A DNA stretch of 61,313 bases, the filler included, from Sphacelaria rigidula (taxonomy: Eukaryota), in assembly GCA_964200075.2 (NCBI GenBank). It is 8 parts of 8 records of this genome, joined end to end, with 100 filler letters (N's around TTAATTAATTAA, not from the genome) between each part and the next. Parts side by side here need not be neighbours in the genome. Positions count along the whole stretch, not along the records: positions 53,738 to 61,313 come from CAXNAA020014270.1; 7 more parts are not named here. One strand, written 5' to 3'. Both the position numbers and the translations under genes were made by a program. This document shows, piece after piece, positions 1-61,313 of the stretch (position 1 is its first letter; every line of letters begins with the position of its first letter). The notes beneath the pieces are model-generated. The model was not told where the DNA came from, did not search any database, and worked only from the letters and a program-made list of their open reading frames with translations.

Positions 1-1390
1 GGGCACAGCTAGCGATACATCGTCAGTTACAACGGGCTGAAGGAAAGTGAGCTTCTTGGGCGGCCCAGCCTGTATTGAGACTCTCCCCTCGAGCAAGTCG
101 AAGGGCAACGTCCAAAATCATGGATATTTAGGCGTAACTCATCACGACAATATTTTTTTCCGTATTGTTTCTCTTGCGCGTCAACCTTATTCATACGGGT
201 CGTTCAAGCTATAGAAGGTACCCGTACCCAAAAACGTAGAGAAATGGCTTCGGGCCTTCACTAACAATACGCCACCGTAATAGCGCAGATACCAAAGCCG
301 CATGGCTTGTTGAGAAGCAAGACACATGAGTGGCGAATAAATCAGGAGAGCCAGTAGAGATTTTACGCAGTTCCTTGCAGCTTTGTCGAACAATGCTGAG
401 GGCGCTGCTGTTGCAGTGGCCTTCTCGCAGTCGTCAGTTGCTTCGCCAATGTAAAAAATAATTGGGGATAGTAAACGAAGCGCGGAGGTCCGAGCAACCC
501 ACATGGTAACAAGCCCCAGAAAATTGACCACAAAGTATCAATAACAAACAGGGATGCGAATCGCGCACAAGACATATAGGAAATTTTGCTTCAACAGTGT
601 CCCGACTGTTCTTCATGGAAAACTTTACCACGGGTGAAAACACCCAAGTGAATAGCTGGTTGCTTGCTGGAAGTCTTGCTTGGAAGTTCCCTCACAGGAC
701 AGTACACCAGTAGTATATCATGAGTGTTGGTTCCTGCGTGCCGCACAAGGTTCTCCAAGCATGACCACACTACACGAAGACAGAAACTACAGTAGTACAA
801 GCACGTAAAGAAAGAAGTTACCTTACAATGCGCGCCAGGGGTGTCGACCTGTATGTGGCGCCTGAGCAGGGATTGTGTAGCTGAAACGCATGGTTTGCTT
901 GTTATAATGATGTTGTGTACAATCAATTGTATCCAGCAGATGGCTTACCTTTTAGGAGCGGCGTTGATGCGCCGTGCAATCCTTCGAGTATCCACCTTGT
1001 TCGCGGCTGCGGTCGTCGGGGGGGTTGTTGTGCCGCCACTTCGAGTTTTTCGGAATCAGGCACAAACAGCAGCAGAACGACTGGTTTTATGTACGGAAAA
1101 TTGAGCTCGCTTTTTACAAGTCCATGCCGAGAGGAGCTTGTGCTCCATCAAAGACATATAACTCTTGCTCTGTGAACTCTCTCACCTCAACTCGCTGGTA
1201 CGAACAGCTTCACCGGCCGCGGATCCGTCTGTCCTCCCGAGCTTGCGTGCACGACCCGCCGCAAGAGCGGCCGCGTTGCGCGCTTTCCTCCTCAGATTGG
1301 CGTCACGTCGGGACTCATGCTTGAACTTTGATGCGGATAGAGCTTCAGCATGACGCGCGTCGGATCTACCTCTCGCCTTTATGTCGAGCT

Positions 1391-2615
1391 CACGTTGTGC
1401 TTGAGCTTGGGCGAGGCTTGCTGATAGTCTCGCAGCCCGCTGTTGCTCCAAGGCTTGAAGTCTTTCTAGCCTGTCCTCGTACAAGGCATGGCGCCGTTCT
1501 TCGTTGGGAGACAGAGATGGGTTCGGTTCGGGCGGGCGCCCCTTTTTCGGTTGTATCTCAGCCTCCGGCGTCGAGCGTAAAAACAGGAGAGAGAGTGCTA
1601 GAGCTGTTATATACATGGAAGCAGTCAGCAACCCCATGTTTACGGTTCCTATTTGACATGCGCGCGACCGCCTCTCATGCAATACTGGACGGTTGTCCGT
1701 CAAACAAAGTCTGTCTTGTGTAGATGGTGAGCTTAGATGATGAGCTCAGCTTGAACAATGCGCGTGAGTGGTGGGTGTCTATGCGTTGGTTTCGGACTCG
1801 TTGTGTCGGCGCTGTGCTATGTCGTTGCGCCTTGTCCGCTGCACTACAGTGACATTTGACTACCGTTTACGTCCGACTGCCGCATTTTATACCAGTGCGC
1901 AGATCTCGGCTTCGATCTCAACATAACTGCTTGTCGATGAAACTCGTCACTGGTCGTTGTGGTGGCATCACTTCTCCGAAAGTGATTTTTCGAAACGTGA
2001 TGGGGGCACTTTTGAGACGACCCTTTTCTTCACCTTCACCGCACGTTGGGCTTGAGCTTGGGCGAGGCTAGCTGATAGTCTCGCAGCCCCCTGTTGCTTC
2101 AAGGCTTGAGACCTTTCTAGCCTGTCCTCGTGCATGCCATGGCGCCCTATTTGTTGGGTGACACAAATGGGTTCTGTTCGGGCGGCCGCCCCTTCCTTGG
2201 CGTCATCCCAGGCTACCGCGTGAAGGGTAAAAACATGAGAGAGTGCTAGAGTTGTTGTATACATAAATAGTCAGCAACTCTACGTTTTCGGTTGCTGTTT
2301 TGAACGCACGCCACCGCCTTCAATGAAATACTGGACGGCGTTCCGTCAAACAAAGGCTGTCTTGTGTAGAAGATGAGCTAGTGCTTGAAAACTGCGCGTG
2401 GGATGTGGGCGTCTATGCGTCGGTTTTCTTGGCTTGATGTATCGGCGCTGTGCTACCTCGTTGGTCTTGTCCGCAGCACTACAGAGTTTCCGGGCTAACG
2501 CTGCTTCCAGAACTGCCGCAATTTTTACCTGTACGTAGATCTGTGCCTCGATCTAAACATCATTTCTTGTTGACGAGACTCGTCACTGGTCCTTATGGTG
2601 GCATCACTTCTCGAC
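1391..2615. repeat. Diverged tandem duplication, ~650-bp unit (about 1391-1980 and 2042-2615)
   Basis: Both units run from CACGTTG.GCTTGAGCTTGGGCGAGGCT to CTCGTCACTGGTC..T.TGGTGGCATCACTTCTC; minus-strand ORFs 1182-1703 and 1968-2264 share EDRLER.QAL.QQ.AARLSASLAQAQAQR. Confidence 0.9.
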
Positions 2616-3191
2616 CGGAGAGGTGTTCACCCGACCGGAGACCCTACTCCCCGACGCAAGACAGCAATGCAGAGAGACTGTCTCAACACACAAGGTCTGC
2701 AACGAAGAGTGTGTCTGTTTACTCGATCGTGAGCGGCATGCAGACGCTACCGGCGTTTGGGCACGTGGCCACAAGGTTTTCTTGGGTTGTGCGAAGAGAG
2801 ACATTTAAATACACGTGTACATCGACGAGAAAAGATGAGACGATGTGTTTTTAACCCCGTACACCACCTGCGGGCATAAAGCATGAAAACCACGGGACTA
2901 TAGTTCATACCAGGGCTCACGGTAGTAGACGCACTACGCGTGAGCGATTTCACCACAAACCCATCCGCACGTGGTAGGTCGGCCATGCCCCATACGTGCT
3001 CGAGTATCCATAGGCCACAAATATGTGAATATATGAACGTGCGAAGAAGAAGAGACCCTTTTGTAGAAAATCGAAAGATATACCGTATAGTCGCCCTGCT
3101 ACAGGAAGGCTCAAGAACAGTAGTCCGAAACACCCATAAATCTTCCCAAGTCACCCACCGCGTTCAATCGCGTTTGATCATGACTACCGAC

Positions 3192-3500
3192 AATCGCGTT
3201 CGATCATGCCTACCGAAAAAAAACGCCGCTGGAGATCACTTACCGTGCGGAAAAACAGACAGGCTGGCGCCCTAGAAAGCGTGTACATCTAGCTAGCTAT
3301 TCCAGTTCCGATGTAACAAAAAAAAACAGCACAGGCAGAAGAACCGCGTTCAATCGCGTTCAATCATGCCTACCGAAGAAGAAGCCGCTGGAGATCACTT
3401 ACCGTGCGGAAAAACAGACAGACTGGCGCCCTTGAAAGCGTGTACATCTAGCTAGCTATCCCAGTTCCGACGTAACCAAAAAATCAGCACAGGCAGAGGA
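3192..3500. repeat. Tandem duplication, ~159-bp unit x2
   Basis: AATCGCGTTC.ATCATGCCTACCGAA...GCCGCTGGAGATCACTTACCGTGCGGAAAAACAGACAG...CAGCACAGGCAGA occurs twice in tandem. Confidence 0.93.
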
Positions 3501-4384
3501 AGAACATCTACACGTGTAGATCATCAGTAGGCCTTCTTCGTCTTTTTCTCGAGGGTATTAAATGGGTTCGCAATGCGCCTCTCGATCGCCCCGTCCTGGC
3601 GCTTTCGGAGCTCGGATGCGAACGCCTTGAGGAAGCACCTGTCGCATATGATGTTGTCGCTGCCGTCCTCCCCAACCCTGTTGAGGTTGATCAGGGAGTC
3701 GACCTGGCACTTACACACGCCGCATGAGCCCTTGCCCACCGTTTCCCCGTGGCAATCGGCAACACGTTCATGGCAGTAGACCATCTCGCCGTCATCTGCC
3801 GTGCACCCATGGTACGCCGTGGCAGGCGCCATGTCCGGGTGCCATGTCCTGGCGGCAGGTGGCACACGGCAGAGGATCCTTATCCGTGTCCTTCTGGGTC
3901 TGCTTAACCCAGCTGTTGCACGGGTGACGACACCTGTAAATTGAAAAGAGAGAAAGGGCGAGGGAGATCAAAGTAAAAAAATGACAAGTTGGAAAGAGGT
4001 CATGGTGATGAACGAGACGCTGGCCCAGATTAAATGTGCAGTCTACCCCTCGTTGACGGAGACACTCGTCTTCGGGGGTGCGACGGTTAAGAAGGATAGA
4101 TGATGTCCTGGGCGCTGCACGCTGTAGTCGTTGAGACCGTTCCCGAGAAAAAAATATATCTACCTGGTAAAAGTATAACCACCTATACCAGGAGGAAAAA
4201 GGATCCATCTTCACCTTTTATTTTGACCGATCCCGCGTCGGGTTTTTGCAATTAGAGAGCCCACGTCTTTTAAATCTGTGGCCCGTTACGTATGTTCGCA
4301 AACAAAGTGAACCATTCAGTAGTCAGATAGTAATGTACTGTAGACAGATAGTAACGTACTGTATTGGCAAAGCATAGCTACCTA

Positions 4385-4510
4385 CTGTGTTCGCGAGTAC
4401 AGCCCGTGCATGTAAACTAACGGTACTGTATTGTCTGTGCTTGCGGAGTACAGCCCATGCTTGTAACTTGGCACTATTGTATTGTCTGTGCTTGCAGTGT
4501 ACAGCCTGTA
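4385..4510. repeat. ~52-bp degenerate tandem repeat in the intron, with a further copy near 4822-4871
   Basis: GTACAGCCC.TGC.TGTAAC..GGCACTA.TGTA.TG.CTGTGCTTGC repeated. Confidence 0.75.
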
Positions 4511-5307
4511 CTCGGACATGCAGTAGTACAAGGTTACAAGTGCAGGCTACAGCTGTGCCGTGTTTGCAAAGCACAGCCTATAATTGTAATAGCGTACTGT
4601 TCGCAGAATCCACGGTTTGTAGTTGTGAAAACTCCATACGTCAGACAGCTCGTAACTACCTGGATATGACTTCTTATTAGAGTACTGATCCGGATCATGA
4701 GCTGGCTCATTTGGCCACTATTTTCGTGTTAGCTCCCGACAGCGATGGACGCCGAGCACACGGTGTAGCGGGAAGAGAGCGCTTTGGCTTCTCGGACACT
4801 GCTGCCATGTGTTTTGTGTTTTTGTACAGCCCGTGCTTGTAACGTGGCACTACTGTAATGCCTGTGCTTGCTGTCATCCAACAATCAAATCAGAAATTGC
4901 GTGTGAGCACGCCACGGTTGGCGAAAATAATGCACCTGAAATGTTCGGCCTTCATCATTCGATCATCTATCAACTTCGAGAGTCTCTCGATGATGAACAT
5001 CTCGAACGCATGTACAACCCCCATTCGCATGAGTCTGAACGTCTATTTGAAAAATGATCGCACAGTTCAAGGAAAACGGTAAGCACGTAGAAGACGCAAC
5101 GAAAAACATGAGTGTATACAGCAGCGTTTCCAGCAACATGATCCGACTGTGTAGTGCGGACGCGAGACAAATCATTTTTATCCAGCCCCGTTGATCGTCT
5201 TGGAGGCCCTGTCCCAAAAGGGTCAGCACATACTTTTCCCAACTGAAATGGATGCCGATTCAGCACGTGTCCCGCCCTCGTGGTGAAAGGGTGTGTACAA
5301 ACAGACT

Positions 5308-5590
5308 CGGTCAGCACACCTTCCACGTGCTTACCGTTTCCCTACAACTTTGCGATCCCGCGTCGTTTTTTTCAATTCGAGAGCCCACGTTTTTAATCTG
5401 CGGCCCGTTACGGATGTTCGCAAACAAAGTGAAGCCTTCATGTAATCGGTCAGCACACCTTCCACGTGCTTACCGTTTCCCTTCAACTGTGCGATCCCGC
5501 GTCGTTTGTTTCAATTCGAGAGCCCACGTTTTTTCATCTGCGGCCCGTTACGGATGTTCGCAAACAAAGTGAAGCCTTCACGTAGTCAGT
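5308..5590. repeat. ~139-bp tandem repeat x2 in the intron; partial copy at 4229-4326 and inverted partial copy near 5055-5092
   Basis: CGGTCAGCACACCTTCCACGTGCTTACCGTTTCCC...CGCAAACAAAGTGAAGCCTTCA repeated; reverse complement GATCGCACAGTTCAAGGAAAACGGTAAGCACGT near 5057. Confidence 0.9.
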
Positions 5591-7577
5591 AGGAATACCT
5601 TCACGTAGAAGACGCAATAAAAAAAACGACGTCCGCAGAACTCTTCCGAAGCCACGACTTGCCTAGGAAATATATGTATGCGTTGGTTACTTACTGTAGG
5701 CTGAACGTCGACTGCACCAGGTTGCAGTTGCCGCAGACCAGGCAGCCATTGTGTGTCCCGGTGATATGCCACACTGGAAGCATGTCGAACTCTCTTTTCC
5801 TACTGGGGGGGGTTTCGTCTTAGCTTTAACGTCGTCGTCGCTCATTCACCCTCTCAAAATGTCCTTGATCTTGGCAGCATCATACTCTTTCAGCTTGGCT
5901 TGCTGACGGGCGGGCATCTTCGCGATGTAGGCTTTTTGCGTTGTAGTGAGGGACATGATCGCGGGGAAGATGTGACGTGTTCACGGGAGTGGTATATATG
6001 GGGTGTGGGGGTACGCGAGAAAAATGTCACGGGTGGGAGGGAGTGGTCTGCGAGGGGTCAAACGTACATATTCTGAAAAATGTATTGCTGCGAAAGGTTG
6101 CGCACACTGCAGAAATGCTATGTCGTCTTGTGTTTCGTGTACAAGTCTGCACTCCACATACCACTGCAGAATTGCCTTGTGCTCAGTGTACTACCCTGTA
6201 CGCCAGATGATGGGGTCATATTTTGAGTGGTTCTTGAAAAGTACTCGTTGTTTTTTGAAAAGTTCTCGAAACGTTCTGCTTGTTTTTCTGTCACAAAAAT
6301 CCAATGCCGAATCTGGAATAGCCTGAGATAACAACCAATTTGAAAATTGGAATACAGCGATTTTTGCATGCGACAATCGGCGTACATTTGACTTTTTTTT
6401 CTTTTGGCGCAACACTGTCAGGCAGCTGATGTATGAAGTCTGGGTCTTGATGTAGGGGCCACGGCGGATAGAAGACATGCCAGAACTCCATCTTTGTAGG
6501 CAGCTGAGCGGCAGCGACGGTTCGGCGTCGCATAGTGATGGTGACAATTGCAACGGTCGCGCCACGGGCCTCGCCTTCATGTGCTGCTCCTTCGCAGGTC
6601 TGTGAGCATGGGCACGCGCGGCGGGGATGCCGAGGCGATAGACGACCTCTCGTACGAAGGACAACGAGACGCACCTGGGACACCGGATTTACCTTTGTTT
6701 TTGAGTGTCCACCTCATGGTATGCTCTCGCAGTAGTGCAGATGTTGGCAGCTGATCTTCTTCACCACGGTAGAAGCCCGTGTGTTTGCAATTGCCATTGT
6801 CAGGCGCTGTGATTGTCCGTCGGCGGGTGGGCACATGCTGCGTAATTCTGTTTACGGTAATCTCAGGCAAGGTCTCTGTCGCGGGTGGTGTTCAAAGAGA
6901 TATAGTCACGCACGAGAAAGCCCCTTATGCATAGTCAACATAGCGTAGGCCTCTGAGGTCATGTCCACCGAGCGCTCATTTATCACCGCCCCACCGCCAT
7001 TGCCACCCTCCCTTGATTAACTCATCGCCTACGCCATCACCGCCGACAAGAGGTACAGACATCCGTCAGACGGCAGCGGGAAATTCCGTTGAAGAATCCG
7101 CCGAACGGTCAGGTAGGCGCCGATGCTGCTGACGCTGTGATGGGGTTACGCGTTAGCCCCGTAAACGCGCTCAAGGTTTCGCTTAATGTGAGGTTTTTGG
7201 GCTTACATAAGCCTTTCCTTCAGCAGCTTAAAACGAGCTCAAAAGTTTTGCAAAGGTTATCATGTGCTCGAAATGCGCATGAATATGCGATAATTTTTCA
7301 TGCGCCTCCTGCAGCCATTGTGTCAGCTGCCTGGACGGATCCCCCATGCCTATGGCGTGATAGGCGACTGGTCACCAGACAAGCTTTAATACTTCAAACC
7401 GCCATGGTTGTGGGTCTGATCCGACGAACGTTTCTGGGTATATTTCATATATATGATACTACAGGCTGGTTCACGGAAAAAAAAACAAAACACTCATCGG
7501 CGAAACTTCACGCCGTTTTAACCCTTTTGGGACTGAAGCTCACTGACACCATGTTCACGACGTGTTAGTAAAATAAT

Positions 7578-7677
7578 NNNNNNNNNNNNNNNNNNNNNNN
7601 NNNNNNNNNNNNNNNNNNNNNTTAATTAATTAANNNNNNNNNNNNNNNNNNNNNNNNNNNNNNNNNNNNNNNNNNNN
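7578..7677. other. Artificial contig-joining spacer (N44-TTAATTAATTAA-N44); identical spacers at 15255-15354, 22932-23031, 30609-30708, 38286-38385, 45962-46061, 53638-53737
   Basis: Seven identical 100-bp spacers with stops in all six frames; intervening segments are all 7576-7577 bp, consistent with size-sorted contigs. Confidence 0.98.
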
Positions 7678-8143
7678 CCACCGTCAATCTTTTGGTGCCT
7701 GGTGGGAGCCAATAGCAGGCATCTTGAATGCCGCCGTTCTCCCAGCTCCCCCCCCCCCCCCCCCCTGCCCCCCCTGCTCCCCGTTTCCTGTCTTGAAAAA
7801 AAACTTCAACCAACAATACAGACTATTCCCGGGCACTGACCACACCGCACTCTGTTTCTCCATATACCCTGCTTCTCTTTCGTGCCCTTTCTTATATACC
7901 ACGCTCCGTTTCCACTTCCTCCTTCCCTTCTTTCCTTCCTTCCTCTTCCGTCTCGTTTTCTTGAAAGCATCCTTTGCTCTCTTGCGGGCTCTAATCAAAT
8001 AACACACAAAACAGTGATCGATATTATTGTTCGGGAGACGCAGGCAGCTGCGACCGAGCCAAGAGCGGACAGCAAAGAAACCTAGTGTCCTGCCCCCCTT
8101 CGAGTGACCGACATCCATGTAACAGAAACGTGAGCGCGGCGCG

Positions 8144-8176
8144 CTATTTCCGGCTCAGGCGACCCTCCTTCAAGAC
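8144..8176 (-). CDS. CNOT10: Probable terminal coding exon of CNOT10 (VLKEGRLSRK*)
   Basis: Pyrimidine tract plus CTCAG acceptor at 8177; phase 0 joins the upstream exon to give ...AEALQ|VLKEGRLSRK*, paralleling the ALQIIKR ending of the CNOT10 TPR region. Confidence 0.65.
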   Translation of the reverse strand, partial: VLKEGRLSRK

Positions 8177-10506
8177 CTGAGGGAGCAACGTGGACAGAGC
8201 AAAGGGGTTTTCTCAAGAAGGCGCTTATCACGGCGAGTGGGAACCTCTCTCAAATTCAAGCACATCCAAATCAGGTGTCTGGACTGCGAGCAGTACGAAG
8301 AAGCTCACATGGGTCCTAGTGATTTATAGCATACGCCACACACGGCAACACCATCGACAGCCCTCCCCAACGATACAATAGTTTTAACCCGAACTACTTC
8401 TCTCCCCAGGTATAGTACCTGAGAGCCATTTTTTCTAAAAATCGGGGTTACCATTGAGAAGTTTCCATTCATTTTTTTCTCATTTTCCACCGGTAAAAGA
8501 TGAAGACGACAACTTCATGCTGGACAGGTTTAGTCCCAAGTCCTCATGTTACATCGTCACATCTCATCGTACGGATGTCATACCAGCAGCGCAAGCGCCC
8601 AATAACATCATCACCACCCCGCCAAGAACGACAAGACTATGTCCACTCTATATGAAGCTTTATTGTATTTAAGTTTATTTGCTCTTTACTTTCCTCTTCT
8701 CTTCCTTTTTCTTTGTTCGTTTCAGGTCGGCCATTTCTCTCCCGTGCTTCGCGTGTGTTGACTTCTCTCGTCCTTTTTTTGTTACGCCTTAGTCTGCTAT
8801 GTCGTTCTGTTCGTTTTTTTTTTTTTCACTGTTCCTTCTTTTGTTTCCAGCGTGTTTCATGTTCGTTTTCCTTGGGTATGTCTATCGTGAGACCACGGCT
8901 GGACCCCTTGCGGCTCAGTTAAAGTGCCACAATCAATCAATTAATCATGGAGTGTAGTTGTGGTGTTCATGGTGTTGGGGCTGCGGATGCCCCAAACTGC
9001 ATCAAACTACTCATTATTCGGGGGTGGGGGGTACTCGAGAGTACTCGGGAGTAGAAAACGAAAAACGCGATGGGGGGAAATCGTGCGCATTTCTGTTCTT
9101 TCAAGTCTTAGACAGCGAATGCCGCCTCGGAACAGTTTCACAGGCTGACAGTCCGAAGACATCCGGGGGCTTCCAGTGGGCGGGGAGCGGGGGGACTGTC
9201 TGCCCAGCAGTCGGGAAGCTCACCAAGTCAATCATTTGTGTTTGTAAGTTTCCCGCGGAAGATTGTAAGTCAGGAACGAGGCTCCAGAGGCACGGAGTGA
9301 CCGTTCTGACGAATCACGATCTTCCGCGAGGACTTCTGTCAGTTCAACCCTGGTTCGCTTCACTGATTTCATACTTGCCCCCCTCCCCGCCCACCCCACC
9401 CGGCTGTCTCTGGAAGTGAGTGGCGATACTAAAAAATGAAGCAAATCATTCGAGATTGTCATCCATGATGCAAGATGATTAGTACAAACGTCGGTACGGT
9501 TCGGATCAAACAACCATAGCAGGATGCCGGTCACCCCTCATGCGACTCGCCGAGCATGTCACGGCGCTTCGCGCTCAGCGACTGGGAGCTTTGTCCGGCG
9601 AAAACACGGCGTGCTCTATCCTGGCTTTGCAGGGATGAGAGGTCAATGGTCTCGTGGCTATGGCATGCGATAATACGACAACGCCCCACCCCCCATTATA
9701 TTTCTGTCTCGCTTCCCACCTTCCCCTTTCCTCCTGATGGGCCTCCTGTCTCATGGAACGGTCCCATGTCTCCCCCGGTTATCGGTTATTCTCCAAAATT
9801 TGCACGCTACAATACAGAGCCATCTACGGCGTGTCTGCCACCCCTTCTATATTCTACTACACGCCTTCGATTTCTATCGATGGAAAAAAAAAAAAAGAGA
9901 GTTGCACCGTCAAGAGAGTGGGAGGAACAACTCCGTTGATCATCTAGGGTGAGTCACGGGGCCGAGGCTGTGTGTTCGGTGGGGTGCGTATCGTATTCAG
10001 AGTGTGTGGGTCATACTCCATCGTGTCTAGATGTAGACGAGAGCTCGGATGAGAGGGAACTAGCGTTGTCCTGGTCCGTCATCGGAGTATGACGACACTC
10101 CAGTAACGAAAGTAGACGATGACCTCGAGGTGACGATACATCCGTTCCACAACAGACATTCTTGAGAAGAAAAAAAAATGCAGAAGAACGCTATCTGCCG
10201 CATATAGGTATGTATGAGGACTGGGATTCCCTATGGTGACTCACACACTCTGGGATCATGATTCGTGAGACTATCGCGCAAGCTGTCTACCGTGACTTCC
10301 GATAAAAAAATAAAATAAAAACTTGCACCCTCTCGAGAGATTGATTCGAACCTTGCTTCCCATCACGACTTTTCTGCCTACCCACGATTCCCCTTCATCC
10401 TGTAACGGGTGGTCATCCACGCCAACCTCTACTCGAGTGGTCGGATACTGTACGCACACTCTAGCCAATTGCCCTCCCCCTCCCCCGACACACAAAACAC
10501 ACGAAC

Positions 10507-11068
10507 CTGCAGCGCTTCTGCCACGTTCCCCTGCCGAATCAAAACGTACACCGCCATACGGACCACCGTCGCGCCCCCAGGGCAAATCCCCATCGCCGTC
10601 CGCGCGCATCGCTCCGCCAATACCAAGTTATCTTGCAGCGCATGCACCGCCGCGAGATTCGCATGAAGCGACGCCCGCGCTTCGGCCGCCGCCTCGGCCG
10701 ATAACCCCCCTCCCTGGGCCGCCGCCGCCGCTGCCGCCGCTGCCGCCCCGCTGCCTCTTGCGCCGCCAACAGCGGAGCTATCCCCCCCCCCTCCCGCCCC
10801 CTTCGCGGTGGGCAACACACCCGTAGTGCCCCCGACCCCTGCATGCGACCCGCCGGGGGTTCCACCGCTACTCCCCCCGCCGCTGCCACCGCTGCCACTT
10901 CCGCTGGTGGGAGGGGGGCGTTTACGGTTGTCGTTTGCCCACGCCCCGGCCGCGGCGGCCGCGGCCGCCGTGGCCGATTGCTCGGACAGGGGGGAAAGGT
11001 GATCCAGGGCCTCGGCCGATCTGCCCAGGAGGCATAACGCTTCCGCGGCGTACACATGTGCCAGGTGT
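10507..11068 (-). CDS. CNOT10: Penultimate exon of CCR4-NOT complex subunit 10 (C-terminal TPR region)
   Basis: HLAHVYAAEALCLLGRSAEALDHL and ARASLHANLAAVHALQDNL...MAVYVLIRQGNVAEALQ match CNOT10 motifs (GHLYAAEAL...AITHL; LAVYLELQNGNTQLALQ); AAG acceptor at 11069, GT donor at 10506. Confidence 0.88.
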
Positions 11069-11192
11069 CTTTGGTACGTGCGTGCGTGCGTGCGTGCGTA
11101 TGTGTTTTCGTTTGGGCGGACGCACGGGGTTTGGGGGAGAGGAGGAGCAGGTATACATATACCTTGTGAGCCTTAGTTTACCTGAAAATATA

Positions 11193-12606
11193 CTTCCTCT
11201 GTCCCATAAGTAAAGTCCGTTATGGGGAAAAGATCGTATATCGCCAATGGAGTTGCCCACGACGCCATGGTTGGGTTTTTTCAAAAGCTGTTGACATGGT
11301 GATGCTCGTTGAACAAAAAAAAAATCTGAATCGAAATTACTGAGAATTAATGGGTCAAAAAGTGGGCATTTTGGCGGGAATGTGAGAATTTTTCGAGAAA
11401 TGTTTTTGAGAATTATATTTAGAATTTCTGCTTTTCTGGGCAATTGAACGCCCATTACCCCCACAACCACGATGGAGACCCCCCCCAAACGTAAGCGGGG
11501 CGCAGATGTGTTGTTGGGCCGCCGGTATGCAATGGCGGTGGAGATAGCGATGGTCATTCCCCCAGGAAATTCGAGGCTGCCCAAGGGCGTTCTAGGCCCC
11601 ATGGCGGAGCGTTACGGCGTTGGTGCTGACTACCCCAGAAAACATTGGAAGTACAACGCAAGAGGCACCTGCCCAAGATTATGGTGATCGTTGCAAACGC
11701 TCGGCCTGACCCGAGCCACAACTTCGACGGAAAGATCGGCATCTGGCGCATTTGTGTCCTGAAAACCGCCGCGCGGTCGTCCAAGAGGAGGAAGAGGGGG
11801 GAGGAGTACGAGTTCGACTGCACCATCGACGCGGAGTGGTACAAGACGTGGTACATCGACGAATATCTGCCTGCGATAAAGCTCAAGATGCCGTGGCTAC
11901 GTTCGAAGCGCGTAATCGTCCAGCAAGACGGCGCAAGCCCCCACACGGGAAAAAACAATCCCGAGATTTTTAACTCGGCGGGGATGGGGCGGGGTTGGAT
12001 GGTAGAGCTAGTCACGCAGCCTGCACAGTCGCCTGACTTGAACGTCAACAACTTCGGCTTCTTCGCATCTCTTAAGTCGAGGGTATGGGGGATGAATGCA
12101 AGTTCGATAGACGAGTTGGTGGAGACTATCTTCAAGCAGTACGAGGAGTACGACGGTGACACGTTGGAGCGGGTTTGGCAGAGCCTCTTGAGGGTTTACA
12201 ACCAAACACTACGTGAGATAGGCGACAACGACTTTAGTGTGGAACATTCCGGGGTGAGGGTGCGGCAGAGGGCAGGAACGTTAGAAAGGGTGGTAAAATA
12301 TTACAAGGATGCCTTTACGAAGGTCTGGGACTACCTAGCGGCAGGCCCTAGCGACGACGAGGGCGGGTAACATTTGTTTTTTCTTACACTTTTTTGCCCC
12401 TGCAGAAGGGCCTAAATATGGCCTTTTTTGGCCCGACTACTTTTTTTCGGACGGTCGCGTGAGCCCGGGAGTGCGTAGAAAAACAGAACAAAACGGGGTT
12501 CAACCCAAAAAACATCAAAGATTTCAAAAAAATTATCGTCTGCGACATCGGACACGGCTAAGGGTCCGTGTGATCATAACGGACTTTACTTATGGGACAG
12601 AGGAAG
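11193..12606 (+). mobile_element. Tc1/mariner transposon of plant-mariner (DD39D-like) type, internally deleted, upstream of the CNOT10 exon and presumably intronic
   Basis: Perfect 32-bp TIRs CTTCCTCTGTCCCATAAGTAAAGTCCGTTATG (11193-11224 and 12575-12606) with TA on both sides; transposase remnants inside. Confidence 0.95.
11472..12370 (+). pseudogene. Mariner transposase remnant: N-terminus (11472 to ~11650) joined out of frame to the catalytic C-terminal part (11645-12370)
   Basis: Motifs KRHLPKIMVIVANARP, FDGKIGIW, IVQQDGASPH, QPAQSPDLNVNNFGFF. The first-Asp segment (usually HxDEKWF) is absent and the third Asp position reads Asn. Confidence 0.9.
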
Positions 12607-12653
12607 TATGGAAGTAAATCCTTCGTCTATACATGGCTATTTTGTGTAAGTGC

Positions 12654-13013
12654 TGTGTGTGTGTGTGTGTGTGTGTTGTCGTTCCATAAATTATGGACGC
12701 CGCTTTCGGTATATGTAGGCACACCAGCCGGGGTCACGCAGGAGGAAGGCCAACACAGGACTTGTTTTCTTTTTTGTTTGTTCTACTTCTCCACCTTCCT
12801 TGTGCGCTGCTTGCCTTTATTTTTTATCGCGAGAGGGGTGTAGCAGTCCCGCCCCCTCGTCGACCATGGAGTCGAATTTCGTGTACCCACGACGCAGTCG
12901 CTCTCCACTGTAGGGCATTGTGTGAGAAAAAAACCCAGGTCGCTCCGGGATTCGAACCCACAACCCAACCGTCAGAGGGATTCGAGGTTACCAACTGAGC
13001 CACCGGTGCGACC
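12654..13013 (-). mobile_element. tRNA-derived SINE, family 1, with (CA)n tail; headless relative near 32225-32490
   Basis: Head 13013-12938 has A box TGGCTCAGTTGG, B box GGTTCGAATCC and paired GGTCGC/GCGACC ends; ~260-bp body; (CA)n tail. Confidence 0.85.
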
Positions 13014-13298
13014 GTGCGTATCATGAATGAATGATCATGGATGCATGATATTCTCTCCGTTCCTTTTGCTCTCTTGAAAATCTGTACGTACTCGTCGAGA
13101 ACAATCTTTTCATTGACATGAAACTCAATCTTCCTCCAAAAGCAAGCAGGCGCATCGCTCTGCACGAGATACGCCTCCTCGAGCTCAAATCTGTCATGAA
13201 ATATCACCAACTCCTACATCATTTGCTCACTTCATATCTTGGGGGTTCGCCCTGCAACCACGTTACGGTTTGCACAATGCGGCACAAACACTTTTCAA

Positions 13299-13571
13299 CT
13301 CTTTTGGAACAATTGATGGAAAAGTGACGATTCACAAACTATGTCCCATATGCGAGCTTTCGTCACCGGGGAAACGTCACTTCGTGTTCGGTGCACGAAC
13401 CTGCGACATTATCAGTATACTTGAAATTAGAGTGGTGGACCATTTTGGTGGGTTGCATCATCAGCAGTTGCTGGAAAACAACCACACCTTGCACAAGAAA
13501 ACGTCACTGGCAAATCGTCACTTTTCCGTAATTTGCAAATCGTCACTTTTCCATCAATGGTTCCAAAAGGG
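13299..13571. mobile_element. piggyBac-type MITE (273 bp)
   Basis: ~34-bp TIRs C[T/C]CTTTTGGAAC.ATTGATGGAAAAGTGACGATT, flanked by TCAA (left) and TTAA (right); shorter relative at 44683-44882. Confidence 0.8.
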
Positions 13572-14204
13572 TTAAACTGGGTGCAGAACACTGCGGAAAC
13601 TCCCGAATTCCGCGTTTTCTAGTCCAACACACCGGGTCTACAGCAGTACTACAGGACAACCGAGCCATGGCAAAAGATACTGCAGATAAAGCATGGGGGG
13701 TGTAAAGCCTCCGGGCAGTGTCGCAACAGCCCGTCGACAGACTTGGTCCACAACCGAAGTTCTTCAGGATGCCACCAAAAAAAAAACAGCGGAACAGCCG
13801 TCATCCATACAGCAGCAGGATTGTTGATTCACCGAAGGGTAAGTTAAGGATCTTTGACGAAACGAGCCTAAGGGCTAAATAAGCCAAGTGGGTGTCTGTC
13901 TTAGGGGCGGTACTAGGGCCTTCGATTTCCGAGAGAGGGTTCGCAGTCTCTATTTTCGGGTATCACAACTTTTGTCACGACTGCGTGTGGGTGTGGTTCT
14001 GCGCAAGACCTTCTCCACCGAACCCATGTGGCAGAGGCCGACAACTCTCCATTTTTCTCCCTTTTTCTGTTTCTTCTGTTGTCTCTTGTTTTCCTTCCTT
14101 GATCTACTCTGTTGTTCTGTTCTACCTTGTATGTTTCTCCTCTTTTCTTCAGCGAGCATTTCAGTGTTTATCTCGTCTCAGTTACGTCAGTCGTGTTGGA
14201 TAAT

Positions 14205-14276
14205 AAGCACGGCTGGATCATGACTACCTGGGGGAGGTCGGTTAAAGTGTGACAATCAATCAAATCAATCAATCAA
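14205..14276 (+). repeat. Probable 3' end of a non-LTR element with (AATC)n tail; similar end at 8890-8947
   Basis: CACGGCTGGA...GTTAAAGTG..ACAATCAATCAA at both sites, each preceded by pyrimidine-rich sequence. Confidence 0.55.
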
Positions 14277-14465
14277 CCGATGAAATATGTGCCTCTGTAG
14301 GTTCCCCGTAGTAACACCCCGCACACACCCGAACGCACCTATGGAGACCAAGACACGTGTACCCGCGACCAACCAGGGTACATAAACCAACTGATGAACT
14401 GCAGGTTGAGTACGTACGCCGAGTTTGGACTCCAACGAGCGTCAGGGAGGCAAAAAAAAACGTTC

Positions 14466-14468
<3 letters not shown>

Positions 14469-14511
<43 letters not shown>
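14469..14511. repeat. (GT)n microsatellite
   Basis: Direct reading. Confidence 0.95.
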
Positions 14512-14512
<1 letters not shown>

Positions 14513-17500
14513 GGGTAGGGTAAATACCCGGGTGTTTGCCGTCCCGAATTTTGTGTTGCGATGGTCCCATCCCTAAACTCCACTCAACTATTATATTGTT
14601 GGGGAAAAGTTAGGTGTTGTTGAGTACGATCTCAATGCTCTGCCCAAGTTTTGATTGAGTACCTAGCGCGTACGGTTTTTCAAAATGGCTGAACGAATGA
14701 GATACCCTAACAAACGTACCGTTGAAACCGTTGCTATCGTAGGGCAGACCCGAAAATTGGGCTTCTAGTGATATGTGTGCATTTTTCGACCCGATGACGT
14801 CAGCATCGCACATATATAGCCTCAAGACAAGAACACAAAAATAAAAACCTGGAACATAACATGACGTACATTGCTTTGACGTAGTTTCTAACGCAAAAAG
14901 CGAGAGAGCTACGGCACTTCCGGTGGGTGCCATCGCGCCCCTTCGTACAGCAGCAAAATCTCTCCTCTCATCATTTCTGCTTTTAGAGTGCATTTCGTCT
15001 CTAGGTCGCAGCCGGAGTACGTCTGTCGGCATCTCACCATATTTCTGGTTAGAAATTAACCGAAAAAGGCAACGCGTACGGGGTTCCATCTTTCTACAAT
15101 ACCCTCGTTAGACATGCCCTGCAGCATTTGTTTGGTTTCAATGTCGCCCTACAGCAGTGGCACGAGGGTGCTGAGTGATATCCGCAGAATCGCGCTTCCT
15201 GTGTGCATGTGTTGTTGGGTCCCATCAGTAACCCCCCCCCCCCCCCCCCCCCCCNNNNNNNNNNNNNNNNNNNNNNNNNNNNNNNNNNNNNNNNNNNNTT
15301 AATTAATTAANNNNNNNNNNNNNNNNNNNNNNNNNNNNNNNNNNNNNNNNNNNNGTCTCGAAAGGGATGCGTGGTCAATGGTCGAACGACTAAGGCAAGC
15401 AACAAATGAGTACGCCCGCCTCCCTCCCGGAGGGCAATGATTCGGAAATGGTCCACGGTTAGAACGACTAAACTCGTAATTCGACTCATATTCATCATTT
15501 CAACGAATAAATCATACTATCTCTACATCATTTGTAATTCATACAGCTTCTCAGCTCGGCATCGTGCAGTATAACCAAAAGGTACCCGATTTCAATCTTC
15601 TATGAATACCGGGGTACATAATGGGCACATATGTCATGAAGATGCATATTAGCCTGTTGTCATGCCGCTTCAGACCCGTTGTCGAGTCTGGCTATTTGCT
15701 TTCTGGTGTTCCGGTTATCAAGACTGCAGATCTGTTCGGAGTTGGTCGGGTACGAATGTGAGCTTGTATATGGTAAGAGATGGTGACAGCCAGATCTTCT
15801 TGAAGCAGGTCCAGCTCGCCTACCTCCCTCACTATCCATCGCTACCCTATTGCTCTCCAGCAAGAGACGTCTAAGCATCGGTGAGACCTATTGACTGGTT
15901 TGGAATTGGATTGATTGATTGGATACTGGACTTAAAAACAAAACAATCAAGGAGAAGCTAAGAACCATCGCGTGAAACCTCGTCTGACATTTAGTTGCTG
16001 AGCCTATGTGCAGCACCTGCAAGCTATGACAGCCTGACTGTTGTCCACTTGCCTCGTAAGCTCGTGCCTTGGGTTGCAAGCGGTGCCCTTGCAAATATAG
16101 CGCAACATCTCTTCATTACGTTGGCGTTTGACTAAGGAGCTTCTTCTTTTGCAATGACGTTTGCTTCTTGATACCGATTTGTATCCCTGCCCGTCGAGCT
16201 GCGTGACCCCAGCTTTTGTGATCACTTTTGCCCCCTCGTGGTTTCCTTCGGTACGGTAAGTACTCAAACCTATCGCTTCACGATAGTCAGTCGTTAAGCT
16301 ACTGCAAAGCTTCTGCCCTGTGTGTCCCCTGGTAAAGAGTATTCGTGCCCTGCTACTTGCGACTTGCTGCAGCGCTTGACTGCACATCTTGTGCTACGTT
16401 GGGTCGACGCACACCGCTTGCCAGTCTCGCCTTGCTGTGATTTTGTGACATATACACCTGTACGCTGCACGGTGTAAGTTCCAACTGCACGACGTAAATC
16501 CCTTGGCGATTCAGTGCGGCACGATCACGCGCCAAGCCATCCTTGGCTCGCGTATTTGGTCTTGTTGCCTCATTCCCTCTGCCAGGAGAAGTCTTCTACT
16601 ACAGGTTTGTACAGAACACCGGTGCACAAGGCGCACTGTTGCTCATAGTCAGCTGCTGTCCCTGACCTGAGCTCCTAGCCAACTCAGCACTCTGTTGCTC
16701 TCATATTATTTATTATCGATTGTACGCGACCGTTGTATCTTTTCTTCACGAAATTACTGAACAGTACAACCCGCCCTCTCAGAAGGTGACCACGGACATC
16801 TGAACACGAAACGTGTACCCTTTCTGGCACTTTGGCTTCGTTGCTTGTGGCTACTTTGTTGATGCTCTCTTCTGGTGTACTTCGCACAGCTATAGAGCAG
16901 CGCTGTACATCACCGTGGTGAGTAACAATACACCTCACAACGGACTGCAGGGTGTTTGTCATCGACCCCCTCTCGAACAATATCAATCAATTGTTCCGAG
17001 ACGGTTCCGTCGCGATAATACTCGTTGGACACATTCCAAACCTACGTTACATACTCACTTGGAGCAGACAGCACTCGAAACCAGTGCCCCTGCTGTGCAC
17101 AATTTCACCTTTGTTTCACATACGTACGTCGCCTTAACTCCGTTGTGTAACAAGGTTTCACCCTGCACTACGCAGTCCGATCTCGCTGCCTCACGCTGCA
17201 CGAGTTTGGTGCTCATCTGAAAAGAAAAATCATTGTACACCGCCAGTTGCTCCTCAATTTATGCTAGGATAGTACACTTATAGTCTGCTGTGGCGCCACA
17301 CCCGGAATACGTGTGAGTTGTACGACTTTCACGTGCCAGAGCTGCTACAGACAACCGGATCTTCGCCTTTCTTCGACGCCATACGTCTGTTCTGTGCGCA
17401 ATCCCGAGCTCCGTTAATAGCTATTACCGCCACAACTTAGATAAGTTGTATTAACCGGACCCGGACATAGTTGTTACAGCAATTCACCCGAATAAAAATG

Positions 17501-18001
17501 CTCAAGTGAATCTGGTCCCGAGGTTCTCCCAGGCGCTATTAGACTTCATTATCCCGTATTTTTCGGATACAAACTTTAGCCTTTGCACGTAGCATCTCGT
17601 GGTGCCACGCTCCTTCGATCAGAGTCGCAGACCAGACACACTGCCCCTCCTTTTTAAGCACACAAGTTGCGGACGATCATCATGTCGCACAGAAATCACG
17701 CTGGCTCTTCCCCTCATTTGGGAAATCAATCGCTTCGTCGGACACGGAGGCAAACAACTGCCGGTTCGAAAATTTTAATATGAGTGTCACGTAACCTTCA
17801 ACTCATCGCCGCACGTATGCGAGCGCTGTTCGATCTTCGGGATCTGAAGACCAACCTTCGAGCGATGCTCGTTCTTTAAAGCTTGAAGACGAGACTATGA
17901 CGCCGAGACCTGTTCTCTAACGTTCCGACTCGGACTCCGAGAACAAGATTGTGCAACTCGCTGAGTATTGATTCCTAATGGACATGTCAATAAACCCATA
18001 A

Positions 18002-21000
18002 CGATGGATTCCGTTGCACCCCCCTCGCTGCGTCCTGTTCTTCCGAATCCCAATGTGGAATCCGAAGTCAGGATTGTGCCTCCAGCTGAATCGTTGCCCC
18101 TGGACACACGTGTCCAACTTGGCCCTGTCACGGTTGCTTCAACCGTGGCACCCCGTCGCATGACGGCTGACAACTCTCGAGACGATTCTGTCCCGACGAA
18201 GCGTATCGCTTCTGGAGCAAGAGACTTTGTCACGCGAGCTGCTTCTGTTACGGGCCCCCATCGCATGACTCTCGATAGTCCAATGCGCCCTACTGCGCAG
18301 TCCAATGTCGAACCCGCAGTTGCGGCCATGCCTGCTGCCATGCAAACTCTGCATCGCACTTGATCGGCGTCATCGCACTCGCCAGCTTCAGCTCTCATCG
18401 AGGCATTTACGGCTCTCTACCAGGCCACGCTCCAAGATCAATCGGCGTGTGCCCACGTGCAATTCAATGATGATTCTGCACCTGCCACGCCCAAACCCAT
18501 ACGTTTGGCACCCCGATCGGCGACATCGCGTCCTCCGTTCGTCACTCATGAAAATGTCAACGAACATGAGTCCAGCCTCTCCTCAACGCCAAATCAGAGT
18601 CTTACTCGCGCTTCTGACCGGCGCCGGACCCCAACAATTGGTCACGGCCACGTCTCCCGTTCTGGAAGTTCTAAGGGCAACTCCCAGCGAAGCTTGAATT
18701 CATCGCGCGTTTCTACACGCCCGAAGCACGTCGCTCATGGTCAAAAATATGACGGTAGTTCACGCCATAGTTCCGATTCATCGCGCGCTCCAAAGCACCC
18801 GGTGAATGCCAACCGTGAACGTACTCACGAGGATGATTTGCGGAACAGATCCGTTCTTCGCGCGTTCACACGCGCTCGAAAAACACCGATCATACAGCCG
18901 CGCGCACCTCTCCTGCTCCGCATCTGTCACGCCGCCGTTATGTACGCAATGATAACACTGCACATGCTGATGATATCCAAAACATATTTTCGGACATGTC
19001 ACCGGCTGTGGAATCCTCAATTGAAGGGTCCGGCCGCACCTCATCGCAAAACCGACGACCACGCACTGACCGCGAACCACCGTCCCGCTCCGATGCTGCG
19101 CCTATTCGTTCTCTTCAACAACGTTTGACAGAACTTGAGCGACAACTATCAACCATGAACACTTCAACATCCGCTGCCGCCGCCGCTATAGTCACCACGA
19201 AGTCCGCTCGCGCTTCTGCAGCTACTGCTGCCGCTACCGTGGCCGCTACGCCTTCAGCCGCCCCCGTCACGGCTCTTACAACCGCCGCCGCTCCGTCTGC
19301 CGTTGACACGGACGCCGACAGTGGTCCAACCACAGGCCCCGTCGAGGATGCCCCCGTGCGCTCGCCTCCATCCGTGGAGGTTCTCCCCCCGCTCGGCGAC
19401 GAGCGCTGCCTCACCGGCCTCCTTTTGAGGCTGTTCACAAACCGCCCCCGCGCGGAGCAGCTCCAACGCATTGACGACTACGCGTCACAGGCACCTGCAC
19501 TAACCCAAAACATCCTCGATCAGCAACGTGATGCTGACGCCGCCGCTGCCCGCCTCCTTCTGGAGGACTACGCAGAGAAGCCAAAGGATCTTCAGCGGCA
19601 GGCCTCCAATGCCCAATGCACGAGCACGGCGGCGCAACGAGGACTGCAGGAAGGTCGTACTGCAGCCATGGCGGCTCAGAGACGGGTGCGCGAGCTGGAA
19701 GACCATGTCCAGCGAACGGCTCAAGAAGCGGACTCGTCGGTGGCGCGCTTGTCCAACCATCAAACCTCTCCGCCTTCCGCCAATCACTTGCTCAGTGCCC
19801 GCCAGCCTCGCCAGCTAACGCCAACAGGTCTACTTACGTCATCCCACGTAAGTCCGACAAGACGTCGTCTGCTGTGGCCGCTGCCCCCCCCACGACGGCT
19901 CCAACACCGCCACCTCATGGAGCTAGCTCGGCGGCGAATGCCGTTTCTGCCCGAGACTTGCAACTGAGGCCCCACGAACGAGAGTGGCTTTCTCGTCCCG
20001 TGGCCGCCTATACCGGTCTCTTCCAACGCCGCAATCACCTTCATTGCTCCCGCGACGCATGTACCCTTATCTCACAGCGAACGTTTTATGCTGTGGGGGC
20101 TTACGTGGACCAAGGCGTCGCCTTCCCCAAAGATGGCGTATCAGTGCTCACCTTGGACCAATTGGTAACCCTAACTCTTCAGACGACCATCGGTGATCAC
20201 CCGGACCACGAGACTTACGTTGATGCTGTCATTCAACTTTTTGCGGCGCTCCGCGCCGCCTACAATACTCATCCCGGCGCCATCATCGACGGAGACGAAG
20301 ATGAAGATGAATGGACTCCCGCAACCTCCAATAACCGGGGTCAGACGAAGAACCACAGGCGCGATGACAACGACAATGACGGCGGAAATTCACGCCGCCG
20401 CCATGGCGGTTGAGGATCTTGTTCGGGTGGTTCCGGACCGAACCACCCGCCTCGCAAACCGCACCGCAAGAACGCCAGAGGTAACTCTTCCGGTTCTTCC
20501 GCAACTGGCTGGACCCGGTCTGACACAGACCTTCCCCCCTCGGGTTCGGCGACCCCCAGGCAAGTGATTCCGAAATTGGCTGATGTTTTGGCCCGCATTT
20601 TAGGTTTATCCGATACGGACACACCTGACCGTCCTTTGTCTTCCTCTGCAGCCCGCGCCTTAGCAACCGCTGCGGCTGACAAAGAACGTTCCGAAGCTAG
20701 CAAAAAAGCAGCTTCTGATAGAGCTGAGTCTGCCCGAATAGCTCGGTCTTACGCCAAAAACAAAAAAGCAAGTCAACTGCCAAGAAACCTCATGTATCTT
20801 ACGACGGCTTAACAGGGTTCAGTACTGTATTTTCAGTACAAATCAAGGGTTATTTTGCTTGTGGGTTTCTTCGCCGTGTCTGTTGTAACCAGCCTAAAAC
20901 TTGGCAAAGAGGTAGACCACAGCACAGACAGTTTATTCCCGGAGCGGCGGCACGTTTTACGTGGTGCACTAGTAGCACGAAGAAAAATACTGATTTTGGG

Positions 21001-22742
21001 CAACGCCATCGACACGCCCTCAAAACGCAGTCCCTTCGGCCCAGACTGCGTGAGACGTCATTGGATGCATATGTTGACACGCAGATACGCTCACTTCCTG
21101 CTGGGTGGCTCCTGCCCCGGCAAACGAACACATCGATCCGTCTTGAGCACACTCTGGATGATGTCATTCTACGCGGTACCTATCTTGGTATCGCCTGTAG
21201 AGGTGCTCAATTCACGGGACATGGCTATGCAAGCGCTGTTAGTGCTTTTACGTGCTGGAACTTCGACCACATGCCATGTAGACTACAGACAACAACCCGA
21301 TCTTGCTGAATCTGGGGTTGCGCGATATGTGCGTGCGTATTGGGGCGAAAATATGTCGGGTTCTGTTCTGATCTTTTTCTTTTTCTTTTGGCGTAAGACG
21401 GAGCTGCAATACAGAGACAGTATATTCAGATGGATGTGAAAACACTCTGGCATATCAAAACCATGCCTGCTGCAAATAACGAAGATTCGGGCCAGTTTAC
21501 ATCTGCCCTTATCACGTCCATCCGCCGTACTGTTTGTAACATCCTTCACTTGACGGATGTGACTGGCACACAACGTTTCGAAGATTCCGACTGGGTAGAG
21601 GGCTGGCAGACTCCCTTGCACAAAGCAATGCATCGATCGATCAGCCGCCGCTCTCCCGACCTCGCTGCTTCTTTAACGCAGATTCTCAACGGCTTCCTCG
21701 CCGAGATGGAACCGGACCGTGCCAAGGGGAAGAAAGGCCCGGTATTACTCTCTGATTTGGAGAGGCGTCTGATCGGTTACTTCGATAAAAGTGACCAGGC
21801 TAGTGCCATCCAGAGGCTGAGTTCCTTTGTTGTCGCCTCTGATGTCCCTTTCGCGGACTATCTCCGCGAATTGAGGCTTTTAGTTTCGGGTACGATGGGA
21901 GTCGGACGTCAGAACGGACCGAGCGATGCAATGTGTCAGACTTACGTTCGCAATAGTGTTGCTCAACAGTATCCGGCTCTGATGCCGTCGTTGTTTCCGG
22001 GTGTCTTGGCGCATCGCGAGGTGCCTTATGCCTCTATTGAAACTATCTGGTCTGCTTTTGTACACCAAGAGGGTAATCTAACGCCTGTCATACGTGGCAA
22101 ACCTTGTACGTCTGTGCGTTCACAACCTACGGTTGTGTTCTCCGCCCATGCCCAAGGGGCTCGCGGCAGGAATTCGAGCTTGTCTCAGTAATGCATGTTC
22201 AACGTACCAGAGATGCATTTAGCGCGAGTTTTGACGGTTGGCCGTTTTCCGAGGAAACTTGGGATAATGTTTATTTGACTCCAACAACGGTATTCATAAT
22301 CGATGACCCCCATTTGTGGAACCCACTTCTTTCGTCTTCCGCTAGACGCAATGCCTTCAGCAGCCATGCCAACAGTTGCATCAACTGTAGTGTTCAAGGC
22401 CACAGCATGCGCGACTGTGACAGTCCATGCATCAATGCCTTTGATCTCATGAACCCTGAATTGCAGGACAATGAACCCGTGTGGCGCCGATGGTAAAAAG
22501 GCATGCGCGACTGTCGTCCACCAAATCGAAATCACCGCAACAATTCGAACCAACGTGGCAACAAAAGCTCTAATCGCGGTCGCCGACACAACAACAATCA
22601 CGGGAGCCCTCGCCAGAACAATCATAATTATCGCGACAACAAACGTTCCGCTGATAGACACCAGCGGACAGGACCGACACAAAGTCCTAATCCCAACACC
22701 AGAAACCCTGGTACCTTCACTACGGATCGCTTAGATCCATGA
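18002..22742 (+). pseudogene. Long disrupted gag/ORF1-like region of a retrotransposon, truncated by the contig end before any pol domain
   Basis: Chain of overlapping plus-strand ORFs: Pro/Ser/Ala-rich N-terminus, coiled-coil-like segments, a helical region at 21430-22191, zinc knuckle CINCSVQGHSMRDC (CX2CX4HX4C) near 22378-22420, then an Asn/Arg-rich tail. Confidence 0.65.
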
Positions 22743-23132
22743 CGTGCCGACGCCGGCATTCTTCGGTCTTCCACGCCATCGATAGCACGGGCGAAGACTT
22801 TTTCAACACAGCCCGCGGAGTCCGTGTCAAAAATTGCTCACTCGACTCTCCCGGCACTATCCAGGAGCGTAACTGACGGCCGTTCATATCGACCCCCGTC
22901 TCGAACCTCCACACAATTTTCAACACAGCCCNNNNNNNNNNNNNNNNNNNNNNNNNNNNNNNNNNNNNNNNNNNNTTAATTAATTAANNNNNNNNNNNNN
23001 NNNNNNNNNNNNNNNNNNNNNNNNNNNNNNNAACAACCGTTGCTGCTTTCAACCACGATCTGACTCGAAATTTCGAGCAACAAATGGCCCAAAATCCCCC
23101 CCCCCCCCCTATCGAAGGATGACTCAAATGAC

Positions 23133-23393
23133 GAAGCTGTTCATTTGTTTCTTGCACTACAAAGACACAGAGCGAGTATACACATGAAATAGCGAAGCTA
23201 ACCATTTTTCTTTGCACTAAACGTAGACCGTATGTATATATACATGTAATAATGAAGCTGTATCTTTTTTCTTTGCACTAACCATAACACAGACCGGATA
23301 TACACACGAAGTAGCGAAGCCGACCATTTTTCTTTGCACTAACCGGGGCACCAGACCAGATATATACATGAAGTACCGGAACTAACCATTATT
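23133..23393. repeat. ~61-bp minisatellite, about 4.3 units
   Basis: GAAGCT..CCATTTTTCTTTGCACTAA...TATACA.ATGAA.TA units start near 23133, 23194, 23254, 23316, 23378. Confidence 0.85.
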
Positions 23394-24949
23394 ACTTCCC
23401 TATACCAGAACCAATGAAAAAAATCGATATACTGTTCCCTAGATCGCAACAAAGGTAAGACATAGAACAAAGGCCGAAGTCCAGTCCAGACACGTAAGTA
23501 ATAGCTTGAAGGTTGACCACCTTACATGCAAAATAAAAAAACACAGAGAAGATATAACAAGTGCAGATAGAATCAAGTCATCTGACGCGTCAAATTCACA
23601 TTGAGGTTGGATCTCGTGGTGAGATATCCGGAAGACTATACCGAACCCCCAGTATGGGCGGTGGAAATCTCAGCGGACATTATCCTAAAATCTCCGACAC
23701 TAGGTATACAGGCGTCGGATGAAGGGAGGGGGTGGATGATGCATGGAAATACGTCGAGGCCTACTGCACTAATGAAACGAACGCCTTGCCAATGACCCAC
23801 CACATGATGAAAAAAAAAAAAGTGCACCAAGCGTCACGTAGATATCTCGAGATCTTAAAGGATAGAAACCCGTACAAACTGTGGGGGAATCGTTAGCCAA
23901 TTTTTCGGCAGTGAAGGTCTACTCGGAAGCCAAAGTGGGAAAGCGACCCATGGTGAACCGCACATGGAATGGCAGGAAGTGATGTAGGGGACATCCCGAT
24001 GTGTGGGTAAAAGACTTTGTGCTATGCAAACTGTCCTTGGATCTTGCACGGTGAAAATTATCTCCCTGGTGGAAAGTTATTGGTGCAGCAATGGGGCAAG
24101 AAAATAGAAGATACGATCGTGGGACGCCTGGATGGTTTACCATGCATATCGCCTGGCACAGACGTGGGGTACTCATGTCAAGGGTCTTCAACTTGGCTTC
24201 ATGCTACGAGCCCGTGTTTGGACTTTATTTGGTTTCGTTGAGCCAGCGAAAGAATCGGAAGACACCAGATCCCCAACATGTACTTCAATTGGGATATCCC
24301 AGTACCTTAATGACATTCCGCCGCAAAACTTCGAGCAAACAAGCAAGCTGAAGACACTCTCGGAAGAGACCTAAAAAGCGACGGTAAGGAAGGGCAGCTG
24401 GATATGTATAGAGTGGACGGGTAAAGCTCTCGTAGTGCTATTACAGTGGCGTATAGTTAATTAAGGGTCGGCGTCAGCAAAATCATGGATATTGAGGTAT
24501 AACTCATTACGAATACACATGTTTTTCTTATTTCTCTCCTGCGTGAAAACCTTTTTCATACGGCTCTCTGAAGCCATAGAACGTTTCCGTCGCCCATTAA
24601 ATAGACCAATTGCGTCGACCCTTCATTAACTATACGCAACCGTAATAGTATTCAGAGTCCGTAGCGATATGTCGAAAATAAGGTTCAACAGAAAATGCGA
24701 TAAAATAGGATTGTACTTTTTGGCAAGAGAAAAAAATTAGAAGGGCGTGGAAAACACTTCCGAGTCGCGCCACAACAGAGGGCGAGCGAGGATTGGGACA
24801 TCGTAAGAGACAAGTGCAGTGTCGGCATGGGATAGAAGGGTAGGATGAGAGTATGCATAGCCAATGGAAGAGCGAACCTAAGACGTAGCCCTCGGGCAAA
24901 CGGGGATAAGGGAACGCAAAAACAAGTATCATGCCTCGAAGGGAAAGGG

Positions 24950-25170
24950 GGTGTACTCATGATCTTTTATGCCGTAGTCATCAGACCATTGGCCGCGCAT
25001 CCCTACGAAGCCGAGATGGAGCACGCCGGGTATTCGCCGGACCAGGCTCGTAGAGGGGGAGACGGGGCGGGGGCGTGCTCATTTGTTGCTTGCCTTAGTC
25101 GTTTGACCATTGACAACGCATCCCTTTCGAGGCGGAGCACCGTTGCCTCTCCTATCCGAGACACCTCCAG
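24950..25170 (+). repeat. G-tract-flanked short interspersed repeat, B unit followed by A unit
   Basis: A-unit copies at 15355-15425(-), 25070-25170, 38386-38440, 45478-45580, 45917-45961, 47150-47252(-), 61268-61313(-); B-unit copies at 24950-25050, 45605-45705 and ~9590-9655(-). Confidence 0.88.
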
Positions 25171-25289
25171 CATTTCGATGCTGAAAGCAAAGAGACGAGG
25201 ACCACAGCGGAAAATAGAAAGAAAAATCAAGCAAGCGAGAAGAGGAATAAAAAAAACGGAAAACAATAGACAATAGGAAAGCGGATGAT

Positions 25290-28200
25290 GATTGGAACAG
25301 GAAGCTGAGAAAAGGGTCGTGCGACGTGTGCGGATTCACCACGGACAAGCGCAGGAGAATTGAGGTAACGAACAACTAGGTAAGCGCGATCTAGATTTCG
25401 TGGGAATCCGAGAGTCATGGGATAATGGTGGAGCGAAAATATGACGCAAGGGTGGAGAGTACGCATAGACGGGGCAACAGAAGGAGGGACAAAAACTCAC
25501 ACTGGGGAAGTGGGGGGAGTAGGATTCCTAGTCGAGGAATACCTGTGTGTGACATCATAGACGTGGTCGAAGACACAGAATTCGACGAGAGCATATGGAT
25601 GAGAGTACCAGGGGAGCGGGAGGCGAAATAGTTTGTTTTAGGGAAGATCTATATGCCCCCGGAGTCGGAAAGCAATGTAAAAGATCTACGGAGGAAGATC
25701 CGAGAGATGACCGAACATGTATGGATGTATTAAAGGCAAGTAGAGGTAACTTTCGTGGAAGGGTTTAATGCTAGGATTGGAAAAGCAAGCCAACCGAATC
25801 ATATAACAGTGGGCAATTCGGGGAACGAAAAAATGGGAAACATACGAATGAGGTAAAGATGTTGGATTTTCTTGTAACGAGATGGAGACGTTGAGCAAAA
25901 GGTTAAACAGACAAGATCCAAAATGGACTATAATACACCATGCATGCAAAAAGAGAAAGAGAGAAAGCTCCGTTGTTGACTATGTAGTGGTTGGATAGTG
26001 AAGTAGTAAGGAAACAGGCGTACACGTTTGCGCAGCGGACGTAAGAAGTACGGGTGGTTGCCTAATATGGACAGACAGCCAACATACTGGAGTAATAAAA
26101 AATAGGCGGGGTAGGAACGACCCGGTGGTGTAATGGTCCGACTGTCGCCATTAGGGTGGAGAGAACGAGGGTTCGATTACCGATGCGTTGGCTGTTTTCT
26201 TCGTAATGTATGATTTCCACCGTGGAAATCGTGAGAACGTGAATAAACAAAGTAGTCGACAGGGTTTGTTTGACGTGAGTTGACGCGGTGCGGAAGTGCT
26301 GACCCAAGCCGCGAGACCAAAATGTAAAGCGCATACCGGGGGAGAGAGGGGTTGATCTCTTGAGACCACGGACTCATCCCGAGGAAGGGGAGGGGTTCAA
26401 AGTGCAAGGGAAAAAAAACGAAGGAAGCTGAATAAATGGAGAATATGCTAGGAATGAAATAAAATGCAGAGAAATTTTCTGAGCTGTTGGAAAGCGTAGG
26501 TACAGCTAATATCGAAACAGAAGGGGATCGAGCAGGGGCGAGGGTTATCGAAGGATGGGAGCAACTGGTCAAGATCATAGCGAGTAAAGCCGTAGGGAAG
26601 AAAGTGACCGCATGCAACAGAGCAGTATAATTGTGGGGTGAGGAAGTTGAAGAGGCTGTAAGTGTAAAAATAGAGGCCCATGCAAGAATTGTTTCGAGTC
26701 AAACTACGGTAGAGTAGAAGGAGTATGCTGCAGCTAGAGGAGAGATCGAAAGTATGGTAGAGACGAAAAAGAAGGGAATATGAAAATATGTACTTAATAA
26801 AACATATCAAGATTTCGATGGCGGGATGAAGCAAATGTGGGTAGGGATAAAAGGGATACTAGGGAAACAGGCAAGCGAGGCGGGCAAGGGAATAGCCACA
26901 CTAAGGGCACAGAATGGGAAATAGTCGATAGTTCGAAGGGGAGGAGAGAGGTACTAGAAGAGCACTACCGAAAACGAGGAACATCAAAACTTAAAAGAAA
27001 GTCGACACGGACACGGAATTCGAGAAAGACGCCAATGCGCGGGCAAACGTACAGGCATCAAAACGAGAAGATAGTGGCTGCAAAGAATTGCAGAGAGATG
27101 CACCAGAGATGGAGTAAAGGGGTGTGTAGCTAAACGCAAGAACAGAAAGGCAGCAGGGGCAGACGAAATAGCGAATGGATTAATGGAGTACGAGGAAGAG
27201 AGAATGGTGACCATGATATTTATGTTGTATAAGTGGACCTGGGAAAACGATTACACACCAAAGAGGTGGAGAGAAGGAGTAGTAGTGAACCTTTTCAAGA
27301 ATGGAGAAAAGGCTGACCCAGCAAATATACCGAGGAAAAAACGCTGCTGAGCAGCAGCAGAGGGGGAACATTATATAATATTCCGAACGACAGAGGGGAA
27401 ATAATGCTAGAGAAGGCAAAAAACACACACACAGGGGCAAGCCGGGTTGGGACGAAACCGAAGCTGCGTACCATGTGTACACATCGAATAAGGTTGTTTC
27501 AAGGTAGGAAAGATGCGGGGCCAACGACGTACAGTTTTGTTCTAGATGTACAGGATGCCGATGGCACAGTATGGAGAAATGAACCGTGGAAATGATCTGG
27601 GAAACTGGGGTCGGAGAAGAGATGTGAAGAATGGTGAAGATGACCGAATGTGTCAAAAGTGCTATGATGCTAGATGGGGAAATATCGAAATATGTTGATA
27701 TTTTACAAAGAGTTGCACGAGGACGTCGCCCGCTGTCACCCAAATTATTCAACATCATTTATTATTTATTCATCGCTTGATAATAGTAGCACAAACAGCA
27801 ATGCAAGGAGTCAAGGAGGGGGGAGATACGGTATCGGGATTGATGATCACGGATGATTTCGTGGAAATATCAGAAACACGGGAAGGACTGCAGAAACAAA
27901 TAGAGAAGACGGTAAAATACACTAGGAAATGGAGAGTGACGGCGAACGTAAACAAATGCGCGGCAGTTGTATGTAACGAAGGTAAGAAAAACCCGGTAGA
28001 GCTCACTGTGAATAGAGGAGAAAAAGAATTACCGATCGCAGACCCAGTATACATGCCTTGGCGTTGAGATGCCAAGAATGTTTTTGGGAGGGACACATAG
28101 ATTAAGTAATAGGGAAGGGTAAGTCACAGATAGGCAAGATGGGCGTGTTCCTAAGAGACTTGCACCTCGATACTAGGATTAACATGTGTATTCTGGCGAA

Positions 28201-28790
28201 TGTGATTGTACCGAAACTAGAGTATGCACAGGCATGTGGAGGGAACGCGAAGCTGGTGAAGCAGCTGGAGACAGTACAGATAGCAGTAGCTAAGGAAATA
28301 CTTGAATGCTCAAAAACGACGACGATAGTTGTGGGAGCAGAATTGGGAATTTACCCACTTGAAACTCACAGACATGAGGAAATTGAAAGGGCAATGTAGC
28401 GTAAGGAAGATGCCAAAAAAGAGATAGGCAGTCGTAGTTGATGAGGCTGTATGGAAGAAGATAACGAAAGGGCGGGCTGGAAAAAAGCGGAATAGCGTAA
28501 TCGAGAAAGTATGGAGAGAGATAAGAGGGAGCTGAGACGAGATAATGTCCGCAGATGAATGTGGCGGATACAAGACAAGAGTAAGAGGCGTGATAAAAAT
28601 CAGGGAAAAGCAAGCGCCGAGATGGAAAGTAGACAAGGAAAAGCTGCTGAAGAATACGAGAAGTCCATAGGGAATGGGGATGAGGACATGTTCTGCGCGA
28701 TCCAATGGACTACGCGAAGAAGTTGAAAGTGCGACTTCGGGTGGGGGACCTGGACCTGCCAGAAAAAAGGAGCTTGCACCCATGTTTTGT
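25290..28790 (+). mobile_element. Decayed non-LTR retrotransposon (LINE) with AP endonuclease and reverse transcriptase
   Basis: EN motifs DFVGIRESW, GGVGFLV, IYMPPE, FNARIGK, VVDYV; RT motifs KAAGADEI, WREGVVVNLFK, LDVQDADGTVWRN, LSPKLF and GLMITDDFV (degenerate YADD); many stops and frameshifts. Confidence 0.9.
26118..26418 (+). mobile_element. tRNA-derived SINE, family 2, inserted in the LINE
   Basis: A box TGGTGTAATGG, B box GGTTCGATTAC, A-rich tail, possible AGGAA TSD; full-length homolog at 38827-39134. Confidence 0.88.
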
Positions 28791-29730
28791 AGGATTCGGG
28801 TGCATGCGGGATCAAGTTCCAGATTTCTTCCACTTTCCAGTTATCGCACCATAGTGCCCCACGTTCGAAATGGCACGGCCTAAGTCGGGATTTTTCTCGC
28901 GTATATTCTTCGATAGAATTCGGATTTCCGATCGTCGATAGATTTTGGTGAAATAAACAGATCGTCTTTTCCCCCCAGTGCCCAAGTTAGTGTTAGTCGA
29001 TGTTATCGGGCGATACGAATATATACCTCGTTTTATCAGGAGGGTGTTATTGATCGTAAAACACAGTTATGCGGCTCTAGCGTAATAAGCAGGTAAAAAT
29101 AAAAAACAAGCCTTTTCGTCTTTCATAAAAATGATCGGAACAGACTCGATCGGCCGAAAATCCCAAAGAGTCAGAATCTGGACTAATTAGTGGTAGGTCC
29201 CCCGATGACCGGTCAGCCCGTCAGTCGCTCAATATTGAGTACAGATGTTTTTTTTCTTCGAATGTGGAGCGGATACTAGTATCTTCAGGTCCCCAATGTG
29301 ATGAGCGGTGGCAAGCGAAAGAACCTGAGAACATCGCCAATTACGAAGAAATCGCCAAACTTCCCACTTTGAACGCGGGGGTACTGTATATCAGTGTTGT
29401 GCGGGATCTTCTCTCTTGGAGTCTTCATGCCGGGCTGATACCCCACAGTAGTACCATTGCAGGATCCCCGCTGTTCGGTAAGGTTTTGTACGCAACCGGT
29501 TGGGATCGGAGGCTGGCGGCTGTACCGGCGGGTTCCCTGGATAGGGCGATGGGTGGCCAACCCCCGCACTGCGGCGAGACGCCGCACGACACTGGTATAA
29601 TGCATCTGCTTGATCTTTATATTGCGGATGGGACCTGTAACAGGCGATTTCGACTGCAATGTGGTGGGATCCCGCACTCTTGATGACCGCACTGTAGTGG
29701 GATCTCCATCGTATTGGGTTGGGGATTGCG

Positions 29731-29779
29731 GTTTGTTGTTGTTGTTGTTGTTGTTGTTGATGATGATGATGATGATGAT
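29731..29779. repeat. Compound (TTG)n(ATG)n microsatellite, possibly the 3' tail of a non-LTR fragment at ~29260-29730
   Basis: Microsatellite read directly; tail interpretation is inference. Confidence 0.8.
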
Positions 29780-30839
29780 ACCTACGAGCTGGGCCAGCCT
29801 AAAAACGGATTTAGGCTCTAAAAGCAATATCTCATCGACACAGACGAATTGGGCCGTGATCCGCATATCGTACTAATCGTCTAGTCAAGAGGAAGGTGCC
29901 CATCTGCTCAAATTTTTGGGCCCATATTTTCTCGTCGATTATACCCCATGTCTAGTAATTCCTATACCTGAGGGAGATAGCGCCAATACTAAAATCTCTG
30001 CGAAACTCCCGATCGATGCATTTAGCGGATGGCGACGAATTTTGGTGTGGAGAACCACAAAGGAGAGCCGAAAAAAAAAATGGGCCTTCATTTTTTTTTT
30101 CACAGAGCTTAGGACGTTCCGTGAAGAAATGGTCTTTACCACATAGAACGCCCTAAACCAGTGGAAAAAATGAAAAAAATCAACCTGACCCACTTTTTGT
30201 TGACGATTATGCCTTAGAGAGCGCCCACACAAAAGTTCAATACACGAAAACCAAACGTGGGCCGGTGAGTGGCCTGCGAAATACTGTTCCGAATTTCTAC
30301 CGACCCAGTTTTTGATAGGCCCATGCTCTTTCATATATTTAGAGTTGGACCCTGAAATTTGGTATGAACAATGCATAGGGCATGAAAAAAAATCACGTCG
30401 GTACCATATTTTTTTTTCATCATGACTTGGGTACAATAATCAGTTTTCTAGTATGAGGCCGCTTCTTGTAACAAACAGAAATAAAAACCTGGAAAATTGC
30501 CTTTTTGGAGCTTTTACACAGTTTTGCGCCTTCACCCTTTTGGGACCGGGCCTCCAGAACGACCAATGAGGCCGGTCAGGAATGACGTGTCTGGTGTCTA
30601 AACGAAACNNNNNNNNNNNNNNNNNNNNNNNNNNNNNNNNNNNNNNNNNNNNTTAATTAATTAANNNNNNNNNNNNNNNNNNNNNNNNNNNNNNNNNNNN
30701 NNNNNNNNCCTCGCTCTCCCCACCCTCACCGCCACATAGTCCACATCTCCCCCGCCGCCTAAATGCGACACTTACCTCACAAAATCCCTTACTTGATTCC
30801 TCCATCTGTCTGTCGACTTTGTGTCTGTCAACCAAAAAG

Positions 30840-30899
30840 GTAATGAAGGCGAAGCTGTTGACCTCAATTTTCTCTGGGACGGGTTTCGAGCTCTCGTGA
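30840..30899 (+). CDS. Terminal coding exon of a HECT-type E3 ubiquitin ligase (VMKAKLLTSIFSGTGFELS*)
   Basis: Pyrimidine tract plus AAG acceptor at 30839; peptide fits the HECT C-terminal pattern KLLxAIxxxxGFxLS with Phe four residues from the end. Confidence 0.75.
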   Translation, partial: VMKAKLLTSIFSGTGFELS

Positions 30900-32620
30900 T
30901 GCTCCCCTTCTCCCTGCTGTGCACAGATTCTGACACCTCAGCGGAGGCTGCAGTGGCAACGGCGACGTCGTCGCCGACAAACGTCCGTCACACCAACTAC
31001 AATCATACGCGCGCACACACACAGACGATCGGCTGGGCTGTACCGTATGTGACTTCTCCCATTTGCATGCCCCCCTCCCTACCTTCGATTTCTCGTATTT
31101 GTTGGTCGGGTGCATGTTAAAGTGGGTTTTGGCTGGTGAATAGTATCCCCGGCTAACCGTTTGGTCGGCCGCTGAGAGAGATTGGGGAAACGGTGCTCGC
31201 AGTTTTTCCGTTGTTGAACAACAAAGAATCTTGGAGTGGCCACGCACGTCCGTACCGATTTCTTTTTCGTGCCTTGGTCTGAAGTTCAATCAAGCGCGCA
31301 CTGCTTCATTCATCATATACAACAAATAGTATTTTTTTAGGGCACGCTGCTGTTGTAATATGCAGTTGAGGGTGCACCGCTGTATTCATGTAATTGGGAA
31401 CGTACCGTGGTGTAGACTGGCCGAAATGCGGCTAACGGTAGTGAGTAAGTGGTATGGCTGCGCTCCCGTACGCGATGTGTCGTTGTGTTTTATCGGATAT
31501 CGGGGCCGGCTGTGAGTGGGTGATAGGATGCAGGTTAGTGAATGAAATGGGGAAGGGTAGCGGTTGTTGATGGACAGGGGGTGGGAGGGTGGGGGGGGGA
31601 AGATGAAACGTACGTATCTACATGAAATCTACATGACGAACGAAAACGACGATGCTACCTACCGTCAACCCAACAAGACCTCCTCACGTGTGTAAGCCTA
31701 CTGTGGGAAATGATGCTGACATACAAAGAACTCAAGAGTAGACGGTTACACGGAGAGAGCAAGCAGGCCATTCGCCGTAAGAGTACACCCAGCTTTTGAT
31801 ATTCACAAACAAGCAAAGTAGATTTTTCATCGAATGAATTCCTTATTAGAGCCCATAGTGAAGTAGTGGGCGATGTATCTTGTTTCGAGTGATGCGGGTA
31901 GTGCACCGGAGTTTCCTGGCGTTTCGTCGTGCCGTGGCTTCCACTTGCAACTGTCCACTCCGATGAGCTGTGCTGTGGCTATTGAGTACTCAACATGGGA
32001 CTTGTATTCACGAGCTATGATTGCAAAGCAACGTTCATATCAAGCGCACGAGATAATAAATACATTTTTGAATGCGATGCACTCAATTGCAGCACAGCAC
32101 GCACTACAGTGCACGGGTGCGTGTGTGCGTGCGTGCGCCGCAAGAGAAGCAGTCGCAAGATCGACGGTGACGACGAGCCCTGCGGATTTGTATCAAGAAA
32201 TTCTCGAGTGCCGTGCGTTGCAGAATGTGTGTTGTGGTGTCATCCGGTCTATTCTGGACGCCAGTTTACACCCTCCAGTATATCTGAGCGCATCACCCGA
32301 GATCACAAGAGGAAGGCCGACTCAGGAGTTTTTTGTCGTTGTTTTAGTACCCAACCTTTCTTCTACGGCGCTTGCCTTACTTGTTCATCGCGAGAGGGGT
32401 TCAGCGATCCCTTTCCCTCGTCGACCGTCAAGTCGAAGTTTGTGCACCCACTACATCGTCGATTTCCACTGTTGGGCATGGTATGAGAAACCAGATCGTG
32501 TGAATGCACCGAGGTTGACAGGACTCGTTACCTGAGGAAAAGTGGCCGCTCTGGGTCCGGTAGAACGTGCGAAGATACTGTTGAACAGCAATACCAAACT
32601 TTTCTGGCATTGACACGGCA

Positions 32621-32876
32621 GAGTGATGCTACGGTAGGGGTGCACAAATGTTTTCTGAGGTTAGAAATGTTAGGAGCCCTTTATCGCATGCGAAACACGA
32701 CCTATGAAAATATGTGAAAGTACGCCAGGGTTACTACTTCAATGTGCTGGGGATACCCCGAATCAATATGCAAACGGGGATGCCCTGACCCATACTTTTG
32801 TGCATCTAGAATCGTTAGGAGCCCCTGAACCAGACATGATTTCGCAAGAAAGTGCACCCCTACCGTAGCATTGCTC
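32621..32876. mobile_element. MITE with GAG...CTC termini and 4-bp TSD (Sola-type); truncated second copy at 53580-53637
   Basis: 25-bp TIRs GAG[T/C][G/A]ATGCTACGGTAGGGGTGCAC; GGCA directly repeated on both sides. Confidence 0.85.
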
Positions 32877-34223
32877 GGCAATCAGTACAGATTTAAACAG
32901 AAATCGACAGCTTAACGTTCTCATTAGAAAGCAACGCGCATGAAACGATCTTCAGGTGGGAAAACGCGGATTTTCTTAGAGGAGAAACTCTCTGGTCCCC
33001 CGTGAGTGTTACATGCGCTTGCAAAAACTCTGTCGTCGTTCTTTCATACCTGGCGGGGGGGCGGGGAAGCCACCCGTCCTCAGGTAACAAGAGTAATTTC
33101 AATCATGTACACGTGGTTGAGAAAATCGAACTGTTTTATTTCTGCAGCTGTTGCGGAATTCGGTACATGTTACGGTGGGTGACCTCTGGGCAGACGGCAG
33201 TCAGTACAGTAAAGCAACGAAAGCTAGCTATGATCGGGTGTGCCTGCCGTACTGCCGCCAGCGTTGCTTGAAAGTCACAAGACCTTTGCGGTCGGCGGTT
33301 GATGACCTGGGTGTCAAATGCAACAGGTGGTTGATCATAGAGCACTCTTGTTCGTGGGGTCATATCTCGCCCCAGCTTGTAATGCATGACCTCCTCACAT
33401 CGGGAATAATTATGGGAAACTGCTGCATCGAGGTGTTCACGCAGCCAGTGTGTGCTCCAGATTGCAGCATGGACGCACCCCTCTGCACCACGCTAGCAAC
33501 AGTTACTGTTTTCACCCCGCATGTCAAGAAGGTCTCCACAAGTGTTTGATCTCTCATACGACCCCACCCAATCGGCCTGTGGCACGCTTTTGTGATAGGG
33601 CACCCAGATGGTCACATGTCGGGTAAAACCAGCGATGAATAACACTCCCCCCCCCGAGTTCAAATTGGATATGTTACCACCGCAGCGCACCGTCCTTGCT
33701 GGCATGTGTGTGGCAGAGAACAGTAGCGGTGACGGTCACATTGCCCTGTTTTCCAACGACGTTTTTCAGCGCACAGAGGCGCGTCCTGTTCAAAAAGAGG
33801 CAGAGAGAAATCGATCTTCGGATTGGTGAGCTCCACAGCCAAGAAGCGACGAGATCCCTCCGCACCTCGATGTTGTTTGGGGGGCTGTGCGCAGCAACAT
33901 AATAACATGCCTGCCGGCACATGGGAAATTGGGTTCATGCTGGTAACATGCATGATGCCAGTCTCTCGAGCGATTGGTAATCGCCGAGCGAGGNNNNNNN
34001 NNNGAGGAGCTTCCTCTCTATCGTTGCTCCTCTCTCTGGTGATATCGTCATCGACACGCGTGCACACCGCATTCGTTCGGTGCACCTAGCCACAACTACT
34101 TCACTGCTGCAGACTTTTGGGGGGGAAGATGGTTTCGCTCTGGGTAACTGTTTCGCGTCATGCCTGCAAAAAAGATATGTCGCTTGAACCTCATTTTAGA
34201 GATCAACCCCAAAAGTCAGGAGC

Positions 34224-37200
34224 TGTGACGCCAGCCAGTGGAAGCACTGTTGGATCACTGCTGTCGAGTGACTCCCCAGTCTTACTGGCCTCAGGTTTCA
34301 GTTGTCAGCCTTTACAACATCATCTCATCATTCAGGAGTGACCTTCCAGGCGGCTCCATAAACCACATCAGGGTATCACCCCTGTGTCAACGTCATCATC
34401 CATACCATCCCTGTGTATATGTCATCATCCAGTCATCACTATATGCTCAACGTGGCGGCGTGATTTTTTCACAGCACCCCTACAGCGCGTTTGACGGGAA
34501 CCGAGCAACAAGCTTGACACTCAGAAAAATAACGCCAAAACGATTGAGCAAGTCACAACTGAATCCCAAACTCACGTGTAATGCGAGCAGCAATGGAACG
34601 AGTCACTCGCACCTTACGCAACTCATTTTTGAGAAATTCCGGAGCGGCCTCAAAAATATTTGAGAGGCTCCCACGTGCGCTCCTCGACTTCACAACCTTC
34701 CTAGTCGACTAATACGATCAACGAACGATCCTCTGCCTCTGCCACGCGAGCAATCCCGACCATCTAAAACTGCCCCTGGTTGAAAGCGTGCTGAAACACA
34801 TCCTTCACGTTAACCGTTACATTAAGCTGTGCGTCTGCATAAAAACGCAAACGAGCTACATAAGCGATCTGAACACGACCGGAAACAATGTTTTGGATCT
34901 CAAACACATGCGGGTGATGAGCACCAACCACTCTTCACGGACCAGTCCACGTCGCCATCAATTTCGGCGTAACTCCCGGGCGACGCACGCGTGCATACAA
35001 GACATAATCGCCTACCTCGAAATTCGGCAATTCCAGCCCCGACGAGGACCCTTCAGGTCTACGCGCACGTTCAGCGGCAACACCTTCCTGTACTTGAACA
35101 TGGAAACGTTCTTGCAAGTCCAAGACTCCTTGCAATGCACTCTTAATTTGAACATCGTCCAAAACATCACACTTCCATTCCCCCACCGACGAAGACGCCA
35201 GCACAGAGAAGACGTCCGAGGGGCACGACCGAACATCACGTGATACGGCATACTATCGTAACGACGACGATACGCTGTACTAAGCGCCCATTGCACCGCC
35301 GGCAACACGCCCACCCACTCGGAAACCGCTCTACACTGCTCGAGAAGAACAGAGCGAAGAGCACAAATTACTTCCTTGACCATGCGTTCGCACGTACCGT
35401 TTGGCCACGGAGAATACGCTACCGCAAACTGGTGATCAACGCGCAAAGCCTTCCGCAATCGGGCCAAGATCGCATTCTTGAAATGCGTGTCGGTATCACT
35501 CACCCACATATGCGGTACCCCCAAAGGTTTGCACCAATTCAGCAAGGATGCAGCGGTCGATTCGGCAGTACACACGGCTTTTGGTTCCAGAGCCACAAAG
35601 TTGCTCAAAGCATCCATGATTACCTTAATGTATCGAAACCCAGCTTCCTCCGATAAACCTTGGGAAGCTAGCGGGCCACTCCCGCCCACGTACAAGAAGT
35701 CAAAATGAACGACTTTATTCGGCGTGGTCCCATGGACCGTTTCGCCGAGCGGGCGGGGAACAACATCGCCCACCCTCGAGTCAGCACAGTGAAGACACTG
35801 GGGGACAAATTCGCGCAAATGAGTTTCTATCCCCTGCCAGACACAAAGCTCTTGCAAACGGACGAGCGTCGCAGCCACACCACGACGCACAGCGTCGCGC
35901 ATGTGCGCGCAACACATCCTCGCTGACCTATGCGCCGCTAATCCCACTTGACGCCACGGCTGCGCAAGCTGCGCAGGCGAAGACGCCTCGGCAGGTTCAA
36001 ACGGCACCGCCGGCGGGTACGCTCCCCAGCCAGCATACCAAGAATTTGGCGACCCTTCGATCAGCGCGTCAACAGGCGTCGCGCCTGGCGCTGCTGCCGG
36101 TGTCGCCGCTGACGCCACCTCCGGCGCCGGCGCCGTCTTCGACTCTGTAGAAGTTGGGCCCACCTGCACCGCCCGCTGCGGAGCAGCAGCACCTACGGCG
36201 GCGCCGAACCCAGAGCCAGGCCCATGCTGACGCCGCTGCCCCTGCTGCTGCTGGTTCTGCTGCTGCGGCTGCTGCTGCGGAGGGCTCGCCTGTGACCCTC
36301 CATCGCCGGAGGATTCGCCGCCGCCACCACGACTACCTCGTATTTTGCCCTTGTTCTGACGATGCTGATGGCGCGCGGCACTAGACTGCCCAGACTCTCC
36401 ACCGGAAGACGTTGGGCAATCGCGCGCGTAATGGCCAACCTGGCCACAGAGGTGGCAAGTATTACTCGCGGCGCGATCAGCCGATTTCGAGCCAAGCTTG
36501 GGCGAAGATTTCGGCGAAGAGGTGGACGACTGGCCGAACACGTCTATTTTCGGCCACTCCTTGGCCTCGGCCACGACGGTGCTCATCACCAGGTACGGAT
36601 CATCCTTCCAACCTGATTGGTGCTGCAGCTTGACAAGCACGGCTTACTTGAAATTTTCGGGTGCTAACCCCTCCACCAAAGCTTAGTGATTACTGCTGCC
36701 GGGTCGGGAATGAACGCACCATCGGGGGAACGATATACTAGTTCTACGTTCGGATTTTCCGTGAAGTACTTCTCCAAATTAGCCAAGATGGGCTCCACAC
36801 GCTCCAAAATCGTTTTCCCCCGAGAATCCATCACGACAGCTTCCGCCACCGCCGCGGACGCTTGGGTCAGATCTACCTCGGCGCCCGCCGCATGCCCTGC
36901 ATGCTTTTTGATCGCCGCAACCAATTGCGGCGAGGTTATGGTGCTCTCGTTATGTTCCAAACGAGCGAACACTCTCGGTACATGAATCGGTACTTGTTGA
37001 GCCATAGTCACCACCTGATGCCGCACGGCACCCCCTGCATTAGCGTGCTCCACACGCCTCTTGTACTCTTCTAAGTGTTTTGTATGAAAAGTGCGAGATG
37101 CACTCTCTGAGTACCTGTCCCCGTATTGGGGAGGTCGCAGTTCTTCCCGCATGACCACGGGTGTCACTGTGGACGTACCTCGTGAGCCGGTAGCCATACC

Positions 37201-37753
37201 TGTAGCTGTAACCGGTTACCTGCGAACCTCTGCAGGCCAGCGGACCTTCGCGAATTGCACTTTCCTTGCTTCGTCGCCGCACCACACAGTCGTAGGAGCC
37301 TCCAAACTCCCGCTGCACGCAGCTTCAGCACGTCTCCAGTCTGGATCAATCACAGGCCAGCCGCCTTTCTGCAGCCACCACCAGTTTGAAACCCCTGTCA
37401 CGCTTCCGTTATGTCAGGTTGTCCCCAGCTGCAAGACTCACTCCGCCGAGATCCTTTTCAGCAGATTTCTAGTACACACTAGCACTAGGACTAATATCGA
37501 TATTGTGGCGCCAGCCAGTGGAAGCACTGTTGGATCACTGCTGTTGAGGGACTCCCCAGTCTTACTGGCCTCAGGTTTCAGTTGTCAGCCTTTACAACAT
37601 CTCATTATTCAGGAGTGACCCTTCAGGCGGCTCCATAAACCACATCAGGTTATCACCCCTGTGTCAATGTCACCATCCATATCATCACTACAGACCCCCA
37701 GTCATCATCCAATCATCACTATATACTCAAAGTGACGGCGTGATTTCGTCACA
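34224..37753 (-). mobile_element. Ty3/Gypsy chromovirus-like LTR retrotransposon (3530 bp) lacking protease, RT and RNase H
   Basis: Two 250-bp TG...CA LTRs (34224-34473 and 37504-37753); flanks GAGC/GATC; purine-rich GTAGGGGTGC next to the 3' LTR; gag, integrase and chromodomain remnants inside. Confidence 0.93.
34600..37197 (-). pseudogene. Gag (CCHC knuckle) fused to integrase, followed by GPY/F module and chromodomain remnants
   Basis: CHLCGQVGHYARDC; integrase Zn region H...CLHC; HFDFLYV, WVSDTDTHFKN, AYSPWPNGTCERMVKE; EVGDYVLYAR...KLMATWTGP; VLVD*EGCEVEERTWEPL. Frameshifts near 36670 and 35210. Confidence 0.9.
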
Positions 37754-38826
37754 GATCCGCTGTTACATGTGACCCACCCTTCAGTTCGTGCGGGATGTAT
37801 GCATCATGGGCACATGCTCCCCACCATCCATTTGTACGGTATGAGTCGTCGGTACATATTTTCCACCTGTCACTTCATAGGGCGTGGATCACATGTACAT
37901 CTCTCCCACATGTAACTCGGGCGAGATGAATAAACTCTACATGTTTCCCACCTTCTATATAATATACCACACCCTGGACAATAGACATGGTAATGGTCTA
38001 TTGCTGCACTAATAGCTACGGTGATGATCACATTGATATCCATTGTGAAGAACAATGACTGCAACATATATTTGTCCATACCCATTGCTGAAAACAATGT
38101 ACTGGGTGATGTTTTCATCGATATATATCTTTACTGGCAATGATGTGTGAAATATTACACCGATGGGCACTTGTCGGTAACGATAAATTTTGGTTCATGC
38201 GACCGATATACATTGTGCATGGAAATGGACAATGAAAGTTCATGTCAATACACATGGTTCTTCGCCATAGATTCCGCAAATTTCCNNNNNNNNNNNNNNN
38301 NNNNNNNNNNNNNNNNNNNNNNNNNNNNNTTAATTAATTAANNNNNNNNNNNNNNNNNNNNNNNNNNNNNNNNNNNNNNNNNNNNTGTTGCTTGCCTTAG
38401 TCATTTGACCATTGACCACGCATCCCTTTCGAGACGGAGCGGGTTTGGGGGGGGGGGGCTATCGTAGAAAGTGTCGTCCATGACCAATAGCATGAGGAGG
38501 AACGTGATGGTCGCGTCTGCGGTCAGCGAACTTGTGGTCATTCAGAAGTCATCATACTGACGAACAACATGGCCGAAACAAATAGAGTTCAGTTCAGCAT
38601 TCGAATGTACGCAAGTCAAGAGCGAGATCGGCTCACCTACGACCTACCCTGCTTGGGTGTCAGCGATTGAATTTTCACATGTAGACGTGCATCAAGAAAT
38701 TTGGGGGGCGTCAAAGGAGGACCAAATGACAAGAGTTGCACTATACGGCGAGAGAGTTCTTGGATCTTTCACACCGTGGGCAATATACTCTATGGTGAAA
38801 ATAATGTACTGTGTACGGTATGGAAT

Positions 38827-39134
38827 CTTTTTTCTTTTTTCCCTCGCACTTTGAACCCCGCCCCTTCCTCGGGACGAGTCCGTGGTCTCAAGGGATCAAC
38901 CCATCTCTCCCCCCGGGTACGCGCCTTACATTTTGGTCTCGCGGATTGGGTCAGCACCCCCGCACCGCGTCAACTAAGGTCACACAAACCCAGTCGACTA
39001 CTTTGTTTACTCACGTTCTCACGCTTTCCCAGGTGGAAATGATACATTACGAAGAAACCCAACGCATCGGGAATCGAACCCTCGTTCCCGCCACCCTTAA
39101 TGGCGACAGTCGGACCATTACACCACCGGGTCGC
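38827..39134 (-). mobile_element. tRNA-derived SINE, family 2, full length
   Basis: Reverse complement aligns along its length with 26118-26418; A and B boxes and A-rich tail. Confidence 0.88.
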
Positions 39135-39904
39135 AGCTATTATCTGTTGCAAAAGGCGCAATAGTAGATACTATACGCAGTATACTTCTTGGCTGTGTAT
39201 TCTATTGTCCAGGATGTGGCATCTATAGACTACGGAAACACACCCACTGAACGCCGGGAACAAGTCGACAGCAACGCCGTGGCCGGGATCGCCTCCAGAT
39301 GACATTTTCCAAAATAATACCATGTCCGCCATGATTTAAGAACTGTCGAACTGGGTGCGGAGGATGCCGATGATATTAGCAATATATTCGGGGTACCTAC
39401 CATGCACAAGGCTCATATTGACGACATTTTCGGGACGGTACGTGGAGGAGCCGGGAGTGTGCAGAAGCCTGGTCAGATATCAAAGTCATCCCCAGTCTCG
39501 ATTCATAAGGCAGAAGATAGCGCTTGACTTGTCAGACATGCTTCGTTCTTTCACCTATGATGCAGTGACGAGCCGCCCTACATACGCTGCGACTCCAACC
39601 GTGAAGCGGAAAAACCTTTGCGAAGGATTTGATTCTTCTGGGATCACTTGGTGATTGACCTGAGTGTTCCGTCCCACTGTAACGATGGACGGTGTCGCGT
39701 GCCTTGATTGCGCTCGGAAATTCTAGAGCCCGATCCAGGTATTTGCCAGACGCAGCCCGCAATCTCACAAAAAAACAATCGACTTGTAAACCAGGTGACA
39801 TCACCTCCTCTTTTATGGAACACATGCCGTCGGGAACAATCTGCGTGGTCCCAACCAAATCTGCAAATGAAAACTGACCAACGGAATACCACCCCACGAC
39901 TTAC

Positions 39905-40137
39905 CGCAATGCACCTCCCCCACCGCCACTTTGCTTCTGTAGAGAAACCCCGCCAACACCGACATCTGCCGCACTACCAGTGGTGCCTGAACCGGCCCCC
40001 GAACCGGTTCCTGGGACGGTGGAAACTTTGTTCTTATTCTCGCTGCCCTTGACATCAGCACTGAAAATTTCGCTTAGAGCGCGCCAATCGCGCACGGCAC
40101 GAAGGACGACGTCGAGCGCCGCATGGGTCACATTGAT
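39905..40137 (-). CDS. VPS13: VPS13-family lipid-transport protein, internal exon (INVTHAALDVVLRAVRDWR...)
   Basis: Long pyrimidine tract plus CAG acceptor at 40138, GTAAGT donor at 39904; phase 0 continues exon 42270-42055, giving the ..INVT..L motif that follows WEPL in VPS13 proteins. Confidence 0.7.
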
Positions 40138-42054
40138 CTGGTGGGGTTTCCCGCAGCGTGCAAAGGAGATGTCCCGGACAGAGAACGAGGAGGGGCGGTG
40201 AGGGGACGGCGACGGGGACGGAATTGGGAGTGAAGGGCAGGGCAGCGTACATCATGCTGAGAGAGGTTGAAAATGGGCCCCGTTTCTCCACCTGCAGACC
40301 GTGACCCTTAAAGGTAGGTATCCATACAGCGTAGTATACTTTAGATGCATCTCACAAAGGTGAGTCAGTTGTAGGCATGGATTCACCTGTGCGGGAGATA
40401 GTCCCGTCACTTGAACTAACGTGCATTCTCCCAAGCACGAGTGGGTACTTCTAAATGTGTACAAGGTGTAACAGATGCAGATCTCGGCAAAGTTCCCGTC
40501 TGTCTGGGCAGCTGACATGAGCTGCATGCTAGACACGAGGCCACTTTTTTTGCGAGTACTGCTTCCGTTTTATAGTCTTCTGCAGGGATTTTTTCACGCA
40601 CATGACGTTTACTTTCGTTTTCTCATGTCGCTGTATCACAGCGTGCATCGCCACAACTCACAACTCACAACACTTCCAGAGGATTAAAGCTGGCTCTTTT
40701 CCATCACGTACGTATCGACACGCATACTGGAGCAGCCCACCAAGTCGAAGGGTGCGGCGTAGATTGCAGTCGTGGTGTGTCAAGATTTTGAATGTCTTGT
40801 GGTTCAACTGTATAGCCAGAAACGATGTGAAAGGCGACACCCTTACTATCACGACCATCAGCAAGAGAGTCATGATCCACATCATGATCTGATGCTGGGT
40901 AGGCTACTTCACTGGTGGCGACTGTGGGATATGCGGGAAAAACAAACTCTGACCGACACTGTGTATTATGATTTGAAAGGTATGAACATGCCGATTATGG
41001 CACATGGCATGATGACGGGGAGGGGGAGGGGTGGAAAGGGTCGTGCGGAACATAAAAAAAACCCCGCGAAAATCGAATTCAACGAGTCCGACATCACATG
41101 GGAAGTGGACCGAGGACTGAGTTTCTCGCAAAATTTGTTCCCATGCTGTTTGTTGGTTCACGGGTGCAAGCACTACGACATAGGAGGACTGCCGGAACGG
41201 CTGTCGACCGGGGTCGGCGATAGTGAGCGGGCAACCAGGGAGGGTGGGACGGGGAGAGGGGCTTGTGGAAGATATTGCACTGTTTTGTTGTATCTTGTAC
41301 CATGGGGGCTAGGTACCGGTAACATACGAATGATGACTTACACCGACGGTAACCAAGCAGAAGAGAAAATAAAGAGAGCACAGAAAAAAAAAAGGGGGAA
41401 AGTGAAAAAAAAAAAAACACCAAGCTAAGCAAGATCTAGTACACTTTCCGAGAATACCTCCCGATACCCTGCCAAAGCTTCAGGTAATGAGGTCGCGCGA
41501 AAAGCAATGTCGTGCAAGCGGGTTGACGAATGGATTGTTTGGTTCGTATCCAGCTACGTGGGGGATCGCACTATTCGAGCAGGAACTCTCACCCATCAGC
41601 TCTGTCGTCACACGGCATGAATCATTATTACGGCGCAGAGAGTGAGTGAAAGAGAGAGAGAGAAGAAAGCTAAAACAGACACGAAAAATGGAGGGCAGGA
41701 GGATATGTCACCATAATTTACTCTAGCTGTATCGGCATCTAGTAATTCGCCTCGCGCCGGGCGCGTGCTATCGCGCATGGGAAAAAGGTCTCGGATCGTG
41801 ATCAAACTGTGACGCTATAATAGCAAACCGCTGGAACGCTGACTTACACACAGGGAATCGGAAGATTGGCGAACAGCTCCAGCCAGTGCAAAAGTCCCGA
41901 CATATCGTTAGCCAACTCCTCAGCCCAACATGTTATTCTACAACACGGACGAGAGGGACGCGCGCGATAACGACGGGAAAAATAAAATGGCATCGCCGTA
42001 TGCACCTCTCTACCAGCGAAACTAGACACGCTTGCTCCACGCAACGCATCGCAC

Positions 42055-42270
42055 CTTGACATCTTCCTCGAAACAGGAAAGTCGCACCACCGAAGACAGT
42101 TCCCCTTCTCCGTTGCCAGCAATGAAATCGTCGACCTCTCCGTCCACGCCGAAGGTCCAAGCTTCGCGGCCGCGTGCGGGGGTACGTTTGACGATTTCTC
42201 GATCGCCCTTCACGACCACCCGTTCGAGCAATGGCTCCCACCGTCCTCCCGTGCCATGGTAGTAGTCCAC
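42055..42270 (-). CDS. VPS13: VPS13-family protein, internal exon (VDYYHGTGGRWEPLLERV...)
   Basis: TTTTTTCTCTAG acceptor, GT donor, 216 bp in phase 0; matches the VPS13 motif DYYNxxxxxWEPLIE. Confidence 0.78.
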
Positions 42271-43019
42271 CTAGAGAAAAAACGTTCAACCATTTTGGTA
42301 CTAGCAATGGAAAAGTGCTGATTTCGAGGTGCTGTTTCTTCAACAACATATGGTTGATTGTCGGCAGCTTCCAAGGACTACTATTTTGCCCAAGGCGTGT
42401 TTTTCAAATCCGCGACCGCTTCCAACCGGCGGTGAATCGCGTGAATACTGTATCGCACCTCACTCCTTCCACTTGTGGTGAGAGGATTTCTGTGTGCTCG
42501 GCCATACTACGTTATTCCTGTGATGCGGCTTAGCACGCTCGCCAAGTGTTGGGCGGGTACGACCTCCGGACTGCGGCACAACAATACTCCGGTGGGGTGC
42601 ATCACCTATATAAACGTGTGCCGCAGTGCCACACGGGACTAAATATATAGAAAATATACAGGTGGTGCCGATTTTTGTTGTATGGAATTCAGAGGCCGTG
42701 GTGCTGATTTTTGCTGCGTGCACGAAGTTGAACATACTTGATCCGTTGCGCTCCCTCATTCGATAAAACTCTTCTGATCGCAATACTGTAGAGCGACATA
42801 TTTGGTGCGAGCATGACGTATGTCGGTGGATTCTTCAGTGGCATTCCGCCGTAAAACTGGCTGCTGTCGGTATTTTCTTTTCCCATGTTTTCTTCTTGTC
42901 AGCGCTTGAAATAACGAGGCGTCCGGACGGGGGACGGGAGGCGAGGGTTCCCAAAGGGTCAAAACGGCCAGAAGAGAGTAGAACCTTGCACACGTCTGAC
43001 ACCTCACGAGATAACTCAG

Positions 43020-43160
43020 TCCTGTGATCTAACTCATCCAGTGGAAAAAGGTACCGCTGGCTTATACTGTATAACTCAGCTGGTGGGAAAAGGTACTGCT
43101 GAGCTATACCATATAGCTCTGCCAATGGAAATAAATACCACTGAGTCTTAGTATATCCCA
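43020..43160. repeat. 42-bp degenerate tandem repeat x3
   Basis: Translates on the minus strand as YLFPLAELYGIAQQ / YLFPPAELYSISQR / YLFPLDELD. Confidence 0.75.
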
Positions 43161-44682
43161 ACAGCTGGGCAGAACGGAAATTAGTTATATGAGATGAGTT
43201 GTCCGACGTGTGGTATCGTGGCATCCAACCTTCCGGAGGATCGATCAACTCTACTGTACACTGACGACTCATCACTTTGAGGTTATCCAGAGTTCGACGA
43301 ACCATCGCTAGGTCCAATCACAACATCCAAGATTTCTGAGGGCCTTATTTTGCTCGAAAAAAAAGAAGTTGCCCGCGGAAAAAAAAAAAAAGACTACCCA
43401 AATTTTGCGCCATTCCATTCGCCTGGGGCGCGCATACTTGGGGTTCAACGCTGAAAACAAAGCCCGAGGGTTCGTTCATACGGTACGAAACAATTACAAC
43501 ACTAGAAGCAAGTCATATTCAGGCGAATCATCTCTCATCAGATCCTCGGAAGTTTCGGATATGGATCATCTGATGGTTCATGGGGTGGCGAGGGAGGAGA
43601 GTGTGTGACATTGAAACTCACGGTGCATAGCCTCGATACCTCCGAGCTAAGTGGTATATATAGCGCTATCAACCATTGCACCGGAAAAGCTAAAGCCACG
43701 AGTACTGTCGATTTCTGCAAGGGGGTTCGAGAGTCACAGCTGATGAATTGTACAGTATAGGGTATTGTTCTTTTTCATGTCTGGATCGGGGCGAGCTGCT
43801 CTAGTAAGGGCATTATTTGTCCCATGAAAGCGTGGCTTATGCTCCTATTGAGAGCTTTTTTCTTCATAATTTGTTGTGATTTGTTCTCATAGACTCATAC
43901 ATGAATGGGGCGTCTGGCCCAGGAATAGTAGGGGACATTTCCAACGGAGTTAAGGGTACAAAAAACAGGACAAGCACAGTAAGAGCAGGGCAAGAGGAAA
44001 CATATGTCCCCTACTAGGAAAGCGGAACATGAGTAGTCGCACCCACGATGTCGAAGTGCTCCAACACTTCAAAATCCAGAAAACATACTACCCGGAATCC
44101 ATAGGACAATCAAGCAAAGCAGGTACAGCCACACAGTCAAGTACACTGGCGCTACCCTTGTCAACAGGTAAACCTGTTTGTAGAGAGCAGCCAACTGGGA
44201 ACATTGCATTACTCATTACAACCCAACCACTGATGCAAGCTGCGAGATTATTCAGTCAATCAACCCTATCTACTACACTTCGCGAAAAGGAGCCGAGTCG
44301 GCACAAACCTGAGCATCACAGGTGGCCGCAGTACGGCTAACCGGTACGGCAGAAATGGACTCAGAGTCAGAGCCTTCGGTAGGGCTGAGCGAAGGCAGAG
44401 TATACGCCCAGGAGGCGCGTTTATTTCGGTTCCACCTGCCACAAAACAAGCAGACGGCAAGCGTAGCGGTTGGCACGGAATACACCAGCTGGACGCCGTA
44501 ACTATTCACGTTCGTACTTCCTCCTTCTTTCCGTCATACATACATGAAATCCTTGTCTCTCATTGGGACAAGCCCGTCGTCTCAAGTGATGAAACCATAT
44601 CTCTCCCCATATCTGCCTCGCACTCGAACACCCAGGAGTAGATAATAACCATCGCAGTCCTTTGACTACGCTGGAAATTTAA

Positions 44683-44882
44683 ACCTTTTGGAACTCGCGA
44701 GAAACGGTACAAATTCCCACATGCGACCTTTCGTGACCGGAAAAACGTCACTTCGAGTTCGGTGCACGGATCTGTCACATTGGTATAATGGGCTGCATCA
44801 TCAACAGCCGCAGAAAAAAAAACCATGAACAAGAAAACGTCAATCGTAAATCGTCAATTTTCCATCAACAGTTCCAAAAGGG
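44683..44882. mobile_element. piggyBac-type MITE, shorter relative of 13299-13571
   Basis: CCTTTTGGAAC...GTTCCAAAAGGG ends and shared interior AAACGTCACTTCG.GTTCGGTGCACG and ACAAGAAAACGTCA. Confidence 0.75.
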
Positions 44883-44929
44883 AAAATAATAATGTTGGTA
44901 ATAATAACTTGGTAAGCTCGTCATGATCG

Positions 44930-45228
44930 TAACACCTCGCCTTTCTTGGGACGAGCCCGTGGCGTCAAGGAACCAACCCATCTCTCCCCTGGTACTGTGC
45001 AAGTCTTACATTTAGGAATCGTAGATTGGATCATGACGAACACTTGCGCATCGCGTCAACTCTGGTGGAAACAACTATTTTCGTCACTACTCACGTCATC
45101 ACGGTTTTGAAGACTTGAAATCAGGTACTTCGCATAACAAAATATAAAAAACTCTGCTGCCGGGTTCGAACCCTTTACCTTCTGCCCGAACTGGCTCTAG
45201 ACGTGCAAGTTGGCCAAACCACCGGGGT
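44930..45228 (-). mobile_element. SINE with the family-2 3' body and a divergent tRNA-like head; 3' fragment at 46450-46518
   Basis: Shares GGGACGAG.CCGTGG..TCAAGG.A.CAACCCATCTCTCCCC and CGCGTCAACT with family 2; head has TGGTTTGG and GGTTCGAACCC. Confidence 0.65.
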
Positions 45229-47399
45229 GCGAGTAGTATTGTTTCTGCCATCTCTCGTCATGAAGTCTTCGGACGACAGAGGCGACGAAAAACACTATTC
45301 TAGGATTTCCAGTCCAAAACTTTCACCCAACCTAATGTTGGTGAACCAGTTTGGACGCAGGAAAGCGGTGTCGGGTTTGTGGAAAGTGGCTAACGAATAC
45401 TTCAATCTTGCGTCAACGTTGAGGGAGCGTAGACGTACGCGGTGATAAGGTGGGCGTTCAGGAAGGAGCTGGGGAGGGGGTGCTCACTCATTGCCTGCCT
45501 TGGTCGTTTGACCATTGACCACGCATCCCTTTCGAGACTGAGCACCGTTCCCACTCCTAATAATAGAGACACCTCCAACGTTTAGGCGAGAGGTGGGGAG
45601 GGGGGGTGGGTACTCATGATTCTGCATACCGTAGTCATGTAACCGTTGATCTCACATCCCTACAAGGGACGGAGCACACCGGGTTTTCGCCGGACCAGGC
45701 TCGAAATTACCAAGCGCCAAGCGCCGTGATATGTTCGGCGGGCCGCTTCAAGGGTGAGCTGCATCCAACCAAGATTGTTCGATCCGGAGCGTACCTTATC
45801 ATATTGTGTACGGATATCAGTCTCGAATGAGTCGCTTCATTTTCTGGTATCGCTACTTCCAGAGACAGCCACGGGTTATACTTTCTCATGGGTGTCTCAC
45901 TCTCTGGGGGGGGGGGGCGTACTCATTTGTTGCATGCCTTAGTCGTTTGACCATTGACCACNNNNNNNNNNNNNNNNNNNNNNNNNNNNNNNNNNNNNNN
46001 NNNNNTTAATTAATTAANNNNNNNNNNNNNNNNNNNNNNNNNNNNNNNNNNNNNNNNNNNNCCCCCAATGTATGATACCCTCTTCTTCGCCTGCTGTTCA
46101 GCGACGTTAGGTGGCGGTTTGGACGTGCACACGCTCAATAGTCACCTAATGTTTTCCAAGTGCTTTAGCGAGTGCGAGGCCGCCCCAACCGCCGCCGGCC
46201 TAGCATCAGAATGGACGATACCGCACCCTGGTGAATGGAAAGTAAGTGACGACTCCTTTCCTCGTGGAAGGTGGTTTTGCTGCTGAAGTACAATGAGAGC
46301 ACTTCGAAAGGTAACTCGAACGTTCTAGGCGACTCGTGTGTTTCGTGTCATGTTGAATGTCCGTCAAGACTCTGCCTGGCTGCGCCAACGCAGTGTCCTT
46401 GTTTTATTGATTTATTTTTTCATCTGTTAATCAATTAATTTGTTTGTCGCACTTCGAACTCTTCTCTTTCCTCGGGACGAGTCCGTGGTCCCAAGCGACC
46501 AATCCATCTCTCCCCGGTTTTGTAACCGTTATACTGCCACACTGTCGTTGTAGCACGTTACATTGAAGAGGCACTCCCTATTCTACATTGGCATATAAAA
46601 TAACTTTATTGGCCCTGAGTCGCTGTCCGAAGTTGCATTGGCAGAGGCTTGCAATACCGTCCTGAAACAATCATCCTCTGCTTGAAATGAGGTATTCATC
46701 AAGGAGACGTTTGAGGTAATACATGGGAGAAGGCAGCTCTGCTGATCGTGAAACGAAGACTAGAACTCAAGACCTCCCGACCTAGCGTTGGAACGAAGCG
46801 GAATACTGTGGGGGTTCCACGCGTTTGTCACAGTTCCCGAGGGTGTATAGTGACGGCAGATGCTACTCTGTCGTGTTGCGACCTATGTCAAATCTCATCT
46901 GCGAAATCCGTTCATTGAGTAATTGTCGCCCTTGTGTGGAGCTAAGCGTGTTACCATGCTATATCGACTTTTTCGCCAGGACGCCGACCAGAATGAGCGC
47001 CGTTGACGATGTGTTGTGGCGGTGCTGTTGGGTTCCGTGGTTCGACGGCGACGCACATCATATACTTGGCCAACACTCTACATCCCCCTCCCCCCCGCGC
47101 CCTCCCTCCGACCGTATGCAAGAAACGTAATGACCATCGACTTTTGTTCGAGGCGTCTCTTCTAGGAGGAGGAACGGTGCTCCGTCTCGAAAAGGATGTG
47201 TGATCCATGGTTGAACGACCAAGGCAAGCAGCGAGTAAGTACGCCCCCCCGCCCCCACTTCCTCCTGTCCGTATTTTTCAATGTGTGTTCTTGATCCATG
47301 TTTCACCCCCCCCGCCGCGTCTACCTTTCCCCCTTTTTCACGTGTGCATCCCAATCCACACGCCGGTCACGCGTATACGACATATTCAGCTATTCAAAG

Positions 47400-47615
47400 G
47401 CGAAGGGAAAGCGACAACCGTCCAAGAACCTTCCGCGTCAAGCACCATGGCATCCTACCACTCGGAATCATACTGGACATCCGGTGCCTCTACCCCGGAC
47501 GACATGTCGCCGAACACGAGCCTGCTCATCAAAGGAGGAGTCACAGTGCGCACAGGCCCCTTGCAAATTAGTGCTGCTGACAAAACCAAAACCTTCACAG
47601 CGGCAGTAGATGATG
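47400..47615 (+). CDS. Possible internal exon of an unidentified host gene
   Basis: AAG acceptor after a pyrimidine-rich stretch, GTGAG donor, open phase 1-1 frame (GEGKATTVQEP...TAAVDDG); no family recognised. Confidence 0.4.
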
Positions 47616-47930
47616 GTGAGAAGGCATGGGCCGTTGAAGTTGGATGGTTGGTCAGTGGTGCGGGACAGGGTGTAGGAGAAGGGGACGTGGGAAGGAGGGA
47701 TAGGAGGGAGGTGCTTACGTTGCTGATGAATGCTCAAACAATGATTCCGTTAGGGGTATGGCGGGGGGCTGAAGAACGCAACACCTCCTAGTGTATCCTG
47801 TTGAGCTAATGCAGCAGCTTGAGGTGAACTTGTAAAAATGTCATATTGGAACGAAATGTAGCATTGTTTTTCAGGTGTTGTATTTTCGTGTCGATGTGCT
47901 GCAGTACAAACGGTCTCGTGGATGTTGGAT

Positions 47931-48090
47931 ATGCTGCAGCATTGAAGTACTCATAGATTTTGCACTCGCTGCAGTAGAAAGATACCCATGGATTCAGTAT
48001 GTGCTGGAATACAAATTAGTCATAGATTTTGAAACATGCTGCAGTAGAAAACTACTCATAGATTTTGCACTCGCTGCAGTAGAAAAAAAA
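47931..48090. repeat. ~37-bp degenerate tandem repeat
   Basis: CTCATAGATTTTGCACTCGCTGCAGTAGAAA recurs about three times. Confidence 0.75.
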
Positions 48091-51000
48091 AATCATACAG
48101 TAGATTTGAAGATGTGACAGTATATGCTAGCTCACGCATAGATCGGTGATTGAGCGCTTTATAAAACGCTCGTGATGGCGAAGGTCTGGATTTGAATGAG
48201 GAATTTTCTGTCATTTTGCGGTTTGCGGGTGTTGAAATTTCGTCCACGTTCGACGTGGATGTGTAGAAAAGACGAATTTGATCTGTTGGAGAGATGAAGT
48301 TGATCATCGCCGAGGGTCTGGGACCGTCCATGCTGTGCCGCGGTATTACTTGACATGTCGGGTTTGTTTTCGATAGACGGTGTGCCTTTGTCTAACTTGT
48401 GAGTAATGCCGTAGAAGTAGAACTTGGAGCATTGGAATGTTGATAATTTGTAATGATGAACAGTCGCAGTTGATAACCTACCCTGCAGATGGCAGGAGGG
48501 AGAGACAAGGCTGGGTCCTTCTGCCTACGTGAAATAGATTTGTCAAAAATTAAAAAAATATCATCGCCAACGGCATCGGGCACGGTTAAGGACCCGTCTA
48601 ATAGACGTAATCGAGCTACTTATGTGTCATTGGAGGTAGCAGTATAACCGTTTGGAACGTTAATTTCGCGCGGGTTCCTTCACCTTTTGTTGCACCAGCT
48701 CGTCGAGTGTGCGGTAGCAGTACACCGAGAATACTCATCCTCATTGTCGCGATTGGTTCAAATGCTCGTCTTGATCAGACAACGGTGTAGCAACAACAGC
48801 CCCGTGGTGCGTGCCAAGACAAGATAATGCCCCCTTGCACTAAGTGTCGGGGAGGTAGTGTGTTTTGAGACATCACCTTTTCCAATTTTTAAATTGGTTG
48901 TTGTCTCAGGCTTTTCCAGATTCGGCATTAGATTTCTGTGATAAAAAACACTCCCATTGTTTTCGGAATATTTTTCAAAAAACAAGCAGAACTTTTCGAA
49001 AAATTGCTCAAAACATGGTCCCACTATATGAAGTACAGGGTACTACACTGAGCACAAGACAAACCTGCATTGTTATATGGAGTACAGACTACTACACTCA
49101 ACACAAGACAACACAGCAGTTCTGCAGTGTTTTTTAGTTCTAGAACCTGAAGACGGACAGCTACCACCGCAACCCTGCAGCATTGAGCACGAGATAAGCA
49201 CAAGGATAGATACACTGCAGTGGCTGGGTATGCTTTGTTATTTTTGTTGGCGAAAACTTGCACGTCTTCTCTCATGGTGGGCATCAGCGACAGAACTACG
49301 TGGTACGGTGGGCAACCGAGTTGCGTGCACGCTCATGGATAGTGCAGTCTGTACAAAGCTGCACGTTGCTGAAGTCCTCTTCACGTCGCATTGTAAGGAA
49401 GAACTGACAGTCCTGGGCTATCTGTACTGCATGTTGCCCGCTTCTCCTTCATATCATCCTGAACGAAACACGCACACACACACTCAAGACACCCTGCTTG
49501 CAAGCGGTGCAGACAGTACAGACTGTGTGTACTGTACACGAGTGACCATGTGCCGTGTCACGAATTTCACTGTATTTTTTTTATCGAAAGCTTGAACATC
49601 CATCTGGACCCAACTCCATCAAAACGAGATAATTTTCGCTCAGATCGATTCCACCGCTCCATTTTTTCGACCGAAAAGACAGGCCCTAACCACCAGTCCC
49701 ACGTCCTACAGTATTGACAAACCTTCTCACATCGGTTCAAAATTCATTGAGAAATGATGAGTTGCGTGGGACGCGCGCGCTGCACACGCTTACAAAACGG
49801 TCAGCAACGACACGTTTTCGGTTGTTTTCGACACGCATGCAGCCGCCATTCGTCACAGAGACTGTCGTGTGTAGATTAGCAAGGGCTAGCACTGAAGCTA
49901 ATGCGCGTGAGTGGTGGGTGTCTGTGCGTGTTGTTTTGGAGCTGGCTGTGTAGGTGCTGTGTTACCTTGTTGTGTCTTGTCTGCAGCATTACACAGACCT
50001 TGGACCTGCCTGGACTAACGACCACTTCCAGACCAGCCGCATTTCTCAACTTGCGTGCAGATCTGGGTTCGAATCTGCACAAAACTGCTTGTCGATAGGA
50101 CCGGGGACTGGTCGTTATGGGGCCAATCCATCGTCAAAAGGGGATTGTCAAAAAGGGGATAATCCCCTTCGTTAACCCCTAGACCGCGACGGGGGATGAC
50201 CTGCTGAATCAGCATCAATTTTCACTTGAAAATAGAATACGTGATTCAGATGCACTACCCGCTTCGCGGTATAAGGGTTAACAAGGATCCCAACAGCTCT
50301 AGCACTCTCTCTCCTTCACGCCGGCAGCTCAGATGCCGCCAAAGAAGGCGAGTCCCATCGCTCTTCATTGAAGGCGTCTATCTCTTCTATCCCTTTTCCA
50401 TTCCTTTCCAATATAAGAAAGGATAGGAAAATTGGAGGCGCGATGCGAAGCAGAGCAGTCTGTATTACTATCCACGCGGAGAACACTAGGTGGAGATCTG
50501 TGTAGAACATGGGAGAGTGATAGATGAGGGCGTGAAGCACCACCCTATAACGACTGCCCACGAACCATAATCTCCAGTCGGCTCACGAGCTACAGTCTGT
50601 TATCCACTCACGACCCACCCTCAACACGATCTGTCGTGGTCTAGCCACGAGGTGATACGGGTATCACCCTCAAGGAACATACAAGGCCAGGGGTGGCACG
50701 AAGCCAGCGGCTGGTCGTAATGAACGATTGCAGTCGAGTGGGGTAATTCTCCAGCTCGTAGCTAACAGATCCTTGAGTCCGAACCAGCACTGCATCATAA
50801 GGTAAGAGATAGACTCACTTTCACGTGCAGAGAAGTGCTCTTGACTTGCTTGCAAGCGAGATGTCTTCAAGTGGTGGCTGATGGCTATGTTATTAGGCTT
50901 GCTGGGTAGCTAAAACGATTGACCGGCCGGGTGGTACTACCGTACTGCAAAACCCGGCTGGGATATTGCCCGAATAAGGTACAACAGCTGAAATACGACC

Positions 51001-54000
51001 CATCGCACATATCACGCACATCGAGAAAGCCTTCTATATATGCGACGGATATCCGCCGTAATACCCCCCTCTCTTGCCTCGTGCACGCTGCTCAATGCAA
51101 AGTAGGGAGTGTCACGGCTGGTTTCATACCAGGAAAAATCCACTCCGGTACATGCCATCAGCCCTACATCACGCTAACGACGAGAAAATCGCGGAATTTC
51201 GGGCCTACAATATAGTCAGCGTCGGAAGTGTGCAGAATTCGTAATTTCTTCGTTTCTCACAATTTTTCCAAATTTGTTTCGCTTGCCACCGCTCATCACA
51301 GTAACTGTTGGATGCCATAAAATGCGTATCTGGAGATATTTCAATCCTCTAGACAAATGTCGGAAGAAACAACATCTGCGATCAATATTGAGTGACTTAC
51401 GGGCTTGACCGATCTTCGGAGGTCCTGCAAGAGTGCAACCCCAGGTTCTACCTTTTCGGTACTTCCGGTGGACCGACTCGATCCCGATCATATAAGTGAA
51501 GACTCAAAAAGTTTTTTTAAATCCAACTATTTACTGCGCTAAAGCCGGGAAACTATGTTTCTTGAACATTCACGGTTAATAACACCCTCCTGATTAACGG
51601 GGTCTTCGCTCCGTATCGCCCCCACGACACCAACTTGGGCATTGTGATTTAAGCACGGTCTGCTTATTTTGTCGAAACTATCGACGCTGGCACTTCCGAG
51701 TGCTCATGAAAAATGTTATGCGAAAACCCTCCAAAAAGAGATCATCCACAGAAAATGCTGGAGTGAAGTCTGTGCAGTATAGGAGGGAAACACGATCTCG
51801 ATCGTTATTGTGAAGAATTCAACACGTATTCATCAATACTTGTCGTTTCGTTGCGGAAGAGCCGGAAAACGCCTTTCATTGGACCAGAAACGGTCAATAA
51901 CACCCTCCTGATAAACGGGGTATCTAGTCTGTATCGCCCCAAAAACACCAACTTGGGCACTGCAGTTTAAGCGCGGCCTACGCTTACCCCTAAATCTACC
52001 GGCGCTAGCACTCTCAAGTAGTAATAAAGAATATGACTCGAGAAAAACTCAAAAACTACAAGAACTACGAATTCTGAAAACTTCTGATGCTGACTACTAT
52101 AGTGATAACCACGGGATTAAAACGTCATGAGATCAAAGATGGGCCAAACCTGGTATTCAGGGGGGGGGGAAGCCTTATCGTTTGGGGAAAAAATCTCTCA
52201 CGCCCTTTCGGATCATGGTGAGTGCTTTCGCATGTGCTATTTTATGTCGTCCCGGGATCCCAGTTACACTGGGAACAGAAACTACTGAGGATAGTCGAAA
52301 ACTATTTTCAGATGGTAACAGCGCTTAGACACTCCTGATTGGTTACATCAATCCTGGGTAGAGTAGGACTTGCAAAAGGCTGACCCACTGAAAAAAAAAC
52401 AATACGTTTGCTGGTTGATGGGAGTGCGTAGCCTTCTCTCCCGTCAACCAGCAGCCGCTGACCTACTGGACACCGGGGACTCCTATATCTCAGATCAAGA
52501 GTTCTGTCATGATACAGTGTCCAGGCAGGTACTCGGTGCCCACCCTTCTTGTACAATGCTAATTCTACATGAACTTTTCTACACGAAAAGTGGGGCACCC
52601 TAGAGTCGGATCCGCAATCACGGAGACTGAGAAAAAAAAAAAAACATGAATCGAACCCAGGACTGACCAATGGGGAAAGAAAAAAAGAAAAGAGAGAGAA
52701 AAAGAAATATAAAATGCAATACCACACAGCGAGGAAAAGGGCACCGCAACTCCGCATCCATTCAGGACGAGAAAACCAAGCGGCGTAGGTGTTATAGGAC
52801 AAAAAGGGCTATGGAAAACAAGCAAAAGAGGCTACAGAACTCAGTGAAGACAAAGACACTGCTAATCCAACAAGATCCATCCGCCAGAAGTGTATTATGT
52901 ACACAAGGCTCCCTTTCGGGAGGTTGGTACGGGCCTCCCGAGGGTGACGGAAGTCGAAATGTAAAATATACTCTGTATGCCTTGTCAGCGCGCTGTAGTA
53001 GAAGATAGCGTGGGGAAAAATGCCTTGCTGGCAGAGAAAACTCGGCAACAGTGATGAAAAATGTGAAATGATACACGTCCATAATATACATGGGTTAAAT
53101 GAATTGAGAAAAAGCGCGCGAGTCATCGCTTTGTCCGTGGCGATCGAGCAGGTATATATTGCCCTCCGTGAAAAATAAACAGACGTGGACAAATAAACAC
53201 AACTGATGAGGGAGCCTCCAATTACATAGAGCAACAGTTTCTTGGTATTGAGAGTAGAAGATACGGTTGAGAGTGAAGAGCGGTCAATTAGTGAATCAAT
53301 CGTTTCAGTCCCGAAATACCCCTCCCTGAGGCCCGATATGCTTTCTGTAGTAGCATGCCACTGAGGCCCTTGATACCCCTGAGTAGGATATCGATGTGTA
53401 ACTGTAAGCACACGCCAGTGATGGAGGCAAAGAAAAGCACGCACGGAATATAAAATGGGCAAGTTAGATCGAATGACCAAAGCCACTCTCAACCAGCGCT
53501 CTACTCTCAATCTCACGTTGTTACAGGTCACGACTTCGAATGCACACCTTTGGCCGCCATTCACTTATTAAACAATATAGAGCAATGCTACGGTAGGGGT
53601 GCACTTTTTTCGCGAAATGTTGTCTGGTTCAGAGGCTNNNNNNNNNNNNNNNNNNNNNNNNNNNNNNNNNNNNNNNNNNNNTTAATTAATTAANNNNNNN
53701 NNNNNNNNNNNNNNNNNNNNNNNNNNNNNNNNNNNNNCCGTCAGCACGACTAAGACGAGCAATGTTCGTGTCTTGGAATCGATCAGCTGCGGGTTTGTGT
53801 TTCCCCCCCTTAATCAAAAAGTCGGTTTCAACGCAACATGGATAGGCCACAAGATTCCGGCACGGAAACGACTGGGATACTCCCCTTCGAACCCTTCCCT
53901 CTGGCGCACAGAATGGTGCTTTGTCTTCTATCGAATTTGAGAACACGATCAGGTAGGTGTTCCACGCACGGTGATACCATCGGTTGCGAACGACAAGCAT

Positions 54001-54566
54001 CGACGCCGTCTATTCTCATCAATCGGGACCCCGTGAAACCATGCTCAACGCGACAGGACGATGAACCCCTCCCTGCCCCCCCCCCACAAACTCCCGAACT
54101 CCCTACCCCAACCCAACCCCAGGAATATCGTATCCGCAGGTGTGATACCTTTTTGGTGTTCCCCAGTCGGTTGTAAGACACGATTTCTATCGACAGATCA
54201 TGAGAGGGTGATTACTATCGCAACCGTCTTACCCGGCACCCTCCACCAAGACTTCCTTCTTCTTCCATGGCGCTGCACTCAACTCTGCCCAAACCTACAT
54301 ACGCTCACTCGCCCCCACTTGGACGGCCGAGCAAGGGGTCGTGTGAAATTTACAAGAGTTCAAATCTACAAGCCGACGGAAATCTCGTCTCCATCTGTCT
54401 CGGTCACGAGCGCGCGACGCATGCCAAGGTCAATCCTCTCGGTGCTGCATTGCGGTTGATCAAAGGTACAGTGTTACTGTCCACAGAAGCCACTATGCGC
54501 GGCGTCTGAACCTCTTCCCCTGCTTCATTGACCAAAACTGGACGTCCAGAACACTGTCCTTTACAA

Positions 54567-57500
54567 TTATTTACTCTTCTCTTGTTGTGACTTCGCAACA
54601 ATGATTTCATCCAACACCCCCTTTGGAATCTTGGCCCCGGAATTGAGTCTTCGACATGAAGCCGTGACCAAATCTGATGCCATCCACTCGACGTCCGGGG
54701 CCAACTTGCGCTTTCTGCTGGTGGTGTCGACCCCAGCCCCGTCACAACTTTCTGTGGTTCTGTAGTCTTCGGTGAGCTTACCGTTCCCGTATTCTCTGAT
54801 GCTGCAATCAGCCGCGCCGCTGCGAGCTTTGGAGGTCGCCGGTGACCACCAGCGCACCTGAACGTCGGCCTCACTGCCGACAGTCTCCCGTACGTCGATC
54901 ACCTTGCCCACCAAAAACGGGGCTTCGTCGGCGAGGAAGAAAACGAAGTCTCCCTTCACGAATGAGGGAATGTCAGTTTGCTCATCACGGACGGCGCCAC
55001 CGCTGGTGCCCGCCCCGCCCTGCCCACACACCCCGGAGTGCTGAATGACACCCCCCGACGTGTCACGAACAGAAGTGTCCAGCTCCCTATCCGACCCATC
55101 GCCGAAACTACATTCTTCTGTCCCCGTGTCCTCCTTCGCCGCCCCTTGGGCTGGCTGCACGTCGTTGCGCCGCAGGCAGTGGCAAGGTAGATTCCAAGGC
55201 ACGGAGCCCTTTGCGCCGAGTAGTCTGTGGGAGGTAGCCATTTCGTTTTTGATTGTCTCCTGCCTCTCCAAATCTACGAGCACGCGTACGGTCTGATGGG
55301 ATCAGGGGCGGCCCGTGTGCGACCTCCTCGTGGTTTTGATTCGGCAAGATGATTGTTTAATTGATCGCCGCGCAGCAAATGATCTCCCAGCAATCGAGCC
55401 GTGGTAACAGTATCGACAACCGGAACGGGGACACTCGTTGGAGGAAAGTGAAGGACAATCATATACAAACCGTTAGAAAAAGGGTTGGTAACATACTCAG
55501 AACTACATCAAGCAGGAAAAAATACAAATACCCAACCTGGAATAGAGGTTGCCGGCTTTTGCGGCCTGCCTCTTCCGTAAAACGATGCGCGCAGAAGTAC
55601 ACACTCGTACGTCGTCGACGAAAACAAAACAAAATGTGGGAACAGAGGACGGCAGGTCTACCCCGACCGCCCTATCCGCAAATGAAACTGTCAGTACTGA
55701 ACCCTCTGCAAATTGGCCCTCAACTGCAACTTTGAGTACCCCGGGGTAACGCAGAGACGCTATTTTGAGTCAAGACAAAGCCCACTTTCCCTATCCCTGT
55801 GTTGTACTCTTGGGTACTTTGGTTTCCCTCAGCCTCGCTGTCTACCTTGCGTTGGGGGTGTCCTCCATCTCTAAGCGCCATTTTTTTCACGAAAACAATT
55901 AACACGTGCTGAGAGGACAGAGGATAACGAGCCTTCACAATATCACACCCTTTTGACATACTGCCGTACGGCGGGTTCAGACTTAGGGTTCGGGCACATC
56001 GTGAGACCGCCGACCAAGGACTACATCAACACCGGTTACTAAAGTCGGGGATGCGTCAAGCGGAACAAATATAACGACAAGGTGGGGCACGACAGCAAAA
56101 ACCGTGCACGCGCGATCACACGAGGATAGTTTGTGCGGCACAATATAAAGAGGGGGAATCTCCGGTGTGCGCGCACCTAGGGGGTAGAGGGACGCCAGGC
56201 GACTGTGCACGGCATTGTAGCGAGCCAGAACGCATGCCCGCGCGACTGCATCAACGACCTTCAGGTTGAAGGGAGATGCTAACTCCATATCTGGGACACC
56301 CGCTCGGAAAACCAAGTGTGGGGGGCCTTCGTAGACACTGGGAGCCGTCATCCCGGTGAGGTCAGGCTTGTGCATGTACTGTTTCATACCAACGCTGACC
56401 TGGGCTGGCCCCGCAGGCCGGATCTCGAACGACCGCGGCGACGTTATGCCAACGATGGGAAACACGCGACCGCCGTCTGTCAGGGCTCCTTTGAAGTTGC
56501 CCAAGGGGCGGAGAGTGGTGGTGTAGACGGGCAGGCTCGTGTACGCAGCACTGAAGGCCTCTGCCTGCTGTTGTCTTGTGAACAAGCAAGAACCCTTGCA
56601 GTGTGCGGCAATCCTGTTAAACAATCGTAATTAAGTACCAGATGTGGTCATCGATCACATACTTCCACCTGCACACTGACCCTTCAATGTCCAAAATAAC
56701 TCGTGACATCGAGATATGTGTGGACACTCATGTACTGTGCAACCATACCTTCTTACCCATACGAGAGTCGTACTGATGCCGCAAATAATTTGACACCGGA
56801 AAAGACCACCCGCGAAACGGCATTATTTGCAGGATGTGCTCCTGGCTTTTATTTCGTATTTTTTAATTGGCGGGAATTTCGTCCATATGTTCTGTGACTT
56901 GATGCCTTGGACTTCGTTCAAAATAGGAAGAGTGAGGTTTTGCGAATACGAACCTAACCCCGGTCTCGGTCCTGAATATTTCTACCTAGGTTGGAAGTTA
57001 CAGCCGATCCCCAGCCCAAGTGCCAAGATACATTAGCGCGGTAAATTACAAAGGTTTACTGAGTGATCCCACGGCAGGGGTGTATTTGTAGGAACTCTCC
57101 ATCTCATTAGGGTTAGGGTTACGGATAGGGTCGGGGCCTAACCGTGGGATGAGCGAGGCCATACATCACAGCCGGATGATCCAGTCGCATCTTTTATTTC
57201 GCAATCATGCGTTGCTGTCGGAGGTCCCCCACCACGGACATGCGCTAGTCTTCCCAATACCATCCCTGCTGTGCCTTGCAGAAGGGTTCTCATTGCTTCT
57301 TTTGAGCCTCTTGAGAAACAAGCACACAAATAATAAATAAGAACCCAAACAGAATCGTAAAAGGGCACTCTAAGACAGCTGAAAATAAAAAGAGAATAGC
57401 CCCGCCACGAGCAGGCCAGGGGGTGTAAACAATCGATTATCTATTCCAGATTTTGATCCAAATCGACCAATGTCGGCTTCTCGGTCTTCCACGTCCGTGC

Positions 57501-59400
57501 GCATGATCGACTGTTCTGATCACGATTTGTTCTTCAATTCGATACCGATCTTCAATTTCGACGCATACTTCTTTGTACACACCTCGAGAAGGCCTGATCG
57601 ATCATGATGTGGGTATTTCCAACCATCATGAAATTGACCTCAACCCGTCCGATGATGCCTCGAGCCACCAGAGAACCCAGGTACGTGAGGACGATGTGAT
57701 TCTTGTTTTCGCCCTCACAGTTGTCGAATTGGGCGTATAGTTCGTCGATGTACGCTGGGGTGCCGGCGCTGCAGTGCGTGTCGAACAGTCGCGTCAGTGC
57801 CCGGTGGATGGAGGTGCATATAAGATTGCTGCCTGCGAAACAAGTTCACGGCAAGGTGATGGCGGGATGGCGGGACGGACAGCGTGCGATGTTCGTCATG
57901 TTTATGGAATAAATGTTGTTGTGGACTGTGGGGCAGTGTGCTGTACCGAACCACGCGCCTCGGCGGTAGAAGTATCGAACGAATAGACTACGGCAGACGA
58001 ACAGTTACTTACTTCGAATTGGGTGGGCGGCGATACTACGCTATAAAAAAATCGAGATGCGAACGAACCATGCCGACGACCGCCTCACGGTATGATTCGG
58101 CGACTGCATAACACGAGCACCGTACTCGAACTCACCGCCTCCGACGGTCTGAGGTGCCAGGAAGAAATTCACGAACTGTCCCTCCATGAGAACTGCCATG
58201 ATTTTTTGGCGTTCGGCATATCCCCTGTCAGTCGCCGCATCGCGCATCGTGCACAATCGTGGAGGCGAATCAGACACGGTACAGTCTAGTCGACGCACGC
58301 GCGAATGAGTATCCGCCAGTGCCATGACCTGGGTGTACGCGAGTGTTGGAAGCGCTAACCAAAGGGGGACACCGTCGAATGCACGGTCATTTGTCGTTCG
58401 TACTCGCTTATCTGTGCTGTGCGTCACTGGAGAACACATAGGTAGAGCGAACACCGTTTGAGCTGCTGCATTGGCTTGTAGAGACACGAACTTCAACGGC
58501 TCCTGATTGGCCTTCGCTCGGATGGCAGCCCCACTAATGAAAGCCAGGCGCTGACGGTCTAGAGTCATCAACTGTAACGGTCAAGGGGAGGTCCGCATCG
58601 TAAGGTTGATGAATATCTCGAGCGTTGTATCTACCATTGGGGCAAACCACGTGCCTCCAGCCGTGGTCCCATGAAAGACGAACCCGGGATTGAAGGAAGC
58701 GCAGAAGCACCCGCTCGGGAGGCGTGAAGTAACCACAGATATTTCAAACACATAGCTCATGTATTCAGATCAACATACACACAACAAACGAAACCAATCC
58801 GAAATTACGAACTAAACATAAGCTAGGTAAATGATAAGAAAAACGGTCGGCAATTAATACGCGGCTCGTGCAGAGAGAGTTTCCGCCAAGACAATGTGTA
58901 ACTGGGAAACGCTACTCGGCCGCATGGACCTGGGAAAATTGAATGGAGGGGCACTCGCGACTTGCGATACCGTGACGGAATCAGCCGAGGTCGCATAGGG
59001 AGATGGAGGTTTACTCGACAGAATTTCGACGCGTACTCGCGTCGAAACATTTGGTATCGACGGGTCGCTGCAGGTACGAGCTGAGGAAATATAGTTGTCG
59101 GGAAATATCCTCCCCTTGACTGATTCGATACACCTGCGACTGCTTTGGATGTAAATCGTGGCGCAATCTCACATATTGCGTATCGTCGTTTTTCCGGTTA
59201 CATCACGAGCTGCCGACAATTTCGACGAGAAGACGACTCACTTGCAAGTGCGCCTTCTGCTCCATAGCGACCTCATCCATCTTGCCGGGGTCAGCGGTGA
59301 CCCTCACACCAGAACTCCCATTAAGGGTGTCATGGTACAGAGTGCACGCGTTACACTTCATAAATGTGCCGCCGACCTTGGCCTTTTAGTGGGGTCGGTC
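54567..59400 (-). pseudogene. Multi-exon Sola-like DDD transposase pseudogene; exons 59400-59242, 58571-58408, 58224-58136, 57832-57583, 56613-56177, 55292-54567, with more decayed coding sequence probably up to ~61150
   Basis: Four consecutive junctions are phase-compatible and give FMKCNAC...HLQ|LMTLDRQR...FVSLQANAAAQTVFALP...K|GY...GG|SNLICT...LYAQFDNCEGENKNH...VNFMMVGNTHIMIDQAFSR|IAAH...IVGITSPRSFEI, matching the DNC-x-x-x-NKN and GHT-x-x-x-x-D pattern of Sola-type transposases. In-frame TAA near 59387. Confidence 0.8.
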
Positions 59401-61313
59401 CTTGCGCATCGTGGTGTAAAAATAGCTGACACTTGCGGCTGCCCCTCCTCCCGTACTACGCATATCCTCCACGAACGCATCATACACTTCTTGTCATTGG
59501 GGATGTGAGGTGGTCGCGTGTTTCGAGGGATCGTGCGCAGGAAGTTGAGCCCGCAACGCCGGATAGTTACGCTATATGGCGACGACGTTGTGCGCGCGCG
59601 TGAAGTTGTTAGCGCGACATCAGCGTGCGCATGAAGCCAAACAACTTGCACACAAGCGCGATGCGCTGCGTCCCGGGCTCCGGCGCGTATATCTGTACTG
59701 TCATCCACCGCATTGCCTCTTTCTGCGACGCTATTCCCAGGGGGGACGGATCCGACTATTGAACTGAATCAGATAAGACGCGATATTGAGCATTGGGATG
59801 GATATTTTAGTAAGGTTGAGCGTTGGGAACCTTCGTAAGCATTACTGCGATTACGCAATACAAGAAAGAGTCTGCCCTCTCCGATTGTGCCGTGCGGCGT
59901 GGCTCCTCCTGAACAATAGCCCGCCTGCAATTTGTGGCATCCTGTACTTACATGGAACAAGTTAATCCTCCGGTCCTTCCTGTATTTTACACTGCTCTTG
60001 TATTCCAGAACCCCCTACAAAACACGGGATTTTACAAATGATCGGCGTCTTCTCCTATGATGAGCGACGCCACAAATTACGGCCGGAGAGTGCATTTGTA
60101 ATTACACTTCGAAAACATTTTGATGCTTGTGGCGGGTCCCAGCGTTATTCCTTCATAAAAACTGTGCTCAATTTCCGAAATCGCGTGCTAGATGCGCTAA
60201 GGGGTAGTCGATGGTCCAGTAATTTGAATTGGGATCGAAGACTATGAACACCGTCGGGGATTAAAGTGTTCCAGGCCCGTATCTCTAGCCCGACAAAAAC
60301 ACAAATCGAAACGATATTTACCAACTGCTTCCTCAAATGTTTTGGCAAAAAAATACCAGATGAAACTGAAAAAAGACGCGGTTCACCGTGGGTGATGCCC
60401 CGAGAGCGAGCCCCCCCCCCAACCACCGCCCACACACACATATCGGTCGATAAGCGCGACCGAAACAATGGCTGTCCAAGCGCTGCCTACATTTACCCAC
60501 CTGTTTATTTCTCATGTAGAAGTATACAGCATTCTGGTGCGGCATATTTTGCCCGTACATTTCTGCGTATCTGTCGAGGAACGCCAGGATTTTGTTTCGG
60601 TGAACAGGATTCCTACCGTCTCCTGGACAACCGTCGCCCCTGACACAACACCCGAAACACAACATTCGTAAGATTCAGAGGGTTGTTTCAGATTCAGAGT
60701 GAGACCCGAAACAATCGACTTTCCCGTTGATTTTGACATCGCCACAGATCGAGGAGTAATGCGCTCAGCTGGTCAAGCGGTGGCTTCAATGAAAGCTGTC
60801 ACCTACACGATCATTTTGACACATCACTTGATCGCAACAAATGATAATGCTCAAGCAAAAAAAATAATGATAAAATTTTCCTGTTGGGAACGCTGGAGTA
60901 TCCACTCCGACTCTGATACTACCCTTTGAATATCACGAATAGGGTCTTCCGGGTGCATCACGATGAGAAACCCAGTTGAGCAAAAACAATTCCCGTCACA
61001 GGTGTTCAACGGGTCTATGTCGCATATACAACCGCATGTGGGCTGGGTTGGATCCTGGCATGTTCGAGATTCAGAATCATTATTTCGCCATAATATCACA
61101 CGCCTCTTTTTGTGACCATGTGTGTGTAGTACATAGGCATAGACACCAGTACACGGCAGTCCTTGACCGGGTTTGAGCGCAAAATGTGTATCCACCCACA
61201 TAGGCGGATCCAAGGGGCCTTACAGACTGGAAAACGGTTTATACCCCTCCCCCCCCCCCCCCCTCCTCGTCTCGAAAGGGATGCGTGGTCAATGGTCAAA
61301 TGACTAAGGCAAG

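Follow-up and report, generated by a model that had tools for sequence, protein, structure and literature searches.

An intron-split transposase gene on the minus strand

Piece 8 (53738–61313) of the window, which is the whole 61,313-nt stretch of Sphacelaria rigidula DNA that was analysed, is inside multi-copy repeat DNA and, on the minus strand, very probably carries a degenerate transposase gene from a cut-and-paste DNA transposon of Sola1 type (Pfam DUF7869). With at least seven exons between ~60611 and 54567, all on the minus strand, the gene is longer than the five-exon model of the original prediction. A search of the window's seven other pieces found no further copies.

The five exons first proposed (59400–59242, 58571–58408, 58224–58136, 57832–57583, and 56613–56177) joined into a single frame of 1099 nt with one stop. 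Their donors were GTGAGT, GCGAGT, GTGAGT, GTGTGT, and GTGCGC and all acceptors were AG, so that one GC-AG intron was included, as claimed. Multiple observations support this architecture. First, in tblastn searches the 935-residue Ectocarpus protein P0153, which is the nearest full-length relative of the gene in the window, gave seven colinear HSPs with edges on GT/GC..AG sites, and the HSP edges of P0153 and of a second Ectocarpus protein, P0002, coincided with the exon boundaries of the original prediction. Second, profile positions 157–739 of an HMM built from the 37-protein family matched these segments in order. Third, these junctions are spanned in three annotated S. rigidula gene models (P0011, P0048, and P0004). 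Finally, among the joints listed, four of the six introns were bridged by spliced contigs in runs X1–X3, all flanked by GT/GC..AG; runs X1–X4 are presumed, as a guess, to be RNA. None of these joints occurred among the 25,377 matching contigs of run X5.

The 3′ part of the upstream exon was mapped to 60501–60611 (minus strand), where it encodes ..KILAFLDRYAEMYGQNMPHQNAVYFYMRNKQ and ends at 60501 before a GTGGGT donor. Residues 220–248 of P0153 matched 60599–60513 (tblastn E 1.6e-6, or 2.7e-9 on a small target), and family HMM positions 157–193 also matched this exon (E 5.6e-5). The 1011-nt GT..AG intron that follows (59490–60500) was bridged by one X1 contig with 34 letters on the shorter side, and the joint of 59489 to 60501 was absent from X2, X3, and X5. 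This observed joint, the first splice junction mapped, leaves a 1-nt phase mismatch, as the homologous frame requires a G at 59490. The second exon (59242–59489, minus strand) corresponds to the first exon of the earlier model, extended 5′ to 59489, and encodes ..EVYDAFVEDMRS..SYFYTTMRKDRPH, a stop codon, and then KAKVGGTFMKCNAC..KAHLQ. P0153 residues 252–338 matched 59493–59230 (E 3.7e-15), and family HMM positions 193–231 and 238–276 matched this exon. A degenerate AT donor had been proposed at 59465, but there is no intron there and the exon is open from 59489 to 59389. For the 670-nt intron at 58572–59241 (GTGAGT..CAG), a fifth joint, given as 58572 to 59243 and seen in one X1 contig with 92 letters on the shorter side, lay 1 nt off the modelled cut; a G in that copy in place of the window's A at 59242 would account for this offset. 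Gene model P0011 reads KAHLQ/LVTLDR across the same junction.

The exon at 58408–58571 (minus strand) contains the first catalytic motif, which reads QANAAAQ in the window. It is followed by a 183-nt GC-AG intron (58225–58407, GCGAGT..ACAG) that is in frame and without a stop, and whose 61 codons are missing from homologues. The GC donor at 58407 is genuine, as two contigs in X1 and two in X2 bridged the intron; the joint was seen in no X5 contig. The next exon (58136–58224, minus strand) encodes GYAERQKIMAVLMEGQFVNFFLAPQTVGG and matched P0153 residues 387–419 with 73% identity (tblastn), and the joint across the 303-nt intron at 57833–58135 (GTGAGT..GCAG) was found in X1 (one contig), X2 (two), and X3 (one) and in none from X5. 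The second and third catalytic motifs, DNCEGENKN and GNTHIMID, lie in the exon at 57583–57832 (minus strand; family HMM E 5e-31), the frame of which is missing from the default ORF list, where four ORFs were given and none used that frame. The 969-nt intron at 56614–57582 (GTGTGT..ACAG) had no joint among those listed and is backed by colinearity with homologues (P0153, P0002, and P0004), in which the sequence runs ..DQVFSR/L... A short CCCTAA-like repeat was observed near 57113–57130 in this intron.

The post-catalytic part of the core is encoded by the exon at 56177–56613 (minus strand; IAAHCKGSCLFTRQQQAEAF...SLYPL), which matched P0153 residues 498–646 (tblastn E 2e-38, 50% identity) and family HMM positions 430–569. 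The 903-nt intron at 55274–56176 (GTGCGC..GTAG) was bridged by a joint of 55273 to 56177 in one contig each of X1, X2, and X3, and in none from X5. The last exon (54567–55273, minus strand) encodes a helix, a low-complexity linker, and a BAH-like beta-barrel (~54570–54970), ends with a TAA stop at 54569–54567, and matched P0153 residues 648–857 (tblastn E 5e-9) and family HMM positions 634–739 (E 7e-7).

The proposal that a Cys-rich stretch at 60851–61150 forms the N-terminus did not hold up. This stretch had no family-profile match and gave only E = 2.2 in a relaxed tblastn search against an 834-nt target; the open frame that contains it (60851–61219, minus strand) had no family-profile match at E ≤ 10, and its membership in the gene is unsupported. 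A CC-x4-C motif at 60842–19 scored E 0.35 in relaxed tblastn, and comparison of contigs revealed that 60863–60933 is replaced by 73 other letters in other copies. Nothing significant was found upstream of 60611 by the family profile or relaxed tblastn, and the N-terminal part of the protein (~220 residues in P0153) was not found in piece 8 by the family profile or tblastn.

A DUF7869 family with a predicted RNase H fold

The ORF that overlaps the exon with the second and third motifs (57555–57845, minus strand) scored 74.9 bits with Pfam DUF7869 (PF25273), above the gathering cut-off of 26 (E 8.1e-21; positions 35–117 of the 192-position profile). Pfam gives no function for DUF7869. This domain was present in all 13 full-length or near-full-length relatives scanned and was the sole Pfam domain in 13 of 16 relatives scanned. 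At 50% identity, 2008 clusters scored E ≤ 1e-3 and 477 scored ≤ 1e-10. A literature search with DUF7869, PF25273, and the motif strings returned no relevant mentions.

The core motifs of the family are S-x3-D-G-A-D-Q, Q-x-D-N-C-x2-E/Q-N-K-N, and P-V-G-H-T-H-x2-I-D-Q, and the residues corresponding to D368, D455, and D497 of P0153 are Asp in 37 of 37 members, forming a DDD triad. Across 62 sequences, conservation is at least 90% for the P0002 residue D56 and complete for D143 and D185. In the AF2 model of P0002 (core pLDDT ~90), the secondary-structure elements follow the order b1-b2-b3-a1-b4-a2-b5-a; D56 lies on b1, D143 at the end of b4, and D185 on the following helix. Residues 15–218 of this model, which is of the Ectocarpus homologue and not of the window's own core, superposed on retroviral integrase cores and on the Tc1/mariner proteins Mos1 and SETMAR with Z scores of 9.3–10.0 (VIA-align; rmsd 2.7–4.0 Å, 129–175 residues aligned). 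The homologue's model shares with these enzymes an RNase H-like fold and the placement of acidic residues on b1, after b4, and in the helix that follows. Sequence identity is just 7–13%, the motifs are different, and this family has, in addition, a post-catalytic domain and a BAH-like C-terminus. PDB sequence-profile searches with the family and C-terminal alignments found nothing significant except a low-complexity match.

Relationship to Sola1 transposons

The original description of the transposase as Sola-like was borne out at the level of motifs. The published RNase_H_Sola1 profile (Muszewska et al., 2017; PMC5751038, Supplementary File S1), built from group E.10 of Majorek et al. (2014), contains D-n-c-a-g-q-N-k-n (positions 86–94) and f-l-e-p-g-H-s-k (positions 117–124) with spacing equal to that in the family, in a 43-position gapless register against both P0153 and the exon of the window at 57583–57832. 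This match was made by comparing consensus letters by eye over 69 of 124 profile positions (5–30 and 82–124) and is not a computed score. Profile positions 82–124 aligned by eye without gaps to TIQVDNCVSENKN..FMPVGHTH of P0153, including D86, N92, and H122, and positions 8–18 (s-f-d-l..q..l-P) were loosely like IIDGADQ..LP. The likeness to the Sola1 superfamily therefore comprises a second-Asp block, D-N-C-x-G/S-Q/E-N-K-N, the spacing to F-L/M-x-P/V-G-H-S/T, a first block of the form D..Q..L-P, and the RNase H fold in the homologue's model, whereas the window copy differs by an Asn at the first Asp. D497 of P0153 would be the third Asp of Sola1; the published profile ends before it.

These same features of the comparison, namely letters matched by eye, a profile that stops short of the third Asp, and a first-Asp block that is loosely alike, would also fit a DUF7869 transposase from a different DDD superfamily, perhaps undescribed (such as one like Sola3 or related to Zator/ISAzo13), that shares short motifs with Sola1, and one Atlas DUF7869 cluster, in which 11% of members carry PF07592 (DDE_Tnp_ISAZ013), hints at other transposase ties. 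We consider this alternative unlikely. A gapless register of 43 positions is improbable by chance, every upper-case letter of the profile, which marks its most conserved positions, is matched or conservatively replaced, PF07592 was found at E ≤ 0.01 in none of 16 family members scanned, and the nearest Atlas clusters are commonest in Streptophyta, which fits the best blastp match of an Ectocarpus Sola1 element, Sola1-1_Ec32, to moss Sola1 (PMC12477816).

Sola1-1_Ec32 (Genome Biol 2025, PMC12477816) is 21.5 kb long, has AACCG..CGGTT termini, a 282-bp imperfect TIR, a 4-bp TSD, and a transposase gene, and is present in 1989 copies, 2 of them intact. P0153 may be its transposase. Like the S. rigidula element, Sola1-1_Ec32 is a multi-copy element with a transposase gene in a brown-alga host, but no counterpart of its ParB-methyltransferase accessory gene was seen within the 7.6 kb of piece 8 or among the ORFs of at least 140 residues in the other pieces of the window. 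TIRs and a 4-bp AWWT-like TSD are hallmarks of Sola1; within the 7.6 kb of piece 8 neither was found, and the inverted repeats there were 16–22-nt chance-like pairs, none of which lay at plausible termini. The available part of the Majorek 2014 supplement held no Sola-labelled or motif-bearing sequence, and the PMC3845634 supplements contain no sequences. In practical terms, the Sola1 assignment connects DUF7869, a Pfam family without a name, to the Sola1 superfamily, a link absent from the literature searched.

Reading exon by exon can reveal a transposase, split by introns, that ORF lists miss. The idea that a transposon gene with this many introns is unusual and easy to miss was overstated: intron-containing transposon genes curated from RNA-seq, frequent pseudogenised transposase genes, and a giant Sola1 element have been described in Ectocarpus (PMC12477816), and partial S. 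rigidula copies already appear in the annotation as gene models without a name. For brown-alga annotation, our results flag such "unnamed protein product" models as transposon fragments. The element is real yet fairly ordinary repeat DNA, of a known kind already described in Ectocarpus.

Copy number and lesions of the window copy

Piece 8 proved to be multi-copy rather than single-copy and syntenic. In four runs, 966, 880, 1059, and 25,377 contigs (the last in X5) matched it at 90% identity or more, most of them at 90–95%, and all 30 depth bins of the piece were repeat-covered. At the variable sites listed, 1–22 X5 contigs overlapped, with 75–87 at 60728–60765.

Three substitutions named in the original prediction were seen in the window copy. 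A premature TAA lies in frame at 59388–59386; all 18 contigs that cover position 59386 (one each in X1, X2, and X3 and 15 in X5) have G there on the plus strand, which yields TAC (Tyr). In QANAAAQ, AAT at 58472–58470 encodes Asn where 37 of 37 family members have Asp; P0011 and P0048, which are 84–91% identical to the window over the exon at 58408–58571, read QADAAAQ. In GNTH, AAT at 57617–57615 encodes Asn where the family has His (37/37). With Asn in place of the first Asp the catalytic triad is broken, and because this Asp is present in all 37 family members, the window copy is a dead member and not an active enzyme. The view of the gene as a heavily spliced, now-dead transposase is backed by colinearity with homologues, by spliced contigs, by the RNase H fold modelled for the homologue, and by these lesions at invariant residues. 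The locus is a dead repeat copy, and function is not expected.

Host-type introns, a conserved C-terminal domain that resembles a chromatin reader, and the annotation of copies as ordinary gene models might instead suggest a pseudogene of a domesticated, host-retained gene derived from a transposase. This reading is very improbable, as hundreds to thousands of contigs, 90–99% similar, cover the entire 7.6-kb piece with its introns and flanks, relatives retain the full catalytic motifs, and the window copy has several independent lesions. A chance or artefactual exon pattern in non-coding repeat DNA, in favour of which seven of the eight ORF pieces lack a Pfam match of their own, is refuted by Pfam (E 8e-21), colinear tblastn matches down to E 2e-38, the family HMM, and splice joints at predicted sites.

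Proposed mechanism

In intact relatives of the Sola1-type transposon favoured here, host-type spliceosomal introns interrupt the gene, and its product of ~900 residues has an N-terminal region that precedes an RNase H-fold DDD catalytic core, followed by a BAH-like domain at the C-terminus. By analogy with other DDE/D enzymes, the active protein would bind the terminal inverted repeats of the element, excise it by two-metal catalysis through the three Asp residues, and reinsert it, leaving a short duplication of the target. The window copy is unable to make the enzyme: its defects are the premature TAA, the Asn at the first catalytic Asp, the Asn for the invariant His adjoining the third acidic residue, and the 1-nt phase mismatch at the first mapped junction. 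If mobile at all, it would have to be mobilised in trans by intact copies.

A BAH-like C-terminal domain

The conserved C-terminus is the only part of this element that might lead somewhere new. Tentatively, DUF7869/Sola1 transposases of brown algae and beyond might use a conserved C-terminal BAH-like histone reader to tether integration to marked chromatin. If true, this family of DNA transposases would carry its own BAH reader, which would point to chromatin-guided integration; surveys of transposon–reader fusions, in the portions available, stress Chromo and PHD domains.

No Pfam BAH match was found in window ORFs or in the relatives scanned, and sequence-profile matches to the BAH domains of RSC2 and EBS were weak (E 0.4–0.5). 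In the AF2 model of the last exon, pLDDT was 85–95 over residues 110–244, and the top Foldseek matches were mostly BAH domains with probability ~1.0 but E values of 0.016–0.05. The BAH histone-reader domains of SHL, EBS, DNMT1 (BAH1), BAHCC1, and TNRC18 superposed both on the window's last exon and on the C-terminal beta-barrel of the homologue, the latter with Z scores of 7.0–7.6 to BAH domains.

Gene structure and splicing

The minus strand of piece 8 (window positions 53738-61313) carries a gene of at least seven exons, analysed here from this piece together with public proteins and four public runs. As originally predicted, exons 1-5 at 59400-59242, 58571-58408, 58224-58136, 57832-57583, and 56613-56177 fused in frame into 1099 nt containing one stop, with AG at every acceptor and GT at every donor but one, which has GC (GCGAGT at 58407). 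The exon-4 frame, said to be missing from the default ORF list, was used by none of the four ORFs of that region but matched Pfam DUF7869 (E 8.1e-21, 74.9 bits, cut-off 26). A word-based search of proteins returned an Ectocarpus protein of 610 aa (62% identity), and its 935-aa cluster-mate, P0153, gave seven colinear tblastn HSPs on piece 8 with edges on splice sites (E 2e-38 to 1.6e-6). A profile of 37 full-length relatives matched these pieces too, again in gene order (profile positions 157-739). The exon agreement is far beyond chance. The gene runs from an exon at about 60611-60501, mapped at its 3' edge only, through exons at 59489-59242, 58571-58408, 58224-58136, 57832-57583, and 56613-56177 to a last exon at 55273-54567 (stop at 54569-54567), with introns of 1011, 670, 183, 303, 969, and 903 nt in gene order. 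Introns are present in many classical DNA transposons.

We sought splice joints in contigs of four public runs of one organism (X1, X2, X3, and X5; the RNA status of X1-X3 is a guess). Contigs joined 55273/56177 (903 nt skipped; one each in X1, X2, and X3), 57832/58136 (303 nt; one in X1, two in X2, one in X3), 58224/58408, the GC-AG intron (183 nt; two each in X1 and X2), 58572/59243 (670 nt; one in X1), and 59489/60501 (1011 nt; one in X1). None of these five joints occurred in X5, with 25,377 aligned contigs. The 670-nt joint sits one base from the predicted cut, an offset that would fit a copy with G in place of the window's A at 59242. Among the joints listed, which leave aside six others, none spanned intron 57582-56614, and its placement is suggested by the homologues P0153, P0002 (also from Ectocarpus), and P0004. 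A telomere-like short run, AACCCTAACCCTAA, lies within this intron at 57113-57130 (minus strand). Three annotated Sphacelaria rigidula gene models cross the same junctions, and the closest named relatives are therefore brown algae; P0011 and P0048 are 84-91% identical to window exons 1-2 and lower over exons 3-4, and P0004 shares 57-66% identity across exons 4-5.

The 5' end differed from the original prediction. There is no intron at the donor expected at 59465; an open frame extends from 59489 to 59389, with homology along its whole length by tblastn and family profile. The Cys-rich stretch at 60851-61150, proposed as the N-terminus, had no profile match and scored only E 2.2 when an 834-nt target was searched under relaxed settings, and thus no counterpart was found for the N-terminal ~220 aa of P0153. 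In the same search, a CC-x4-C motif at 60842-60819 reached only E 0.35. At 60863-60933, just upstream of the mapped gene, 71 nt were swapped for 73 other letters in one contig each of X1, X2, and X3, marking a segment variable between copies.

A degenerate copy of a repeat

The window copy is a non-autonomous relic, and several of its lesions had been correctly anticipated. First, the in-frame TAA at 59388-59386 was present, and the 18 contigs over 59386 (1, 1, 1, and 15 across the four runs) all have TAC, Tyr, instead. Second, Asn replaces the invariant first Asp (AAT, 58472-58470; Asp in P0011 and P0048) and the invariant His491 (AAT, 57617-57615; His in P0044 and P0004). Third, the first mapped junction has a 1-nt phase mismatch: joint 59489/60501 puts a complete codon, CAG, before a frame whose first codon needs G at 59490. 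In DNCVGENKN, the window has E where both homologues and all covering contigs (1, 2, 1, and 12) have V. Finally, the ORF stops shortly after the C-terminal domain, without the ..RLTAAHFRPRR.. tail of many relatives. In alignment A2, of relatives of 54570-55301, this basic tail (..V/R-L-T-A-A-H-F-R-P-R-R-G..) is conserved in many and follows an acidic low-complexity run.

A single-copy domesticated gene, named beforehand as the refuting case, is argued against: repeat sequence makes up the gene together with its introns and the two flanks. At ≥90% identity, 966, 880, 1059, and 25,377 contigs aligned to piece 8, most of them 90-95% identical; three of the runs covered all 30 depth bins and one covered 29. 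Each run holds less than half of piece 8's words, and an exact copy is therefore absent from the runs. At 61243-61313, a poly-G/C tract precedes a repeat of very high depth (summed depth: X1-X3, 74,000-85,000; X5, 2.2 million). Position 61268 is where hundreds of contigs diverge, and several short-sided joints to it look like low-complexity artefacts.

An RNase H-fold family probably related to Sola1

The family comprises 2008 clusters (50% identity) at E≤1e-3 and 477 at ≤1e-10, and DUF7869 was the sole significant domain in 13 of 16 members scanned. The nearest Atlas clusters are eukaryotic, most commonly from Streptophyta, Oomycota, Arthropoda, and Hemichordata. D368, D455-N456, K462, G490-H491-T492-H493, and D497 (P0153 numbering) are invariant in 37 full-length members, and a 62-sequence alignment agrees. 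In the AF2 model of P0002, whose mean pLDDT was 74.6 (about 90 in the core), the secondary-structure elements run b1-b2-b3-a1-b4-a2-b5-a, and the conserved Asp residues sit on b1, where b4 ends, and on the helix that follows. Residues 15-218 matched retroviral integrase cores and Mos1/SETMAR transposase domains in VIA-align (Z 9.3-10.0), and Foldseek returned the same families with weak E-values. The invariant Asp residues, model order, and VIA-align matches identify the protein as an RNase H-fold DDD transposase, with the fold read from a homologue's predicted model rather than the window's own core. In one arthropod-rich DUF7869 Atlas cluster near P0153, 11% of members carry PF07592 (DDE_Tnp_ISAZ013), which could be a distant link to a bacterial-type transposase family.

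By analogy with DDE/D transposases, the host would transcribe and splice intact copies, the transposase would bind the element ends, its three Asp would cut and rejoin DNA, and insertion would leave a short TSD.

We found no mention of DUF7869 or PF25273 in the literature searched. The Sola1 RNase H HMM of Muszewska et al. 2017 was compared by eye through its consensus letters at positions 5-30 and 82-124 of 124 (PMC5751038). Positions 82-124 (i-l-y-s-D-n-c-a-g-q-N-k-n ... v-I-e-l-k-f-l-e-p-g-H-s-k) aligned without gaps to P0153 TIQVDNCVSENKN...VEVQFMPVGHTH and to window exon 4; the first block (s-f-d-l..q-k-v-l-s..l-P) more loosely resembles IIDGADQ..GLP. Of the Sola motifs originally proposed, these letters bear out DNCxxxNKN and GH[ST]; the third Asp lies past the profile's end. 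An Ectocarpus study (PMC12477816) already describes a giant Sola1 family (21.5 kb, AACCG..CGGTT termini, 4-bp TSD, 1989 copies with 2 intact) that includes a transposase gene and has moss Sola1 as top blastp match, intron-containing transposon genes curated from RNA-seq, and frequent pseudogenisation of transposase genes in giant elements. This described family lends the Sola1 assignment indirect support, and P0153 may belong to it. The DUF7869-Sola1 bridge and a BAH-like domain are useful by-products of the analysis.

The C-terminal domain

The last exon matched family-profile positions 634-739 (E 7e-7). P0002 model residues 413-518 superimposed on BAH domains of EBS (Z 7.6), SHL (7.2), and DNMT1 BAH1 (7.0). 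A separate model of the window's last exon had pLDDT 85-95 over residues 110-244, and its top Foldseek rows were mostly BAH domains (SHL, MTA1, DNMT1, TNRC18, polybromo, BAHCC1, and AIPP3; probability about 1.0, E 0.016-0.05). Pfam and profile searches by sequence gave no significant BAH match for this domain. These models suggest, with moderate confidence, that the domain is BAH-like; hypothetically, it might direct integration to chromatin.

Other features of the window

The window joins eight pieces, all 7,576-7,577 nt long, by 12-nt linkers that lack G and C and lie between two 44-N runs; it also has a 10-N gap at 33994-34003. A 543-aa open frame at 35015-36643 (minus strand) contains a CCHC zinc knuckle (PF00098, E 1e-6) and may encode a Gag-like retroelement protein; it gave the only Pfam match among 50 open frames of at least 140 aa outside piece 8.
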